From Candidatus Saccharimonadales bacterium (GTDB lineage: Bacteria > Patescibacteriota > Saccharimonadia > Saccharimonadales > 2-12-FULL-41-12): DNA of 60,765 nt. Position 1 is the first letter of the stretch. Every line of letters begins with the position of its first letter. The translations under genes were made by a program, and so were the position numbers. The notes beneath the pieces are model-generated. The model did not search any database. It was given only the letters and a program-made list of their open reading frames with translations, and had not been told where the DNA came from. Below, piece after piece: positions 1 through 60,765 of the stretch. Location of the stretch: the NCBI GenBank assembly GCA_036278875.1, contig DASUKF010000030.1, positions 1 through 60,765 on the forward strand, in the 5' to 3' direction.

Positions 1-1190
1 GTTATGAAGGTATGGTCGTTGGCTTTGCCGGTGTTATCCTCTATGCCTACGACCTGCTCCGGATGAATTAGTGATACCTTGGGCTTGCGAGTGAATGGAA
101 GCTGGCCGTACCAGTTGGTCTGCTCCAGAGCGTCTATAAGCTTGCCCAGAGATGCGCCGCCGCCGCAGAGAAGTATCTGGTGGGGTAGATTCTCCAGCTG
201 GTTGTAGTCGGAAAGCGCCAGCTCCACTCCGGAAAGCCACACATCGCAGGTCTTGTCCAGGCTCTCGCTGATTGATGCATGCTGGTTAAGATCTTCTTCG
301 GCTCTTTCGGAGAAGTCCAGCTTGAGCTTTTCGGCAACATCGAATTCCACCCCCAAATCCCTCTCTATGGAACGGGTATAGGCGCGGCCGCCGATACCGA
401 ACATCTTGGTACCCTGCACGCCGCCCTCATTGATGATAGCTATATCGGTGGTACCACCGCCGACGTCCATGAGAATAGCGTTCATACTGGCATTGTTGTT
501 GTCGCCGATAACCGAACGCGCTACGGCGAAAGGCTCGGCGGCCACGGCCAGGAGGTCCAGGTCCAGCTCGCCTGTTACCCTTTCCAGGGCGGCTATATGT
601 ATCATCGGCGCGAACGCCGTATAAAGCTGTACCAGGATATCCCGGCCCTTGAAGCCTATGGGGTTGGTGACGTTATAGCCATCGATACTGATACTGACCA
701 GGGCGCTGTTCACCAAACGTACGTCGATATGCTGGCTGCCCAGCTCCCACTCCAGATTTTTGCGGGCCTGTTTTTCTGCACGTTCCTGGACCAGTTCGAT
801 TATGTGCTCCATCTCGGCGACGTCCAGCTCAAGGTTCGGGTCCTTGCGGGTGCATCTTATAGTAGTGGTCGTACCTTTGACAAGCTCGCCGGCTATACCG
901 ACAACGGCCGTGCGCACGCTTATCTGAGCCTGCTCCTCGGCTATAGCCAGAGCACGGTTGCAATTCTCGACCACGCTGCCAATATCAGCAACTGCCCCTG
1001 CCTGCATATCGGTGAGCTTCTGATGAGCCCGGCCGACACCGACTATCTGGACATTGTCTTCATTTATCCTGCCGATAAGAGCCTTCACATTCTCCGTGCC
1101 GACATCCAGCGCGACTATGTATTGCGATGCATTGGATTGTCTTTTCTTTGCCGCCGCGGAGTCCTTGAGGCTTTTTATTTTCCGGAGCAT
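1..1190 (-). CDS. ftsA: Cell division protein FtsA (actin-fold ATPase); 3' end runs off the window
   Basis: Absent from the ORF track because no stop lies inside the window. Reverse-complement translation from ATG at 1190-1188 gives MLRKIKSLKDSAAAKKRQSNASQYIVALDVGTENVKALIGRINEDNVQIVGVG ... AILMDVGGGTTDIAIINEGG ... QILLCGGGASLGKL and stays open to position 1 (about 396 codons). ALDVGT and DVGGGTTD match actin-fold phosphate-binding motifs of FtsA. The listed + ORF 279..1214 is its antisense shadow. Confidence 0.85.
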   Translation of the reverse strand, partial: MLRKIKSLKDSAAAKKRQSNASQYIVALDVGTENVKALIGRINEDNVQIVGVGRAHQKLTDMQAGAVADIGSVVENCNRALAIAEEQAQISVRTAVVGIAGELVKGTTTTIRCTRKDPNLELDVAEMEHIIELVQERAEKQARKNLEWELGSQHIDVRLVNSALVSISIDGYNVTNPIGFKGRDILVQLYTAFAPMIHIAALERVTGELDLDLLAVAAEPFAVARSVIGDNNNASMNAILMDVGGGTTDIAIINEGGVQGTKMFGIGGRAYTRSIERDLGVEFDVAEKLKLDFSERAEEDLNQHASISESLDKTCDVWLSGVELALSDYNQLENLPHQILLCGGGASLGKLIDALEQTNWYGQLPFTRKPKVSLIHPEQVVGIEDNTGKANDHTFI

Positions 1191-1245
1191 AAGCGTGTCT
1201 ATTATAGCATGTAAGCTATGTGTCTAACAGATAAGGCCAGTGTAT

Positions 1246-1677
1246 TTACAGATGAAGATTGATATCCGTCAGATTGGACTGCGGGAAATCATTATCATCG
1301 TTAAGACTGGTAATGTCGGATGAGATGGAATTATTGGCGTTCTCTATATCAAGTGCCGTAGGCTCGTTCAGTATACCGCCGGACTGGTTGTTCTGGTTGT
1401 TATTACTGTCCGGTTTGCCGCCTCCGGAAGAAAGAATGACTACGATTATAAGTATAAGGATAATGGCTCCTACGCCTGCGGCCGCTACTATGATTATCCT
1501 TTTCTTCTTTTCCGGATCGTCGTTGCCGCCTGATAAAGGCGCAGTATTCTGAGCAGGCTGGGCCGAAGGCTGCGGCGGCGGCTCCGGTCTGCCCGGCTGG
1601 ACGGTAGGCTGGAACATGTCTTCCGGTTTTATTATCCGGGGTTCATTCGGGTTGTTAGGCTGTTCGTTCGGGTCCAT
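1246..1677 (-). CDS. Hypothetical single-pass membrane protein (Pro/Gln-rich N-terminus)
   Basis: 143-aa ORF with one hydrophobic span (IIIVAAAGVGAIILILIIVVIL), a Pro-rich cytoplasmic head and an Asn/Ser-rich tail. No recognisable domain. Lies directly upstream of ftsA. Confidence 0.55.
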   Translation of the reverse strand: MDPNEQPNNPNEPRIIKPEDMFQPTVQPGRPEPPPQPSAQPAQNTAPLSGGNDDPEKKKRIIIVAAAGVGAIILILIIVVILSSGGGKPDSNNNQNNQSGGILNEPTALDIENANNSISSDITSLNDDNDFPQSNLTDINLHL

Positions 1678-1678
1678 A

Positions 1679-2332
1679 TTATTGCTCCACCGTTCCGACT
1701 TTCAAATCGTTCGCATGCTGGGTTATCGTCGGGCTCAGGGTATTAACCACCTGGTTCCTTATATCTTTGAAAGACTGCCGTATCTGCGCATTATACAGAC
1801 GGGATGTTTCTATGAGCGCCATGAACCCGTTAGGATCGGCCTGGCAGTTCATAGCCGTTATATCGCTTACCGTCTGCTTGAACTGACCCGCCTGGTTGTC
1901 GAACTTCTGCACCAGTTTGTCATAAGCCAGCTTTTGCTGTTCCAGCTTGAAGGTATCCTTATTCACCAGTTTAAGACTGCCGACGATTATCCACAGCTTG
2001 GCATCTATGGTTCCGTATACCTTGTCCCTGTTATCGGTCATGGACGAGTAGCTGTCGCTAAGGCTTCTGAATACGCCCTGGGTGCCGGTACAAGTGCTCT
2101 GAATACGCAGCCTGTTAGTCTTATCAAGCCTGGTGCCGCGCTCTTGCTTGCGCTGAGCTATACGCTGATTAAGCGTGCTTCCCGGCGGCGTATTTTTCGG
2201 AGGAACAGCTGCCGCGTCCGTATGGCTTCTATACGCTACCGCGGCGAATATCAACAACACGAAAGCAAGTGTGTAAGCTATATTTATCTTCGACAGTTTG
2301 AACGACATGATAACTGGATAATATTTTACCAT
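1679..2332 (-). CDS. Hypothetical N-terminally anchored membrane/secreted protein
   Basis: 217-aa ORF with an N-terminal hydrophobic anchor (INIAYTLAFVLLIFAAVAY) followed by a helical Q/K-rich domain. An alternative ATG lies at 2308. The position upstream of ftsA would suit an FtsQ/DivIB-like role, but I recognised no POTRA motif. Confidence 0.55.
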   Translation of the reverse strand: MVKYYPVIMSFKLSKINIAYTLAFVLLIFAAVAYRSHTDAAAVPPKNTPPGSTLNQRIAQRKQERGTRLDKTNRLRIQSTCTGTQGVFRSLSDSYSSMTDNRDKVYGTIDAKLWIIVGSLKLVNKDTFKLEQQKLAYDKLVQKFDNQAGQFKQTVSDITAMNCQADPNGFMALIETSRLYNAQIRQSFKDIRNQVVNTLSPTITQHANDLKVGTVEQ

Positions 2333-2365
2333 AACCGGTTCGTCAACCTATCCGTTCTATAAGTA

Positions 2366-2394
2366 TTGATTTAATTTTAAAAATATATTATGAT
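2366..2394 (+). promoter_or_regulatory. Sigma70-like promoter candidate for the 2421 gene
   Basis: TTGATT (2366-2371), 17-nt AT-rich spacer, TATGAT (2389-2394). AAGGAG Shine-Dalgarno at 2407-2412, 8 nt before ATG 2421. Confidence 0.4.
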
Positions 2395-2420
2395 ATTAAA
2401 TCTATCAAGGAGTTTTCTTT

Positions 2421-2858
2421 ATGTCTAAAGGTCCGGAATTTTCGATTGCCGCGAAAGTTGCAGAACACGAGACCAGCTTGCAGGTAACACCGTCAATGGG
2501 CATGCTTGTAGACCAAGCTTATGCATCGATTATGCGGGAAGTGGTGGAACAGGGCCTGCCGGAATGGTGCGCCGAGCCCAAGCATATATGGGAAGAAAGG
2601 TTAGGTCCCGGGGAAACCAGAACGACTATAGAGTTCGCAAATTCCACGCATTTCGGCTCGTTCCGCGAAATTTACGCCGGCAACGGACTGAGAATCCTAA
2701 GGGACATGCTTGAAGATGACGGTGCGTCCGTCAGCCTGGATGAGAAAGCCGAAGAACTTATAGACGGCAAACCGGGACAGCGGGAAATAGCGGAAAAACC
2801 GACTAGCGCAGAAGACGAACCGGAACCGGCCGCCGAATCTGAGCCGGAATCAGAATAA
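2421..2858 (+). CDS. Hypothetical acidic cytoplasmic protein
   Basis: 145-aa ORF with a strong SD and promoter-like element upstream. Glu/Pro-rich acidic tail (SAEDEPEPAAESEPESE). No recognisable domain. Confidence 0.6.
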   Translation: MSKGPEFSIAAKVAEHETSLQVTPSMGMLVDQAYASIMREVVEQGLPEWCAEPKHIWEERLGPGETRTTIEFANSTHFGSFREIYAGNGLRILRDMLEDDGASVSLDEKAEELIDGKPGQREIAEKPTSAEDEPEPAAESEPESE

Positions 2859-4748
2859 TTATTTTATCAGGACGCCTTTTATGCGGCGCACCCCTGCAGA
2901 GCTGGCCTCTTCTTTGGTGATTTTGAACTTTTTGCCGCTTTCGCTCAAAATTCCGGTGTGTTCCACGTGCGGGCCGCCGCAAATCTCTATGCTGAAGGGT
3001 TTCTTGCCCGGCTCGCCCATAATATAGACTTTTACCTTATCGCCGTATTTGTCGCCGAAAGCACCTTTCGCACCCATCTTGAAGGCTTCTTCCGTGGGGT
3101 GCTCCTCCCAGTGCACTTTCAAGTCTTTTTCAATCTGCGCGTTAACGATTTTCTCAACTTCATCCAGCTTGTCGCGCGGAACTTTTTCTGGATGCGAAAA
3201 GTCAAAACGCGTGCGTTCGGCGCTGACATTGCTACCGCGCTGTACGACATGGTCGCCCAGAACCTGTCTGAGCGCTTCATACATCAAGTGTGTTGCGGTA
3301 TGAAGCTTTTTGGTTTCGTCCGAATGGTCGACCAGACCGCCCTTGAACACGCCCTTCGTGGCCGTCTGGCTGCGTTTTCTTTGCTCTTCCATAAGTTTTT
3401 CAAATTCTTTATCGGCATCAGTACTAATTTTTATATCGTTTTTAAAAGCCTCTTCTTTGCTTAGCTCCACCGGAAAACCGTAGGTATCATAAAGTCGGAA
3501 GATAATTTCACCAGACAAGGTGTTTTTTGATGCTTGGGTCGCCTTTTCGAACTGCCTGATACCGCTTCGAAGAGTCTGACGAAAGATTTTTTCTTCTTTT
3601 ACAAGCGTTTCTATCACCTGTTTCTCGGATTTTGCTACTTCGGGAAAATCATTTTTGTACAAGTCTACGATGACCGGCGTAATCTGCTCGCACAGGCCCT
3701 GTTCTATGCCCAAATCAAACGCATAGCGGACAGCCCGCCGGATAAGCCGGCGTGCTACATAACCCTGCTCCTTGTTGCTGGGAGCAACGCCGTCCACGGC
3801 CAAAAAGACCACGCCGCGTAAATGGTCGGCTATTACACGCATGCTGGCCGTATCTTGCTCGTATTTCTTGCCTGATAACTCCTCTAATTTCTCAATTATC
3901 GGCCACAGCAGGCTTATTTTGAACACATCCGGACTGCCTATAGCCGCGGCCGCGATACGCTCCAAGCCGCCGCCGAAGTCGACGTTCTTTTTCTTTAGCG
4001 GCTTAAAGCCGCTTTCGGTGTGCAGATACTGCATGAAAACCTGGTTGCCGATTTCCATGAATCTGCCGGAATCGCTGGCCGGGTGCGGCTTGCCATAGCT
4101 TTCATCATGCGCATCTTCGCCAAAATCGTAAAACACTTCGCTGTCCGGACCGCAGGGGTCGCCGACGGGCGTGGTGTCCAGGCCGCCGCCGCGGCTCCAC
4201 CAGTTTTCGGCGTCGTCATAATAAAATATCCGGCCGCCTTGCATGCCTTTTTTGTCGCCGTCCTTTTGGCTGCCGATAGCTACGATTTTAGCGTCTATGC
4301 CTTTCTGTTTAAAAACATCCTGCCAGATTTTGGCTGTTTCCTCGTCCCTGGCTATATTGTGTTTTTCACTCCCGATGAAACAGCTGACATAAAGTTTGTT
4401 CGCATCCAGGCCGACCTCTTCGGTCAAGAATTCAAAGAACCATTCTATCTGTTCTTTTTTGAAATAATCGCCCAGACTCCAGTTGCCTAGCATCTCAAAA
4501 AATGTAGTGTGGCGATTGTCGCCTACTTCCTCTATGTCCTGGGCGCGCAGACAGGTCTGGGAATCCACCAGGCGGACGCCTTCAGGGTGCTCTTCCCCCA
4601 GTAAATAGGGTATCAGCGGCTGCATACCGGAACCGGTAAAAAGCGTTGTCGGGTCGTCCTGCGGCACTAATTGAGCCCGTGGAATCGATACATGCTTCTG
4701 CCCAATAAAAAAATCAATATAGGCTTTGCGTATTTCCTGTGCTGTCAT
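2859..4748 (-). CDS. alaS: Alanine--tRNA ligase, short form (no C-Ala domain)
   Basis: N-terminus MTAQEIRKAYIDFFIGQKHVSIPRAQLVPQDDPTTLFTGSGMQP matches the class II AlaRS signature. Editing-domain motifs HTATHLM and CGGPHV are present. At 629 aa it is about 250 aa shorter than E. coli AlaRS. Confidence 0.93.
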   Translation of the reverse strand: MTAQEIRKAYIDFFIGQKHVSIPRAQLVPQDDPTTLFTGSGMQPLIPYLLGEEHPEGVRLVDSQTCLRAQDIEEVGDNRHTTFFEMLGNWSLGDYFKKEQIEWFFEFLTEEVGLDANKLYVSCFIGSEKHNIARDEETAKIWQDVFKQKGIDAKIVAIGSQKDGDKKGMQGGRIFYYDDAENWWSRGGGLDTTPVGDPCGPDSEVFYDFGEDAHDESYGKPHPASDSGRFMEIGNQVFMQYLHTESGFKPLKKKNVDFGGGLERIAAAAIGSPDVFKISLLWPIIEKLEELSGKKYEQDTASMRVIADHLRGVVFLAVDGVAPSNKEQGYVARRLIRRAVRYAFDLGIEQGLCEQITPVIVDLYKNDFPEVAKSEKQVIETLVKEEKIFRQTLRSGIRQFEKATQASKNTLSGEIIFRLYDTYGFPVELSKEEAFKNDIKISTDADKEFEKLMEEQRKRSQTATKGVFKGGLVDHSDETKKLHTATHLMYEALRQVLGDHVVQRGSNVSAERTRFDFSHPEKVPRDKLDEVEKIVNAQIEKDLKVHWEEHPTEEAFKMGAKGAFGDKYGDKVKVYIMGEPGKKPFSIEICGGPHVEHTGILSESGKKFKITKEEASSAGVRRIKGVLIK

Positions 4749-4803
4749 CTGAATAATTGTATCACTAACTCACGGTGTTGATTTTGTAATGGTACGGTGT
4801 AAT

Positions 4804-5679
4804 TTAAACCGGTTCGCCCGCGGGTTCGCTTTCTGTGTAGTTCTCTACGGCTGCCTCTAGCGGAACCAGGTACGCTACCAAATCGCGCCAATCCTCCTGC
4901 AGGACGGTACCTGCCGCGGAACCGGCTTTCATTTTGCCTGCCGGACACCCCCGCTCCTCACCGTCACTGCGCTCGATGTTCCTTTTGATCATATCCTGGG
5001 TCCTTGGAGCAAACCTTACTTTCGCGCCGCCTTCTCCTTGACTGAGCCTAAGGTTCCCGGTATGCACGTACGGCATTCCGGCATTTCTATGGACCGTTTC
5101 CAAAGCCCCTTCTTTAACGGCTGACATTTTCAGTAAACCGTAGCTTCCCTGGATAATTCCCAGATGGCTATCCTCGGGGACTTCTTGTTCCCTTAGAAGC
5201 TTGGTCGCGCCGCCAGCTAAGATGCTGGCGTCTAAAAACGCCGCCTGGGCTAAACTTGAAGCACTATCGGTATCACCGGCATCAAGATGGTTGCCGGCTA
5301 CGGTCGGCATACCCGCGGCCTTATACCCCCGGGTGAAAATTGAATTTTCGTTCGCGATCTCTGCCAAATGCCCGACAACGAAGTTAGCGGCTCTTTGCCG
5401 GTCTTCTACCTCGGCCGGCAATTGCCCCTTGACTTCTGCTTGGGCCAATAAGTCCAAGCCTGTCTTCAATAGAAACCGTACGGCAGGCACGTAATAGACA
5501 CTGCCGTCTTGTTTGCCGCCTTCTTTTTCAAAGATTTTGCGCGCACTGGCAAAAGTGTCCGCGTAATCACCGGTTTTACTGACTGCAAAAGCCTCGGTAT
5601 GAGCAACTATGATATCTGCCGAAGCTTCGGCAGGCAGTGTCAACTTTAAATCTTCGTTAAACAAAACGATTTCACTCAT
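4804..5679 (-). CDS. Hypothetical protein
   Basis: 291-aa ORF with no TM segments and no motif I recognise. Co-directional with alaS and mnmA. Confidence 0.55.
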   Translation of the reverse strand: MSEIVLFNEDLKLTLPAEASADIIVAHTEAFAVSKTGDYADTFASARKIFEKEGGKQDGSVYYVPAVRFLLKTGLDLLAQAEVKGQLPAEVEDRQRAANFVVGHLAEIANENSIFTRGYKAAGMPTVAGNHLDAGDTDSASSLAQAAFLDASILAGGATKLLREQEVPEDSHLGIIQGSYGLLKMSAVKEGALETVHRNAGMPYVHTGNLRLSQGEGGAKVRFAPRTQDMIKRNIERSDGEERGCPAGKMKAGSAAGTVLQEDWRDLVAYLVPLEAAVENYTESEPAGEPV

Positions 5680-5722
5680 AATCTAATGTTTATTATACAA
5701 GAATTATAAGATTTTATCAAAT

Positions 5723-6754
5723 CTAACTGATTACGGCACCGCCGAGGACACGGTCGCCGTCATATAATACGGCGGATTGGCCGGCGGAAACGGCTCTCTG
5801 CTCTTCACCTAGAACAAGCTTGCCGGCATCAAGCCTGCAGCTTACAAGCGGACCGCGGTAGCGCAAACGGGCCTGGTATCCCTTGTTTTTATCCGGCGGC
5901 TCGTTTATCCAGTGCAAATCCGTAAGAACTATCTCTTTTGACCACAGGTCTTTGTCGGATAAGTCCGTAGTCACATAAACCGTGTTGGTTTTCATGTCTT
6001 TTTTGGTTACGTAATACGGCAGACCGCCGCCGACATTCAGGCCGTGCCGCTGGCCGATAGTATAGAAAATCGCGCCCTCATGTTCGCCTATCTCTTTGCC
6101 CTCCTGGTCTATTATCGGGCCCGGTTTTGCCTTCACATATTGGCTTAGGAATTCCTTTATGCCGACTTTGCCGACAAAACATATGCCCTGGCTGTCTTTT
6201 TTTCCGGCTGTCGGCAGACCGTATTTGCGTGCCAGCGCGCGGACCTCGTCCTTAGTCTGAAATTCGCCTATTGGAAAAAGTGTTTTTTGGAGCGCATCTT
6301 CCGTGACACGGTAAAGGAAATATGTCTGGTCCTTCGACTTATTCTTGGCCGTAAGTAGCTTACCCTGCTCTGTCCTTGAATAATGCCCCGTGGCTATCAG
6401 GTCCGCACCGTTTTCAAGCGCCGTATCCAGAAACAGCTTGAACTTTATCTCCTGGTTGCACATGATATCCGGGTTCGGAGTACGTCCGGCCCTGTATTCG
6501 TCAATCATGTAGTCGACCACTTTTTGCTTGTATTCTTTCTCAAAATCAAAGATAAGCAGGTCTATACCCAGGCGTACGGCTACCCTTTTGGCATCCTGGT
6601 AATCTTCCTTCCACGGACACTCAAAGCCGGGTATATCGCGCGTCCAGTTCTTCATATAAACCCCGGTAACGTCGTAACCCTTATTCTTTAGGAGCGCTGC
6701 CGTAACAGAACTGTCTACACCGCCGCTCATCCCTACAAAAATTTTCTTAGACAT
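5723..6754 (-). CDS. mnmA: tRNA-specific 2-thiouridylase MnmA
   Basis: PP-loop motif GMSGGVDSSV at the N-terminus. Length 343 aa, and the conserved ICFVG / GQRHGL segments are typical of MnmA. Confidence 0.92.
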   Translation of the reverse strand: MSKKIFVGMSGGVDSSVTAALLKNKGYDVTGVYMKNWTRDIPGFECPWKEDYQDAKRVAVRLGIDLLIFDFEKEYKQKVVDYMIDEYRAGRTPNPDIMCNQEIKFKLFLDTALENGADLIATGHYSRTEQGKLLTAKNKSKDQTYFLYRVTEDALQKTLFPIGEFQTKDEVRALARKYGLPTAGKKDSQGICFVGKVGIKEFLSQYVKAKPGPIIDQEGKEIGEHEGAIFYTIGQRHGLNVGGGLPYYVTKKDMKTNTVYVTTDLSDKDLWSKEIVLTDLHWINEPPDKNKGYQARLRYRGPLVSCRLDAGKLVLGEEQRAVSAGQSAVLYDGDRVLGGAVIS

Positions 6755-6789
6755 AGGGTATTTATTATCTGATGAGAGGAGAAATATGT

Positions 6790-7662
6790 CTAGCTGTCAA
6801 ACTTGCGGCGCAGAGAGAATATCTCATGTTTCCTACCAAGCCAGAAGGCCACTAATATAAGGGGTATAAGTAGCAGCGCCGGCCACCATATTACCTTGGT
6901 AACGGTCTTTGTAGGGATAGCGGCTGAAGAGCTCGCCCGGTCGGTAACTTCTCCATTGCCCACACCTACAAGCTGCAGGAAAGCGGTTTCTTTGTTCTTG
7001 TCGCTGGCCCTGATAAGCACATTGTATACGCCGGCGGATTTATATACATGCGAGATGTTGAACGTACCCGGAAACTCCTGGCTTATGATATCCGGCTGTG
7101 TTCCATCGCCCCAGTCCACGGTTATGGCATAGGGTCCGTTACCGCCGCTAAGTATGATGGGCCAGGTAAGCGTTTCGCCGGGATTCGCGCCCTTTTTCGC
7201 GAACGAACTGGACAATGATATCCGGTTGAGTCCCGAGAACTGTGAAACCGGGAACGTGACCGTTACTTTGTTGGAATCCGGACTTGACTGGCCAAGATCG
7301 TCATATTGCCTGGCAATCAGCTCATTTTTTCCGACGAACAGGTCTATCTGTATAGTGTAGCTCCCACCATTGCACACAGCCGAGCCCCCGAATACGCTGT
7401 TTTTAAATATCTTTACCAGTAAGCCGCTCTGGCATAGACCGGTCACTTTTACTGGAAGTTCTGTGAAGCTGGAACCGTTACCCGGAAAAGTTATGGTAGG
7501 CGCGTTTTTTGGCGGACCCCCCGGCACCTTGCCCTCTATTCCCAGGGGTTTTGAAGAAGTAGCCGCGAATACCGCAGGCGATAAGGATGCTATTAGCAAT
7601 ATCGCCCCGGCTATAAACAGCCCTATGTGTGATTTCCGGCTAAGAGAGAGTATGTTAGCCAC
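6790..7662 (-). CDS. Surface protein with PKD-like domain and C-terminal TM anchor
   Basis: Signal peptide (LFIAGAILLIASLSPAVFA). PKD-type motif ITVDWGDGT ... YKSAGVYNVLIRASD. C-terminal TM WWPALLLIPLILVAFWL plus a basic tail. Confidence 0.7.
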   Translation of the reverse strand: MANILSLSRKSHIGLFIAGAILLIASLSPAVFAATSSKPLGIEGKVPGGPPKNAPTITFPGNGSSFTELPVKVTGLCQSGLLVKIFKNSVFGGSAVCNGGSYTIQIDLFVGKNELIARQYDDLGQSSPDSNKVTVTFPVSQFSGLNRISLSSSFAKKGANPGETLTWPIILSGGNGPYAITVDWGDGTQPDIISQEFPGTFNISHVYKSAGVYNVLIRASDKNKETAFLQLVGVGNGEVTDRASSSAAIPTKTVTKVIWWPALLLIPLILVAFWLGRKHEIFSLRRKFDS

Positions 7663-7679
7663 GCCTCCACCTTTTGCAG

Positions 7680-8681
7680 TTATTTGCGGGATTTATATTT
7701 TTCCTCTTGGCCGCGGAGTCTCTTGTAGACGAAGAATATGGCTGTCAGTATTAGAATTACCACTAATAAGGCCAGTAAGCGCAGCCAGTTAGGTATTACC
7801 CAGAAATGTATCTCACTGACCAGCACGTCACCGCCCGTGCCGTAAGATATGCTCGCTACGGCGCTGTATCTGCCCGGGGAGGAGCCTATATTCTTTAAGC
7901 TGTCATGGAATATCCTAGTGCTGTCGGGCAATACGTTGCCGCGAGGGTCAGTATTGTTTACTTCATACTTATAAACTTCGTTGCCCTTGAAATCCTTAAT
8001 AGTGACCGTACCAAAAGGTTTAGCGAAGCTGTTGCCGGTATTCTTAAGCCCAAGCGCCAGAGAATCGGGCGATGATGAGAATATGCTGCCCGATTTGCCA
8101 CCTTTTTCGGCCTCGAAGGATATCAGCTGCAACTGTTCCTTGACATTTCCCGGGACGTTGACCAGGACTATATGGCCCAGGCTGGCCGTAAGGGTCACCT
8201 GCTTGCCGCTGTTATTGTCCTTGCCGCTAGATACCGGCTGGGCTATGAAGCGGATGACTCCGAAATAAGCTCCGGGTGGCTGGTCTGCAGGAACATTGAC
8301 CGGTATATTCAGCTTTTTGGACTCGCCGGACTTCATAGGTATGTCCGATATGGTCGATATGAAGTCCTTGATAGTATACGGGGACTTCTGGCTCTGATCG
8401 GTGATTATCTTGGGCGTTCCGGTATTGTTGTCCGATACGAAATCATCTATTTCGGGTTTGGCGATTATCTCTCCGCCGGTGACGTTCTTGAGCGTTATAG
8501 ATACGTTCTGGCTGGAACCGCGTTTTACATTCAGTTCCGTCCGGGTGGGAGATATCTGCAGTCCGCTGGCAGAACCGTTCTGATCCTGGGCAAAGCCTAT
8601 CTTGAATGATGCCAATAATAAGGCTGAAAATAGTAATACAAGCCCCAAAAAGATTCTTTTGGTTGAAATCGATATGTTCAT
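7680..8681 (-). CDS. DUF916/DUF3324-like (CscA-like) surface protein, C-terminally TM anchored
   Basis: 333 aa with a signal peptide. Two Ig-like halves (GLQISPTRTELNVKRGSSQNVSITLKN ... PPGAYFGVIRF; FGTVTIKDFKGNEVYKYEV ... PGRYSAVASISYG), then TM LLALLVVILILTAIFFVY and a basic tail. The family assignment is from remembered architecture, not a search. Confidence 0.5.
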   Translation of the reverse strand: MNISISTKRIFLGLVLLFSALLLASFKIGFAQDQNGSASGLQISPTRTELNVKRGSSQNVSITLKNVTGGEIIAKPEIDDFVSDNNTGTPKIITDQSQKSPYTIKDFISTISDIPMKSGESKKLNIPVNVPADQPPGAYFGVIRFIAQPVSSGKDNNSGKQVTLTASLGHIVLVNVPGNVKEQLQLISFEAEKGGKSGSIFSSSPDSLALGLKNTGNSFAKPFGTVTIKDFKGNEVYKYEVNNTDPRGNVLPDSTRIFHDSLKNIGSSPGRYSAVASISYGTGGDVLVSEIHFWVIPNWLRLLALLVVILILTAIFFVYKRLRGQEEKYKSRK

Positions 8682-8726
8682 TTTTTCTCCCTTTTGGATA
8701 ATTCTAGCATAATAATTATAAGCAAA

Positions 8727-9776
8727 CTAGAAGCTCGCTACGGCCGTATAGGTGAGGGTCGTGGAGTAAACGCCGAGAGGCTGGTCCGGACTAATATTTA
8801 TTATGTAGCTCACGGTCATGCGGTTGAACTCGGTAGCCATAGACGACGAGGATATGATTTCGCCCGGCTCAAACTTGAACAGATTCGGAGAATTATAAGC
8901 CGAAGCGGCGGCTAGAGTACCGGAACCCTCTCTGTTATGCCCTACATCAGGGCTGGAATTGTTCCTAAGATTTATACCGAATTGTTCGATGCCGGTGCGA
9001 GACTGGCTTTTTGAAACAAGCCTGTTTATGGTGTTATTGCCGGAGGTCAAAGTGGTCCCCAGTACCGATACGTTATAGCCGGTATTATCATTGGTAGCTC
9101 CGGCGAATTGAGTCGTTGCAAAAGATGTTCTGCCGGAGCTGAAATCGCCCAGGTTTATGCTAACGCCTGAAGCGGACTGGCATTGCAGACCCACCGTTAC
9201 ACCGGCACAAAATGTAAGATAAGGCGGTACAAATACGTTCACACCCAGCGAAGGCACGATACTGAAAGCGGCTACTCCGTTGTCGACATATACGCCGGTG
9301 GCATCAATATTAGAATAGGTGCTTATTCTCATATAAGTAGTGTGGTTAGGCGTATCCGGATTAACTATATTGCCGAAATCATAGCTGACCGTACCGGACG
9401 CGGCCAATGCTACGGGCCGGGTTATGACTATGCGGTTGGAAACCGTATTAGGATGGATGCTGAAACCGGTTTCACCGGTCTGTGAAATAATCGTAGCTCC
9501 GGAAGCGTCTATGCCGCTGGGGGCTACACAAGGCACATCAAAGAGCGGCGACTCGCAATATTCGAAGGCTATAGACCCCAGGGAGCCTGCCGTAGTCAGG
9601 TTAAACTGGAACTTATGATCCGTAGTGGCGCCGGCCTTGACACTGCCCAGTATTATGGAGCGGTTAGTCAGACTGGCGGCTTGCGTCGGAAGATAGAATA
9701 CGTACTGGATCAGCAGCAGCACCGAAGCCAGCAGTAAGAGTCCCTTGCCTGCGTATCTCTTACTTTCTTCTGCCAT
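8727..9776 (-). CDS. Secreted beta-rich surface protein, paralog 1 of 3
   Basis: 349 aa with a signal peptide ending TQA/AS. Shares LTxRS, (Y/F)xRI(S/T)TYS, EQFGINL and the C-terminal strand GVYSTTLTYTAVASF with the 9839 and 11919 genes. Confidence 0.65.
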   Translation of the reverse strand: MAEESKRYAGKGLLLLASVLLLIQYVFYLPTQAASLTNRSIILGSVKAGATTDHKFQFNLTTAGSLGSIAFEYCESPLFDVPCVAPSGIDASGATIISQTGETGFSIHPNTVSNRIVITRPVALAASGTVSYDFGNIVNPDTPNHTTYMRISTYSNIDATGVYVDNGVAAFSIVPSLGVNVFVPPYLTFCAGVTVGLQCQSASGVSINLGDFSSGRTSFATTQFAGATNDNTGYNVSVLGTTLTSGNNTINRLVSKSQSRTGIEQFGINLRNNSSPDVGHNREGSGTLAAASAYNSPNLFKFEPGEIISSSSMATEFNRMTVSYIINISPDQPLGVYSTTLTYTAVASF

Positions 9777-9838
9777 ATTGATTTATTGTAAGCTAAAGAA
9801 GTATAGGATTGCTACTACAGTAAGCCCGGACCGGTGAT

Positions 9839-11098
9839 TTAGTAAGTTGCTACTACTATGAAGTCGGCCTGGGTAGAATAGCTACCGGTAGGAGTAACGG
9901 CATTAGGTGTGGCAGCGAAGACGAGTATAAGCGATTCGTCGTCGACTGCGCCGCTGGAGGATGCTATCTGGTCAAGCGTACCCGTCTCGTCCCAGGCGTA
10001 ACCTTGCGCGTTGCTGGTCCCATAAGTATTGGAGCCTACGCCGTCATACTGAGTGTCCCTTTGCAGGTTATAGGCGCCTGTGCCGAAAGTACATGTATAG
10101 GCAAGCGTGCTGCCGCAGTTCACTCCGGCTATACTCATTCCGAAATCTTCCGTGCCGGCTACGAAAGCACTTTGGGTAGTGCCGGCACTGGTAATACATT
10201 GGTCGGTATTGACGGCACCCACGTTACAGCTGGCACCGGGCACTCTTAGCGCACCAAGATGGTTGCTGCCGGAATCTTGAATGGATTTATAGCTTACGGT
10301 CGCGCCTGATGAAGCATTTGTCCTAAGCATGGCTATGCCATTTTTATTATTTCCGTCGCTGCCTATGGCTACCGGTGAAGTATTGACCGAAGCTGCGTCC
10401 AGGGTGCCTAAGTCTACGGTAGTACCGCCTATAGCCGAACAGTCGGCACCGGGAGAAGTCGTGGCGTCATTTACCGATGTATTGCCTACACAGAAGTTCA
10501 GGATTTCCTGGATACGGGCGGATATGGTCAGTGTCTGCGTGACGGCAGAGGCTACCGTACCGGCATCAAGAGCATTGGCAGAATCATAGTCATTGGAACT
10601 GTAGGTTGTTATCCTCACAAAGAAAGTACTGTTAGTGGTGGAAGGGTTGGTTATAGTCGAAAACGGCACTGTCTTGGCACCGTTGGTATCGGTACCGCTG
10701 GCCCTGTTTATACAGATAACGCCAGCTCCGGGCGTACAGTCATTTGCACCTGTAGTATCCACGGCAAAGGCGGTGCCGGTGAACCCGGTAGGTGAACCGA
10801 TGACACGGCTGGAAAAACTGAGACCCGTGGGAGCGGTACAAGTACCTATGGCCGCCGTACAAGCCTGGAACATTATTGACAGTATTGTCGTAGCAGTCGG
10901 TGCGGTAAAGCCAAAGGTATATGTAGCGCCTGAGGCGGCAGGTACGGCTGTAGATATCGTTAGAGAGCGTGACGTGAGCTGAGACGCATAAGCGTTAGGC
11001 CCGCTTATAATTGGAATCGATACTGCTAATGTCAATATTGCTGCTTGCACGAACAGGAATAACGAGCGAAAGCGTATCCTTAGTGATAAGAGATTCAT
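9839..11098 (-). CDS. Secreted beta-rich surface protein, paralog 2 of 3 (own promoter; candidate major subunit)
   Basis: 419 aa with a signal peptide ending AYA/SQ. Thr/Ser/Gly/Ala-rich with several Cys pairs. Ends GSYSTQADFIVVATY. Preceded by a strong promoter-like element. Confidence 0.65.
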   Translation of the reverse strand: MNLLSLRIRFRSLFLFVQAAILTLAVSIPIISGPNAYASQLTSRSLTISTAVPAASGATYTFGFTAPTATTILSIMFQACTAAIGTCTAPTGLSFSSRVIGSPTGFTGTAFAVDTTGANDCTPGAGVICINRASGTDTNGAKTVPFSTITNPSTTNSTFFVRITTYSSNDYDSANALDAGTVASAVTQTLTISARIQEILNFCVGNTSVNDATTSPGADCSAIGGTTVDLGTLDAASVNTSPVAIGSDGNNKNGIAMLRTNASSGATVSYKSIQDSGSNHLGALRVPGASCNVGAVNTDQCITSAGTTQSAFVAGTEDFGMSIAGVNCGSTLAYTCTFGTGAYNLQRDTQYDGVGSNTYGTSNAQGYAWDETGTLDQIASSSGAVDDESLILVFAATPNAVTPTGSYSTQADFIVVATY

Positions 11099-11158
11099 TT
11101 TTACCTTGCCTTTTTTATTTTAAATTGTGCACTTTTTTGTTGTTTTAATGCTCGACTG

Positions 11159-11188
11159 ATTATATGCATAGTTATGACAGGCTTGCAA
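11159..11188 (-). promoter_or_regulatory. Sigma70-like promoter candidate inside the surface cluster, upstream of the 9839..11098 gene
   Basis: Read on the minus strand: TTGCAA (11188-11183), 18-nt spacer, TATAAT (11164-11159). It lies in the only large gap (137 nt) within the cluster. Confidence 0.4.
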
Positions 11189-11235
11189 ATAAAATGCTTA
11201 AGATTCTTTCACGAGTTTTCCACAGGGCATACAGC

Positions 11236-11916
11236 TCATTTGGCCCGAAAACTCCACGCTATGTTGACGAATTGTGCGAACTGAGGCATGAACTCGAGGT
11301 CATGGTAAACGATATAATACTCGTTTACTTTGCCGTTACTGCCCGTAAGCGGCACCTGGTAGTTACCTTTCACCTGGCCGATGACTACCGTATTGGAAGT
11401 ACCGTCCACCTGGCACTTAACCCTTACGCCATCGACTACTCCTTCAACGGGATTATTGTCGCCCGGACGTATAATATCCTTTAAATAGTCGCGGCAATGT
11501 CCGCTTACGTCACCTACGCTAAAACGGTCAGTGTTTATCCTTACGGGCAACACGTGCGTAACCAGCAGGTCCCGGGGCAAAGAATTTACATACACGATAA
11601 GGTCGCTTTTAACTATATTTTTATTCGAGCTTCTATAGACGAATTTGGCGCTTGTGGATTCCTTCGGCACGAAATGCCAGGATTTATCCGTTTCAAAACT
11701 GAAATAACGCGTACTGAAATTCTGAAACGGGTTGAAATCTTTTGATTTAAAATCCGTCTGTGGCCGGTCAATTTTGTTTTCGTTCGCCGCATACCAAATG
11801 AAGAGCAGATAGCACAGCACGACAAACAGCAGCAAAAGGGTCAATATAAAGATGATGCGCTTGTACTTGCGCAGCACCACGTATTTAGGCAAAGTGAATT
11901 TGTAGTTATAAGGCAT
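11236..11916 (-). CDS. Hypothetical N-terminally anchored membrane protein of the surface cluster
   Basis: 226 aa. TM IIFILTLLLLFVVLCYLLFIW near the N-terminus, then a beta-rich ectodomain. Starts 2 nt after the stop of the upstream paralog gene. Confidence 0.6.
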   Translation of the reverse strand: MPYNYKFTLPKYVVLRKYKRIIFILTLLLLFVVLCYLLFIWYAANENKIDRPQTDFKSKDFNPFQNFSTRYFSFETDKSWHFVPKESTSAKFVYRSSNKNIVKSDLIVYVNSLPRDLLVTHVLPVRINTDRFSVGDVSGHCRDYLKDIIRPGDNNPVEGVVDGVRVKCQVDGTSNTVVIGQVKGNYQVPLTGSNGKVNEYYIVYHDLEFMPQFAQFVNIAWSFRAK

Positions 11917-11918
11917 AG

Positions 11919-12671
11919 CTAGTAGGTGGCTATTACTATCAGGTCCTGGGTAAAGACGTACTCGCCCGCCAGCGACAGACTGCTGATGTCATATATATAT
12001 GAAATGGTGTAATCAGTCCTGCCCGAGCTTTTATCAGACCTGGCAATGACATCTCCTTTGTTGTACTTATAGACGTTTGCGGTGTCATAACCCGGAGTAG
12101 CATAGCCGTAACCGAAAGTTGAGTCGGGAGCCTGCGAAGGGTCCGCACCGAAAGTGGTCGGGCTGGTATTCGCCTTCAGGTTTATACCGAACTGCTCCGT
12201 GCCGGGACTGGCGGCGGCCTGTGAAGCCATAGGCGTTATCTGATGCGTGTTATATGTCGGCGGATCGGAATTCATAATAACGGAATATCCGCTGGCCAGA
12301 TACGCCCGTACATAAAATGTCGAAGTAGTGGTAGAAGTGGAGCTGGGCGAAAGGGTACCCAGGTCGGTGTTGCCGCCGGTAACGTAGACTTCCAGATATG
12401 GTTCGTCCTTGGTGTTGAAACCGGCGTTGGCCTGATAATTCGTCGACGAGGTATTGCCTATGGTCTGCTCCCCGACCGTCTGCTGGGCATTGTAGTGGGC
12501 TGAATTCGCGTCCAGCTCTCCGCCGGGGCCGAAATGGGATTCTTCTATCTTATAGTTGGTCGATGAAGTCTGGGCGAATGCCTTTATTGGCATTACGGCC
12601 ATGATAAAAACCAGAAACAATACAGCCGGAAGATATCTCTTGAAGCTGATCTGTTTTGATTTCTTTTTCAT
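11919..12671 (-). CDS. Secreted beta-rich surface protein, paralog 3 of 3 (short form)
   Basis: 250 aa with a signal peptide ending AFA/QT. Shares TEQFGINLKAN and the C-terminal strand GEYVFTQDLIVIATY with the two larger paralogs. Confidence 0.65.
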   Translation of the reverse strand: MKKKSKQISFKRYLPAVLFLVFIMAVMPIKAFAQTSSTNYKIEESHFGPGGELDANSAHYNAQQTVGEQTIGNTSSTNYQANAGFNTKDEPYLEVYVTGGNTDLGTLSPSSTSTTTSTFYVRAYLASGYSVIMNSDPPTYNTHQITPMASQAAASPGTEQFGINLKANTSPTTFGADPSQAPDSTFGYGYATPGYDTANVYKYNKGDVIARSDKSSGRTDYTISYIYDISSLSLAGEYVFTQDLIVIATY

Positions 12672-12698
12672 TTTGCCTATACGTATATTTTACTAAAA

Positions 12699-12726
12699 TT
12701 GTTAATACCGTACCACTTGATATAAT
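12699..12726 (+). promoter_or_regulatory. Sigma70-like promoter candidate for the 12784 gene
   Basis: TTGTTA (12699-12704), 16-nt spacer, TATAAT (12721-12726), in the divergent intergenic region. Confidence 0.35.
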
Positions 12727-12783
12727 ATAAACAAGCATTAACACGTTAAAAGAAAAATCGCATCATTGAGGTAAAGTCCCGGT

Positions 12784-13791
12784 ATGGACCAGAAGCCAGA
12801 CAACAACCAGCAGGATGAACAAGCTTCTTTAGAGACCCTTGAGACACCCGCCGGGTCCGAGCAGACCCAGGCAGGCAGCAGCCAGGTTCCGGAAAATCAG
12901 CAAACAACCCCCGAACCGCAGGCTGCCGGGCCCGGGAAATCATTGGTCAGCCGGCTTTTGGACAAGGTGAAGTCATTTAATATATATCTGCTGCTTTTCA
13001 TCCTGGTCATAGTTTTATCCGGACTTATAACTTTCGTGGCATACCAGAAAAGCAAACAATCCGAACAAAAAGGCCCCAACGTTTCCTCCCAGGATATAAA
13101 CCAGGACGTGCTGAAACAGCTGCGCAACAGCAACGTCAGCGTCGGCGAGCCCAAGCAGATACTAAGTGTGGAAGCAAATGCCGTTTTCAGCGGTTCGGTA
13201 CTGGTGCGGGGCGATTTTGAGAGCGCAGGGCAGATAAAATCCGAGGGCAACATAACCACGCCGGGGTTGAACGTAGCGGGTACCGGCACTTTCCAGACTT
13301 TGCAGGCGGGCAAGCTGCAGATATCCGGAGACAGCCAGCTGCAGGGCAACCTGAGCCTGCAGAAGAGCCTGTCCGTAAGCGGTTCCGGCAACTTCGGCGG
13401 TACATTGACAGCCAGCAAGCTGAACGTTCAGTCGCTGGAGCTGGCAGGCAACCTGGTCATCAGCAGCCATATAGCATCGTCAGGCGGTACGCCGTCCAAA
13501 GCAAGCGGTAATGCGCTGGGCAGCGGCGGGACCGCGTCCTTAAGCGGCAGCGACACGGCAGGCACCATCACCATCAATACCGGCGGCAGTCCGCACGCGG
13601 GATGTTTCGTATCTGTCGGTTTCGCCAAGTCGTTCAATAGTACGCCGCATGTAGTAGTAACACCGGTAGGAAGCAGTGCAGCCGCTATAAACTATTACGT
13701 TACCCGTTCTTCAAGCGGCTTCAGTCTATGCACAACATCATCTGCGCAGGGCAGCAAGAACTTCGCCTTCGACTACATCGTCATCAATTAA
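12784..13791 (+). CDS. Membrane-anchored protein with beta-helix-like G/S/L repeats
   Basis: 335 aa. Disordered Q/E/P head, TM IYLLLFILVIVLSGLITFVAY, then quasi-repeats (GNITTPGLNVAGTGTFQTLQAGKLQISGDSQLQGNLSLQKSLSVSGSGNFGGTLTASKLNV) resembling bactofilin-like or polymer-forming beta-helix repeats. Confidence 0.6.
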   Translation: MDQKPDNNQQDEQASLETLETPAGSEQTQAGSSQVPENQQTTPEPQAAGPGKSLVSRLLDKVKSFNIYLLLFILVIVLSGLITFVAYQKSKQSEQKGPNVSSQDINQDVLKQLRNSNVSVGEPKQILSVEANAVFSGSVLVRGDFESAGQIKSEGNITTPGLNVAGTGTFQTLQAGKLQISGDSQLQGNLSLQKSLSVSGSGNFGGTLTASKLNVQSLELAGNLVISSHIASSGGTPSKASGNALGSGGTASLSGSDTAGTITINTGGSPHAGCFVSVGFAKSFNSTPHVVVTPVGSSAAAINYYVTRSSSGFSLCTTSSAQGSKNFAFDYIVIN

Positions 13792-14053
13792 ACATCCAGG
13801 AAGACGGTGACTTGGTTATCGCGCACATGCATAATGCCGCGGTCAATCTTGTATCTTTGCTGCTCCTTGCCTTCACCGCGCACAACGACTTCCCCGGCAT
13901 TCAAAATAGTCATAAATCTATGGTGCTGGGGCAGTACATCAAATGGCCCGGTGTCATTAGTTGCTGAAACACTTACCGCGTTTCCGTCGAAATATGTCCG
14001 AAATGGCGAATATATCTTGATGTGTATCCTGTCATGGATCGCCGCCTTGTCCA

Positions 14054-14054
<1 letters not shown>
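13788..14054 (-). CDS. atpC: F1 ATPase epsilon subunit, beta-sandwich domain only
   Basis: 88 aa (HIKIYSPFRTYFDGNAVSVSATNDTGPFDVLPQHHRFMTILNAGEVVV). Last gene of the atp operon, with its start overlapping the atpD stop (ATGA-type). Confidence 0.85.
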
Positions 14055-16216
<2,162 letters not shown>

Positions 16217-16224
<8 letters not shown>

Positions 16225-17647
16225 TCTTTGCCTCCACGAGCACGTCTTTCTTGAGTTTTTCAACCGTTTTATTGTAGTCCGATTCTTTCTCTACCTTGGC
16301 CGCATAATCATTGACCAGGTTTTTCAGATTGGTAACATCTATCTTTTCCCCGGATTGTTTGTTCAGCACAATGTCCAGCATCAACTGCTGGGACACGACG
16401 CCGTAAACATCCGTAGGCCCCTGGGTCAGGAGCGTGAACACGTTCTTGCCTTTTTCCAGAACCGTCTTGGATTCGTCCGTAAGCTCGGAGCCGAACCTGG
16501 AGAACTCCTCGGCCTGGCGGAACTCTGCTAAAAGCTTCAATGTCTTGGCGGCAAGGTCCTTCTGGTTGTCGGTATGGCCTACACCGCCTACCCTGGTGAC
16601 GCTAAGTCCTATATTGATGGCGGGGCGGACGCCGCTTCTGAACACGTTCATATCCAATATCCATTGTCCGTCGGTTATAGACATGATGTTGGTAGACAAG
16701 AACGAGGTTATATCGCCGCCGCTTGCAAGCACTATGGGTATTGCGGTCAGACAATTACCGCTTCCTTCCAGGCGGCCGGCACGTTCCAGCAGGCTGGAGT
16801 GCGCGTAAAACATATCGCCGGGGTATGAATCTCTGCCCGGACTTACTCCGGAAAGCAGAGATATCTCCCTGTACGCATGGGCGTGGCTGGTAAGGTCGTC
16901 ATAGATTATTATCGTGTCCTGATTCTGCTTCTGCCATAAATATTCGGCCATCGAGCAGGCCACGTAAGGCGCCAGATAAGTCGATATCAAAGAATCGAAC
17001 ATGGTCGAAACTACGACTATCGAGCTTTTGAGCGAATCGGTGGCTTCGAGTTTGTTTATCAGCATATCGACGTCGCTTTTGCGCTTGGCGATAAGACAAT
17101 ATACCGTTATCTGATCGGTGTTCTTCTGGTTGATGGTAAGCTGTGTCGCCAGAGTGGTCTTGCCGGATTTGCTGTCGCCGATTATGGCTATCCTCTGCCC
17201 GCGTACTATCGGGAATATGGAGTCTATGGACATGACGCCGCTTTCCAGCTGGGCTTCCAGGAGTTTCCTGGAATGAAGCGGCGGCGCATCATTGAACACC
17301 GGCCATACGCTGTCGGCGACTATCGGACCTTTGCCGTCCAGGGGATGGCCACTGGTCGATACGACCCGTCCGATGAAATTCTTGCCAACGCGACAGACCA
17401 GCTTGTCATGCTGCAATACGGCCAGGCTTCCGACACTTACGTTCCTGTTGCCCATATGAAGCACTAGTACGCTGTCTTCCATTATCTGTTTTACGAAGCC
17501 TTTGCTTCCGTCCTGAAACAAAACCAGCGAATGCAGATTTATCGGGTTCAAGCCTTTTATCTTGACGGTGAATTTGTCAATCCCCACCACTTCGCCTACG
17601 GGCTGGCCGCTTTTGACCAAACTGTCAAAATGGGTCTGCGCGCTCAT
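16217..17647 (-). CDS. atpA: F1 ATPase alpha subunit
   Basis: Walker A GDSKSGKT, IIYDDLTSHAHAYREISLL, PGRDSYPGDMFYAHSSLLERAG. 476 aa. Confidence 0.92.
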
Positions 17648-18126
17648 TTGGTTTTCTCCAATAGTTCTGACAAAAGGCCCTTACTGTCAGAGAATCTGTG
17701 CCTAAGGCTCATATCGAAAATCTTGTTCGTGGTCCTGACCACGCACCCGACGGATATGGTCGGTTGTATGCCTATTTCTATTATCAGGTCTTCTTCTACA
17801 TTCTGTCTGAACCAGGCGACCATCTTTTTCATTACGGCGGGTGACGGTTCTACGGCGAAGCTTACATGGATTTTCCGGGCACTGGTTCTGACAGCACGTA
17901 AGTTGCCTATCAGATGTTTGCGGTGAGTCTCGTCCAGAAGATTCAGCCCGTTTACCTCGCTGACTTCCTCCAACATCCGGGTTACCTTCGGCAGACTGTC
18001 CACCGTCTTCTGATCACGCAGCCCGGCCTGCAATAGATAATCATCTAGCTTCTCGGCCTCGCGTATGACCCTGCCCAGATCCAGCGGAGTTATGATATCG
18101 GGTGTTAGTTTGAACTTATCGCTCAC
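17644..18126 (-). CDS. atpH: ATPase delta (OSCP) subunit
   Basis: 160 aa, sited between b and alpha. C-terminal pattern VSFAVEPSP ... IEIGIQPTISVGCVVRTTNKIFDMSLRHRF fits the OSCP consensus. Confidence 0.75.
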   Translation of the reverse strand: MSDKFKLTPDIITPLDLGRVIREAEKLDDYLLQAGLRDQKTVDSLPKVTRMLEEVSEVNGLNLLDETHRKHLIGNLRAVRTSARKIHVSFAVEPSPAVMKKMVAWFRQNVEEDLIIEIGIQPTISVGCVVRTTNKIFDMSLRHRFSDSKGLLSELLEKTK

Positions 18127-18131
18127 TTGTG

Positions 18132-18755
18132 TCAGGTCCCTGATTTAATATCTTCAACAATAGCCTGCTTATTGCGTTCCAGCTCACTCAATATATATTC
18201 CAGCTGGTCCTCAAGGCTTATTTGATCGCCGATAGCGCTTATTACGTAATGATTAACGATCTCCGACATATTATCTTCAAAACGCTTTATCATGTGCTGT
18301 TTCTCATTTTCAAAAGCCTCGTTCAGCTGCTTGAGCAATACCTGTCTCTGCTCCTCTATAGACTGCTGGGTCTTATTGATAGAATCCAGCGCTATATTCT
18401 TAGCATCCTGGATTGATTCCTCGTATTTGGTAAAGGCATCCTGGAGCGTATTGGTTATCTCCTTTTTCATATAATCATTCACCTGCGACGTGGTCAGCCG
18501 CAAATCCTGCTGCAGGAACATGGCGTTCTCGCCGATAATTTTTTCAAAATGCAGGCGGCCGCGGTTGCGCAGCTCCTCACGGAACTCATCGTCAAAGATA
18601 TGCTGGACGGCGTCTTCGGCGACCGATTTTATATCCTGTTCCTGATTTTTTGCATCCGGTGCACTGCCCATACGTAGAGCCACCCAGACGAAACCTGCCG
18701 TAGCGCTCAGCAGGGAGCCGACTATCAGTATTATGTTCACATTGTCTTGTAGCAT
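18132..18755 (-). CDS. atpF: ATPase subunit b-like stator protein
   Basis: 207 aa with an N-terminal TM (IILIVGSLLSATAGFVWVAL) and a long charged coiled coil. Assigned mainly by position upstream of atpH. Confidence 0.6.
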   Translation of the reverse strand: MLQDNVNIILIVGSLLSATAGFVWVALRMGSAPDAKNQEQDIKSVAEDAVQHIFDDEFREELRNRGRLHFEKIIGENAMFLQQDLRLTTSQVNDYMKKEITNTLQDAFTKYEESIQDAKNIALDSINKTQQSIEEQRQVLLKQLNEAFENEKQHMIKRFEDNMSEIVNHYVISAIGDQISLEDQLEYILSELERNKQAIVEDIKSGT

Positions 18756-18773
18756 TTGCCCACCTTAAGACGC

Positions 18774-19613
18774 TTAAAGCTTTAGTAGTAAATATACCCC
18801 AAACATACCGCAGATGAAAACGATGATTCCAAGTACGACCACTTGCAGCAAGCCCCGGAGTATCGATGATTTGGACAAAGGATTGCGGCCCATAGCCAGC
18901 AGGCTGCTTTTTGCGCCGCCGTAAAGCATAAGGCCGGTAAGCAGACTGGTAGCAAGGAATACTATACTGGCCAGCCAGATACGCGCGCCGCTGACCGGCT
19001 TTCCGGCTACATTGGAGGACACGTCGCGCAGTATACTGGGTACCGTCTGAAGCTTGGAATTTTTCTGCAGCGGATTTGCGACTATGGATATGTTCACGGC
19101 TATACGGCCCAGGTTTATCTTCTTATTGTCGGATTGCCGGGTAGTTGAGCCTATGCTATCGCCGGAACCGTTGAAGGCCTCGGCAGCTTGGCCGAGCACT
19201 AATGACTGGCTGGTAGTAGCCTTCATCGCTATGCCTCTTAGCGAAGATATACTCAGATAATCACCGGTTTTTATCGGCCCATTCTCGTCGCTTACCAGTA
19301 CTTTGTGCGTGCCCGAATCGGCTACAAATACCGTCTGGTCGGAGCTGGCGATGACGACAGGAGAATCATTCTTTGCTACCACCACGCCTTTCAGTTCGCC
19401 AAGCGTAGCCTGGTCTACCGGTTCGACTTTGGTATTGTCGCTTCTTTTTTCCTTGACCATAAGCCCTTGCTGAAGCGGCTCGTCGGATTTATAGCCGCGG
19501 TCTATTGACTGTGCCTGGCCGGTGCCGCTGAAAACAGCCGGTATGGACATGGCCAGGACCACCAGGAAAAGCAGTCCGGTCAGGATACGTTTATGTATGT
19601 TTGTTTTCAGCAT
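18774..19613 (-). CDS. Exported protein with C-terminal c-subunit-like helical hairpin (no membrane carboxylate)
   Basis: 279 aa. Signal peptide LLFLVVLAMSIPAVFSGTGQAQS and a beta-rich domain of about 190 aa. The hairpin follows: IWLASIVFLATSLLTGLMLYGGA - KSSLLAMGRNPLSKSS - ILRGLLQVVVLGIIVFICGMFGVYLLL. It occupies the slot where atpE normally sits. Confidence 0.6.
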   Translation of the reverse strand: MLKTNIHKRILTGLLFLVVLAMSIPAVFSGTGQAQSIDRGYKSDEPLQQGLMVKEKRSDNTKVEPVDQATLGELKGVVVAKNDSPVVIASSDQTVFVADSGTHKVLVSDENGPIKTGDYLSISSLRGIAMKATTSQSLVLGQAAEAFNGSGDSIGSTTRQSDNKKINLGRIAVNISIVANPLQKNSKLQTVPSILRDVSSNVAGKPVSGARIWLASIVFLATSLLTGLMLYGGAKSSLLAMGRNPLSKSSILRGLLQVVVLGIIVFICGMFGVYLLLKL

Positions 19614-19638
19614 AAGTCAACTAGTTTAACCGCTTATG

Positions 19639-19668
19639 ATTATACTCTTTATGTATCTCCTTAGGCAA
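19639..19668 (-). promoter_or_regulatory. Sigma70-like promoter candidate at the head of the atp operon
   Basis: Read on the minus strand: TTGCCT (19668-19663), 18-nt spacer, TATAAT (19644-19639), 25 nt before ATG 19613. No clear SD in the leader. Confidence 0.35.
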
Positions 19669-19684
19669 ACATACGGGAAGATGC

Positions 19685-20836
19685 CTATCCCACTAGTTCG
19701 CGCAAAGTTTTTACGGTCTGTTTTATATCTTCTTCGGTTGTTTCACGGCCCAGGCTGAAGCGCATGGAACTTCTTATAAGCTCGTCGGAGAGGCCCATCG
19801 AGCGAAGTACGTGCGACGGTTCTTCCGATGACGCGCTGCAGGCTGCACCGGATGCGGCTATGATCCTATGTTCTTCCAGCTCCAGCAGCAGCCGCTCGTT
19901 ATCCACCCCCGGAAAGGTTACATGCAAGTTGTTCGGCAGACGCTTCTTCATAGTCCCGTTTACGGTTGCTCCGTCTATCTTTAGTACTTCGTCATGCAAA
20001 ATGTCCCGCAGCTTCCTGACCCTGTCCGGTTCCGTGGGCTTTATCTGCCCGACAATCTCTATCGCTCTGGCGAAACCGGCTGCTGCAGGCACGTTCGGTG
20101 TACCGCTTCTTAGTCCCCTTTCCTGGTCGCCGCCGAAGATAAGCGGGTTCAACATAGTACCGCTACTGATGAACAATGCCCCGTATTGCTTCGGTCCGTG
20201 TATCTTGTCCGAATTAAAGCTCAGCATGTCCACGCCAAGTCGGCTGGCATGCATATCCAGGTATTGCGTGGCCTGGCAGGCATCGGTATGCAGATACAAA
20301 GGTCTTTCTATGCCTCGTTTTGCGCGAGCGCGTCTTATTCCGGCCAAGCCGGCAGCGATCTTGCTTAGCGGCTGTATAGTACCGACCTCGTTGTTCGCAT
20401 ATATGACACTAAGTAAAACTGTCTCGTCAGTCACCGCCTCCAGCAGTTTATCCGGATCTACCCGGCCGTCTTTTTCCGGTTTTATAAATGAAGTTTCCCA
20501 GCCGTTTTGACCAAGGTACTGAATGGGTTTCAATACGGAATCATGTTCTGTAGCCGTAGTGATTATATGTGCTCCCGGATATTTCGTAGCTGTACCGATT
20601 ATAGCCAGATTGTTCGCTTCCGTTCCGCCTGCCGTGAATGTTATCTCTGTGTGCTTGGCACCCAAAAAAGCCGCTACGGTCTTTCTGGCTTCTTCCAGTG
20701 CGGCTTTGGTTTCGCGGGCTGGCGCATAGGTCGATGAGGGGTTATGGAATTTATCGCTGAAATACGGCTCCATGGCTTTAAGCACCCTGGGGTCCATAGG
20801 CGTGGCAGCGGCGTAATCCAAGTAGATGTATTTCAT
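19685..20836 (-). CDS. Cysteine desulfurase (class V aminotransferase, IscS/NifS-like)
   Basis: PLP-lysine motif SFNSDKIHGPKQYG, catalytic-Cys loop AASGAACSASS. 383 aa. Confidence 0.85.
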   Translation of the reverse strand: MKYIYLDYAAATPMDPRVLKAMEPYFSDKFHNPSSTYAPARETKAALEEARKTVAAFLGAKHTEITFTAGGTEANNLAIIGTATKYPGAHIITTATEHDSVLKPIQYLGQNGWETSFIKPEKDGRVDPDKLLEAVTDETVLLSVIYANNEVGTIQPLSKIAAGLAGIRRARAKRGIERPLYLHTDACQATQYLDMHASRLGVDMLSFNSDKIHGPKQYGALFISSGTMLNPLIFGGDQERGLRSGTPNVPAAAGFARAIEIVGQIKPTEPDRVRKLRDILHDEVLKIDGATVNGTMKKRLPNNLHVTFPGVDNERLLLELEEHRIIAASGAACSASSEEPSHVLRSMGLSDELIRSSMRFSLGRETTEEDIKQTVKTLRELVG

Positions 20837-21645
20837 AAATTAAACAGCCTTCCGGCATTATTTGATGTCGCTTCGGCAAACTTTTCGTACGGCTCGCCTC
20901 GGAGTTCGCTTAGGAATTCGGCCGTAAGCCTGACATGCTGCGGTTTGCATACCTTGCCACGCAGCGGCTTTGGGGTTAGGTACGGCGCGTCCGTTTCCAC
21001 TACCAATCTGTCCAGGGGCACTCTTTTGGCCATTTTCAGCTGATTTTCATCGCGGGTAAAGGTCATTATGCCGTTTAAGCCTATATAAAGCCCTTTATTT
21101 AGTGCTTCGTCAAGGTTCTGTGTATCAGACGTGTAGCTATGCAGAACTCCTCCTACGGCCCCAAAATTGCTTACAATGGGCCAAAAATCGTCAAAAGCCT
21201 CGCGGATATGAAAAATTACCGGCAGTTTCCTGTCTGTGGCCAGCTGCAGGAACATTTCCAGCAATTTTATCTGTTCTTTCTTGGGTGAATGTTCATAGTA
21301 ATAATCCAGGCCCACTTCCCCTATAGCCGCGACTTTCGGCTTGCCGGCGAGCTCTTCAAATGCAGACAAGTCCTTGTGCTTCGATAAAAACTCTTTCGCT
21401 TCATGAGGATGCGTTCCGATTGTCGCCCGGCAGTTATCGCGGGTCTGGACGAAGTCCACCGCATCCAGGCTATCTTCCAAATCCGTACCAACGCATATCA
21501 GCCTGTCTACGCCCGCTTCGATGGCGGAGTTTATCAGCGCATCCGGGTCTGTTTCATTGGCCTCCTGCCATTTCTTGGCCGTAAAATCATCGCGGGTCGG
21601 CTTGGCCGCATGTATATGACAGTGCGTATCGGTCAGACCGCTCAT
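20833..21645 (-). CDS. tatD: TatD-family metal-dependent hydrolase/DNase
   Basis: N-terminal TDTHCHIH, GEVGLDYYY, HIREAFDD, VETDAPYL motifs. 270 aa. Confidence 0.88.
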   Translation of the reverse strand: MSGLTDTHCHIHAAKPTRDDFTAKKWQEANETDPDALINSAIEAGVDRLICVGTDLEDSLDAVDFVQTRDNCRATIGTHPHEAKEFLSKHKDLSAFEELAGKPKVAAIGEVGLDYYYEHSPKKEQIKLLEMFLQLATDRKLPVIFHIREAFDDFWPIVSNFGAVGGVLHSYTSDTQNLDEALNKGLYIGLNGIMTFTRDENQLKMAKRVPLDRLVVETDAPYLTPKPLRGKVCKPQHVRLTAEFLSELRGEPYEKFAEATSNNAGRLFNL

Positions 21646-23090
21646 GACTTTCTGGGCTGCTCGGTCTTCGGGAACAAGTTCGACTGGCTGGGTTTGATTA
21701 CACCGGTTTCAAAAATCTCTTTTATCTTAGCCGACGTGTCCGGCAGGAACGGTTTGAGCAGTTCGCTTATCTCCAGCAAATCACTGCACATATAAGCCAG
21801 CACCTGCTGGAGATGCTCGGCGTCGTTTGACTTGGCAATTACCCACGGTTTCTGCTCGTCGATGTACTGGTTCAGCCCGCGTATCTGCTCCCAGACTTCT
21901 TCCAGTGCGCGGTCAAAACGGCAATCGTCCAGATATTTATGATATTGGGCGCTGTCATGTTCGGACGGCGGAATATCGCCTATGACGCCCTTTTGATACT
22001 TGGTAATCATGGCTTCGGTACGGCTGACAGCATTGCCCAGCTCGTTGGCCAGCTCGCCGTTATAAGCACTCTCGAACTTCTCCCAGGTGAAATCGCCGTC
22101 ACCATAGCTCGGAGTATGGCGCAGGACATAATATCTAAGCGCGTCTATGCCGTGTTTTTCAACCACTTCGCGCGGGTGGATGACATTGCCCAGGGATTTG
22201 CTTATCTTCTGACCGTCGATGTTTATGAAGCCGTGAATATAAAGCGTCTTCGGCAGTGCGACACCCAGGCCCATCAGCATTCCGGGCCAGATAAGAGCAT
22301 GGAATCGCGAAATGTCCTTGCCGATAACCTGCACATCGGCCGGCCAGAAATCTTTGAAATCCTGGTTCTCCGGATATCCCAGCACGGTTATGTAGTTCAT
22401 CAGCGCCTCGAACCAGACATACATGACCTGGGTCGGGCTGTCCGGCACCGGAATTCCCCAGGATATCTTGTCTTTGGGACGCGATATGCTGACGTCTTCC
22501 AGACCTTCCTTTATGATGCCCAGTATCTCGTTCTTGCGTGTGTTGGGAATGATGCGTAAACTGCCGCCGGTGATTGCTTCGCTTATCTGTTTTGTAAAGG
22601 CCGTGAGCTTGAAGAAATAATTCTCTTCTTCCAGCCTCTCATAAGGCCGGTTGTGTATCGGGCAGATACCTTTATTCTCCTTGGCTACCGATTCGGTAAC
22701 GAAGGCTTCGCACCCGGTACAGTACCAACCGCTGTATTTGGATTTATAAATGAATTTCTCCAGTGACTTCCATATTAATGCGGCCCTTTGTTCATGTCCC
22801 GGGTCGGTAGTGCGGATAAAACGGTCGTTGCTCATATTCACCAGCGGGCCCAGGTCGCGCCACCGGGCGCTCATTTCGTCGGCATATTCGCGGATAGGTT
22901 TCTTCAGCTCGTCGGCTTTTTCCTGTATCTTGCCGCCGTGTTCGTCCGTGCCGGTGCTGAGGATGACTTTTTTGCCCTGCTGACGGGCATAGCGCGCTAA
23001 GACATCGGCGGTCAACAGTTCGTAGGTGTGCCCTATGTGCGGTTCGCCGTTTATGTATGGTATCGATGTAGTTACGTAATAATTATCCAT
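21642..23090 (-). CDS. metG: Methionine--tRNA ligase (short, no C-terminal tRNA-binding domain)
   Basis: HIGH motif (PHIGHTYE) and KMSKS motif (KISKSLGN). 482 aa. Confidence 0.93.
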   Translation of the reverse strand: MDNYYVTTSIPYINGEPHIGHTYELLTADVLARYARQQGKKVILSTGTDEHGGKIQEKADELKKPIREYADEMSARWRDLGPLVNMSNDRFIRTTDPGHEQRAALIWKSLEKFIYKSKYSGWYCTGCEAFVTESVAKENKGICPIHNRPYERLEEENYFFKLTAFTKQISEAITGGSLRIIPNTRKNEILGIIKEGLEDVSISRPKDKISWGIPVPDSPTQVMYVWFEALMNYITVLGYPENQDFKDFWPADVQVIGKDISRFHALIWPGMLMGLGVALPKTLYIHGFINIDGQKISKSLGNVIHPREVVEKHGIDALRYYVLRHTPSYGDGDFTWEKFESAYNGELANELGNAVSRTEAMITKYQKGVIGDIPPSEHDSAQYHKYLDDCRFDRALEEVWEQIRGLNQYIDEQKPWVIAKSNDAEHLQQVLAYMCSDLLEISELLKPFLPDTSAKIKEIFETGVIKPSQSNLFPKTEQPRKS

Positions 23091-24134
23091 CTATGCTCTT
23101 GTCCCGGCCCTTTTGGACTCTATGTATGATTGTAATACCGCCGTAGCTATAAATGCCACTCCGGCAAGCCCGGCAACGAATTCCGATATCTCGAACTTCA
23201 ATGAGAGGAGCATTATAAGCGCCAGGATTCCTATGGCATAATGCGCACCGTGTTCCATATATTTATACTGTTCCAGCACACCATGACGCAGCATGTGAAG
23301 TGTCAGAACCCGCACATAAAGCGCGCCGATGCCCAGACCCACGGCTATCAAAAATATCTGGTTGGTTATGGCGAACGCGCCGATGACGCCGTCCAGGCTG
23401 AAGCTGGCATCAACCATGTTCAAATACAAAAAGCCTATCAGGCCAGCCTTGAAGCCGGTGCTGGCGATAGCTTTTGCGCCGCCGCTTTTTCTGGTTTTTT
23501 CAAGCAGCGTGTCTATGGAGTTTATAGCCAGGTAGGAAAACAGTCCGATTATGCCGCTAGTCAGTACCACATGCTGTTCGTGGCCGCCGACCAGCTTTGA
23601 CATCCATAGCGTCACACCCAGCGCTATTATCACGCTCAGGCTCTCCAGCTTTCCTGCATTCTGCAGCAGCGTTTCGACTTTTTTCAACCATTTCGTCCGG
23701 CGTTTTTCAAAGAAGAAATCGAGGAAAATCATCAGCAGGAAAATACCGCCGAATGCGGATATGACCGGATGTGCTTCGCTCAGATGCTCGCCGTATTGCT
23801 CCGGATGGTTCAGAGCCAAATCCGTGACCGTACTTATCGATAAGCCGGAAGCCCAGACAACGATATAAAGTGGCAGTAATACCCTGACGATGAAGACGGC
23901 TATGAATATTCCGACTGTCAGGAACGCCTGCTGCCAGGCTGGGCTCATGCGCTGAAGTATGCGGGTGTTGATGACGGCGTTGTCCACGCTGAAAGTGATT
24001 TCAAGAGCCGCCAGCACAAGTACCAGAATCAACGCGGAAAGGCCGGCCCGGGCACCTACGAAAGCAATGAGCGCCAGAGAAACCAGAGTAGATATAGCAT
24101 AAATCCGTGCGAGAGAGGGCTTTTTGTCTGACAT
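23091..24134 (-). CDS. Integral membrane protein, TerC/DUF475-like
   Basis: 347 aa with about 9 TM helices. The FSVDNAVINT motif is typical of the TerC/DUF475 superfamily (assignment from memory). Confidence 0.5.
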   Translation of the reverse strand: MSDKKPSLARIYAISTLVSLALIAFVGARAGLSALILVLVLAALEITFSVDNAVINTRILQRMSPAWQQAFLTVGIFIAVFIVRVLLPLYIVVWASGLSISTVTDLALNHPEQYGEHLSEAHPVISAFGGIFLLMIFLDFFFEKRRTKWLKKVETLLQNAGKLESLSVIIALGVTLWMSKLVGGHEQHVVLTSGIIGLFSYLAINSIDTLLEKTRKSGGAKAIASTGFKAGLIGFLYLNMVDASFSLDGVIGAFAITNQIFLIAVGLGIGALYVRVLTLHMLRHGVLEQYKYMEHGAHYAIGILALIMLLSLKFEISEFVAGLAGVAFIATAVLQSYIESKRAGTRA

Positions 24135-24175
24135 TATTTAGGATATTTTAACTGAGAAACAAGGATATTACCACC

Positions 24176-24204
24176 TTGCTGAAAGGTTATTCTTATGCTA
24201 TAAT
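24176..24204 (+). promoter_or_regulatory. Sigma70-like promoter candidate for ssrA
   Basis: TTGCTG (24176-24181), 17-nt spacer, TATAAT (24199-24204), 11 nt before the tmRNA 5' GGGG. Confidence 0.5.
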
Positions 24205-24215
24205 TGTTGATTCAT

Positions 24216-24631
24216 GGGGCTGATTTTAGCTCGACATCGGACTTTTACAAGTTGACTCCGCAAGCCGCTTGCCAGCGTCATAGGCAAACTTGAATAAATG
24301 CAAAGTCATTTACTCAGCGTATAGCTAGCGCTATTAGCGAAAAAGCTTCGGCTTTTGCCGCTATGTTCAGCGTTCCAGCTTTCGCGACAGCTGCAGTTTA
24401 ATTACCGTAGCCGTGAACGGTTCGACATCAGATAGAATCGCTGCACGTCATATTTTCTGATTGCTCGGAGATTACCCTCTTCCATAATCTCCGCTAAGAC
24501 TTTGGAGGATAGATAGTTGGCTTTTTGTCTGTTTACCGGTCAGTTATCGAGATTTTATAAACAGACTAAGCTTGTAGACGAACAACGACGTAAACTGATG
24601 GACGCGGGAGCATTACCCGCCAGCTCCACCA
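24216..24631 (+). ncRNA. ssrA: tmRNA (transfer-messenger RNA)
   Basis: 5' GGGGCUGAUUUUAGCUCGAC pairs with 3' ...GGACGCGGGAGCAUUACCCGCCAGCUCCACCA to give a tRNA-Ala-like acceptor stem with a G3:U wobble, a T-arm (GCGGG/CCCGC) and an encoded CCA. An internal tag frame runs from GCA at 24300 to TAA at 24399-24401. Confidence 0.9.
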
Positions 24632-24636
24632 AAAAC

Positions 24637-24664
24637 GCATCAGAGAAATCTGGTGCTTTTTTAT
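24637..24664 (+). terminator. Rho-independent terminator of ssrA; copy 1 of a 28-nt direct repeat
   Basis: GCATCAG-AGAAAT-CTGGTGC hairpin (7 bp including one G:U) followed by TTTTTTAT. Confidence 0.6.
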
Positions 24665-24724
24665 TCCTGCTCATGCTTGCAGTAATTTGACTTCTTTGAT
24701 TAGATATTATAAATAAGGGATTTA

Positions 24725-25102
24725 ATGAACAAGGAACAATTTGAAAACGGTGTAGTCGAAGTGGTAAACACAGCCCACATGAATGGCGAGGCTAGTGTGT
24801 ATGGTTTCGAAACTGCTGAGGTCATGAGCCAACGAATAGCAGAAGATAAGTCAGACCTTTTTCGCTATCGCGCCGCAAATAAGGTTTTGTCATTTTTTGG
24901 AATAAAGAAACCGCTTGAGCAAGTCATTACAGGGCCGTCATCGGGCAGGCTTTATCCTGCGCTAGCCAAACTAGAAGGACTCGGAATTTTACAGTCTCAT
25001 TGGCAGAAAGTAACCGAGGCACCAAATGCAAGACGACGACGTTTGTATCAGCTGGCAGTTTCGCCCGACGAAGAGCCTGTAGCGTCCATGCTGGATGAAT
25101 AG
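24725..25102 (+). CDS. PadR-like winged-helix transcriptional regulator
   Basis: 125 aa. SGRLYPALAKLEGLGILQSHWQKV....RRRRLYQL matches the PadR wing/recognition pattern (G.LYP.L..LE..G.I...W......R..Y.LT). Confidence 0.65.
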   Translation: MNKEQFENGVVEVVNTAHMNGEASVYGFETAEVMSQRIAEDKSDLFRYRAANKVLSFFGIKKPLEQVITGPSSGRLYPALAKLEGLGILQSHWQKVTEAPNARRRRLYQLAVSPDEEPVASMLDE

Positions 25103-25133
25103 TTATTCATTGAGCACATGCTTTGCAATATAG

Positions 25134-25161
25134 GCATCAGAGAAATCCGGTGCTTTTTTAT
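25134..25161. terminator. Terminator-like hairpin between convergent genes; copy 2 of the 28-nt direct repeat
   Basis: GCATCAGAGAAATCCGGTGCTTTTTTAT is identical to 24637-24664 except for one T-to-C change, which creates an A:C mismatch in the stem. Confidence 0.45.
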
Positions 25162-25165
25162 AGAG

Positions 25166-26137
25166 TCAGGACTTGGTCAGACCGCTCTCTGCAGCCCGTA
25201 CCCCGAAGCGCCTGCCGTTACGATCTGCAGGGTCCCAGTCGTCCAGGTCAAGCACACGGCGTTCGGAACTCCAGTACACACCGGCGACCCTGGCAAGAGA
25301 CTTCGGATTGCCACGGGTACTAAGAACAAATATCGCTTCATTGGCAAAATCGACGTCCGGCCTGAAGTGAGGGGTGCCATTCACTTGATGCAGCAGCTGT
25401 AAGGCAATAACGGTATCAGGCGTAACGGTCGGATCGACTGCTTCGTACAGGTCGACAGTCTTATCTTTGGAACGAGGTCTATCTACGCTTACGTCTATTA
25501 CGGGATAAACCCATACCGTGCCGTCGTCACCCGCTACTGCCTGGCCGCTGTCTGCCATCGCATCTATAAAGTGGGTGCGTCCTACGGCCTGTTCGCCATT
25601 CGGCAGCTTGTAGCCCAAACCATAGATAGTACGGTCTTCTTTGACTTTGCCGTCCGGATCGCGCAGAAGCCGGCCATAACGCCGGGTTTCATCCGGCACC
25701 CAAAGCGGATCCCTTGAAACATTAAATTTATTAGCAGGAAACAGACCGCGCGCAAGAGTAGCTATATCCTGACGGCCCTTAAGATCCAAAAGCGGGGTTG
25801 GAACCACTCTTTTACCGGGGTTTTTTTCCATCGTATCGGCTATGGATGCCTTCTGCTCATCGGAAAGCTCGGGGGAGTTCATGCCCAGGTTCTGCCAGAA
25901 CTCGGCCATTACCCCAAGCTGTTCGTCCAAATCCATGTCTGAATCAGGGTCTATAAAACCCTCTACTTTATTTTTAAGCATGGTTTGGTCAAGCGATGGC
26001 TCATCTAATTCCGACGCTGTGGCAGCGGCTCCGACAAGGCTTTCGGGAAGAACCAGGCCTTCGGTCTGCACCCGCCTTTCCACTTCTGCCAGTAATTCGG
26101 GCGTGGAAATTGCTTCAAATATCTTTTTATCGTCCAT
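25166..26137 (-). CDS. Hypothetical protein (orphan, acidic N-terminal region)
   Basis: 323-aa ORF with no TM and no motif I recognise. Locally GC-rich. Confidence 0.55.
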   Translation of the reverse strand: MDDKKIFEAISTPELLAEVERRVQTEGLVLPESLVGAAATASELDEPSLDQTMLKNKVEGFIDPDSDMDLDEQLGVMAEFWQNLGMNSPELSDEQKASIADTMEKNPGKRVVPTPLLDLKGRQDIATLARGLFPANKFNVSRDPLWVPDETRRYGRLLRDPDGKVKEDRTIYGLGYKLPNGEQAVGRTHFIDAMADSGQAVAGDDGTVWVYPVIDVSVDRPRSKDKTVDLYEAVDPTVTPDTVIALQLLHQVNGTPHFRPDVDFANEAIFVLSTRGNPKSLARVAGVYWSSERRVLDLDDWDPADRNGRRFGVRAAESGLTKS

Positions 26138-26246
26138 AAATTTTAGTTGATTCTTTGAATCTAGTATTATAATAACATATATATAAATAATTGTAAAGCA
26201 CTAGGCCCTGAGTCAATTTTCGAGCTTTTTTGATATCATTAAAGAA

Positions 26247-26768
26247 ATGGCCAGACAGCACATACATATAATCCTTACCGGCGGTACCATTGATTCGGAA
26301 TGGAACCCTTCCAAAGACACCGCTACCACGGCAAGCGAATCTGTCATTCCGGATTATTTTGAAAAGTTAAAGCCGGATTTCGACCTGACTTTTGAAACAG
26401 CCCTCATGAAAGACAGCAGAGAGTTAACCGGGGATGATATAAGGGCAATCTGTGCCGCCGTTGACGGCGCGCCATCCGAAAGAATTTTAATCACCCATGG
26501 CACGTATACCATGCCTGACACGGCAAGGTATCTTGAGCAGAATATGAAATCTGGAAAGTCAGTAGTATTGACCGGCTCCATAATTCCATTGAAAGGCTAC
26601 GACATGTCTGACGCTCCATTTAATCTAGGATTTGCTATGGCTCAGCTCCTAAATATGCAGCCGGGCGTAAAAATAGTTTTGCAAGGACATGTCTTCTCAC
26701 CGCAGGATGTGGGTAAAAATCTGGCAGAAGGCAGGTTCTTCTCACTCGAAGAATTAGGCAAGAGTTAA
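26247..26768 (+). CDS. Asparaginase-family protein (N-terminal domain only)
   Basis: IILTGGTIDS (TGGTI nucleophile motif) and ILITHGTYTM (HGTDTM-like). At 173 aa it is roughly half a type I asparaginase. Confidence 0.65.
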   Translation: MARQHIHIILTGGTIDSEWNPSKDTATTASESVIPDYFEKLKPDFDLTFETALMKDSRELTGDDIRAICAAVDGAPSERILITHGTYTMPDTARYLEQNMKSGKSVVLTGSIIPLKGYDMSDAPFNLGFAMAQLLNMQPGVKIVLQGHVFSPQDVGKNLAEGRFFSLEELGKS

Positions 26769-27670
26769 ATCCAGCGGAGCTTTTTTGACCTTCTAACCTG
26801 AGCGTAGTAGATTCCGAGGAAAATCAAAGCTCCGCCGATGATAATTTTCCGGCTGGGCACTTCGGACAGGATGAACCAGGCCGCGATAGCCGTAGCCAGC
26901 GGATGCAGATACCGGAAAATGCCGACTTCCTGGGCCTTCTTGTATTTTAGGCCCATGTAGAACAGGCAGTTCGCAAATGTTATGAGGATTATGTTAAAAA
27001 ACATTGCCAAATACCCGTTCCTGCCGGCATGGTCCGGGCTTAGCATATAAAGATTCGGCAAGGAATAAACAGCAATCGGCAGGATTCCCCATAGCATATG
27101 AAGCGATGTGAGCTGATACGGGTGAATTCTTTTTAGAAGCGGCTTGAACATAAGGGTGCTTATGACTTCGCAAAGTACGGCGAGGACGACGAACAGGCTG
27201 CCGGTTACCGCCTGGTTGGAATCTGAAGCTTCCCAGGGCTTGCCGATTATGATGGCCGCTCCGGCAAAAGCTATGAGTATGCCCACGAACGTTTTGAAAC
27301 TTAGACGCTCCTTTAAAAATTCCACGGATAATATAAAGAGCAGGAACGGTCCGAGCAGGCTTATTAAGGAAGCATTGACGCTCGGGATTCTTTGAAGCCC
27401 CATGAGCAGGGCGACATTACCTAGCGATATTGACAATATGGAGCCGGTTATCAGTATGAAGTGATCCTTGTTTTTAAGCGGCTTCCAATATTTATAAGCC
27501 AAAGGCGCTACCAGCAATCCGGAAATAAATATGGTTATCGAAAGAAAAAGAGGAATAGATATGGTCTGAATGCCCAGTTTTATAACCGGGACATTAACCC
27601 CCCAGAGTATCTCGGCCAAAGATAGCGCAAAAAACGCGGCAGTGAGTTTTTGTTTTTTTGTTTTTGGCAT
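26765..27670 (-). CDS. EamA/DMT-family transporter
   Basis: 301 aa with about 10 TM helices in two halves, typical of the drug/metabolite transporter fold. Confidence 0.75.
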   Translation of the reverse strand: MPKTKKQKLTAAFFALSLAEILWGVNVPVIKLGIQTISIPLFLSITIFISGLLVAPLAYKYWKPLKNKDHFILITGSILSISLGNVALLMGLQRIPSVNASLISLLGPFLLFILSVEFLKERLSFKTFVGILIAFAGAAIIIGKPWEASDSNQAVTGSLFVVLAVLCEVISTLMFKPLLKRIHPYQLTSLHMLWGILPIAVYSLPNLYMLSPDHAGRNGYLAMFFNIILITFANCLFYMGLKYKKAQEVGIFRYLHPLATAIAAWFILSEVPSRKIIIGGALIFLGIYYAQVRRSKKLRWI

Positions 27671-27719
27671 AATTTACTCCCCTTAACTATAGTATAATCC
27701 TGGATACATTAGGAGCATT

Positions 27720-28490
27720 ATGGGCAGCACTATCGAGCAGGAACCGGTCCGCAATAACCCCTTGTCTGGCATTGTCAGCCCGTGGGACGTGAATATAGTA
27801 AGAGCCGGCGCAGATACGGAACCGCTCATAGTTATTACAGATGCCTTTAGGCAGACGAGCTTAGAAACAAGGTCTGCCGTAGGAGAAATGGTTGAAGCAA
27901 GCCTGGGCAGTGTCGACCCGGCCATGTTCGGTCCTGAAGAGAAAGTTTCCCCGTCCAGACGCACAAGTACGAAACTTGAGCGTATAAAAGAGTCGGAGCT
28001 TCTAACCCTGACGGGTGATGTGGATGACCCCCAGTTTTCGCTCCGGGCAATGATTGCGATAAGCGATACGGATTATGCGGCTGGCCGCAGACATACGGCT
28101 ACGGTATTTGACGGAAGAACACCTATTCTGCATGCGGGTTTCCGCGATGAAGAATACAATGATGAATGGGTATATTATTGGGACGGTGTAAACGATGATG
28201 AAGCACCGGAATCATTTAAATTCAACCACCCGTCCATAGGTTTCATCATCGGCAATACAGAACTTGCCGAAGGAGATATGCAAGATGCTATAGCCAGCTT
28301 GTTCGTAATGGTTGAAAGCAGACAGAACCATCACGCAGGTTCGTTGACAGAATTTTATTCAGGACAAGGGCCCTCAGGGCCTCCGCATGAAAAAACTTTC
28401 GAAGCTATGACGTTCGGGACTGTTCCCAGAAGCGAGTTCACAGATGCCCTAGGCGCTTTAGCTGCCAACCCCGATGCTTTAAAATCCTAA
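27720..28490 (+). CDS. Hypothetical protein (orphan family A, copy 1)
   Basis: 256-aa soluble ORF. Shares LxVITD...R.....AV..M and F.DG....(I/V)(L/F)(H/N)(A/S)G(F/I)RD with the 29333 gene at similar spacing. Confidence 0.55.
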   Translation: MGSTIEQEPVRNNPLSGIVSPWDVNIVRAGADTEPLIVITDAFRQTSLETRSAVGEMVEASLGSVDPAMFGPEEKVSPSRRTSTKLERIKESELLTLTGDVDDPQFSLRAMIAISDTDYAAGRRHTATVFDGRTPILHAGFRDEEYNDEWVYYWDGVNDDEAPESFKFNHPSIGFIIGNTELAEGDMQDAIASLFVMVESRQNHHAGSLTEFYSGQGPSGPPHEKTFEAMTFGTVPRSEFTDALGALAANPDALKS

Positions 28491-29251
28491 GATTCTGCAA
28501 CTTCAATGAGGCCGGATTCATGTTCTATTTCAAACTGTTCCGGGAAAATTTCTTCTATCGCGACTGCGCTTACGGTATTCATGAATGCAAGCAGAGCTGA
28601 ACGCCGGCGGCCTCCGCGCTCCACCCTGGCATGAGTTGCAGGGCAACGGCGGTCAAGGACCCTGCCCAAATGCCGGTAGCGCGGCCGAATATCCAGCTGC
28701 CCTTTTGCATCGGTTTCTACGCTGAACGAACGCCTATGGGCTCCCGGAGGGGCTAAAGAAGCTTCCTTCACTAGAAGGAATGTCCATGGCCGTCTCGGAT
28801 TCCTGCCCCGCATCAGAGCTGTAAGGTTGACGGCCCCGACCATTTTCCCCGCGAATGCGGCACCGTATATATGCTTGAGTACGCGGGAAGTACTTTGTTG
28901 AACGGTTGAAAGGGTCTGTGGTACTTCGGCCTCGGTTTCGTAAATGTTGCCGACTGCCCTTAAACCGGCTACGACCGTACGGCTGCCAAGCTCCGCATTC
29001 ACTTCAAGCCTTTGCCAGTTTCTTAATTCCTTGCCTTTAACTTCATCGTCAAGATGGCCGGTAGCGGTTTCCCGGATAACTTCCAGGACCCCTTTTTCCA
29101 GCTTGGTATACGGGTTCGTCGCAGCGTCATCCGGAGTTTCCAGCTTATCAACCAATCTTTCACGAAAGGCATCAGCATGTGCCTCATCGCCGACCAATGG
29201 CGCAAAGAATTGCTCAAAGTGGCCTTCAGGTACTGCCCGGGGTAATTTCAT
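28487..29251 (-). CDS. Hypothetical protein (orphan, Arg-rich C-terminal half)
   Basis: 254-aa ORF with no recognisable motif. Its stop overlaps the stop of the convergent 27720 gene. Confidence 0.55.
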   Translation of the reverse strand: MKLPRAVPEGHFEQFFAPLVGDEAHADAFRERLVDKLETPDDAATNPYTKLEKGVLEVIRETATGHLDDEVKGKELRNWQRLEVNAELGSRTVVAGLRAVGNIYETEAEVPQTLSTVQQSTSRVLKHIYGAAFAGKMVGAVNLTALMRGRNPRRPWTFLLVKEASLAPPGAHRRSFSVETDAKGQLDIRPRYRHLGRVLDRRCPATHARVERGGRRRSALLAFMNTVSAVAIEEIFPEQFEIEHESGLIEVAES

Positions 29252-29332
29252 AAACTAATTATGCCATATATTTATTTTATTGTCGAAAATATACTAATTG
29301 TAAAAAACTAACAAATATGGCATTATATCTGG

Positions 29333-30013
29333 ATGTTAAGGCCGGGATTTCCGCAATTAACCTACTCTGCCGAGGAAGGCGCACGGGTAGCATTCAACCC
29401 CGAACTGGGGCAGGAACTTGATGCCCGGACTTCGGGTTTATTGAAGTTCGGCGAAGATTTGGCAGTTATTACCGATTTGACCCGAGAAAACGCCGCTACT
29501 GCTGTGCGTGACATGTCTATAGTACTAAGCCAAGCAATCAGAGCTGACGGCCAGCGGCCATTTTTGGAAGTCCGACCCGGTGCATACGGCGGTTTTTTGT
29601 ACCGTGTGTCCGCTGAGTTACGAGCTAGTCTGGATGTAATCATGTCCGACGAAGCCCGTGCCGAGACTGTAGCCAGGAACTGCTTTGCCGCGATGGATAG
29701 AATGAACCGGGGCCGTTCAACGGATGAAGAAGAGCTGATGGCCCTCCATTTTGCAGACGGCAGCCATGTATTCAACTCCGGCATACGTGATCTCAACGTG
29801 AGCGATGGCTCCATAGGCAACTTGTACTTCGGTGGCGACGCGGGCGTCCATACCATACCGGGAGATATGTCAGAAGACGGCGATATAGTGCGCCATTACA
29901 ATACGGACCATCCGCATCAGGCTCTGGGCCTATTATTGGGTGTCGGTTCACTGGCGCATAACGCTTACCGCCACAGCTTATATACCGAGATGGCCAATGT
30001 ATTAGCTTCTTAG
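29333..30013 (+). CDS. Hypothetical protein (orphan family A, copy 2)
   Basis: 226-aa soluble ORF. Apparent distant paralog of 27720..28490 (LAVITDLTRENAATAVRDM; HFADGSHVFNSGIRD). Confidence 0.55.
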   Translation: MLRPGFPQLTYSAEEGARVAFNPELGQELDARTSGLLKFGEDLAVITDLTRENAATAVRDMSIVLSQAIRADGQRPFLEVRPGAYGGFLYRVSAELRASLDVIMSDEARAETVARNCFAAMDRMNRGRSTDEEELMALHFADGSHVFNSGIRDLNVSDGSIGNLYFGGDAGVHTIPGDMSEDGDIVRHYNTDHPHQALGLLLGVGSLAHNAYRHSLYTEMANVLAS

Positions 30014-30016
30014 TAA

Positions 30017-30045
30017 TTGACAGTGGGCTAAGCTTATGTTAATAT
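30017..30045 (+). promoter_or_regulatory. Sigma70-like promoter candidate for the DEAD-box helicase
   Basis: TTGACA (30017-30022), 17-nt spacer, TAATAT (30040-30045). This implies a leader of about 95 nt containing a 7-bp hairpin at 30089-30113. Confidence 0.45.
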
Positions 30046-30146
30046 TACAAACATTGTTCATAAATGAATCCGGGTTATTGCCGTTTTACTCGATTTCATT
30101 CCCGACAATCGAGATTACAAACTAAATAACAAAGGATTCTTTTTTT

Positions 30147-31364
30147 ATGCCTTATAACAGAAAAATGGGGCTGCGCTCACCTCGTAGTGCCACCCGGACC
30201 CGTTCATTCGGACCAAAAACCTACAATAATAACCGCTACAACACCGGCAGAAGACCCCGCGGGCAATATATAGACCCGGCCAAGTTCGTGCGTAGTGCTA
30301 AGCCGGTTGAAGCCGAGCGATACTCCCCCACGCACAATTTTGCTGATTTTGAAATTGACGCGCTGATAAAAACCAACTTAAGAGCCAAAGGCTATGAAAT
30401 ACCCTCGCCCATCCAGGACCAGACTATACCGTTGGCACTGACGGGCAATGATATTATCGGTATTGCTAACACGGGAACCGGCAAAACGGCTGCCTTCGCG
30501 GTACCTATACTTAACAAGTTAATTAATGAGCGCGATCAGCGTGCGCTTATCATCGCCCCTACCCGCGAGCTGGCACAGCAGATAGAAGAAGAATGCCGGT
30601 CTATCGCAAAGGGCTGCGGCCTTTCAGGAACGGTACTAATAGGCGGAACAAATATGGGCGGCCAGTTGCGCGATCTGCGTTTTAATCCCCGAGTCGTAAT
30701 CGGTACGCCGGGACGTATAAAAGACCATATAGAGCGCGGAAGCCTCAAGCTGGAACGATTTAATACCGTCGTATTGGACGAAGTAGACCGAATGCTGGAT
30801 ATGGGCTTTGTTAATGATGTACGTTATATACTAAGCCACCTCAGTAATCCAAGACAATCCTTTTTCTTCTCGGCTACGGTAGACAGCAAGATAAACAACC
30901 TTATTCAAACATTTTCCAGCGACCCTAAGACCGTCACGGTCAAGACCGGGCAGACAAGCGACAATGTCAATCAGAATATCGTCAAATATCAAGCCTCCTC
31001 TGACAAGATGGACAAATTACACAACATCCTAAACAGCCAGGATGTAGAAAAGACCATCGTCTTTGAAGAAACTAAACGTAGCGTAGAACGCTTGAGCAAG
31101 GAGTTAGTCGCAAGAGGCTTCTCAGCTGACGCCATACATGGCGGCAAAACCCAGGGCCAGCGCCAGCGTGCACTGAAACGTTTTAAAAACAGCGAGATTA
31201 ACATACTGGTTGCTACCGACGTAGCCGCCCGGGGCATTGACGTTGCTGATATAACTCACGTAATTAACTACAGCACGCCGCAAACTTATGATGATTACGT
31301 GCACCGTATCGGACGGGCCGGACGGGCCGGACGTGTCGGCCACGCCCTGACATTTGTCCAATAG
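30147..31364 (+). CDS. DEAD-box ATP-dependent RNA helicase
   Basis: Motif I ANTGTGKTAAF, motif II DEVD, motif III SAT, motif VI HRIGRAGRAGR. Arg-rich N-terminal extension. 405 aa. Confidence 0.9.
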   Translation: MPYNRKMGLRSPRSATRTRSFGPKTYNNNRYNTGRRPRGQYIDPAKFVRSAKPVEAERYSPTHNFADFEIDALIKTNLRAKGYEIPSPIQDQTIPLALTGNDIIGIANTGTGKTAAFAVPILNKLINERDQRALIIAPTRELAQQIEEECRSIAKGCGLSGTVLIGGTNMGGQLRDLRFNPRVVIGTPGRIKDHIERGSLKLERFNTVVLDEVDRMLDMGFVNDVRYILSHLSNPRQSFFFSATVDSKINNLIQTFSSDPKTVTVKTGQTSDNVNQNIVKYQASSDKMDKLHNILNSQDVEKTIVFEETKRSVERLSKELVARGFSADAIHGGKTQGQRQRALKRFKNSEINILVATDVAARGIDVADITHVINYSTPQTYDDYVHRIGRAGRAGRVGHALTFVQ

Positions 31365-31377
31365 AATAGCTCGTAAT

Positions 31378-31839
31378 TTATTCTGACTCTACAAGTTTGG
31401 CCAGCCTGTCCAGACCGATTGTTGCGCCGTGTTCCATGCCGCTGCCAACCATACCTTCCAGCTGGCTTATATCCTGATATTTTGAAACCGTTATTACTTT
31501 TGTCCGGCCATTGTCTTGAGGCTCAAGGTACACGGTTTCCAGCATGATGTTGCCGGCATACGGTTCGTATTCGAAAGTGCGTGCTAGTTTCTTCGGCTCC
31601 TCAATATCCGTAAATTCTCCGCGGAAGGCGTGTTCTTTGCCGTCCTGTCCCTGGCTAACAAAGCGCCAGGCCCCGCCAACCTTGAATTCATATTTATCTA
31701 CATCGGTGTCACTCCACCACTGGACGATTTCCTTCGGATCGGTATAAGCCTTCCAAAGCCGCTCCTGTGAAGCGTTGAAAATCCTCGTTATCCTGACTTC
31801 CAGCTTATCTTTATTTATTTCAAACTTAGTATCCGCCAT
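31378..31839 (-). CDS. SRPBCC/AHSA1-domain protein
   Basis: ITRIFNASQERLWKAYTDPKEIVQWW is typical of the AHSA1/START-like fold. I place the start at ATG 31839 (MADTKF), which is preceded by AAGGAG; the ORF track extends to 31860. Confidence 0.75.
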   Translation of the reverse strand: MADTKFEINKDKLEVRITRIFNASQERLWKAYTDPKEIVQWWSDTDVDKYEFKVGGAWRFVSQGQDGKEHAFRGEFTDIEEPKKLARTFEYEPYAGNIMLETVYLEPQDNGRTKVITVSKYQDISQLEGMVGSGMEHGATIGLDRLAKLVESE

Positions 31840-32173
31840 TATTTTTCTCCTTACCCTCATTTAAATACTTATCCAGGGAATTTAAGCGGTCTTCCCAAAG
31901 ACTCCTGTAGAACTCCAAATACTCTTCCGCGCTGGCAAATGCCTTTGGTGCCAAATATACGACCTGTTCCTTCCCCCGCCTGCGCTTAGTTATTAACTTG
32001 GCCTTCTCCAAAACTTTCAAGTGCTTGGAGATAGCGGCAAAAGTTAAAGAATACGGCTCGGCTATCTCGCTTATGGACATTTCACCCCTGGCAATCCGTC
32101 TCAATATATCGCGGCGGGTAGAGTCAGCCAACGCTCCGAAGATAGAATCAAGTTGCATAGTATATTCAACCAT
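31826..32173 (-). CDS. ArsR/SmtB-family HTH transcriptional regulator
   Basis: IFGALADSTRRDILRRIARGEMSISEIAEPYSLTFAAISKHLKVLEKAKLI is the canonical ArsR wHTH. It is paired with an AHSA1 gene, a common arrangement. Confidence 0.85.
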   Translation of the reverse strand: MVEYTMQLDSIFGALADSTRRDILRRIARGEMSISEIAEPYSLTFAAISKHLKVLEKAKLITKRRRGKEQVVYLAPKAFASAEEYLEFYRSLWEDRLNSLDKYLNEGKEKNNGGY

Positions 32174-32301
32174 ATAGTTGAATGATAATTTATTAAATAA
32201 CCTGTGTCAAGGGAAATCAGACTGGCAGCCATTCCGGCTTTTACGCATGTCTCGTAAAAAAGTTTACAGCTACAAACCGCGTGTTCTATAAGTATTGATG
32301 T

Positions 32302-32745
32302 ATGAATATAACCAGCAGTGCATTCAAGCATAACGGAACTATTCCATCCAAGTACGGCCGCGTCTATGATGATATCAACCCGCCGCTTGCCTTCACCGGT
32401 ATACCGTCCGATGCCGAAAGCCTGGTCCTGATAGTCGATGACCCCGATGCCCCAGGCGGAACTTTCACCCACTGGCTGATATATAACATCCCGGCGGCCG
32501 AAGTAAATCTGGGCGAAGATGAGATACCCGCCGAGTCCATGGAAGGAATCAACGGTTACGGCGAAAAAGGTTACGGCGGGCCGAAGCCTCCTTCCGGCAC
32601 GCACAGATATTTTTTCAAACTCTATGCCCTGGATGACGAGCTTGATCTTCCGGAAGGCGTGAAAAGCGACGAGCTGGAAGAAGCTATAGAAGGACATGTC
32701 ATAACCAGCGCCGAACTTGTGGGCAACTATCCAGCTATCAGATAA
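32302..32745 (+). CDS. YbhB/YbcL-family PEBP (Raf kinase inhibitor-like) protein
   Basis: DDPDAPGGTFTHW and GPKPPSGTHRYFFKLYALD motifs. 147 aa. Confidence 0.88.
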   Translation: MNITSSAFKHNGTIPSKYGRVYDDINPPLAFTGIPSDAESLVLIVDDPDAPGGTFTHWLIYNIPAAEVNLGEDEIPAESMEGINGYGEKGYGGPKPPSGTHRYFFKLYALDDELDLPEGVKSDELEEAIEGHVITSAELVGNYPAIR

Positions 32746-32773
32746 TGTCCTGCGAATGTTCTATAATTAAACT

Positions 32774-33025
32774 ATGGCTAACCAAATCAAGATTTATAGC
32801 ACCAAGACCTGCGTCTACTGCCATATGCTAAAACAGTATCTGAAAAGCAAAGGTATAGATTACGAAGAAGTCCTGCTGGATGAACAGCCGGAAGAGATAC
32901 AGGCATCATTGGACACCTGTGGCTCCATGGGCGTACCCTGCACGCATATCAAGCTGGAAGACGGAACCGAGGCAAAGATACTGGGCTTTGACAAAACCCG
33001 TTTCGATCAAGTCCTGGGTTTATGA
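32774..33025 (+). CDS. Glutaredoxin/NrdH-like redoxin
   Basis: 83 aa. IKIYSTKTCVYCHMLKQYL carries a CxxC active site in a thioredoxin-fold context. Confidence 0.8.
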   Translation: MANQIKIYSTKTCVYCHMLKQYLKSKGIDYEEVLLDEQPEEIQASLDTCGSMGVPCTHIKLEDGTEAKILGFDKTRFDQVLGL

Positions 33026-33076
33026 ACCGTTACGCTCATGCTTGCAACCGGTACGTTTAACCCGGAAAATTAATAT

Positions 33077-34192
33077 ATGTCCGAATTGAACGTAGCAGTA
33101 ATGCCCGGTGACTACATTGGTCCGGAAATAATGGAAGCTACCTTGCCGACGGTGGAACGTGTCGCCGAAATAGGGGGTTTGGATGTAAAATTCGTCCGGC
33201 TGTCTATATCGCTCGAAGCTTACGAACAATGCGGTGAACATTTACCGGAATCTACCGTTGCTTCCGCCAAAGCTGCAGATGCCATATTGAAAGGACCGGT
33301 GGGAGGACCGCCGGATAGCAGACTGCCTGCACACCGGGATATAGAAGAAGAGGCGGTCATAGGGTTCAGAAAAAGACTGGGTCTTGATATAAACCTGCGC
33401 CCTATAAACACAAAGCTAAGCCTGATAATACCGGAGATATCTCCTATCAAAGAAGAATTTGTCAGTGATACGGACCTGATTGTTGTCAGAGACCTTTCCG
33501 GTGATGTTTATAACGGTCAATCCGGCGTCGATTCCAGTTCCGGAAAAGAAGTCTATTTTGAGAGAAACGATTACACCGAAGAACAAGTGGATAGAACCGT
33601 AGAGGCAGCAATCGAAATCGCAGAACTGCGCGGAGATAAGACTATTACATTGATGCATAAAAAGAACGTACTAAAAAATACCGGCGGTTTATGGTCCAGA
33701 AGATTCGCTCTTTTGGCAAGCGGCAGGGGTTTTGGGCTGAGATACAAACATTTTGATGATGGCGTGCAAACTATAATAGGCGATTCCGACGAACTGGAAA
33801 CCATAGTTACACCTAACCTCGTAGGCGATGTCATATCCGACGCCACGGCAAAATTGATGGGCTCCCTGGGCATGGGCGGAGCAGCCGAAGTAGGCGCGCA
33901 GATAACGGCCTACACGCCGATTCACGGGTCAGCTCCGTTCCTTGAGAGAGATACGGCTAACCCGTCCGGCATGCTTCTATCGGCAAGCATGATGTTTGAA
34001 GGCCTGGGACTAACCGGGCTTGCAGACATCACAAGACAAGCTCTGGGAAGAGTACTGGACGCCGGCTATCTAACCCCGGATCTTTACGCGAGAGCGAATC
34101 GCATGCGGCATATATCATTCAAACCGAAGCTCGTGGGAACTCAGAAATTCGGAGAATTAGTTCTTGCGGAAGTTGAAAAAACCGCCGCATAA
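33077..34192 (+). CDS. Isocitrate/isopropylmalate dehydrogenase-family oxidative decarboxylase (LeuB-like)
   Basis: NLVGDVISDATAKLMGSLGMGGAA and HGSAPFL...ANPSGMLLSASMM match the family signatures. Substrate not assignable. Confidence 0.75.
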   Translation: MSELNVAVMPGDYIGPEIMEATLPTVERVAEIGGLDVKFVRLSISLEAYEQCGEHLPESTVASAKAADAILKGPVGGPPDSRLPAHRDIEEEAVIGFRKRLGLDINLRPINTKLSLIIPEISPIKEEFVSDTDLIVVRDLSGDVYNGQSGVDSSSGKEVYFERNDYTEEQVDRTVEAAIEIAELRGDKTITLMHKKNVLKNTGGLWSRRFALLASGRGFGLRYKHFDDGVQTIIGDSDELETIVTPNLVGDVISDATAKLMGSLGMGGAAEVGAQITAYTPIHGSAPFLERDTANPSGMLLSASMMFEGLGLTGLADITRQALGRVLDAGYLTPDLYARANRMRHISFKPKLVGTQKFGELVLAEVEKTAA

Positions 34193-35014
34193 CTATAGAT
34201 GCTTGGAGTTCTTTTCTATATCTTCTGTCAGTTTTTCGTAAAGTTTTTTGAAGACAGGACCCTCTGCACCGGGTTTTTCTATATCATTTATCCGGCCTAA
34301 AGGCCGGAGGTAGCTGGCGCCACTGGTCAGGATTATTTCATCAGCTTCATCCAGTGCTTCTTTGGGTGCCAATATTTCTTCGACCTGATTATTCTTCATG
34401 ATATAAGCGCGCATCGTACCGGCCAGGATACCGGTGCTGAGCGGCGGGGTGTAAAGTTTGCCGTCCTTAACCCAGAAAATATTGGCACTCAGTGATTCCG
34501 CTATATATCCTTCAGGTGTCAGAAGTATGCCTTCAGTCGCAGTATCCAGACCGGCTGACCTTTGCTTATCGGTTCTCTCGCCTATATAATTTACCGATTT
34601 GACCCTGAAGCCTACTTCCCTGTAATATTCCGGGTCGTCCAGTTTGGTCTGATCTAAAACAACAGCCTTATAGGAACGAGGGGCAAAATGTCGTATGTAA
34701 CTCGCCTGAACGGTGGTGACAGGCTCGGAACCGCGTCCGGTAACCACGAAACGCACGAACGCATCTTCATCAGCAGGCAAATTGCCGCATAGCTCAGCTA
34801 TCCAGGCACTGTATTTCTGCCTTTCGTCATCCCAATCTATAGCCAATGCGCCCAGGCTTTTTTTCAGCCGTTCAAAATGTTCGTCAAATAAAAATACTTT
34901 ACCGTCATGGACACGGAAAGCTTCGTAAGCGCCGTTGCCTTGAGCAGGTACTAATTCCTCGCCGTCCGGATTAGGCTGTTCTACCCCGTCAATGCTGGCA
35001 CGCCTGATTTTCAC
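34193..35014 (-). CDS. Class IV (fold type IV) PLP aminotransferase (IlvE/Dat/PabC-like)
   Basis: EGILLTPEGYIAESLSANIFWVKDGKLYTPPLSTGILAGTMRAYI matches the class IV pattern. 273 aa. Confidence 0.75.
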   Translation of the reverse strand: MKIRRASIDGVEQPNPDGEELVPAQGNGAYEAFRVHDGKVFLFDEHFERLKKSLGALAIDWDDERQKYSAWIAELCGNLPADEDAFVRFVVTGRGSEPVTTVQASYIRHFAPRSYKAVVLDQTKLDDPEYYREVGFRVKSVNYIGERTDKQRSAGLDTATEGILLTPEGYIAESLSANIFWVKDGKLYTPPLSTGILAGTMRAYIMKNNQVEEILAPKEALDEADEIILTSGASYLRPLGRINDIEKPGAEGPVFKKLYEKLTEDIEKNSKHL

Positions 35015-35508
35015 TTCAAATAACCTTGCATCGTCCGGAGAGTTTCTATGAGTTGTCTCTGCTCTTCCCGGCTTATCCGTGCGAACATCGGAGCATGGTA
35101 TTCATTGAGTATATTGACTGCTTTTTCGGCGGTCGTAGCGCCTTTCTTGGTCAGAAAGACCAATCTGTCCCGGCGGCTGGATGTGCTTCTTCTGACCACC
35201 GCCAAGCCTTTTTCCTGCAGTACCTTTACCTGGCGGCTTACGCTGGGCTCGGTCTGGGCCAGGTTCGCAGCAATTATTTTTTGTCTTGCGCCGGCATCGC
35301 TTAACAGATAAAGAAGCACTCTGAACTGTGACAGGCCAATGCCGAGCCTGTCTAAAAGTACTTGATCGGATACTTTATCCAGGGCTGTCGAGACTTTATG
35401 TAACAGAGAGCCTATATCACTTTGCACATAAATAAGCGTAGCATACGACAGTCTGAGCCGACAGACACTTAACGTGTTAAGTTTATTTCTTTTAGCAGTT
35501 CGCCCCAC
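35011..35508 (-). CDS. MarR-family transcriptional regulator
   Basis: LSQFRVLLYLLSDAGARQKIIAANLAQTEPSVSRQVKVLQEKGLAVVRR is a MarR wHTH. The listed start is GTG 35508, overlapping rsmA by 40 nt; an internal GTG near 35427 may be the real start. Confidence 0.75.
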   Translation of the reverse strand: MGRTAKRNKLNTLSVCRLRLSYATLIYVQSDIGSLLHKVSTALDKVSDQVLLDRLGIGLSQFRVLLYLLSDAGARQKIIAANLAQTEPSVSRQVKVLQEKGLAVVRRSTSSRRDRLVFLTKKGATTAEKAVNILNEYHAPMFARISREEQRQLIETLRTMQGYLK

Positions 35509-36254
35509 TGCGGCAGTGAAAGTTCCTGCGGTCTTTGCTGAGCGTCTGTACCGGCCGCGGCGAGGATTTCCCTTACCTCTTGCTTGGACAGGCCCAAGCC
35601 TCCCGCCAGGGAATTTTCCAGTGTTTTGCGCCGGCTGGCGAAACCGGCTTTAACTAATCTGAAAAAGGTTTTATTATCCTTATCAGCTATGAGCGGCTCG
35701 CTTCTGCGCACCATATGAACCACTTGCGAGTCCACTTTGGGCGGTGGGATAAATTTTTCCGCGGGAACCACAGGCCCCAGGCTGCACTCGTAATAAACCT
35801 GCGCGCTTACACTAAGCAGGGACATGGCTCCCGGAGCGGCGCATATCCTTTCGGCTACTTCTTTTTGCACCAGCAAGGTTATGGAGCTGGCCGGATTCCT
35901 TGATTCGCTTAAGATCCGGATCAGGTTGCTTGTGAGGTAGTACGGTATGTTGGCAACGACTTTATAATCTGCAGGCAGCTGTCTGAGGTCGAATTTTAGT
36001 ATGTCCCGGTTAAAAACCTTTAAATTTTCGGATTTTATCCGATGCGGAAGCTCGGTTGCCAAAGTTTCGTCAAATTCCACTGCTGTCACTAAGGCGCCTT
36101 TGTCCAACAAAGCACTTGTGAGTGTGCCCTTGCCCGGGCCGACTTCCAAGACATTATTTCCGGGTCTGACATCTGCTAGTTCGCATATGGAATCGAGTAT
36201 CGGTCGGTCTGTAAGCCAATGCTGGCCTAAGCTTTTTTTCGGGGAAATGTTCAT
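35469..36254 (-). CDS. rsmA: 16S rRNA (adenine1518/1519-N6)-dimethyltransferase RsmA/KsgA
   Basis: PKKSLGQHWLTD and the SAM motif VLEVGPGKGTLT. NIPYYLTS. 261 aa. Confidence 0.9.
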   Translation of the reverse strand: MNISPKKSLGQHWLTDRPILDSICELADVRPGNNVLEVGPGKGTLTSALLDKGALVTAVEFDETLATELPHRIKSENLKVFNRDILKFDLRQLPADYKVVANIPYYLTSNLIRILSESRNPASSITLLVQKEVAERICAAPGAMSLLSVSAQVYYECSLGPVVPAEKFIPPPKVDSQVVHMVRRSEPLIADKDNKTFFRLVKAGFASRRKTLENSLAGGLGLSKQEVREILAAAGTDAQQRPQELSLPQWGELLKEINLTR

Positions 36255-36676
36255 AAATCTAAAAATTTCAGACCTATGGAGTCATCTAGCTTGCGTTCAA
36301 TCTTGCCCGAACCGAACCAGTCATGGATGAATACTTCGCAGGTGATTGAAACTTTCAATGATTTAACGTGCCCGCCAAACGCCTTTCCGTCCGCTCCTGC
36401 GAAAGTCCCGTGTAGATGAATCGCCGGTTTTTCCCCGTTCCAAGATATATTTCCCTGCAGATTCAGAATTTCCAGCTCCTGTGTGTATTTTTTGAATTTA
36501 TAACTCTTGGATTTCAAATCATAATAGCCGGCTTCCAGCTCATCGCAGGCACCGACCGCGAATATCCAGGCGCCTTTTACTTTTTCTTTCCCGGCAAAGT
36601 CTATAAGTCCGCTTACCAGCTCATCGCCTCTTTTAATTACCCCGAACCAGTTATACCCGTCAAACCTGTATTTCAT
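36251..36676 (-). CDS. PPC (DUF296) domain protein
   Basis: 141 aa. ...AWIFAVGACDELEAGYYD...LEILNLQGNISW...IHLHGTFAGADGKAFGGHV matches the PPC/DUF296 pattern (from memory). Confidence 0.55.
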   Translation of the reverse strand: MKYRFDGYNWFGVIKRGDELVSGLIDFAGKEKVKGAWIFAVGACDELEAGYYDLKSKSYKFKKYTQELEILNLQGNISWNGEKPAIHLHGTFAGADGKAFGGHVKSLKVSITCEVFIHDWFGSGKIERKLDDSIGLKFLDL

Positions 36677-36694
36677 AGACCTTATTCTAACAAA

Positions 36695-37918
36695 TTAACG
36701 GTATATGTCTTGTAAGCCTACGATAGATGCACAACCCCAGGGTTGCCATCCGCTGGCCAGGTAGGTGTCACGAGCCTTTTGATCTTGAACGTAGGGTGGA
36801 GCATCAGCAGGATCACGATAGCCTGCATAATTGTTCCAAGTTCCCCAAGCAAACTGATAAGCACCTCTGTAGCTTGGATTACTTTTATTGGCATAATTCC
36901 CGCCTGATTCGCAACCGCGAAGAGCGGCTAAAGCCGCATCAAACCCACCGCCAAAACCAGTGCTTTTCGTTCCCTCTATGACCACCCTGGTCTTCGGCTG
37001 TTTGACGATTACGCTCTGGATAATATTACGGCTGACTTCTTTATCATGTTTGAATATGACTTCGTAGGTAACTATGCGCTTGCCTGGTGCACCCGGGTCG
37101 ACAACTTTTATGGTGCCCGCATCAAGCGTGGCGTCATAGCTGGTATCGACAGGCGGAGCTACCGATTCTTCTTCATTGATGACCTGGCGGCCGTTGCGAA
37201 GCACAAGGACGCTCATACCCTTTCTTATGGGTGTGTCCGGTCCGGGTATGACCTTGTCTTTTTTCTTTAAATTTAGATGAATGCCTTTTTCTTGCAATAG
37301 CCCCCCGACCGTTTTTGCCTGTGTTCTAACACCTACCTTCTTGCCGTATAAATTCAGTTTGAGCGGCACCGCCCTGTCAATCGAAACCAGCTCGCCGATA
37401 ACATCGTCGTGAACGGCAGTGTCGGGTAAGGCTACCGTAACATTGTCTTCCGGATAGAGATTAAAGCCGGCTTTTTCGGCCAGATTTCTCGGCGTACTGG
37501 ATGCAATCCTGGTAGATACTTTCCTGCCATTGCTGTCTACGACAGTAACAGGTTTTGCGCGGTACACATTGATATGCAAGTCATCTTCGCGTATGGGGCT
37601 GTTGACTCCCGGCTCGACTATGTCCTGTTTGCTAAGCTGGATGCCAATGCGTTTTAGAAGCTCACCGACCGTAGGCGCACGTGTCGGCAAAGTCTTTTCC
37701 TGGCCATCAACATAGACCTGCACACGTTTTACATCCGCGCCTTCTACGGTCGTACCACCAAAGAAAAAGAAAACGAAGCCCGAAACAACACCGAGCACAA
37801 GAAAAGTAGCTAGCGGTACCAGCACCTGATGCCTGTGCACTTTGGGCGGCTTTACTTTCCTGACGCCAAGGAAAGTCTCTATCTCCGGTTGTTTTTTCTT
37901 CCTCTTGAAAATCTTCAT
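36695..37918 (-). CDS. RpfB-like muralytic protein (TM - DUF348 repeats - G5 - Rpf/transglycosylase-like domain)
   Basis: 407 aa with an N-terminal TM. Repeated V.V.VDG......T....TVGELL blocks (DUF348-like) and a G5-like segment. C-terminal CESGGNYANKSNPSYRGAYQFAWGTW ... WQPWGC resembles the Rpf catalytic domain. Confidence 0.7.
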   Translation of the reverse strand: MKIFKRKKKQPEIETFLGVRKVKPPKVHRHQVLVPLATFLVLGVVSGFVFFFFGGTTVEGADVKRVQVYVDGQEKTLPTRAPTVGELLKRIGIQLSKQDIVEPGVNSPIREDDLHINVYRAKPVTVVDSNGRKVSTRIASSTPRNLAEKAGFNLYPEDNVTVALPDTAVHDDVIGELVSIDRAVPLKLNLYGKKVGVRTQAKTVGGLLQEKGIHLNLKKKDKVIPGPDTPIRKGMSVLVLRNGRQVINEEESVAPPVDTSYDATLDAGTIKVVDPGAPGKRIVTYEVIFKHDKEVSRNIIQSVIVKQPKTRVVIEGTKSTGFGGGFDAALAALRGCESGGNYANKSNPSYRGAYQFAWGTWNNYAGYRDPADAPPYVQDQKARDTYLASGWQPWGCASIVGLQDIYR

Positions 37919-38018
37919 GAAAACAGGCTTTCAAAGCAGCTTTTCAAATGATTTTGGACGGGTTTAAGACACTTTAAAAGCCCTAAAATTATAACATAGA
38001 GCTATCTGTCGTATCAGG

Positions 38019-40148
38019 TCAGAGCTTCTCAATCGGCGCAAAAGCTATGTTTAATTTCTTCGAACCTTTGCCGGCGAAGTCTATGACGGCTATATCGTCC
38101 TGCATATCGAGTACCGTTCCTACACCGAACATACTGTGCCTGACACGGTCGCCCTGGTGGAGCTCGACAACATAATGCGGTTCAGGCGGTGCTTCCTGTA
38201 CATAAGACGGTTCCGCAGTGAGAGCGTCGGAGGCGGACAGCTTGCTGTCTATTTCGCTCAGGAACCTGGACGGGGCGTTATGCTGAACACTACCGTAAAG
38301 GACCCGCGACGATGCATAGAGCATATAAAGCTCTTCTTTCGCTCGTGTCATACCTACATAACACAGCCGTCTTTCCTCCTCCATATCCCGCTGGTCAAAA
38401 TGCGCGTGAGTATGCGGCAATATTGTCTCTTCCAGACCGACCATGAATACGACCGGGAACTCAAGGCCTTTTGCTGAATGCAGGGTCATAAGCGTAACGG
38501 CTGCCTTGTTGTTGCCACGACCGTCCGTATTATCTGAAGCAAGCGATACTTCCTCAAGGAAATCTTCCAGCCCTGAATCCTGATAGACCCTGGCTACGCT
38601 TAACAATTCTTTGACGTTTTCGATGCGGGTTTCCGCCTGCAAAGTGCCGTCATCCAAATAATCGATGTAGTCTATCCTTCTAAGAAGAGAATCAATGAGC
38701 CCGGCCGGATTGGTTTCATCCGCTATCGTACGCAGGTCACTCAAGACTCCGTTAAGCTCGCTTAAGGCCGCCCGGGCCTTCGGGGTCAAAGTTTCACAGT
38801 CCCGGACATCCTGCAAAGCCTGGTATAGACTTAGGCCATTGGTCCTTTGCCACTCCTGAAAATTACTGATGGATTTGGCGCCTATACCCCGGGCCGGTAC
38901 GTTCACTATGCGTTCAAAACTGAGATGGTCCTCCGGCTGGAATATCATTCGCACGTATGCCACTATGTCGCGTATTTCTTTGCGGTCATAAAACCTTACT
39001 CCGCCGACTATCCTATAGGGAAGTCCGTGCCTTAAAAACATATCTTCTATGACGCGGCTCTGCGCGTTCGTCCGATAAAGCACCGCAAAATCGTTATAAT
39101 CCCTGGATCCTATGGCTACGCTGTTTTCAACCCTGCGGGCTATCGCTTCGGCTTCGGCACGCTCGCTGCTAATAGGGACTATCTGCACCGGCATGCCGCC
39201 GCCCATAGATGTCCATAGCTTCTTTTCCGAACGCTGGGTATTTTTAGATATCACTTTATGGGCAGCCTCCAGAATATGCCGGGTACTTCGGTAGTTCTGC
39301 TCCAGCTTTATGATAGTGGCGTTTTTATAATCTTTCTCAAAGTTCAGGATATTCTTAAAATCCGCGCCGCGCCATGAGTATATGCTCTGCCAGTCATCAC
39401 CGACCACAGCGATGTTATGGCTTTCACTGACCAGGAGTTTGATGAGTTTGTACTGGGCCGAATTAGTATCCTGGTATTCGTCTATCATCACGTACTTGAA
39501 GCGTTGCTGCCATTTTTTCCTGACGGCCTTATTCCCGGCTAGCATTCTAACCGCCTTGCCGATAAGGTCGTCGAAATCAAGCGCGCCGGCATCTTTTAAA
39601 ATCTTCTCATAATGCGGGAAGACTTCTGCCGCAGTGCTTTGCAGCGGACTGCCGGCCAAGCCTGCGTATTCTTCCGGTCCGATAAGTTCATTCTTGGCGC
39701 TGCTTATAAGATTGGCGACGGATTTTGCCGGAAAGCTTTTTTCGTCTATCTTAAGCCGTTTGTAAACCTGTTTGACCGCGCTGGTCCTGTCGGATTCGTC
39801 AAAGATTATGAAGTTCTTCGGCACGTTGACATAGTCGCCATCGGTGCGCAGGAGCTTGACGCAGATGCTATGAAAAGTGCCCATGAATGGCAGAAAGGTT
39901 CTGTCCTCTTCATCGTGGCCGACCAGGCGGGCAAGACGGACGCGCATTTCATTAGCGGCCTTGTTGGTAAAAGTTACCGCCAGTATCTGTTGCGGCGTAC
40001 TCAAACCGGAGCTGATGATGTAGGCTACGCGGTGGGTTAGAGTCTTGGTCTTGCCGCTGCCCGCTCCGGCCAATATCAAAAGAGGGCCCTCAGTAGTTTC
40101 AACGGCACGTTTCTGCTCCGGATTCAAACCGGATAATAAGTCTTTCAC
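38019..40148 (-). CDS. pcrA: ATP-dependent DNA helicase PcrA/UvrD
   Basis: LNPEQKRAV, Walker A AGAGSGKTKTLTHR, DEYQDTN, LEQNYRST. C-terminal Tudor-like tail. 709 aa. Confidence 0.92.
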   Translation of the reverse strand: MKDLLSGLNPEQKRAVETTEGPLLILAGAGSGKTKTLTHRVAYIISSGLSTPQQILAVTFTNKAANEMRVRLARLVGHDEEDRTFLPFMGTFHSICVKLLRTDGDYVNVPKNFIIFDESDRTSAVKQVYKRLKIDEKSFPAKSVANLISSAKNELIGPEEYAGLAGSPLQSTAAEVFPHYEKILKDAGALDFDDLIGKAVRMLAGNKAVRKKWQQRFKYVMIDEYQDTNSAQYKLIKLLVSESHNIAVVGDDWQSIYSWRGADFKNILNFEKDYKNATIIKLEQNYRSTRHILEAAHKVISKNTQRSEKKLWTSMGGGMPVQIVPISSERAEAEAIARRVENSVAIGSRDYNDFAVLYRTNAQSRVIEDMFLRHGLPYRIVGGVRFYDRKEIRDIVAYVRMIFQPEDHLSFERIVNVPARGIGAKSISNFQEWQRTNGLSLYQALQDVRDCETLTPKARAALSELNGVLSDLRTIADETNPAGLIDSLLRRIDYIDYLDDGTLQAETRIENVKELLSVARVYQDSGLEDFLEEVSLASDNTDGRGNNKAAVTLMTLHSAKGLEFPVVFMVGLEETILPHTHAHFDQRDMEEERRLCYVGMTRAKEELYMLYASSRVLYGSVQHNAPSRFLSEIDSKLSASDALTAEPSYVQEAPPEPHYVVELHQGDRVRHSMFGVGTVLDMQDDIAVIDFAGKGSKKLNIAFAPIEKL

Positions 40149-40176
40149 TTATATATTTTAACAAACCCTGCGGGGT

Positions 40177-40875
40177 TCAATTGCCGATGAAATTATAGGG
40201 AAGAGATATTCCTACATCCAGATATCCTGCGTCAATCGCCAGATATATGCCGATAGAAATGAGCAGTAAAATCAGTATGAGCCAGCTTAACAGCCTTTCG
40301 TAGGATGCCTTATGCCCGCCTTCTACTATGGGAACGTAGTATTTTCTGCTTTCGGCAAGTTCTTTGATTTTCTCGCCGCGTTTCTTTTCTTCTTCTGTCT
40401 CCTGCGCGGTCTGTTTGTTGCTGCCGGCGGAAGAAGCCAGCGAATCAATTGCGGCCGATTCGTCGCCCTTGCTTTCGTCAGGAGTGTCCTCAGACGGTTT
40501 TTCTTCTTCGGACTTGATTTCGGCTTCTACCTTTTTATCATCCGGTTCGGATTTTTCCTCGTCCTTATCCTGTTTGGTTTCAGGCTCATTGTCACTTTTG
40601 TCATCATCGGCAGACTTATCATCGGATATGGGTTTTAGCTTGAGTTCGGGCTTCGCGCTTATCCGGCTCTCGGATTTTTTATCTACCATGTCTTCTTCAT
40701 CGGAAGCACCGGCTACCATAGGGTCCTGCTTTATCATGCCGCCGTGGGGCGTGATTATAGGCCGGGAAGTAGGTGTAGCCGCAGTCTGCCCGGGTTTTGC
40801 TACGTCGTTTACCTGGGGTTTGGAATCATCCGGTTTCTTGGACTCATCGTCTTTTTCAGTCTTTCTTCCCACCAT
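40177..40875 (-). CDS. Hypothetical tail-anchored protein with long K/D/E-rich disordered region
   Basis: 232 aa. Low-complexity acidic/basic N-terminal region of about 180 aa. Single C-terminal TM LLSWLILILLLISIGIYLAI. Confidence 0.55.
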   Translation of the reverse strand: MVGRKTEKDDESKKPDDSKPQVNDVAKPGQTAATPTSRPIITPHGGMIKQDPMVAGASDEEDMVDKKSESRISAKPELKLKPISDDKSADDDKSDNEPETKQDKDEEKSEPDDKKVEAEIKSEEEKPSEDTPDESKGDESAAIDSLASSAGSNKQTAQETEEEKKRGEKIKELAESRKYYVPIVEGGHKASYERLLSWLILILLLISIGIYLAIDAGYLDVGISLPYNFIGN

Positions 40876-41659
40876 CTTTTTCTTTTGTCACCTTATAAGC
40901 TGTTTCTACTATCTTAGCAAATTTATGGTAATTAAGGCTGGCCCCGCCGGGAAGTACTCCCTCGCAACCTTTTATACCCAGATACGCTCCGGCGCTATGG
41001 TCGTCTACGCTTCCGCCGTAAATGATACGCACGCTCTCGGCGCTTTTTCTGCCATATAGTTCTGCGACCTGTTCGCGGATAAATTCCATTTCTTTTTCCA
41101 CGACATCGGGTTTGGCAAGCTCGCCATTGAACGTGCTTATAGCCCACACCGGCTCATAAGCTATGACCATATCCGCAACTTCTTCGGCCGTTATGTCGCT
41201 TAGAGCCGTCACCAGCTGGTCGTGCAGTACCTGCCTGGTTTCTCCGGCATTCCTTTCTGATTTCGTCTCGCCTATGCAAAGTACCGGTGTTATTCCGTTG
41301 CGGAAGCACGCGGCAACCTTGTCCCTTATCTCCTCCAGGCTTTCATTGAAATAAATCCTGCGCTCGCTATGGCCGATTATCACATAATGCACCAGGTCTC
41401 TAAGCATGTTGAATGATACTTCTCCGGTGTATGCCCCCTCGTCTTTGTGATAAGCATTCTGGGCACTCAAGCGGAACTTTTTGCGGTCTATCTGAGTACT
41501 GACCGGCTGGAGGTCCAGCATACTGGGCGCCAGTACGACCTCTACATCCTTATGGGCTTTGATATGCTTATCGAGCCTCGAAACCAGCAGGCTGGACTGC
41601 GAGACATTCAGATGCATCTTCCAATTACCTATAACCAGCAATTTTCGCGTCTTTTTCAT
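40856..41659 (-). CDS. tpiA: Triosephosphate isomerase
   Basis: VIGNWKMH, IIGHSERR, AYEPVWAI, IIYGGSV motifs. Confidence 0.93.
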   Translation of the reverse strand: MKKTRKLLVIGNWKMHLNVSQSSLLVSRLDKHIKAHKDVEVVLAPSMLDLQPVSTQIDRKKFRLSAQNAYHKDEGAYTGEVSFNMLRDLVHYVIIGHSERRIYFNESLEEIRDKVAACFRNGITPVLCIGETKSERNAGETRQVLHDQLVTALSDITAEEVADMVIAYEPVWAISTFNGELAKPDVVEKEMEFIREQVAELYGRKSAESVRIIYGGSVDDHSAGAYLGIKGCEGVLPGGASLNYHKFAKIVETAYKVTKEKDGGKKD

Positions 41660-41684
41660 AACCCTTGTGCTTTATTGTACACCA

Positions 41685-42869
41685 CTACTTGTCCAGCAAC
41701 GCTTCGATCCCGGGCAGTTTCTTGCCGCTCATAAAGTCCAGGCTGGCGCCTCCGCCCGTAGAAACATGTGTAAATTTACCAGCTATGCCCAGCGAATTGA
41801 CTACATCGGCGGTATCGCCGCCACCCACTATGCTTACCGCATCGCTTTCGCTTATAGCCTTGGCTACCTGTTTGGAACCTTCGGCGAACACCGAATTCTC
41901 ATAGTACCCCAGCGGGCCGTTCCAGATTATAGTATGGGCCTGGCTGATAAGTTTTTTTACTTCGTCCAGGCTTTTCTGACCGAAATCAAGTATAAGGTCG
42001 TCTTTTTCAATCTCATCCAGAGTAATTTCACGGCGGTCGTTATCGTCCAGGCTTTTGCCGACAGCTACTCCCGAGAACGGCAGTACGAAGCGCACACCGG
42101 CGGCCTTGGCCTTGCGCAGCACATCTTCGGCCATGGACAGGTCTTCCTGGTCGAACACGCTCTTGCCCACGCTGTAGCTCTGCGCGAACAGAAGTATGTT
42201 AGCCATTACCCCGGCGACCACTATGTTATCGGCGAAAAGCATGAAGTTATCCAGAAGCGGCAATTTGGTTTCCAGTTTGGCTCCGCCGGTTATAGCCAGG
42301 ACGGGTTTTTTCGGGTCGTCTATGGCTTTAGAAAGCTGGCTTATCTCGTTCTCTACCAAAAATCCGGCAACCGATGGCAGGAATTTATCTATGCCTACGG
42401 CTGAAGTGTCGTTCCTGTGTGCGACCGCGAAAGCGTCGAATACGAATATCTCGCCGTAGCCGGCAAGTTTCTTTGCAAAAGCTTCGTCGCCACTCTTTTC
42501 CTCCGGATAAAACCGGGTATTTTGAAGCAGCAATACATCCCCCGGGCCCATTCCGGCCACGGCTTCCTGTGCGGTTTCACCGACCAAATCGTCTACGAAA
42601 CCGACTTTGCGTCCAATAACCTGTGAAGCTTTACGGGCGACCGGCTCCAGACTGAGCTGTTCCTCATGATTTTCCGGCCTGCCGCGATGGCTTAGTATGA
42701 CGATACTGCAATCTTTTTCCAGAAGATAATTAAGTGTAGGCAGACTCGCTTTTATCCTGAAGTCATCCGTTACTTCGCCTTTATCATCGCCCGGAACATT
42801 CCAATCCAGGCGTATGACGATTTTTTTGTTCGCGACATCTATGTCTTTTACGGTTTTCTTTTTGAACAT
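41685..42869 (-). CDS. pgk: Phosphoglycerate kinase
   Basis: RLDWNVP, ILSHRGRP, AITGGAKLETK, VGGGDTA motifs. 394 aa. Confidence 0.93.
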   Translation of the reverse strand: MFKKKTVKDIDVANKKIVIRLDWNVPGDDKGEVTDDFRIKASLPTLNYLLEKDCSIVILSHRGRPENHEEQLSLEPVARKASQVIGRKVGFVDDLVGETAQEAVAGMGPGDVLLLQNTRFYPEEKSGDEAFAKKLAGYGEIFVFDAFAVAHRNDTSAVGIDKFLPSVAGFLVENEISQLSKAIDDPKKPVLAITGGAKLETKLPLLDNFMLFADNIVVAGVMANILLFAQSYSVGKSVFDQEDLSMAEDVLRKAKAAGVRFVLPFSGVAVGKSLDDNDRREITLDEIEKDDLILDFGQKSLDEVKKLISQAHTIIWNGPLGYYENSVFAEGSKQVAKAISESDAVSIVGGGDTADVVNSLGIAGKFTHVSTGGGASLDFMSGKKLPGIEALLDK

Positions 42870-42902
42870 AACTGGCTTGCCTTTAGTTTAACCCCTTGCA
42901 GT

Positions 42903-43478
42903 TTATCTGCGCAAATTAGAGACAAACAGGCTGTCTTCTATCCAGAACCGCCATGGTTTTTCCTGAGCCTTTGATATACCTATCCGCGGTCCGAAAGCTA
43001 TCTTTATATTTTTGAGCTTCGGCTCTGTTACATACAGGCCGCCTTCATATAGAGGTTTGCCGTAATCTTCCTTGGAAATACCCATGGCCTGGACCAATTT
43101 GGCAGGGCCGTTGCACAGGTTGTGTATATTTTCCTGGTTCCGCCGTTTTTTCATCAGCTCTATACCTTGGGTCGGCTCAAGCGCGCGTATCAGCACCCCG
43201 GCACCCACCCCCTCGTTCTCGGCTACTATGTTGAAGCAATAGTGCATGCCGTAGGTGAAGTAGATATATGCATGCCCTGGTGGTCCGAACATCACCGCCG
43301 TCCTCTTGCTCTTGCCTCTATAGCTATGACTGGCTTCGTCCGTTTCGTGATAACTCTCGGTTTCGACGATTATCCCGGCTGTCTTTCCCTCTTCGGTTTC
43401 ATGAACCAGCTCACAGCCCAAAAGAGCATTAGCCAGTTCCTCAACTTTTTTATCCGCATAAAAACTTTCCGGCAGCAT
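42903..43478 (-). CDS. DNA-3-methyladenine glycosylase (Mpg/AAG family)
   Basis: GIIVETESYHETDEASHSYRGKSKRTAVMFGPPGHAYIYFTYGMHYCFNIV is the AAG-family core. 191 aa. Confidence 0.88.
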   Translation of the reverse strand: MLPESFYADKKVEELANALLGCELVHETEEGKTAGIIVETESYHETDEASHSYRGKSKRTAVMFGPPGHAYIYFTYGMHYCFNIVAENEGVGAGVLIRALEPTQGIELMKKRRNQENIHNLCNGPAKLVQAMGISKEDYGKPLYEGGLYVTEPKLKNIKIAFGPRIGISKAQEKPWRFWIEDSLFVSNLRR

Positions 43479-43514
43479 AAACCGTATTCCTTTTTTACCT
43501 CTGTTATGATACCA

Positions 43515-43542
43515 TTGACAGGTTAATTGTCATGGCTACATA
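43515..43542 (+). promoter_or_regulatory. Sigma70-like promoter candidate for tRNA-Glu
   Basis: TTGACA (43515-43520), 16-nt spacer, TACATA (43537-43542), about 20 nt before the tRNA 5' end. Confidence 0.35.
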
Positions 43543-43563
43543 AAACCAATACATTGGTCTTAT

Positions 43564-43638
43564 GGCCCCATCGTCTAACGGCTAGGACACCAGGTTTTCA
43601 TCCTGGCAATAGGGGTTCGATTCCCCTTGGGGTCACCA
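43564..43638 (+). tRNA. tRNA-Glu (anticodon UUC), CCA encoded
   Basis: Hand-folded cloverleaf: acceptor GGCCCCA/TGGGGTC, D stem GTCT/GGAC, anticodon stem CCAGG/CCTGG with loop TTTTCAT (anticodon TTC), T stem AGGGG/CCCCT with loop TTCGATT, then discriminator A plus CCA. Confidence 0.92.
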
Positions 43639-43646
43639 GATTTATA

Positions 43647-43676
43647 AAACCCTTGCATAAACGCAGGGGTTTATTT
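43647..43676 (+). terminator. Terminator-like hairpin after tRNA-Glu
   Basis: AAACCCTTGC-ATAAAC-GCAGGGGTTT (10 bp including one G:U) followed by a T-rich stretch ATTTAT. Confidence 0.4.
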
Positions 43677-43711
43677 ATGCTTAGTGCAAATATTTAAGCG
43701 TAAGGACAATC

Positions 43712-44413
43712 ATGAAAAAATTAAATGAGAGGGGCTTCGGTGCCGTCGAAGCACTGCTAATAATAGTTGCCCTGGGGATAGTAATAGGCACTATCTTCTA
43801 CGTAAGAAAAGCCAATAATAATGTCGGCAACGGCAACAACGGGACAACCATAAACCAGGGTAAAAATAAGCACGAAACGAATCCGCAGAGCCAGCTGGAA
43901 ACCTATACTTTCGACAAAACCGGCTTGAGTTTCAAGTATCCTAAAGCCTACAAACTGGATGATTTCGGTGCAGACAACGACCCTAATACATTGCCTGGGT
44001 TGGTGTTCGTTTCCAAGATAAGCGACAGTGAAATAAGCAATGCAAGTAACAGAGATTCCTTCGATAAATATCTCAAGTTATCAATCAATGAGTCCGAAAA
44101 TGACCCGGATCCGGTTTTTGCAAAAAAGGAAAAACTTTTCCCCGGCGAACAAAAAATCATAGACACAGTCACCATAAACGGCAAGCAATATTCACTTGTT
44201 AGCGGAACCTATAACGGCTCCGTAGTAAGCGTAACCCTAATGGATTGCGACAGTTCCGATCAATGCACCGACAGGGTAGCCATAAATGATAAGTATTTCA
44301 CGCAAGCCGCTATAGGTTCGGTTGCCAATACCCAGTCATATGCTATTCCAATCAACACATCTTCTTCTGAGTACCAAACATTTATAGATATGTTGAAATC
44401 AATATCGTTCTAA
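43712..44413 (+). CDS. Prepilin-type N-terminal signal protein (type IV pilin/pseudopilin-like)
   Basis: MKKLNERG/FGAVEALLIIVALGIVIGTIF has a basic leader, Gly at -1, Phe at +1, Glu at +5 and a hydrophobic helix, which is the class III signal. 233 aa. Confidence 0.7.
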   Translation: MKKLNERGFGAVEALLIIVALGIVIGTIFYVRKANNNVGNGNNGTTINQGKNKHETNPQSQLETYTFDKTGLSFKYPKAYKLDDFGADNDPNTLPGLVFVSKISDSEISNASNRDSFDKYLKLSINESENDPDPVFAKKEKLFPGEQKIIDTVTINGKQYSLVSGTYNGSVVSVTLMDCDSSDQCTDRVAINDKYFTQAAIGSVANTQSYAIPINTSSSEYQTFIDMLKSISF

Positions 44414-44420
44414 TATAAAA

Positions 44421-44454
44421 GCCCCCTTACCCATTACGGATGAGGGAGCTTTTT
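44421..44454 (+). terminator. Rho-independent terminator candidate after the pilin-like gene
   Basis: GCCCCCTTACCC-ATTAC-GGATGAGGGAGC imperfect hairpin (two mismatches) followed by TTTTT. Confidence 0.4.
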
Positions 44455-44539
44455 GAATAATTTTTTGTTTTAGTTTGAGCGGTCAGTCAGTGCTCGTAAC
44501 TGGTTTAAACGTTAGCACAAAACTGCGCTTTTTTCCAGT

Positions 44540-44563
44540 GTTTATCCACAGGATAAACTTTTT
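44540..44563 (+). terminator. Hairpin plus T-run abutting the stop of the convergent LPXTG gene
   Basis: GTTTATCC-ACA-GGATAAAC perfect 8-bp stem followed by TTTTT on the + strand. Confidence 0.4.
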
Positions 44564-44564
44564 G

Positions 44565-45650
44565 TTAGAACAACTTGGCCAGTCGGCGTGATACAGCGTA
44601 GTAAAGAACCGAGCTGATAGATGTTACACCGAAGAAGGCGGCTATTACGTTGCCCGGGCCGGTATTCGGCAGGCTAGGCGGTGCCTGGGGTGGAACTTTA
44701 GGCGGAACGCCGTGCTTGAAGGTTATCTGGCTTTCACAAGCCGGAGCTGACTTCCACTGGGTCGAACCGTCTGCAAGCTTCACATTTACATAACCTGTGA
44801 GGTTGAAAGTGCCGTCGCCGGAATACTTATGGTTGGCAGACTGCTGCTGTACAACCGTGCCGTCGCCGAAGTCTATCTTATAACCGATTATCTCGGCATT
44901 GTCTACGCTACCTGTTACAGCAGCGTTTACTTCTCTTTCGTCCTTGTTTACTACTGACATACTCAGGAGCTTACAAATACCGGAAGATGGCGGAGGAACA
45001 ACTTTTCTAGTTACCTTTACGTTTAAGGTTACGAATACCCTTTGGTCCCAGCATCCCCAAACATCGCCGTTTGGTGAGTAAGTACCAATCTTGGCGCCTG
45101 TAGTAACGATGCTGTCGCTCAGAGCCTGGGTTCCCGTAGGCTTGGTCCACTGCTGGGCCGAACCCGGAACGTAGCTTAACTGGTACTGGTTGCCATCGGT
45201 ACAGTTTATGGTCATACCGTCGCTTGCGCTGGCCGCGTTGCTTGCACTGATAGTGCTGTTCATTTTGAACGAACTGTTCTGTGCGCTAGGCAGACTAACT
45301 ACAACTTTAGTGTTGTGAGCCACACCCGGGCCGTTACCATCGTTGTTATAAATGGTGTTGGCATTGTTGTGTACGTATACACGCAGGGTGAACTCTTTGC
45401 CGTCTTGGCAAGCAGTGTTCAGTGGGTCTACCGAGTCGGCCGTATCGCCGGCTACTTTGCCCCTGAAGAAATCAGGTTCATCGCCGTTATACGGGGTGCC
45501 CGTGTAGGTGTTGAACACCGGGTGGTCATATCCCGGATCATTCGGGTCGTAGGGTCTGGCGTAGCTGGTGTTACCCAGAGCTACTAGGCTGACCAAGGCT
45601 GCCGCAATAAGCCCTACTGCTGTCTTCTTGAGAATTGATATGCGTTTCAT
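44565..45650 (-). CDS. LPXTG-anchored surface protein with PKD-like domain
   Basis: Signal peptide. IDFGDGT PKD motif. C-terminal sorting signal LPNTG plus hydrophobic span plus RRLAKLF. I place the start at ATG 45650 (MKRISIL), which is preceded by AAGGAG; the ORF track extends to 45668. Confidence 0.8.
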   Translation of the reverse strand: MKRISILKKTAVGLIAAALVSLVALGNTSYARPYDPNDPGYDHPVFNTYTGTPYNGDEPDFFRGKVAGDTADSVDPLNTACQDGKEFTLRVYVHNNANTIYNNDGNGPGVAHNTKVVVSLPSAQNSSFKMNSTISASNAASASDGMTINCTDGNQYQLSYVPGSAQQWTKPTGTQALSDSIVTTGAKIGTYSPNGDVWGCWDQRVFVTLNVKVTRKVVPPPSSGICKLLSMSVVNKDEREVNAAVTGSVDNAEIIGYKIDFGDGTVVQQQSANHKYSGDGTFNLTGYVNVKLADGSTQWKSAPACESQITFKHGVPPKVPPQAPPSLPNTGPGNVIAAFFGVTSISSVLYYAVSRRLAKLF

Positions 45651-45677
45651 CTTAATACTCCTTTGCATATAGCTTAT

Positions 45678-46928
45678 TTAATTTGGCTGCCCCGGTGCAG
45701 GTGCCGGTTCCGGCCCTTTCGGTGGCGGAGGTGGAGGTGGCGGAGGTGGAGGTGGCGGTGGTGGTGGCGGAGGTGGAGGTGGTGGTGGAGGTGGTGGTGG
45801 AGGTGGTGGTGGAGGTGGTGGTGGAGGTGGTGGTCCTCCAGGAGGCGTGCCCGGTGTATTTGGAGTGCCCGGAGTACCCGGGGTATTTGGTGTATTTGGA
45901 GTGCCGGGGCCGCTAGGACTTGGGTTAGGACCCGGTGTTACACCGTGAGGACCGCCTTCGCCTGGGTTAGCACCCGGAGCCGTACCCGGCTGGTTCTCTT
46001 CAGTTTCACCAGGCTGCGGGCTTTCAGCAGTTCCTTCGGTAGTGCCATTGCTGGTACCGGTAGTGCCCCCTGCCTCTTGGTTAGCCTGTCCCTGGTTGCC
46101 TTTGCCCTTCTTATGATGGCCTTTGGCGCCACCTTCGTTCTTCTGATGGTTCTTGTTGTTTGACTCAGGAGTCGGTACACCTTTTATGTACATATTGCCT
46201 GAATCGTCTATAAGCACACTGCCGAAACCGTCAAGATTATCACCGCTGGTATCACGCAGCTTGAATTCAACGCCGTCCATCGTTTCATTGGCTATAACTT
46301 TCTTAAGCTTCATAGCTACTATTTCGTTGCTCGAGTTGCGCACAGCTGTCAGACGGGTAAGTTTTTCGCCCTGGCCGGCCCATGCATCATTGTATTCTCC
46401 GGTCTGATCCAGAGTTTCAGCCGTATCAGCACAATCTTCTCTTGCCCGCTCAAGTCCACCCGGACCATTGTAAGCATTCAGGGTAGTAGAATATTGTCCG
46501 GCATAATCATATGAAGTATCGGTTGCTTTCTTATCGCTGGCAGGTTTGGTGATAGCTGATTCAAGGGCTGCGAGTGAAGGAGCATCGATTCCTTCGCTGT
46601 CGCCCCAAGGTTTGCTGTCGACATACTGCTCGGCTTCGTCGGCATTATTTATGCCGTCTTCAGCCTCTGGGAGAAATGCAGTGTCTTCGAATTTTGCAGC
46701 ATCGGATGAAAGATCAGTGAAATCAGCGGTATCGCAGTCAATTGCCGCAGTGTCCGCGTTAGCAGAACTGGCTCCTACATGAGGTATGCTAGGCAAATCG
46801 CTGCCACCCTTTCCAAGTTCATACGCACCGCCGAGCCCTACTATGGCTATACCTGCAATTGCAAGCGGCTTGCGAATCGTATTGCCTATAAAGGCTCTTA
46901 CGCCTCCCGGCTCTCCTTCTATACTCAT
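45678..46928 (-). CDS. N-terminally anchored membrane protein with Pro/Gly/Thr-rich region and a 38-residue polyproline C-terminal tail
   Basis: 416 aa. TM PLAIAGIAIVGLGGAY, an acidic ectodomain, a K/G/N-rich linker and TPGTPN-type repeats. These are followed by 38 consecutive Pro codons (45833-45720) and KGPEPAPAPGQPN. Confidence 0.7.
   Translation of the reverse strand: MSIEGEPGGVRAFIGNTIRKPLAIAGIAIVGLGGAYELGKGGSDLPSIPHVGASSANADTAAIDCDTADFTDLSSDAAKFEDTAFLPEAEDGINNADEAEQYVDSKPWGDSEGIDAPSLAALESAITKPASDKKATDTSYDYAGQYSTTLNAYNGPGGLERAREDCADTAETLDQTGEYNDAWAGQGEKLTRLTAVRNSSNEIVAMKLKKVIANETMDGVEFKLRDTSGDNLDGFGSVLIDDSGNMYIKGVPTPESNNKNHQKNEGGAKGHHKKGKGNQGQANQEAGGTTGTSNGTTEGTAESPQPGETEENQPGTAPGANPGEGGPHGVTPGPNPSPSGPGTPNTPNTPGTPGTPNTPGTPPGGPPPPPPPPPPPPPPPPPPPPPPPPPPPPPPPPPPPPPPKGPEPAPAPGQPN
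45720..45833 (-). repeat. Coding CCN microsatellite (38 Pro codons) including a 12-nt tandem repeat
   Basis: The + strand reads (NGG)x38. Positions 45777-45833 are AGGTGGTGGTGG repeated about 4.75 times, in frame. Confidence 0.9.
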
Positions 46929-47031
46929 ACTTATACTCCCTTGTGCTTCTTAAGCTTTCCCAAACCCTTTTTCTAAGGTTTCGTCAATTATATCAAATTA
47001 TAGTCATTATGTCAAGCATATTGTATTACGT

Positions 47032-47853
47032 TTATGCTAAACTTGACATCTCCCCTATAGCAGCCGCTATTCCCCCGTCTGCGGCTGCTATGTCATACCC
47101 CTGTTCATATCGGGGGTCGGATATAACACTGGCGACAACAGCTCCGGCTGATTCCAGTCCGGCTACTGCGCTGTCATGGTGCGCTTGAAGCAGCCGGTTA
47201 TATTCACCAAGCTGCGCCCCATCACGGGTATCAAGCTCATATTCGCCGCCCAGGCTTATCCTGCCGACACCTGCCGGTATAGCACGCTCCAGAGGATGGT
47301 TCAGCTTCACGGCAACGACACCGTCCAGACTGCTACGATCAAACCGCATGCCATGGAAATCGCTTATAACTATGGTCAATCCGTCTAAAGCCAGATCCGA
47401 AATCTGACCGGGCAATTCGTTGCGGCTACTAGCTCGCAGGGTTTCAGCATTAGCTATATCGCCCCGGCCGGCAAGGTATATGAACGACTGGTCGGTTACG
47501 CCGGGCAAAGACTCGTCAATAGAGCCGACCAGACCGACCACGGCAGCATCTTTGATTGCCGTAACCCTGGGGTCTTCTGCTCTGCCGGTCCTGTCAGCAA
47601 CTATATTTATATGTAGCGGCCGACTCGGAAACACCTGGCTGACGTGTGGTCTATCCAGCGCTTCGCCCATGGCAAAGGGGTCGATATCTGACGGCTCATG
47701 CCGAGTTGGATCGAATTCCGCTTCTCCGATATATACTCCGTCATAACCGGTTTGGACACTTCTCCTGACATGTTCGCCATATGCATGGCCTGCATTAGCC
47801 TCTAGTGAGGCCAGCGCATCGTGAGTCCTTTGAAGTCTAGCCATAACGAACAC
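47032..47853 (-). CDS. DUF58-family protein (MoxR operon partner)
   Basis: 273 aa. The EPSDIDPFAMGEALDRPHVSQVFPSRPLHINIVADRTG and LTIVISDFHG segments resemble the DUF58 pattern (R.IDW...ar......V..f.......l.vD.S; vvliSDf). Position is directly after MoxR. Confidence 0.55.
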   Translation of the reverse strand: MFVMARLQRTHDALASLEANAGHAYGEHVRRSVQTGYDGVYIGEAEFDPTRHEPSDIDPFAMGEALDRPHVSQVFPSRPLHINIVADRTGRAEDPRVTAIKDAAVVGLVGSIDESLPGVTDQSFIYLAGRGDIANAETLRASSRNELPGQISDLALDGLTIVISDFHGMRFDRSSLDGVVAVKLNHPLERAIPAGVGRISLGGEYELDTRDGAQLGEYNRLLQAHHDSAVAGLESAGAVVASVISDPRYEQGYDIAAADGGIAAAIGEMSSLA

Positions 47854-47867
47854 TCCTTAAAAAATTG

Positions 47868-48872
47868 TTATACGAGTATGGATTTGACGATTTCTTCGAC
47901 TGCGTCGTTAGCGCTGCGTGTAGCAAGCATGCCTACGCGGGCGGTTACGACGAATTCTACCGCTTGCCTTGCTTCGGCTTCGCCGACAGCTTCCTGGCCG
48001 CGGATTGCTGCCAGAGTCCTGGCATTGCGTGAAACCTGCTTGGCAATACGGTGAGGTGCTTCCTGGTAGCCTGCTTCTTCCAGGCTCCGGGCGGCGGCTA
48101 CAACATAGGCAGCGGTTGCCCTTTTAACATCTTCCGGGAAGGCCGTAGCCTGTTCAACACGGTTGCGTATAGCGGTCAAATCATTCAAGGTGACTACCGG
48201 CTCAACTGCATCAGGATTAGGAGTCCAGCCTCCGAGAATATGCAATACGGTATCTTCTTTGTCGGAAGCGTTACCATCACCCAGTACGGCGCCGATTGCG
48301 TGCCTTGAAGCCGTAGCTTTGGATATAGGGAAGGTACCCTGTCGGCCTTCGGCCGGGTTCATGGTTGAAAATCCGCCGATAAGGCCATTGAGCCTGACTA
48401 CACCGGCGGTCGTAACGATTACGCCGGATTCCTGGGCACCAAGCATAGCGTTAGTCGCGTGCGGAGCAACACGGCTGATTTCATCGGCCCATATGAACTT
48501 CGTGTCGGGATGGATTATCGGCTCGATAGTAGTAGTCTCTACCGTTTCTACCCCGTCAACCTGTTTCTTAACTTCCATATGGCCGCCGACAAGGGCGCGA
48601 GCGGTCAGATCGGACAGCGGCGGTATGACCGCCAGATGGCTCTCATCAAGCCCTTCAATAAGCCTGTGGGCATTGCCCGCGAGCGTGGTCTTACCACCGC
48701 CCGGCTCACCTACCAGACCTACGTTAGCGCCGGAACCTATTCCGGTAAGCGTCGCTTCCTTGGCCTTTTCTTCGCCAAGCAAGAGATGGTCCAGCTGTTC
48801 CATGCCTCGCTGGCCGAATTCCTGGGCTTCAGCGGGACTTGCTATTCTACCTGGTGTAATTATGCTGCTCAT
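47868..48872 (-). CDS. MoxR-like AAA+ ATPase
   Basis: Walker A GEPGGGKTTLA, Walker B FIWADEISRVAPHATNAML. 334 aa. Confidence 0.85.
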   Translation of the reverse strand: MSSIITPGRIASPAEAQEFGQRGMEQLDHLLLGEEKAKEATLTGIGSGANVGLVGEPGGGKTTLAGNAHRLIEGLDESHLAVIPPLSDLTARALVGGHMEVKKQVDGVETVETTTIEPIIHPDTKFIWADEISRVAPHATNAMLGAQESGVIVTTAGVVRLNGLIGGFSTMNPAEGRQGTFPISKATASRHAIGAVLGDGNASDKEDTVLHILGGWTPNPDAVEPVVTLNDLTAIRNRVEQATAFPEDVKRATAAYVVAAARSLEEAGYQEAPHRIAKQVSRNARTLAAIRGQEAVGEAEARQAVEFVVTARVGMLATRSANDAVEEIVKSILV

Positions 48873-48883
48873 ATTAAAACTCC

Positions 48884-49843
48884 TTATTTAACTTTGCTTC
48901 CACGAAATGTTAACGGCATATTGCGGCGGTCTTTCAGCAGACGTATCAGCGCTGCAAGCGACAGGATACCGATTATTTTTTCAGGCAATTTGTCATCTTC
49001 CTTTTTCTTCTTATCGTGGGAAGGCGCCAAATCACCAGCGACCTGCTGTGCTACATTCTTTTTATCCTGATCTTCCCTGTCAATGTATTCCCCGCCGGTT
49101 TTTTCCGCTATGCGCCTGAACTGAGCTGCAGTCTGGGCATCCGTACCCTGGGCTGTGTCAATTACGTCCACCCGGGCATCGACTTCATCAGCCTTATTAA
49201 TTACGTCGCCGGGAGAACCGAACTCGTTGCCATTCGTGGCTATCACTATGGCAGCGGATTTCTTATCGTCTTCCGTCGAAACCGGATTATTTTTCTCAGC
49301 AAGCCTAAGGTCCGCTACGGCCGTGGAGAAAGCCTCGCGCAGCGGCGCGTCACCGAACGGCTCAACCGACGGTACGTCTTCCGGCTTGCTTGGCAGTATC
49401 TGGCCGCCTTTTCCTACAAGAGCGGTAGTTTCGACACTGTCCTCTTCGGCAAACTCCTTAGCAATCCTGTTAGTCTCGGCCTCGGCTGTCGGGGCATCAC
49501 CGTAAGCCGTGGCGCCTGAGCGGTCCACGACCAGTTCCACCTTAGGCTCGTGCGGACCGGGCTGGCCGGTGCCAAGCCAGGCATACGCGTTGGCTGTGGC
49601 GGTTAAGGCAGCTGTAAGGGCAAGCGTAGATACGGCTTTTTCGCCGACAAGCTTCAAGCGTGATACCCTGGACGAAGAAGACGGAGCCATGTCCATTTCA
49701 TTTACATCACCCATTACTTCGGAAACCGGCTCCCTTTCATCGGCAGCCTTACGGGCCATATAATAATCAGTTACGGCGCCGATGGCGTCTCCGCCCGCAA
49801 TAAAAGGGGCTAACTCTACGACTGTCCTCACAATTTCTGACAT
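48884..49843 (-). CDS. VWA-like membrane protein (BatA-like)
   Basis: 319 aa. A degenerate MIDAS-like start VELVVDRSGA, a later AAIVIATNGNE, an internal TM and a C-terminal TM (IIGILSLAALIRLL). Assignment leans on the MoxR/DUF58 context. Confidence 0.5.
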   Translation of the reverse strand: MSEIVRTVVELAPFIAGGDAIGAVTDYYMARKAADEREPVSEVMGDVNEMDMAPSSSSRVSRLKLVGEKAVSTLALTAALTATANAYAWLGTGQPGPHEPKVELVVDRSGATAYGDAPTAEAETNRIAKEFAEEDSVETTALVGKGGQILPSKPEDVPSVEPFGDAPLREAFSTAVADLRLAEKNNPVSTEDDKKSAAIVIATNGNEFGSPGDVINKADEVDARVDVIDTAQGTDAQTAAQFRRIAEKTGGEYIDREDQDKKNVAQQVAGDLAPSHDKKKKEDDKLPEKIIGILSLAALIRLLKDRRNMPLTFRGSKVK

Positions 49844-49886
49844 GCCCTAGATTATAACATTAGCGTTATTTTTTGTCAACAATATT

Positions 49887-52064
49887 TTATTGTATATCAG
49901 CTGCCAGTTTCTTCTTATCAAAGCAGAAGCCGAACATGCTTCCTTTGCCCTCGGTGCTTTCGAACAGGATACTGCCCCCTTGTGCATCAACGACCTTCTT
50001 AGCCATGAACAGGCCCAGGCCGGTACCGTCGGGGCGGGCATTGCGGGCATTTCCCGCCCGGAAGAACTTGTTAAACAGATGTTTCTGGTCCTCTTTCGGT
50101 ACGCCTATGCCGTCATCTTTGACTGTGAAGTAGACATGGCTCTCATCCTCGGCAACCGTCACTTTTATATGGCCGCCGGAACGCGTGTAATAGATAGCGT
50201 TATCTATAAAATTCATGACGACCTGCCTCACCTTTGTTTCGTCCAGCATCAGTTTAGGCAGTTTTTTTGGCCGGTCATACTTGAGCTCTATCTTCTTGCC
50301 CTTGGCCGTCTCCGTCAGCTGGTCCAATTCGCCTTTGACTACTTCTCCCAAATCGGCAGGCTGGGCGTCTATGACGAATTTGCCCGTCTTAAGCCGCGAA
50401 ACGTTCAAAAGATCGGCAATCAGGTAAACCATGCGCTGTGAACTCACGAAGGCCTGGTTAAGAAGTGTTTGCTGCTGCTTGGTCAATTTGCCCGCATCAC
50501 CTTCAATCACCATGCTCATGTAGCCTTTTACCGATGTCAGCGGTGTTCTTAGCTGATGTGAAGCCATGCTGATGAACTCATCCTTGGTTTCGTCCAGCTC
50601 GCGCAGTTTCTTGTTGGTACGCTGTAATTTTTCCGTGGCGTCGCTGACTTTCTGCTGCAAGGTAACATTGAACTGCTGTATCTCCTCAAAACGTATCGAG
50701 TTCTGTATGGCGATAAGCAGCTCGTCCGCGACGATTTCAAGAAGACGCAAATCCTGCTTGTCGTAGACGTTTCCGCTTTTTTTGTCACCGAGTATAAGGT
50801 AATACATGGCCTCTCTGGTCATATCGCTTCCCGGAAGCAAGCGCACCAGCATAGCGATGTTATTACGGAAAAGCACGTCCTTTAGCACCTTGTAGTCCGA
50901 ACCCAGCTCATCGGTCATTACCGTCTTCTTACCTGTCTTTATCAGTTCTTGTTTAAGCAAGACGGCTTCCTGCTCTGATAGATTAAGCTCCCCGGAGCCT
51001 ATAAGTCTTTCGTGCGCCGTGGGTGTAGCTTTTATCATGACGTAGCAGAACTGGCTTTTCAGGTTGTCCTGAATAACTCTGGTCGTGTGCCTAAGCATTA
51101 TTCCTAGCTCTATATTCTCTACCACCGTGCTGTTAAGCTCGTCCAGAAACTGCTGAGGCTCATATGCATCCCTGTAAAATACCCTCTTGGTCTGCCTGTC
51201 AAAGAACCTTTTAGTAGGAGAAAAAATGATTGCGCTTAAAAGCGCTAAAAATATATAGAACCCCCTCTCGGTAACAGAACTTATTTGGTTGTCCTGTGCC
51301 AAAAACGATGAAATGCCAAATATAATTGAACCGTAGACAATACCTATGAATCCTAGCGATAACAGATAAGCTACGCTCCTAGCAATAGTGCGTTTTATGT
51401 CTAATAAGCGATGTTTAACTATTGCATAGCCTATAATCCCGGCAAAAAAAGCAGCATAAACAGGACTGAAAGTTATAAAGCTGGAGTTTGAGAAGAGAAC
51501 GGGAAATATAAAATTAGTTAAAGGAAGAAGAGTAAAGAGCAAGAACATTCCGATAATTACAAATCGAAACTGTAGCTTCTCACGGTCACTTTTAACCTTT
51601 AAGTATCTTTTAAATAAATAAGCGGGGCCGGCTAGAAAACTAAGTACAGCATGAGCTAGAAATAAAAGCATGCCCGGGCCGGCGATAGGTGTTATATTTC
51701 CGACTGAATCTACTTTAACCCCTGTAAAAAGAAAAGGAGAGAGTGTAATTGCTAGAGTTAAGACGCAAAAGGCGGCAATGTATTTAAGCCTTCTAGTAAA
51801 GTTAATCGAGGAATCCGGAAAAATTTGTGATAGAAATAAGAAAATGGAATTCGACAGAACAACAAAAAACATAGTCATGCGAATAAGAAAAAGCTGATAG
51901 TCTCCACTATTTAAAGACAAGTAGCTTACTATGGACCAGCCGGATAAGCTAAGAGCAAGGAGGGCAAAGAGACGGTTTGTAATACTCCGGCTATTTTTTA
52001 TAAAAACAGTGAGCCCTAATATCAGGTTTACAAAAACGGAAAAGATTAAAATAAAAAGGGTCAT
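49887..52064 (-). CDS. Sensor histidine kinase with multi-TM N-terminal sensor domain
   Basis: 725 aa with about 6-7 N-terminal TM helices and a central GAF/PAS-like region. H-box SHQLRTPLTS, N box DNAIYYT, G boxes DDGIGV and GTGLGL. Confidence 0.88.
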   Translation of the reverse strand: MTLFILIFSVFVNLILGLTVFIKNSRSITNRLFALLALSLSGWSIVSYLSLNSGDYQLFLIRMTMFFVVLSNSIFLFLSQIFPDSSINFTRRLKYIAAFCVLTLAITLSPFLFTGVKVDSVGNITPIAGPGMLLFLAHAVLSFLAGPAYLFKRYLKVKSDREKLQFRFVIIGMFLLFTLLPLTNFIFPVLFSNSSFITFSPVYAAFFAGIIGYAIVKHRLLDIKRTIARSVAYLLSLGFIGIVYGSIIFGISSFLAQDNQISSVTERGFYIFLALLSAIIFSPTKRFFDRQTKRVFYRDAYEPQQFLDELNSTVVENIELGIMLRHTTRVIQDNLKSQFCYVMIKATPTAHERLIGSGELNLSEQEAVLLKQELIKTGKKTVMTDELGSDYKVLKDVLFRNNIAMLVRLLPGSDMTREAMYYLILGDKKSGNVYDKQDLRLLEIVADELLIAIQNSIRFEEIQQFNVTLQQKVSDATEKLQRTNKKLRELDETKDEFISMASHQLRTPLTSVKGYMSMVIEGDAGKLTKQQQTLLNQAFVSSQRMVYLIADLLNVSRLKTGKFVIDAQPADLGEVVKGELDQLTETAKGKKIELKYDRPKKLPKLMLDETKVRQVVMNFIDNAIYYTRSGGHIKVTVAEDESHVYFTVKDDGIGVPKEDQKHLFNKFFRAGNARNARPDGTGLGLFMAKKVVDAQGGSILFESTEGKGSMFGFCFDKKKLAADIQ

Positions 52065-52138
52065 TGAAAGATCTTTTTATCTATAAGCATAATCACAATA
52101 TACCGGAAAATTCTCTTCTGTCCTACAGATAACCTAAT

Positions 52139-53329
52139 CTAACGATTCATCATCAGATTAATCAGTTCCTGCTTGCGCTTTTTATACGCCTGGGATTTAA
52201 TTGCAGGATTCAGCTGTTCTTCAGGACCCATTAGGAAGCGTCCGGAATTTATCTCCTGTTCTAAAAGAATCTTTTTGGCTGCGTATGCAACATAGAGTCC
52301 GGATAACACTGCCGCACCGCCCAATTGAGGCCAGCTTGGCAAAGTTTTTCCTACTTCAAGCAGAGACTCAATCATACGAAGCGGTACATTTTCCAGATTA
52401 ACAAAATACTTTCCGATTATAGCCCCTAACTCTTTTCTTTCCATGGGAGCATCTGAAAGAATTCGATCTATAACTTCCTGGGGTAAAATACCGTGCAGTA
52501 TTGGCTGGCGGCTGTCTAAATCGAAGCGTTCTATATCTAACAATATGTCATCGCCATCATCAGTAGCCATTACCACGGGTATCGCCTCTTCTTTCGCTTT
52601 TAAGCGCAGGTGGACCTTCATGCGCAGGAAATCCATCTCATCTACTATGATATCGGGCCTGTATCTGTCTAGTATTTCCTTCAGGTTATTCTCATCCAGT
52701 CCATTTTTATAGTGCACTTGTTCTAGGAAAGGATCGAGTTCGCTGATTTTTTTAGCTACTATATCCACCTTATGTATAGCGACCTGGTCATAGGAAGCAC
52801 GTATTCGATTAAGATTTGTCGGGTCCAAGCTGTCCATATCCACCAGTATGTAGCGGCTGCCTACACCTTGCATGAGTAACGAATCAACAACGTTACTGCC
52901 GACACTTAGGCCTGCTATAAGAATAGTTTTATTATTTATTAATTTTTTTCTCTCATCTTCAGTTATTAGATTCCTGTTTCTGGAACCGCGGAGTCTTCTT
53001 AGATCTTCTGATGGAGGGAAGTGTACAAGTGTTCGATTCCAGGGGAAATACACCCAGTTTCCATATTTTTTAATATTCTCTCCGACAGTTTCGGTTCTGA
53101 ACGCCTTGTATGCTTCATCATCAGGAATGTCGATGTGCGAGGGTTTTTCTATATGATAAAGCTCTTCCAAGGCTATTTCTATATTGTCAGATACAAATTG
53201 AATTGCGTTTTTTTCATGCAAGGCTTTTAGCTTATTTTCGTCTGCCTCTGAATCAAGATCTAAAATAATCGGTTCTTCCCACCCTAATATCTTTTTATTT
53301 AATGGTATATAAGTTATTTCTTCACCCAT
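52139..53329 (-). CDS. ThiF/MoeB/E1-like adenylyltransferase-fold protein with N- and C-terminal extensions
   Basis: 396 aa. KTILIAGLSVGSNVVDSLLMQGVGSRYILVDMDSLDPTNLNRI is the ThiF-type Rossmann plus NLNR motif. GGGAG SD lies 9 nt upstream. Its start overlaps the upstream gene by 16 nt. Confidence 0.7.
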   Translation of the reverse strand: MGEEITYIPLNKKILGWEEPIILDLDSEADENKLKALHEKNAIQFVSDNIEIALEELYHIEKPSHIDIPDDEAYKAFRTETVGENIKKYGNWVYFPWNRTLVHFPPSEDLRRLRGSRNRNLITEDERKKLINNKTILIAGLSVGSNVVDSLLMQGVGSRYILVDMDSLDPTNLNRIRASYDQVAIHKVDIVAKKISELDPFLEQVHYKNGLDENNLKEILDRYRPDIIVDEMDFLRMKVHLRLKAKEEAIPVVMATDDGDDILLDIERFDLDSRQPILHGILPQEVIDRILSDAPMERKELGAIIGKYFVNLENVPLRMIESLLEVGKTLPSWPQLGGAAVLSGLYVAYAAKKILLEQEINSGRFLMGPEEQLNPAIKSQAYKKRKQELINLMMNR

Positions 53330-54831
53330 TGTTGTTTACTCCCGCTTTTAAAATGCTCTGCATGCTCATAACCCCATAGTTCTACCAGTGGCTTCACTAC
53401 CTCACCTACCTCTTTAAAAGTTTCCGTATATTCGGAGCTTTCTTTCGTCAGTTTTTCATGGATTATATCCCGAAGTTTCATCTTAATATTTTCATTTTCA
53501 ACCACGCCTTTTCTCAACTCTATGTGTATTTTCAGATGCTGGCGGCCCCTGCTGCCATAATCCGAGTGCATACTGAATTTGCCCGTGCTTAGCAAAGAAG
53601 CCTCCTGGCCCAGCAAGGCCCTTCTGACAGTGTCCGGATAAATCAAAAATGAGTAATAGCTTACACTGAAATCATCGCGCTCATAGATGTATATGAAAGG
53701 CAGATTCCATCTGCCTTTCGCTATGCCCGCCTTTAAAAGCCCGGCTTTTATATCTATTCCGGCCTCAGTCAAGACAGAATATACGTCTTTCTTAGTTATG
53801 ATACCGCCGTAATCCTTGAGGTTGTATCGGACCAGGGGCAGACCGCTATACGAACTGCATATAAGATTGTTTTCTTCCTGCTCGAAGTAAAAGAGTTCGG
53901 GATTATACTGGGCGAAGGTAGGCTGCCTGTGCTTTTCCGGAAAAATAAGATCCAGTTTGTCATCCTGAATCAGCCGGCGTCTTATATAAACCGACTCAGG
54001 AGTTTCATGTGCCAGCGTACCCTGGTCTACAGTACCGTAATGGTTAAGCGAGAACCTGTAGATATCTTCCGGCGCGCTTACATCGATGACATAATCACGG
54101 AAGCTTTCACTGAAGGCTTCCGCTGAAAAAACAAAGCCTAGATCATACTTTTTCCAGTCTATTCCTTCCTGCTTGCCGTCGTCTAGAATATCTTTCAAAA
54201 AAGGCGCGTAGGCACCGATGATTATCTGATCGAACGAGTCGCCGAGCTCTTTGACGGCATCGATAACGCCCTGTTTATGAATACCGGGAGTAATGATACT
54301 CAGGTCGTATCCGGCGCTGTCCGCTATAAGCCTGAGCGCTTCATAGGTAAAGAGCCCGCCTATCCAGGCCCCCATAGGAAAAGCGACAATGTACAGGGTG
54401 GTTTTGCTTTGGATTTGAAAATTATTTCTAAGATAAAGATCCGCCATTATGGCGTATTGCCAGTCTTGGGAGGCTTCCCGGGGGAAATAATACGGTTTGC
54501 CGGTGGAGCCGGAAGTAGTGGATATCGTCCATCTGCCGCGGCCGAAATCACCGTCCCAGCACATCTGTTCCTTCGGATAAGCACGAAGGTAATTATCCTT
54601 ATCTATGGTGGGAACCCTGCCCATATCTTCGGCGTTTCTGATAGAAGACGGGTTTATATTATTTTTGGATAAAAAATCCTGGTATGCGGGAACTCTGGCA
54701 GCCATTTCATGAAATAGCTTAAGAGCCCTGTTCTGTCCGCGCCTAATGAATAAATCTTCCGGAGAGTTTAACAGGCGTTTTTGTATTACATCTGTATTCC
54801 TGTAACCTTTCGGGAGTAAAAACTCGGACAT
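53314..54831 (-). CDS. PaaK/CapK/F390-synthetase-like adenylate-forming enzyme
   Basis: TSGSTGKPYYFPR (AMP-binding P-loop of the ANL/PaaK group) and LVRYNLKDYG. The ORF track extends to 54933. I prefer ATG 54831 (MSEFLLPK) because a promoter-like element for the divergent receiver gene covers 54927-54954. Confidence 0.7.
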   Translation of the reverse strand: MSEFLLPKGYRNTDVIQKRLLNSPEDLFIRRGQNRALKLFHEMAARVPAYQDFLSKNNINPSSIRNAEDMGRVPTIDKDNYLRAYPKEQMCWDGDFGRGRWTISTTSGSTGKPYYFPREASQDWQYAIMADLYLRNNFQIQSKTTLYIVAFPMGAWIGGLFTYEALRLIADSAGYDLSIITPGIHKQGVIDAVKELGDSFDQIIIGAYAPFLKDILDDGKQEGIDWKKYDLGFVFSAEAFSESFRDYVIDVSAPEDIYRFSLNHYGTVDQGTLAHETPESVYIRRRLIQDDKLDLIFPEKHRQPTFAQYNPELFYFEQEENNLICSSYSGLPLVRYNLKDYGGIITKKDVYSVLTEAGIDIKAGLLKAGIAKGRWNLPFIYIYERDDFSVSYYSFLIYPDTVRRALLGQEASLLSTGKFSMHSDYGSRGRQHLKIHIELRKGVVENENIKMKLRDIIHEKLTKESSEYTETFKEVGEVVKPLVELWGYEHAEHFKSGSKQQWVKK

Positions 54832-54966
54832 GTTTCTTTTAGAACCTTTATGCTTATCTTTATTGTAGGGTATGTGGTGTGAGTTATCTATAGGATAGCT
54901 AGAAAAAATAAAAATGTCATTCCAAGCTTGCATTAGGCCCTTTTCTAGATTTTAATCATAAGGGTA

Positions 54967-55329
54967 ATGGCTAAAATAGCGATAATCGAGGACGACCAGG
55001 CAATATCCCAGATGTATCGGATCAAGTTTGAATCCGAGGGGTTTACAGTTGAGACGGCAGAGAACGGCAAGCTCGGATTGGAACTGATTGAACACCTGCG
55101 CCCGGATCTGATACTTCTGGATCTGATGATGCCGGAGATGAGCGGCGACGAGATGCTTATCCAGCTGCGCAAACAACCATGGGGCAATATACCGGTAATT
55201 ATCCTCACCAACGTAGGCGAGCAGGAGATACCGGACGTTGCAAGGCAGCTGGGCGTCAATAAATTCATATTGAAGGCGGACATGACGCCGAAACAAGTTG
55301 TAGACCTGGTAAAAACCCAGCTTCCCTAA
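54967..55329 (+). CDS. Stand-alone CheY-like response regulator receiver
   Basis: 120 aa. IIEDD, the phospho-acceptor context LILLDLMMPEMSG, ILTN and KFILKA. No output domain. Confidence 0.88.
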   Translation: MAKIAIIEDDQAISQMYRIKFESEGFTVETAENGKLGLELIEHLRPDLILLDLMMPEMSGDEMLIQLRKQPWGNIPVIILTNVGEQEIPDVARQLGVNKFILKADMTPKQVVDLVKTQLP

Positions 55330-55376
55330 CACCCCTTCGTACCAGCCGGAAGCGTGTTGTGTTGTAAGATATTAGG

Positions 55377-56702
55377 GTGAAAATCGCGATTATCGGTTTC
55401 GGCAAAGAAGGCCGGAGCGCCTATGAGCACTGGAAGAACGGTAATGAGATAACCGTCTGCGACAGCAACGAATCATTATATCTGCCGCCGGGAGTGTCGG
55501 CCAGGCTTGGCAAAAACTATCTAAAGGAGCTTGATAACTTCGATCTTATAGTGCGCTCACCGGGAATACACCCCGGATTCATAGAAGAAGCCAACGGAAA
55601 AGACATACTGGAAAAAGTTACGACCGTTACCAATGAATTCTTCCGGGTCTGCCCGGCGAAGAATATCATCGGTGTTACCGGCACCAAAGGCAAAGGTACT
55701 ACGTCGATGCTTATAGCCAAGATGTTAAAAGAGGCCGGAAAATACGTCCACCTCGGCGGCAATATCGGCACACCGGCGCTGGACATGTTAAATGGGACCG
55801 GAGACCTGCATAAAGCAGCGCGGCCTATCCAAAAGGATGATTATGTCGTGCTGGAAATGGCCAGCCAGCAGCTGGTAGATTTTAAATATGCGCCGAAAAT
55901 AGGCGTATGCCTGATGATAGCGCCGGAACATCTGAACTGGCATACCGACCTGAACGATTATTTCACCGCCAAAAAACAGTTGTTCGCCCGTCAAACGCCC
56001 GATGATACGGCGGTATACTACGCTAAGAATGACTACTCACGCGACATCGCAGGCGTAACCCAAGGCACTTTGATTCCCTACTACGGCCCGCCGGGTGCTA
56101 TAGTCGAAAATGACGACATAATAATAGACAACCAAAGCATCTGTTCTACAGATGAAATAGAGCTGCCGGGCGCGCACAACTGGCAGAACGCCTGCGCCGC
56201 CGTGACAGCCGTATGGCAGATAAGCCGGGATACGCAGGCAATCAGAAAAGTCCTGACTACCTTTGCCGGCATGGAGAACCGTCTGGAGCTGGTACGCGAA
56301 CTGGACGGTGTAAAGTATTACAACGACTCTTTCGGTACCACACCTGAAACGGCGATAGTCGCGGTGCAAGCCTTTGAGGAACCTAAAATAGTTATCCTGG
56401 GCGGTTCGGACAAAGGTGCCAGCTACGACGAGCTGGCCGAAGTGGTAAAAGGAAGCAACATCCGCCGCGTCTTATTAATCGGCGAACAGGGCGCAAGGAT
56501 ACGAAAAGCCCTGGATAAGGCCGGATTCTCCAACTATGGGCCCGGCGGTAAGGATATAGAAGAAATCGTTAATACCGCCCGACGGGAATCCCGGGCCGGC
56601 GACGTGGTGCTATTGTCCCCCGCCTGCGCCAGTTTTGATATGTTTGAGAATTATGCCGACCGGGGCGAAAAGTTCAGATCGACTGTGTTAAAGCTGGGCT
56701 AA
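55377..56702 (+). CDS. murD: UDP-N-acetylmuramoylalanine--D-glutamate ligase
   Basis: N-terminal Rossmann IAIIGFGKEG, Mur ligase P-loop GVTGTKGKGTT. GTG start. 441 aa. Confidence 0.9.
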   Translation: MKIAIIGFGKEGRSAYEHWKNGNEITVCDSNESLYLPPGVSARLGKNYLKELDNFDLIVRSPGIHPGFIEEANGKDILEKVTTVTNEFFRVCPAKNIIGVTGTKGKGTTSMLIAKMLKEAGKYVHLGGNIGTPALDMLNGTGDLHKAARPIQKDDYVVLEMASQQLVDFKYAPKIGVCLMIAPEHLNWHTDLNDYFTAKKQLFARQTPDDTAVYYAKNDYSRDIAGVTQGTLIPYYGPPGAIVENDDIIIDNQSICSTDEIELPGAHNWQNACAAVTAVWQISRDTQAIRKVLTTFAGMENRLELVRELDGVKYYNDSFGTTPETAIVAVQAFEEPKIVILGGSDKGASYDELAEVVKGSNIRRVLLIGEQGARIRKALDKAGFSNYGPGGKDIEEIVNTARRESRAGDVVLLSPACASFDMFENYADRGEKFRSTVLKLG

Positions 56703-57338
56703 AACCCTTTTAAGCTGGGCTACCAGCGCCGATTCCGGCTGTAGGACTTCGGCTCCGTATTTATCGGCTATTTCTTTAATCTCTTTCTCTATCCAGTGAT
56801 AATGCGTACAGCCCAGGACTATGACGTCCGCGCCCTGCCTACAGACTTCGGTGATACGCTCCTGTATGGCGCCATAATCCGCGGAATTGCTTTCTATCAG
56901 GTAGACCCAGTCGCCGCAGTCGGGCTCCAGCACGGTTATATGCCTGGCGTTCAGCTCCAGCAGTTCACGGTAGCGGGGACTGTTAAGTGTAGTCGGTGTA
57001 GCACAAACAGCGATTATATTCGTTTTTGTCATCTTAGAGGCCGGTTTGACCATAGGTTCTACGGCCACTATAGGCACCTTCATGCGCTCCCTCACCTCTT
57101 TGATTATCGTAGTGGTAACCGTATTGCAGGCTACCACTACGGCCTCGCAGCCTTCTGCTTCCAGTTCGCGCAATTTGGGTATTACGAGTTTTAACAACTG
57201 CTCGGGGGTCTTATCGCCGTAAGGCAGGTTTTCGGAGTCGCTTTTATAAATTACTTCAATCTCCGGTATCTCTTTTTCTATGGCTTTTGCGACGGACTTG
57301 CCGCCTACGCCGGAATCAAATACACCGATTTTTATCAT
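56688..57338 (-). CDS. murI: Glutamate racemase (compact)
   Basis: IGVFDSGVGG, VVACNT and LGCTHY catalytic motifs. 216 aa. Confidence 0.88.
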   Translation of the reverse strand: MIKIGVFDSGVGGKSVAKAIEKEIPEIEVIYKSDSENLPYGDKTPEQLLKLVIPKLRELEAEGCEAVVVACNTVTTTIIKEVRERMKVPIVAVEPMVKPASKMTKTNIIAVCATPTTLNSPRYRELLELNARHITVLEPDCGDWVYLIESNSADYGAIQERITEVCRQGADVIVLGCTHYHWIEKEIKEIADKYGAEVLQPESALVAQLKRVLAQL

Positions 57339-57386
57339 AAAAATATAATAACAGTTGACTGTGTGTTGTATAATTATTTCTGGCTA

Positions 57387-58079
57387 ATGAATAAAATAAA
57401 AACTCAGCGTAAGTTAAACATAATAAGCTACAACCTGAAGTATCACCGGGCCAGCAAAGAACTTTCGGGTCTTGTAAGAAAATACGATACCGATGTTTTG
57501 TGCATACAGGAATGCTACAGCGAGCAGCTGCCTGACAGAATAAACGGCCTGGTTCTGGCCGAGAAAACCAGATTCAACCGTTTGGGCCTGGCTATTTACT
57601 ACCGGCCTGAGCGCTTCCGGCTGCAGCAGACCAACAGTTATCCGCTTAAGAAATCCGTCTACGACAAGCTTTTTTCTCCCGCGGAAGAAAGACTGCTGGT
57701 AACCAAGCTTTATGACAGCTTGACCCGGCAGGATATCCTGGTGGGCTCGTTCCACGCCACGCATATAATAGCCACTAACCGCGTGAGGCGCCACCAGATA
57801 GAAACAGCGCACAACACTCTTAAGAATCTTTCGGAAAAATCCCCGGCGATAATGGTCGGGGATTATAATTACCCGCTGTTTAAAAGGGGCCTGAAGGTCT
57901 TAATCGAAAAAACCGGATATGAACTTAGCTTAAGCGATAAACCGACATATTACCTTACCAGAATGATAAGGACACACCTGGACCTGGCTACATCCGTCAA
58001 CACCCAGATAGAACGCGTGATGACCCTGCCCAAAGGCATATCGGACCATGCGCCCATATTGGTGCAGGCTATCGTCTAA
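57387..58079 (+). CDS. Endonuclease/exonuclease/phosphatase (EEP) family protein
   Basis: LNIISYNL, DVLCIQE and SDHAPI motifs. The ORF track starts at GTG 57363. I prefer ATG 57387 because a TATAAT box sits at 57369-57374. Confidence 0.8.
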   Translation: MNKIKTQRKLNIISYNLKYHRASKELSGLVRKYDTDVLCIQECYSEQLPDRINGLVLAEKTRFNRLGLAIYYRPERFRLQQTNSYPLKKSVYDKLFSPAEERLLVTKLYDSLTRQDILVGSFHATHIIATNRVRRHQIETAHNTLKNLSEKSPAIMVGDYNYPLFKRGLKVLIEKTGYELSLSDKPTYYLTRMIRTHLDLATSVNTQIERVMTLPKGISDHAPILVQAIV

Positions 58080-58711
58080 TTTCCCGGTGGAGTGCCTGTA
58101 GGCCCGGCGATAGGTCGGTATTCCAGGCCGGCATCGTGCAATACCTGCGCGGTAAGTTCATAAAGATGATACGGAAATTCTCTGGGCAATGTCGCCGGGC
58201 TGTCTACGGTACCTAAGGTCGGGTACATATCGACCACATTTACGATCAGACAGCCTCTTTCCTCCCTTGCATCCCTGTGTACAGGGTGCACTTCGCCTTC
58301 GGTAGTAAGCGCTAAGCCCGCATCATATATTGTAGGGGGAGAACCGTTCCAATCCTGCGTATTTCCATATGTCGCCGGCATTAGATATCCTTGCATACGC
58401 CTTCTTCGGACAAGCTGATGCCTACCGCCGTCAACACCGTATTCAACGTCATATCTTAAGAACCGTTCCAAGAATCTAGCTACCTTCATATTGCCGGTCC
58501 AAGACAGTATTTCTATAGGTGCGACTTCCGGGAAACCGGCAGCCTGGAGCTGAGCGAAATTATGCCGGTTCCAGCGCGTAGCTCCAGCCAGGCGCTCGTT
58601 CATCCTACGGTCTGCCACGGCACGGACGTCAGCTTCTCTTGCCCGTCTTTCGGCTTTGCCGCGCTCAATATCACTTCTAGAAACATAGTTCATAGGTGTA
58701 ATATTATACAC
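58076..58711 (-). CDS. Hypothetical protein
   Basis: 211-aa soluble, Arg-rich ORF with no recognisable motif. Confidence 0.5.
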   Translation of the reverse strand: MYNITPMNYVSRSDIERGKAERRAREADVRAVADRRMNERLAGATRWNRHNFAQLQAAGFPEVAPIEILSWTGNMKVARFLERFLRYDVEYGVDGGRHQLVRRRRMQGYLMPATYGNTQDWNGSPPTIYDAGLALTTEGEVHPVHRDAREERGCLIVNVVDMYPTLGTVDSPATLPREFPYHLYELTAQVLHDAGLEYRPIAGPTGTPPGN

Positions 58712-58741
58712 TATATTTGAAAAATAATCAAATCATTTTAA

Positions 58742-59233
58742 TTATGCCTCAAGTTTGCATTCCATAATCCAGTCGCCTCTTTCTTCTAACCATGCCGTGA
58801 CCTTGAAGCCGAACTTTTCATATAGCGGTTTGGCATACTCTCTGCTATGCGTCTGCAGGCTCAGCCGGGCAAACCCGGCCCTCTTAGCCCAATCCATAGC
58901 CATTGAAACTAAAGCCCTGCCCACGCCACGGCGCTGCCACTCGGGCACCACGGCAAGCCTTTTGAGACTTCCTTCGCCGTGCCCGTCGTTTTTCAAACCT
59001 ATAAAACCTATTACATTACCTTTGTTATCTTTAGCGATGAAGAAATTGCCGCCGGGTTTTATGTAATACGCTTCGATAGCTTTCAAATCGGCCTGGGAAT
59101 CCAGTATCCGGCCGGCAAACTCATTCTGCCCCGATTCTCTCTGCCACAGCCGTACGTCCAGGTGCAAGCCCGCTATAATGTCAGGCTTGTCTGCACCCGG
59201 TTGAAACGCACTAATAGAATATTCTTTGAACAT
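58742..59233 (-). CDS. GNAT-family N-acetyltransferase
   Basis: Acetyl-CoA motif A: LAVVPEWQRRGVGRALV. 163 aa. Confidence 0.85.
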   Translation of the reverse strand: MFKEYSISAFQPGADKPDIIAGLHLDVRLWQRESGQNEFAGRILDSQADLKAIEAYYIKPGGNFFIAKDNKGNVIGFIGLKNDGHGEGSLKRLAVVPEWQRRGVGRALVSMAMDWAKRAGFARLSLQTHSREYAKPLYEKFGFKVTAWLEERGDWIMECKLEA

Positions 59234-59338
59234 CTTTTTATTTCTAAACTTTAAAATAAGTATAGCAAGTGCTTTGGTTGACCTTAAAACATATTATGTT
59301 TATGCTTAGAGCAAATAGAAAAATAAAAACTCCCATAG

Positions 59339-60765
59339 ATGAATCCGCAAGAACCAGCTGCAAACACGTCCGCATCACCAGCCGACACCGTACTTGCCGT
59401 AACACCACAGCCTTCGGCTACGATACAGCCTTCCACTCCATCCCCTCAACCTGCAACCGATCCGATAGCCGTACCTCCCCCGGTACAACAGCAACCGCAG
59501 GGCGCAGTGACTAGCCTGAATATAGAAGCCCTGCGGGGGTATGAACAGGTACGGATAGCTACTACAACAAGCTCGATCATAAAATCAGACCCTTCGTTAA
59601 GGAAAAAACGCATATTGGCAATAATTTTCATATGCACGCTGATACTTCTACTGCCCGGTGTCATAATGCTCTTATTGGTCTATTTGAAAGCCGGAAAGCA
59701 GGCCAAGGCGCAAAGGCATGCCGCCAGCGAATCGATGTTCGCAAATTTTGCCCGGACTAATAATTTAAAGCTGCAGGATAACCCGCCATTGCCGTCTGCC
59801 GATTCTCATCCAGGACTTTTAGACCAGTTCAGTATGCAGCTCGCCGGTATAGGCCAACATATGCCGGATAGCATGAAAGGTCTGGTATCCGGAGGTGATG
59901 TCGAGCCGGCCGTGAGCGGAATACTTGATAACGGGTTGGTCTTTAAGTTAAAACTTGAGCATCTTAAAATCAATATAAGCAAAAACGGTGTCACTGACCC
60001 CATGGTAGGTTTGGGGCTTATCCAGCCTGCGGCCCACGGCGCAAATATAGGTGGAGTCAATGTGGGGGTCGGCAATGTATTCACGGACCCTACGGTCCAA
60101 TTACGCCAACTTAAAAGTGCCGGCAAGGATGAAATTTTCTTTACTGTCACGGTCCTGGGAGATAGTCCTGCCGATGTGACTTCCGTCGGTACAAACCCCA
60201 GGAGCGTAACCGTGAACGGCGAATATCTGTACATGACACTTACCGTAGATGTCGGACAAAAACTTATGCCACACATATTAATCACCCCTAAGAAAAACGG
60301 TTTCGGCCTGCCTCTGATGCCGGCGCTGGCAGAAAATATAAATCTTGAGGGTAATTTTAACGAATATTTTGACGTCAAAGCGCAAAGAGGATATGAAACC
60401 GAGGTACTGCAGATACTTGATCCCAGCGTCATGCAAAATTTCATGAACGACATGTCCGATATCACGATTGAATTCAGCGGCGGACAGATGCGTCTTATGC
60501 TGGCAATCAGGCCATATATATCACAGATCACACTTGCCGATGCGACCAGCCGGCTGTACGGCTTGGCAGTAAAGTACAAAGACTGGCTGCAGCATCGCTT
60601 TAGCGCGTGGAGTTTCAGCCCGCAACAGGCACCCTATGATTTAACGCTGGGCGGCGTTAATGAAAGCCTGGTAGGACAACACATCAACAGCCTAGGTCCT
60701 TCGCATGTCACGTGGATTAACAGAAGCAATGTAGCACCTGATGCCGGTATGGGTGCAACCGACCC
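59339..60765 (+). CDS. Hypothetical membrane protein, 3' end runs off the window
   Basis: Absent from the ORF track because it has no stop in the window. ATG 59339 follows an in-frame TAG at 59336-59338. My translation is MNPQEPAANTSASPADTVLAVTPQPSATIQPSTPSPQP ... KKRILAIIFICTLILLLPGVIMLLLVYLKAG ... and it stays open for about 475 codons. It has a Pro/Gln-rich head, one TM and a large C-terminal domain. The listed minus ORF 59806..60579 is its antisense shadow. Confidence 0.7.
   Translation, partial: MNPQEPAANTSASPADTVLAVTPQPSATIQPSTPSPQPATDPIAVPPPVQQQPQGAVTSLNIEALRGYEQVRIATTTSSIIKSDPSLRKKRILAIIFICTLILLLPGVIMLLLVYLKAGKQAKAQRHAASESMFANFARTNNLKLQDNPPLPSADSHPGLLDQFSMQLAGIGQHMPDSMKGLVSGGDVEPAVSGILDNGLVFKLKLEHLKINISKNGVTDPMVGLGLIQPAAHGANIGGVNVGVGNVFTDPTVQLRQLKSAGKDEIFFTVTVLGDSPADVTSVGTNPRSVTVNGEYLYMTLTVDVGQKLMPHILITPKKNGFGLPLMPALAENINLEGNFNEYFDVKAQRGYETEVLQILDPSVMQNFMNDMSDITIEFSGGQMRLMLAIRPYISQITLADATSRLYGLAVKYKDWLQHRFSAWSFSPQQAPYDLTLGGVNESLVGQHINSLGPSHVTWINRSNVAPDAGMGATD

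Follow-up and report, generated by a model that had tools for sequence, protein, structure and literature searches.

A six-gene pam operon probably encoding a CPR-type pilus in a Saccharimonadales bacterium

Layout of the operon and its signals

The window, a stretch of 60,765 nt from a Saccharimonadales bacterium, contains six open reading frames on the minus strand, referred to here as g1 to g6 in the order of transcription. Their products are 250, 226, 419, 349, 333 and 290 aa long, and the intergenic gaps calculated from the ORF coordinates are 2, 137, 62, 45 and 17 nt. All six co-directional genes listed in a sequence-only reading of the same DNA are present with the coordinates and lengths claimed there. 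The features are as follows.

11919..12671, minus strand: g1, PamT, putative tip subunit (NF058579 equivalog)
11236..11916, minus strand: g2, accessory protein with an N-terminal membrane anchor, its family unnamed (hydropathy and family search)
11188..11159, minus strand: promoter-like TTGCAA-18-TATAAT element in the 137-nt gap upstream of g3
9839..11098, minus strand: g3, two-domain Pam pilin of a divergent cysteine-rich subfamily (hhalign to the g4 family)
8727..9776, minus strand: g4, two-domain Pam pilin (NF058581)
7680..8681, minus strand: g5, putative membrane-anchored pilus chaperone, PamC/PamD-like, a WxLIP/DUF916 homologue (AlphaFold2, Foldseek, PF06030)
6790..7662, minus strand: g6, PamR, putative RbmA-like terminator/anchor (NF058578 equivalog)
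12784..13791, plus strand: "tail-fibre-like" N-anchored beta-helix protein, a divergently transcribed neighbour outside the six

Export or anchor signals had been claimed for all six products, and a hydropathy script and direct reading agree on this point. In particular, g1, g3, g4, g5 and g6 each begin with a signal-like hydrophobic N-terminus followed by an AxA-type site. A motif check found LPXTG in none of the six proteins, and no large beta-barrel gene that might encode an usher lies in the operon or its conserved flanks; the usher and the LPXTG partner had been described as absent in the earlier reading too. No further pam paralogues were found within the window.

The TTGCAA-18-TATAAT element is found where it had been reported. 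Promoter-like matches in the region occur at the chance level (9 found against 8.5 expected). In the nearest relative (locus L001), both hexamers and their spacing are conserved and the spacer sequence has diverged. The element may act as a promoter, as far as can be judged from its letters.

Predicted subunits, chaperone and anchor

The names and the mechanism used here come from a 2026 preprint on the pam operon of Ca. Mycosynbacter amalyticus (bioRxiv 10.64898/2026.03.03.709456), and NCBIfam release 20 covers this operon with the models NF058578, NF058579 and NF058581. The g1 product scores 314.5 bits on NF058579 (CPR_pilus_PamT, cutoff 240) and 160 bits on the domain model NF058581; g6 scores 376.5 bits on NF058578 (CPR_pilus_PamR, cutoff 300), and g4 scores 152 bits on NF058581 (CPR_Pam_pilin_C, cutoff 55). 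Because g1 and g6 pass the equivalog cutoffs and g4 passes that of the pilin domain, the suggestion that the cluster encodes an apparatus of an undescribed type is no longer tenable: the six genes are an orthologue of the pam operon, that is, of a fibre type already described.

PamT (g1) is a single-domain protein, made up of a signal peptide, some 60 N-terminal residues with repeated S-x-N-Y hairpin-like motifs, and the Pam pilin C-terminal domain. It is kept in every complete locus, and is presumably the tip subunit. In g4, an N-terminal beta-sandwich is joined by the linker VPPYLxFCAG to a C-terminal acceptor domain ending in ...ASF; this conserved linker is presumed to be the donor strand. 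The g3 product, with 10 conserved Cys and a very high content of Thr, Ser, Ala and Gly, reaches only 29.6 bits on NF058581, under the cutoff of 55. The claimed paralogy of these secreted proteins is supported both by the g3 family, which aligns with the g4 family over 319 columns (hhalign probability 100%, E 7.9e-39) so that the homology covers the full length of g3, and by the phmmer match between g1 and g4 (E 1e-11). All three pilin classes end in (A/G)(T/S)(Y/F)-COOH. Since its own conserved promoter-like element precedes it, g3 is probably the main shaft subunit. We found 339 homologues of g3, all unnamed; this large pilin subfamily, together with the chaperone family described below, escapes the current NCBIfam models, and their members stay "hypothetical".

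Behind its signal peptide, the g5 product has two Ig-like domains with a flexible loop (residues 150-166) and a C-terminal TM helix, placed at residues 291-324 by the hydropathy script and at 298-332 in the AlphaFold2 model. The model is confident (pLDDT 88.5) and consists of two beta-sandwich domains. Its best Foldseek matches are the Enterococcus faecium WxLIP structures 9i1y and 9i25 (E 6e-12 to 4e-11), which span both domains, followed by the chaperones CfaA, Caf1M, CsuC, EcpB, FimC and DraB (E 7e-9 to 5e-7). On PF06030 (DUF916), g5 scores 28.1 bits, barely over the cutoff of 27.3, and 47 of 53 chaperone relatives match this family. There is no NCBIfam match for g5, and no Pfam match to the PapD families PF00345/PF02753 in g5 or its relatives. 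Of the earlier description of g5 as a CscA-like DUF916 plus DUF3324 protein, the DUF916 part stands, on Pfam and on the structural matches to WxLIP; for the DUF3324 part, the HMM gives no match in g5 and the WxLIP structures align with both domains. The motif SGLxISPTR is near-invariant in the family and GExK is also conserved; a PapD-like reading of the ISPTR strand, proposed from sequence, fits both this conservation and the resemblance of the model to the chaperones of chaperone-usher systems. On its predicted fold, g5 would serve as the pilus chaperone. Sequence searches of the PDB with g3, g4, g5 and the family profiles A3 and A2 gave chance-level matches only, and PamA/PamB and WxLIP are therefore unreachable by sequence with these queries.

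PamR (g6) starts with a signal peptide and contains two Ig/PKD-like domains, with its C-terminal TM segment at residues 253-277, and PamR proteins carry a conserved N-terminal strand motif, GSxG(L/I)EGTVPxPPP. It had been called a PKD protein with a C-terminal TM; the TM segment is confirmed, and the PKD match falls under the Pfam cutoff (21.2 against 23.5 bits). Its likely role is that of terminator and anchor.

The g2 product has a single N-terminal TM segment (residues 13-46, hydropathy script) and an extracytoplasmic domain of about 180 aa, and is without a match in Pfam or NCBIfam. An exhaustive search places it in a family of at least 454 representative clusters (E<=1e-3), compared with only 11 relatives obtained by a word-indexed search. 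We considered a Cys/His enzyme of the sortase or peptidase kind and rejected it, since invariance is confined to W80, C141 and C168 and does not extend to H140, H205 or D206. The AlphaFold2 model, built from 10 sequences, is poor (pLDDT 47).

Conservation of the gene order

Synteny was examined in 28 complete metagenome loci that span the whole region, the relatives being Saccharimonadales MAGs. The co-conservation of all six genes holds for five of them: the order PamT, pilin(s), pilin, chaperone, PamR is invariant in 28/28 loci, and g2 is found in only 5. Each of the 28 has a single chaperone, so that five core genes with one chaperone are the usual arrangement in the sampled relatives. Loci L001-L005 and L033-L040 show the identical core order. 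The g3-type pilin, in one to three copies, is invariably placed between PamT and the g4-type pilin, which is followed by the chaperone gene (47/47 loci), as the chaperone gene is by PamR (61/61). The gene for g2 lies after PamT here and in L001, whereas in L033 and L037-L040 it separates PamT from the tail-fibre-like gene. It is a lineage-variable, membrane-anchored putative accessory factor of the pam locus, and its family is a widespread one belonging to that locus.

In the 28 loci, the operon is flanked by the divergent tail-fibre-like gene and ATP synthase genes on one side and by mnmA/alaS on the other. Wherever a locus extends that far, the tail-fibre-like gene is found on the other strand, next to either PamT or g2; its product has a weak Bactofilin match (26.1 bits). 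ATP synthase genes and the tail-fibre-like gene also flank the pam operon of M. amalyticus (bioRxiv 10.64898/2026.03.03.709456).

Interpretation and relation to known surface systems

We consider that the six genes form a compact pam operon encoding a CPR-type Pam pilus, with a probability of roughly 0.8. The assignment is based on family membership, the AlphaFold2-predicted fold of the chaperone and synteny; for this organism the pilus is a prediction from its genes. Like the operon of M. amalyticus, this one encodes equivalogs of PamT and PamR, two-domain pilins that combine the conserved linker with the Pam C-terminal acceptor domain, and a PapD-like chaperone ending in a TM helix, and it has no usher. 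The neighbourhood (ATP synthase and tail-fibre-like genes) and the Saccharimonadia lineage are also common to both. The differences are that M. amalyticus has two chaperones (PamC, PamD) and three two-domain pilins (PamA, PamB, PamE), whereas one and two, respectively, are present here; that the g3 subfamily is divergent and sub-cutoff in NCBIfam; and that the additional N-anchored g2 is not mapped onto any named Pam component. Note that g3, g4 and g5 are set beside PamA/B/E and PamC/D by description, not one-to-one.

In M. amalyticus, cryo-EM shows PamA/PamB filaments held together by donor-strand exchange through the linker strand, while the chaperone, tip and anchor roles in the preprint are AlphaFold predictions, not experiments (bioRxiv 10.64898/2026.03.03.709456). 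From homology and the conserved linker and C-terminal motifs, we infer that filaments would be assembled here in the same way. Sec would export all six products. In each pilin, the Ig-like domain at the C-terminus would be one strand short, and the membrane-anchored g5 would fill the resulting groove temporarily (donor-strand complementation), until the inter-domain linker strand of an incoming pilin displaces the chaperone strand. PamT, as the first acceptor, would end at the fibre tip, and the shaft would be built from g3 and g4. The N-terminal strand of PamR would then enter the last pilin and its C-terminal helix tether the fibre to the cytoplasmic membrane, with no part played by an usher, a sortase or an ATPase. 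The motifs described above (VPPYLxFCAG, the pilin C-terminus, SGLxISPTR with GExK, and the PamR N-terminal strand) are compatible with this scheme. The order of assembly is proposed on the same footing as the binding of a host; the fibre would be expected to make the first contact of this epibiont with its bacterial host. The sequence-only reading had offered, as one option, a chaperone-assisted fibre locus without usher or sortase, and this matches what the preprint proposes for the gene family.

The scheme resembles the chaperone-usher pili (Pap/Fim, CFA/I, Caf1, Csu) in the two-Ig-domain fold of the chaperone, in the Ig-like subunit domain, which is incomplete and takes up a donated strand, and in the conserved aromatic subunit C-terminus and the tip subunit encoded in the same operon. 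However, chaperone-usher chaperones are soluble and periplasmic, whereas g5 is membrane-anchored, and the Pam system has neither an outer membrane nor an usher; none was reported for the pam locus of M. amalyticus (bioRxiv 10.64898/2026.03.03.709456). Moreover, the donor strand is the inter-domain linker in Pam and an N-terminal extension in chaperone-usher pili, and the Pam fibre is extended, not coiled (bioRxiv 10.64898/2026.03.03.709456).

Alternatively, the cluster could be a WxL/Csc-type complex, in which the WxLIP-like g5 would tether secreted proteins to the cell wall by non-covalent contacts, giving an adhesin platform and no long polymer. The corresponding clusters of Lactobacillales encode a small WxL protein, a large WxL protein, WxLIP (DUF916-DUF3324-TM) and often an LPxTG protein (PMC9772566, PMC10599100). 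In favour of this reading, g5 and most of its relatives match PF06030, its top structural matches are WxLIP of E. faecium, among them one in complex with a long WxL protein, and the C-terminal TM helix is shared. The logic of the cluster is also parallel: a small single-domain protein, a large one with the same C-terminal domain, and a TM-anchored two-Ig protein. Nevertheless, we consider it unlikely. A WxL domain in the pilins, and with it the WxL partner proteins that the earlier comparison with a Csc/WxL complex would imply, was rejected at both the HMM and the motif level: PF13731 has no match in g1, g3, g4 or any of 46 relatives, with E thresholds as loose as 1-10, and the pilins have no W-x-L motif and 0-1 Trp each, so that the partner domain is not recognisably WxL by sequence. 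Nor is an LPXTG protein present, the anchor here being the TM protein PamR. In addition, g1 and g4 pass the models for a family seen as cryo-EM filaments, and the linker strand is strongly conserved, as would be expected of subunit-to-subunit exchange. Further differences from the Lactobacillales clusters are that the DUF3324 HMM gives no match, that the phylum is another one, the organism not belonging to the Lactobacillales, and that long filaments, which Pam proteins form, have not been reported for WxL proteins. Less probable still are six unrelated neighbouring surface proteins or adhesins in two or more transcription units with no joint structure, a view favoured by the promoter-like element inside the cluster and the minority occurrence of g2 but opposed by the invariant order of the five core genes in all loci examined, by the acceptor domain common to three proteins, and by the chaperone-like fold encoded directly beside the pilin genes.

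With the Pam pilus as the preferred reading, what remains of most interest is the link between its chaperone and WxLIP, which is not mentioned in the preprint (bioRxiv 10.64898/2026.03.03.709456). This homology with WxLIP/DUF916 connects the pilus of CPR bacteria with a surface system found in enterococci, listeriae and lactobacilli, which is associated with virulence and poorly understood. Tentatively, and at less than even odds, the CPR Pam pili and the Firmicutes WxL/Csc clusters might have branched from a single ancient monoderm system of the "chaperone without usher" kind, in which PamT may correspond to the small WxL protein, the Pam pilins to the large WxL proteins and the Pam chaperone to WxLIP. 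If this is true, WxL domains would be acceptor domains that lack a strand, donor-strand exchange might also assemble WxL proteins, and the CPR branch would have the g2 family as one more component, as yet without a name. The WxLIP homology of the Pam chaperone suggests a testable assembly mechanism for WxL systems. Finally, since Pam pili are thought to be the first reach of Saccharibacteria towards their bacterial hosts, recognition of this operon matters for the annotation of CPR genomes.

Identity of the six genes

All six ORFs claimed by the sequence-only reading were found on the minus strand, with the lengths claimed for them; they are called g1 to g6 in order of transcription.

11919-12671, minus strand: g1, PamT, 250 aa
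11236-11916, minus strand: g2, accessory protein, 226 aa
9839-11098, minus strand: g3, pilin, 419 aa
8727-9776, minus strand: g4, pilin, 349 aa
7680-8681, minus strand: g5, chaperone, 333 aa
6790-7662, minus strand: g6, PamR, 290 aa
11188..11159, minus strand: TTGCAA-18-TATAAT promoter-like element
12784-13791: divergent N-anchored beta-helix protein gene
13788-16263: atpG, atpD, atpC

From g1 to g6, the intergenic gaps measure 2, 137, 62, 45 and 17 nt. By hydropathy script and direct reading, g1, g3, g4, g5 and g6 carry cleavable-looking signal peptides, g5 and g6 additional C-terminal TM helices, and g2 a single N-terminal anchor; the LPXTG motif is absent from all six proteins.

Three of the six proteins match curated family models of NCBIfam release 20 above cutoff: g1 as CPR-type pilus protein PamT (NF058579, 314.5 bits, cutoff 240), g6 as RbmA-like protein PamR (NF058578, 376.5 bits, cutoff 300), and g4 through the Pam pilin C-terminal domain (NF058581, 152 bits, cutoff 55). 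The locus thus belongs to a recently described kind, the Pam pilus. The sequence-only reading had offered a Csc/WxL-type complex or a chaperone-assisted fibre, of an undescribed type; these matches bear out the fibre, and "undescribed" no longer applies since the family was described in a 2026 preprint (bioRxiv 10.64898/2026.03.03.709456). The families of g5 and g2 have no NCBIfam model. In Pfam, g5 has a marginal match to PF06030 (DUF916 / WxLIP_PGBD), and g6 a PKD match below threshold.

On NF058581, g3 scores 29.6 bits, below the cutoff of 55. In a profile-profile comparison, the g3 family (36 sequences) matches the g4 family with a probability of 100% (E 7.9e-39, 319 columns), and because this match spans both domains and the linker, g3 is a divergent Pam pilin, with ten conserved cysteines versus four in g4. 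NF058581 misses the g3-type subfamily: the g3-type copies of the related locus L033 (9992-12770) have no match to it, and pilins at the equivalent position in L002 and L005 pass it (73 and 98 bits). A 259-aa database product from the same contig (P0017) has 100% identity to g3 at 62% coverage, so the gene call at the source appears to be cut short; homologues that align at 100% coverage support the full 419-aa ORF.

The chaperone and WxL clusters

The AlphaFold2 model of g5 from 53 relatives is confident (mean pLDDT 88.5) and consists of a signal helix, two beta-sandwich domains and a C-terminal helix (298-332), with a low-confidence loop (150-166) preceding a long strand. Its best Foldseek matches in the PDB are the Enterococcus faecium WxLIP structures 9i1y and 9i25 (E 6e-12 to 4e-11), the latter bound to a long WxL protein, followed by the chaperone-usher chaperones CfaA, Caf1M, CsuC, EcpB, FimC and DraB (E 7e-9 to 5e-7). 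PF06030 is matched by 47 of the 53 family members at E<=0.01. Homology of the Pam chaperone to WxLIP is well supported, and on these matches the earlier DUF916 call for g5 stands.

In the g5 family, the strand SGLxISPTR(T/S)EL near the N-terminus hardly varies (Arg47 in 42/53 sequences) and a GExK motif is also kept; each of the three pilin classes has a conserved (A/G)(T/S)(Y/F)-COOH terminus. In PapD, Arg8 and Lys112 hold the C-terminal carboxylate of the subunit; by analogy, the Arg47 strand and GExK motif may play the same role towards the pilin C-terminus.

[quoted passage not shown] The Pam set of PamT, two-domain pilins and chaperone is a parallel to this trio. Neither WxL nor DUF916 is mentioned in the Pam preprint (bioRxiv 10.64898/2026.03.03.709456), and in the literature searched "WxL" and "donor strand" occur together only in a 2013 review, each once. 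By definition g1-g6 is not a WxL cluster, and the WxL-type complex proposed earlier is not supported, since at the sequence level PF13731 has no match in g1, g3, g4 or 46 relatives and the pilins contain no W-x-L motif. The cluster may be a distant relative of the WxL cluster.

Locus architecture and proposed assembly

In Candidatus Mycosynbacter amalyticus, the structures of two filament types, built from PamA and PamB, were solved by cryo-EM; from AlphaFold and Foldseek, PamC and PamD, each with a C-terminal TM helix, were proposed as PapD/FimC-like chaperones, PamT as the tip subunit, PamE as a third pilin, and PamR as terminator and membrane anchor, in a system proposed to lack an usher or other envelope-spanning machine (bioRxiv 10.64898/2026.03.03.709456). 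The constant neighbours of pam reported there, a tail-fibre-like gene and genes for ATP synthase, are matched in the window by the divergent beta-helix gene and by atpG, atpD and atpC; mnmA and alaS flank the operon at its opposite end. The window has one chaperone; compared with this compact architecture, the M. amalyticus operon, which has two chaperones and three two-domain pilins, looks like an expanded version. PamT is described without a linker (bioRxiv 10.64898/2026.03.03.709456); in contrast, g1 carries a linker-like EPYLEVYV directly before its C-domain. Residues 34-97 of g1, in the N-terminal region, contain three S-x-N-Y-type repeats conserved in the alignment.

Five Saccharimonadales MAGs of the genome collection and the related loci L033-L040 share this gene order. 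Scanning metagenomes with the PamR alignment yielded 80 loci, the best 80 of 474 confirmed relatives, and 28 of these extend from the tail-fibre-like gene to PamR. Exactly one chaperone gene is present in 28/28 complete loci, and 21 have the order PamT, g3-type pilin, g4-type pilin, chaperone, PamR; two g3-type genes occur in five, and g2 likewise in five. Across all of the best 80 loci, PamR follows the chaperone in 61/61 cases and the chaperone follows a g4-type pilin in 47/47. By these counts, the window carries the common compact pam architecture. Several relatives, namely L002 (at 12375-13370), L048, L077, L097, L101 and L107, have a further, divergent PamR-like gene downstream of mnmA/alaS; none was found in the window.

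For g2 there is no Pfam or NCBIfam match. A word-indexed search gave 11 close relatives, and an exhaustive profile search 454 representative clusters (E<=1e-3), almost all of them full-length (~225 aa). W80, C141 and C168 are invariant, and the alignment has no conserved catalytic-looking residues. In five other loci (L033, L037-L040), g2 separates PamT from the tail-fibre-like gene; among loci where it was found, it comes after PamT only in the window and its nearest relative, L001. From these positions and its presence counts, g2 recurs at the pam locus but is not universal there.

In the proposed mechanism, all products would be exported by Sec, and the membrane-anchored chaperone g5 would cap the open groove of each pilin C-domain; the linker strand of the following pilin (VPPYLxFCAG in g4, IQEILNFCVG in g3) would then take over that groove. 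PamT would end at the distal end of the fibre, and the N-terminal strand of PamR, with its conserved GSxG(L/I)EGTVPxPPP, would close the fibre, which its TM helix would anchor. Promoter-like matches across the region are at chance level (9 found, 8.5 expected); the hexamers and spacing of the TTGCAA/TATAAT element are kept in L001, with a diverged spacer sequence. Because of this conserved promoter-like element of its own and its fibre-like composition (49% Thr, Ser, Ala and Gly; 0.7% Lys), g3 is probably the major subunit. A weak terminator-like hairpin (8721-8739, minus strand; 3 GC pairs, poor T-run) overlaps the g4 stop codon just ahead of g5. It could reduce the transcription that runs on past the pilin genes into those for chaperone and anchor, an arrangement known from other pilus operons.

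Other features of the window

A low-GC stretch (49887-54933; 0.41-0.45 versus ~0.50 elsewhere) holds three genes that possibly form an acquired island or else a conjugation-type (E1-like) module:

49887-52064: histidine kinase
52139-53329: ThiF/E1-like protein that matches the Rv1355c family over the family's N-terminal half and, weakly, PADLOC E1-E2 models
53314-54933: PaaK-like adenylate-forming enzyme, overlapping the ThiF/E1-like gene

Between mnmA and alaS, a 291-aa ORF (4804-5679) has no family match, and tblastn found no counterpart to it in L001-L005, which are syntenic; it may be lineage-specific or not a real gene. At 36695-37918, the window encodes a DUF348-G5-transglycosylase (Rpf-like) protein, a cell-wall-active secreted enzyme that could bear on an epibiotic lifestyle.

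Follow-up and report, generated by a model that had tools for sequence, protein, structure and literature searches.

An exported protein with a carboxylate-free, c-like hairpin heads a divergent F1-type ATPase operon in Saccharibacteria

Many Saccharibacteria encode a complete, ATP-hydrolysing F1 with a side stalk and without the usual proton channel, and in place of the channel they carry an exported protein with a c-like hairpin, here called X, which suggests a rotary ATPase for another use. The reading that we favour, with a probability of roughly 0.55, is of a second, divergent F1-type ATPase without ion translocation, in which X stands in for c as the membrane subunit. What defines rotary F-type ATPases is that ATP is coupled to the flow of ions where the a subunit meets the c-ring. 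The gene lies in a 60,765-nt stretch of DNA (the window), and the features discussed below are collected in Table 1.

Gene X and the operon that it heads

The 279-aa product of gene X, which is read from 19613 to 18774, was modelled with AlphaFold2 (mean pLDDT 86.5, with both hairpin helices at 90 or above). The results showed a K/R-rich N-terminal segment and a hydrophobic helix (residues 6-29), ending at A34-Q35, followed by strands between residues 37 and 179, a short helix at 193-203, and two long helices at 209-243 and 245-278. In the family alignment A34-Q35 is near-invariant and the conserved motif QGYxSD comes right after it; the signal peptide would, from this sequence, be cleaved after A34. 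An exported 279-aa protein with a signal peptide, a beta-rich domain and two C-terminal helices had been predicted, and the translation and the model both bear this out. Sequence searches of Pfam, NCBIfam, PHROGs and the PDB returned no match to X. X is not a chance ORF: homologous protein clusters numbered 233 in a first search and 1,604 when another family member was the query, and some residues are invariant. The family comprises about 1,600 protein clusters and 168 species genomes.

X is the first gene of its operon. The promoter-like site just 5' of it is the best sigma-70-type match between 13600 and 19900, agreeing at 10 of 12 positions as a consensus match only, and a TATAAT-CATAAGCG element is also present 5' of the X homologue at locus L001. 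No Shine-Dalgarno sequence was found within reach of the ATG. An in-frame GTG had been put forward as a second start within the gene, with a product of 82 aa and no Shine-Dalgarno sequence, and these codon facts are correct. We nevertheless rejected the internal start, because it has no Shine-Dalgarno sequence, because the codon is not conserved (I or A stands at position 198 in X homologues), and because no ATG, GTG or TTG occurs at loci L002 and L004 within the 50 codons that precede the hairpin.

The operon consists of seven genes in the order X-b-delta-alpha-gamma-beta-epsilon. The b-like gene has its own Shine-Dalgarno sequence, AAGGTGGG, and its product gave weak NCBIfam matches to F0 subunit B models (E about 1e-3) and nothing useful in the PDB. 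Alpha scored 391 bits on the NCBIfam atpA model, under the cut-off of 484, with the match beginning at profile position 24; gamma and epsilon were also under their NCBIfam equivalog cut-offs. The P-loop of alpha is conserved, and the arginine-finger pattern SV[ST]R[VI]G was found in 59 of 74 relatives. Beta contains GGAGVGKT and GIGERIRE, with the P-loop and GER[IV]RE kept in all 70 relatives (70/70), and is 40-49% identical to the full-length matches checked outside the family. The gamma ORF can be opened from a TTG, and its real start is probably the ATG at about 16224 (MARLND...), which would give about 288 aa, in line with the 285-288 aa of relatives. Epsilon lacks the C-terminal helical domain. 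Judged by these motifs, the encoded motor genes look catalytically competent; together with the delta match above the Pfam cut-off, the beta motifs suggest an active motor under selection.

Table 1. Positions of gene X, its parts and the neighbouring ATPase genes in the window
Feature	Position	Strand	Remarks
Promoter-like site	19639..19668	(-)	TTGCCT, 18 nt, TATAAT; just 5' of X start codon
Gene X, exported membrane protein	18774..19613	(-)	Member of Saccharimonadia-wide family
X signal peptide or signal anchor, residues 1-35	19509..19613	(-)	MLKTNIHKR, hydrophobic helix, ...GQA/Q
X extracytoplasmic beta domain, residues 36-192 (~155 aa)	19038..19508	(-)	Phage head-decoration / fibre N-terminal-like fold
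In-frame GTG, codon 198 of X	19020..19022	(-)	Proposed internal start giving 82 aa
X transmembrane helix 1 (out to in), residues 209-241	18891..18989	(-)	Small-residue-rich, no GxGxGxG
X cytoplasmic loop G-R-N-P, residues 242-245	18879..18890	(-)	Invariant
X transmembrane helix 2 (in to out), residues 246-279	18777..18878	(-)	R+20 = Ile263
b-like peripheral-stalk subunit, 207 aa	18132..18755	(-)	N-terminal TM helix and long helical region
Delta (OSCP), 160 aa	17644..18126	(-)	Pfam OSCP 24.8 bits, gathering cut-off 22.3
Alpha, 476 aa, divergent	16217..17647	(-)	N-terminus shorter than canonical; Pfam ATP-synt_ab E 5e-68
Gamma ORF from TTG at 16263	15358..16263	(-)	Pfam ATP-synt E 1.4e-31
Beta, 434 aa	14054..15358	(-)	Catalytic motifs intact; NCBIfam atpD 433 bits, cut-off 463
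Epsilon, 88 aa	13788..14054	(-)	N-terminal beta-sandwich only; Pfam ATP-synt_DE_N E 1e-16, residues 10-87

The question raised with the original prediction, whether the family is always adjacent to atpF, was answered by a survey of relatives, in which X was co-conserved with the operon throughout. The order tatD-iscS-X-b-delta-alpha-gamma-beta-epsilon was found in 84/84 related Saccharimonadales loci, interrupted only by contig ends and by a few ORFs called as two fragments, and the adjacency of X to the ATPase genes is absolute in these loci down to 38% identity. A distant homologue, X2, was found in another CPR clade (hhalign probability 98.5%, E 1.6e-15). X2 heads a b-like-delta-alpha-gamma-beta-epsilon operon next to rplA-rplK-nusG-secE, and therefore the linkage survives a full change of neighbourhood. 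The beta subunit of the X2 operon is closest to Levybacteria/Woesebacteria betas.

The genes atpI, atpB and atpE are absent from the X operon. Neither a canonical c subunit (searched by HMM) nor a canonical a subunit (by phmmer) turned up among the ORFs of the window or of the 10-kb flanks on either side of the 84 loci, and the Pfam annotations of neighbouring genes include no a subunit. X had been described as occupying the atpE slot; it does sit where the atp membrane genes normally are, but all three of these genes are missing and not atpE alone. In BlastKOALA counts for three complete genomes, those of Ca. Saccharimonas aalborgensis, GWC2_44_17 and Ca. Mycosynbacter amalyticus, atpA, atpD and atpG occur twice and atpB, atpE and atpF once (PMC12592800 Table S5). 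Because these counts show two alpha/beta/gamma sets and one a/b/c set, the X operon, on the published KO counts taken by themselves, probably encodes a second, non-ion-translocating ATPase beside a normal one. For order CAILAD01 the published counts suggest genomes that lack a and c altogether, in which the X type would be the sole ATPase. PLSDB and INPHARED contained no X-bearing Saccharibacteria genome; X is carried by the complete genomes CP065013.1 and OY970327.1. A beta-subunit search with P0126 did not find canonical Saccharimonadales betas and led to the X2 clade.

The C-terminal hairpin compared with c subunits

The two C-terminal helices of X are joined by the loop GGAKSSLLAMGRNPLSK, which contains GRNP at residues 242-245. 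This GRNP was invariant in 65/65 aligned X sequences, and the invariant residues of the protein are G242, R243, N244, P245, F266, G269, F271, V273, Y274 and L275; Q257 (R+14) is kept in 90% or more of the sequences. X has no D or E between R211 and the C-terminus, the residue 20 positions after R243 is Ile263, and neither helix had a D or E in any family member examined, so the claim of a carboxylate-free hairpin stood. Helix 1, ARIWLASIVFLATSLLTGLMLYGG, has many small residues and no repeated GxG, in agreement with the claim that it lacks the Gly-rich packing motif. The description of one Gln as the only polar residue was overstated: Q257 is indeed conserved, but the helices also contain S, T, Y and C. 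X2 likewise has GRNP and no D or E in helix 2, and a conserved amide is seen in helix 2 of both proteins, as Q at R+14 in X and as N at R+15 in X2.

The positive residues at the loop are R243, K248 and R253. The predicted topology of the hairpin is N-out, loop-in, C-out, with the start of helix 1 placed outside because a signal peptide and an external domain precede it. Among 628,000 residues of local ORFs, R[NQ]P at the turn of a TM hairpin was found 85 times in X proteins and once elsewhere.

Foldseek searches of the PDB with the hairpin part matched mostly F-type c subunits, including 9itt_I (TM-score on the target 0.90, rmsd 1.2 Å), 6j54_K (TM-score 0.80) and, as the best-scoring hairpin match, 4bem_A (E 0.09), a chain of the c2 subunit. 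The E-values of the hairpin matches (0.09 and above) are not significant, because a helical hairpin is a simple fold. The results of the profile searches were negative: PF00137 was not matched by full-length X at E<=1 or by 41 hairpins at E<=10 (Pfam), a PDB profile search with X found no c subunit at E<=10, and hhalign of X against a validated c profile gave a probability of 2%, with positions 34-56 aligned on 34-56. The expected profile similarity of the hairpin to PF00137 was therefore not seen by Pfam, HMMER or hhalign.

We also scored X with an HMM of canonical c subunits, which was validated by its retrieval of the F- and V-type c subunits of the PDB. The scores were 7-13 bits (7 on average for X proteins, and 13 for X2), and X proteins made up 16 of the 23 top matches among 15,002 local ORFs, with the entire hairpin aligned in register. 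The predicted resemblance of the loop to the polar loop of c was recovered both by this HMM and by hhalign, which place R-N-P in register with the canonical R-Q/N-P, and the X2 loop IEALGRNP and the canonical IEGIARQPE are alike. Mutating GRNP abolished the entire c-HMM score, and because all of the score is lost in this way, we infer descent of X from c but do not read it from the alignment. The similarity of X to c subunits, based on fold, topology, operon position and the in-register R-N-P, is real but weak; being weak and dependent on the loop, it does not allow X to be filed as a c subunit.

Compared with F-type c (AtpE; PF00137, PROSITE PS00605), X shares a two-helix hairpin of about 70 residues with the same topology, an R-[NQ]-P cytoplasmic loop in the same register, and a gene position 5' of atpF-atpH-atpA-atpG-atpD-atpC, and its hairpin superposes on solved c subunits with TM-scores of 0.8-0.9. 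It differs in having no membrane carboxylate, no GxGxGxG, no significant profile match and no a-subunit partner in the operon, in the fusion of the hairpin behind a signal peptide and a 155-residue external domain, and in a conservation focused on helix 2 and the loop and not on helix 1. Some c hairpins, such as Acetobacterium woodii c1 (PDB 4bem) and those of V-type proteolipids, have lost the ion-binding Glu and yet join the rotor ring. These carboxylate-less hairpins are a precedent for that of X, but in their hetero-oligomeric rings the other hairpins keep carboxylates and an a subunit is present, whereas the X copies all lack the carboxylate.

The external domain and related ATPase systems

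The beta domain of X was compared with known structures by Foldseek. The PDB matches included the cyanophage Pam3 capsid protein 8hdt_G (E 1.3e-5) and Sf11 decoration proteins; those in BFVD were a preneck appendage protein, Mtd_N and DUF2190 proteins, with E-values down to 2.4e-9 and rmsd of 2.7-4.6 Å over about 147 residues. A 1369-aa phage fibre in IMG/VR also has the core motif of X, VLVSxxNGxIxxGDYxSxS, at its C-terminus. Searches of Pfam and PHROGs with the ectodomain gave no sequence match. X thus has its fold in common with phage decoration or fibre domains (DUF2190, Mtd_N, preneck appendage, lambda gpD-like) and its core motif in common with a phage fibre, the difference being that the domain of X sits in a cellular membrane protein tied to an ATPase.

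The closest analogue of the X ATPase is the group of mycoplasma F1-like X0 ATPases (Beven et al. 2012, PMC3369863; Berlureau et al. 2026, PMC12994834), of which Types 2 and 3 drive gliding and MIB-MIP antibody cleavage (PMC12994834; PMC3369863). Like the X operon, they are extra, fast-evolving alpha/beta/gamma/epsilon sets in tiny host-dependent bacteria, combined with non-F0 membrane proteins, and their output is a cell-surface process and not ion pumping (PMC12994834). One of these proteins, MSC_0620 / MMCAP2_0577, is laid out as X is, with a signal peptide, a large external part and a pair of TM helices at the C-terminus (PMC12994834). The mycoplasma clusters lack delta and b and include a 12-TM protein and a cytosolic protein (PMC12994834), whereas the X operon keeps delta and a b-like stalk, has X as its sole extra protein and encodes no 12-TM protein. 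No sequence relation between X and the mycoplasma F1-like X0 proteins was detectable. Alpha scored 262 bits on the MSC_0619 model (cut-off 520) and 328 on MMOB1660 (cut-off 600), and beta scored 375 on MSC_0618 (cut-off 570); all three scores are lower than those on the genuine atpA and atpD models.

The N-ATPase, or alternate F1F0, has the gene order atpDCQRBEFAG, keeps a and a carboxylate-bearing c, adds AtpQ and AtpR, and has no delta. It resembles the X operon as a second, laterally spread F-type operon beside a normal one, and some NCBIfam alt_F1F0 models were secondary matches, with the X-type alpha and beta far under the cut-offs (333 bits against 750, and 399 against 752); the order X-F-H-A-G-D-C sets the X operon apart. 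That order keeps the F-H-A-G-D-C of the genuine F1Fo operon (atpIBEFHAGDC), from which the X operon differs in the absence of a and c and in subunits that score under NCBIfam cut-offs.

X had been put forward as a new kind of ATPase membrane partner. The mycoplasma F1-like X0 systems (PMC12994834) are a precedent, and so is a one-paragraph remark by Kantor et al. 2013 on WWE3/OP11 ATPase operons with unrecognisable 'a, b, c' genes, including a conserved transmembrane 'putative c subunit' (PMC3812714). Compared by description, these operons probably represent the same phenomenon as X or a related one. That paper assumed an ion-translocating c, and it describes no exported domain, lost carboxylate, lost a subunit or Saccharibacteria family (PMC3812714). 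In the literature searched, we found nothing specific on Saccharibacteria or Patescibacteria besides this remark.

A proposed machine and its alternatives

In the reading that we favour, alpha3beta3, gamma, the short epsilon, delta and the b-like stalk would form the encoded motor, with a and a carboxylate-bearing c absent. The C-terminal hairpin (N-out, loop-in, C-out) would oligomerise in the membrane, its invariant GRNP loop would meet the foot of gamma/epsilon as the R-Q/N-P loop of c does, and every hairpin would carry a phage-decoration-like beta domain of about 17 kDa on the outer membrane face. Because there is no membrane Asp/Glu and no a subunit, ATP hydrolysis would be uncoupled from H+ or Na+ transport. 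The energy would be delivered mechanically to a cell-surface process of these epibionts, most simply by the X assembly, with its external crown, rotating or changing conformation. A bolder version, in which a ring of X is a non-ion rotor and F1, braced by the b/delta stalk, spins the external crown and so exerts extracellular torque, seems to us unlikely. Several points argue against X as a replacement of c: no profile match to c is significant, the weak sequence signal depends entirely on the loop, the conservation pattern of the hairpin is unlike that of c, helix 1 has no Gly motif, and the membrane anchor of the stalk would have no a subunit to brace against.

X may instead be an unrelated membrane anchor or adaptor of an F1-like ATPase, neither derived from c nor forming a ring, like mycoplasma Protein 5 (MSC_0620 / MMCAP2_0577). 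Its hairpin would then do no more than tie an external binding domain to the motor or the stalk, and R-N-P would be a convergent, positive-inside, turn-forming sequence. The lack of significant PF00137 similarity, the loss of the c-HMM signal on changing GRNP, and the absence of both the Gly motif and the carboxylate speak for this, as does the identical architecture of MMCAP2_0577, which AF3 models place away from gamma/epsilon (PMC12994834). However, X is the sole candidate in the seven-gene unit for a rotor or membrane partner of gamma/epsilon, while a separate 12-TM protein exists in mycoplasmas; the length, topology and loop register of the hairpin coincide with those of c; and X did not match the mycoplasma NCBIfam families. 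We regard a mere anchor as possible but somewhat doubtful. It is improbable that X is an exported surface protein or assembly factor that is simply co-transcribed and not a subunit, like AtpI/AtpZ, which head canonical operons such as that of Southlakia just as X heads its own. The adjacency in 84/84 loci and in a second context is a stronger linkage than is typical for accessory genes, and taking X away would leave the operon with a stalked F1 that has no membrane partner on the rotor side. X as an AtpI/AtpZ-like leader was rejected on the lack of a Pfam match to either and on its expected topology, which is opposite: AtpZ-type hairpins have the reverse orientation, with both ends inside.

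The hairpin could also be a working ion-carrying c after all, either as the product of the internal GTG or through Q257 or Ser/Thr/Tyr chemistry with a canonical a subunit. The conserved amide in helix 2 of X and X2 would fit this, and the KO counts make canonical a subunits probable in some host genomes. To our knowledge, all F/V/A rotor rings need a carboxylate (PROSITE PS00605), and D/E occurs in neither helix of any member; the internal GTG is not a conserved start and lacks a Shine-Dalgarno sequence, and the operon has a full F1 and stalk but never an a subunit. We consider this explanation highly improbable.

On the reading that X replaces c, the X family keeps the motor and the stalk, and its ion-conducting parts are replaced by an exported protein unable to bind ions. 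If X is part of the complex, metabolic reconstructions that score a 'nearly complete F-type ATPase' in these organisms and infer PMF-linked ATP synthesis from it would be a misreading. The complex would also offer a natural experiment on the roles of a c-type hairpin and a peripheral stalk once ion translocation is gone, and would point to F1 motors as a general means of driving surface processes. If extracellular torque were the output, this would be the first rotary ATPase to work in that way and not in ion transport or ATP synthesis, an ATP-driven shaft through the membrane that could act, for example, on the wall, a surface filament or a host cell. Cultivated environmental Saccharimonadales such as Ca. 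Mycosynbacter amalyticus, with its doubled alpha/beta/gamma genes, make these possibilities testable.

Anatomy of X and its operon

Aligning 65 homologues (A1) and modelling with AlphaFold2 (mean pLDDT 86.5) gave the anatomy of X, the exported product of the gene preceding the b-like gene. The results showed that the original prediction had described the protein correctly in all material points. In the alignment, the hairpin turn G242-R243-N244-P245 is invariant, as are F266, G269, F271, V273, Y274 and L275 of helix 2, giving ten invariant hairpin residues, and Q257 is near-invariant. Neither hairpin helix contains an Asp or Glu, and R+20, the carboxylate site of c subunits, is Ile263, which bears out the claim that X has no ion-binding carboxylate. 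Unlike c subunits, X also lacks the Gly-rich GxGxGxG packing motif in helix 1, as had been stated. In helix 2 (window 18878-18770), the C-terminal half (F266, G269, F271, V273, Y274 and L275, ending FGVYLLLKL) is invariant, yet it would be expected to face lipid in a simple c-like ring, which suggests a protein contact in the outer leaflet, for example with the TM helix of the b-like protein, with a signal anchor left uncleaved or with the ectodomain. The in-frame GTG earlier floated as an internal start for an 82-aa product is present at codon 198, without a Shine-Dalgarno sequence and without conservation, and in two relatives the 50 codons preceding the hairpin offer no possible start codon, so it is rejected as a conserved start. 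The unit under selection is thus the fusion protein.

Features of X, its operon in the window and the X2 operon
Feature	Position	Strand	Description
X	19613..18774	minus	279 aa; ORF real
X signal peptide or signal anchor	helix 6-29		terminates in near-invariant A34-Q35
X beta domain	about residues 36-192
X short helix	residues 193-203
X long hairpin	helices 209-243 and 245-278
b-like, after X		minus	207 aa; a single TM helix at the N-terminus plus a long helical stretch; weak NCBIfam F0 subunit B matches (E about 1e-3)
delta		minus	Pfam OSCP, over cut-off
alpha	16217-17647	minus	476 aa
gamma	15358-16263	minus	ORF as listed
beta		minus	434 aa
epsilon	13788-14054	minus	88 aa; N-terminal sandwich domain alone
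X2 operon	L086:4772-10637; L087:4727-10625		(256-263 aa)-(235 aa, b-like)-delta-alpha-gamma-beta-(76-80-aa epsilon)

Six genes lie 3' of X on the same strand (b-like, delta, alpha, gamma, beta and epsilon), and a class-V aminotransferase gene followed by tatD lies 5' of it; no atpI, atpB or atpE was found in the X operon of the window. X heads the operon, because the top promoter-like site of the region (TTGCCT-18-TATAAT) immediately precedes it and the -10 element was found again in a relative. A conserved TATAAT-CATAAGCG element (window 19614-19668; upstream of 10001 in L001, a relative's locus) is located about 25-30 nt before the X ATG, which implies a short leader and Shine-Dalgarno-independent initiation. 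No Shine-Dalgarno sequence was found for X, an AAGGAG 42 nt upstream being too distant to serve; the b-like gene has a good one (AAGGTGGG). The listed TTG start of gamma (16263) lies well within the 3' end of alpha, and the ATG at about 16224 (MARLND...), some 13 codons further on, is the likelier start because it yields the length of relatives (285-288 aa). In loci L001-L004 and L088-L090 of relatives, one or two short conserved ORFs, each of about 120-150 aa and without a Pfam match, lie between tatD and the aminotransferase gene; the window lacks them, and these two genes abut (20833/20836).

Of 70 betas, all 70 retain the P-loop (GGAG[VI]GKT) and the catalytic G[IV]GER[IV]RE motif, so the motor looks active. 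The F1 genes are fast-evolving: full-length betas checked from outside the family are only 40-49% identical, and all F1 subunits score under NCBIfam equivalog cut-offs. The epsilon lacks the C-terminal inhibitory helices; in relatives, its stop-to-stop ORF varies in length between about 69 and about 200 codons. Alpha is about 10 residues shorter at its N-terminus, the delta-binding segment of canonical enzymes, and its NCBIfam match begins at profile position 24.

Linkage of the X family to the ATPase

The X family is large: searches with X of the window and with a more central family member gave 233 and 1,604 clusters, respectively, at 90% identity. Names on the homologues and loci place the source organism in Saccharimonadales (Saccharibacteria/TM7). 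When one genome per GTDB species was scanned, X relatives were present in 168 genomes, and the named ones were all Saccharimonadia except one record labelled Parcubacteria. The order tatD-iscS-X-b-delta-alpha-gamma-beta-epsilon was found in 84 of 84 loci fetched, one of them in the complete 988-kb genome CP065013.1, the only exceptions being contig ends and a few ORFs detected as two pieces. The adjacency of X to the b-like gene, for which the original prediction had proposed a survey of related genomes, is thus constant in these loci.

Through relatives of the beta subunit, we reached a second CPR clade (loci L086 and L087), whose operon also contains no a or c gene. Its 256-aa protein (X2) is distantly homologous to X (hhalign probability 98.5%, E 1.6e-15) and is laid out in the same way, with the loop ...NGIEALGRNPLAS... 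The X2 operon adjoins rplA-rplK-nusG-secE, unlike the X neighbourhood, and has a divergently transcribed giant gene (>4,600 aa) on its upstream side. The betas of this clade are nearer to canonical CPR betas (55-57% to Levybacteria/Woesebacteria). Since the linkage outlasts both the strong divergence from X to X2 and the altered genomic neighbourhood, it supports a functional role of X within the ATPase.

Comparison of the hairpin and ectodomain with known proteins

F-type c subunits made up the majority of Foldseek PDB matches to the X hairpin, Chloroflexus and mammalian c subunits reaching a TM-score (target) of 0.80-0.90 with an rmsd of 1.2-1.7 A. X resembles c in operon position, length and fold, and its predicted topology is alike: because a signal peptide and an outside domain precede the hairpin, helix 1 would start outside and the R/K-rich loop would lie inside. 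The invariant R-N-P at the turn keeps the register of the canonical R-Q/N-P (hhalign pairs columns 34-56 with columns 34-56), and R[NQ]P at a TM-hairpin turn occurs 85 times in X proteins versus once elsewhere (628,000 residues of local ORFs). We built a c HMM from ten canonical c subunits, validated it on the PDB, where it recovers both F- and V-type c subunits, and ran it against 15,002 six-frame ORFs of the loci. The results showed that X proteins were the sole matches below E=1 and held 16 of the top 23 ranks, the alignment spanning the whole hairpin. The X2 hairpins scored 13 bits, and the X2 loop IEALGRNP is more c-like than that of X, resembling the canonical IEGIARQPE.

Significant profile similarity, however, was not found. 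None of 41 hairpins matched PF00137 at E<=10, no c subunit appeared in a PDB profile search at E<=10, and hhalign of the X hairpin with the c profile gave a probability of 2%. Mean c HMM scores were 7.0 bits for true X hairpins, -1.1 for reversed and 0.3 for shuffled ones; changing GRNP to GANA lowered the score to -0.6, indicating that the loop carries the entire c-HMM sequence signal. The conservation pattern of X also differs from that of c. The c-like hairpin originally proposed therefore holds in position, fold, topology and R-N-P register, but not in profile similarity. We put the probability that X takes over the role of c, and plausibly descends from it, at about 0.6; X is not to be filed as a c-family member, because it lacks features that define the family.

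The ectodomain matched phage capsid decoration/cement proteins in the PDB by Foldseek (8hdt_G, E 1.3e-5; Sf11; weakly lambda gpD). Better matches were predicted viral proteins (preneck appendage, Mtd N-terminal domain, DUF2190 and tail-fibre-like proteins), with E down to 2.4e-9 and rmsd 2.7-4.6 A over about 147 residues. An IMG/VR viral contig (L091:89-4198) encodes a 1369-aa repetitive fibre-like protein whose C-terminal ~100 residues carry the core motif of the ectodomain (GQVLVTDQNGNIETGDYICSS), at 41% identity across 64 aa, which hints at a module common to phage fibres and this cellular ATPase subunit. Phage versions of such modules are oligomerising attachment domains. No Pfam or PHROGs match to the ectodomain was found, and no catalytic motif was seen in it.

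Proposed role and relation to the normal ATP synthase

The best supported model is a stalked F1 motor whose membrane partner would be an X oligomer. With no carboxylate and no a subunit, such an assembly could not move H+ or Na+, and ATP hydrolysis would set X and its external domains in motion. The anatomy, conservation and operon linkage are observations; we infer ring formation by X, contact of gamma/epsilon with the loop and a mechanical output. The closest functional analogues are the mycoplasma F1-like X0 ATPases, which power gliding and the MIB-MIP antibody-cleavage system; unlike the X operon, their clusters lack delta and b, and a sequence relationship is undetectable.

We found no prior description of X in the literature on Saccharibacteria/Patescibacteria ATPases. 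The nearest earlier remark is that of Kantor et al. 2013 (PMC3812714), who reported a WWE3 ATPase operon whose 'a, b and c' genes are not homologous to known subunits, along with a 'putative c subunit' common to OP11/WWE3 operons. It probably refers to the X2-like clade, which could be this WWE3/OP11 case or the order CAILAD01.

The oral Saccharibacterium Southlakia carries one canonical operon, atpI-B-E-F-H-A-G-(hypothetical gene)-D-C, and can do without it (PMC10633639). In BlastKOALA counts (PMC12592800 Table S5), the complete genomes of Ca. Saccharimonas aalborgensis, GWC2_44_17 and Ca. Mycosynbacter amalyticus each have two copies of atpA, atpD and atpG but one of atpB, atpE and atpF; TM7x and RAAC3 have one copy of each of the six, and bins of the Saccharimonadia order CAILAD01 show only alpha, beta, gamma and epsilon, a, b and c being missing. 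X operons were found in records named Ca. Microsaccharimonas and Ca. Saccharimonas; the former is placed in Saccharimonadaceae, as is S. aalborgensis. Given the published counts and this taxon overlap, the X operon would most simply be read as a second ATPase next to a normal F1Fo in many Saccharimonadales; because the CAILAD01 bins lack a, b and c genes, the X-type may be the sole ATPase of some lineages. The X-type enzyme would be an F1-like ATPase with an alternative membrane sector.
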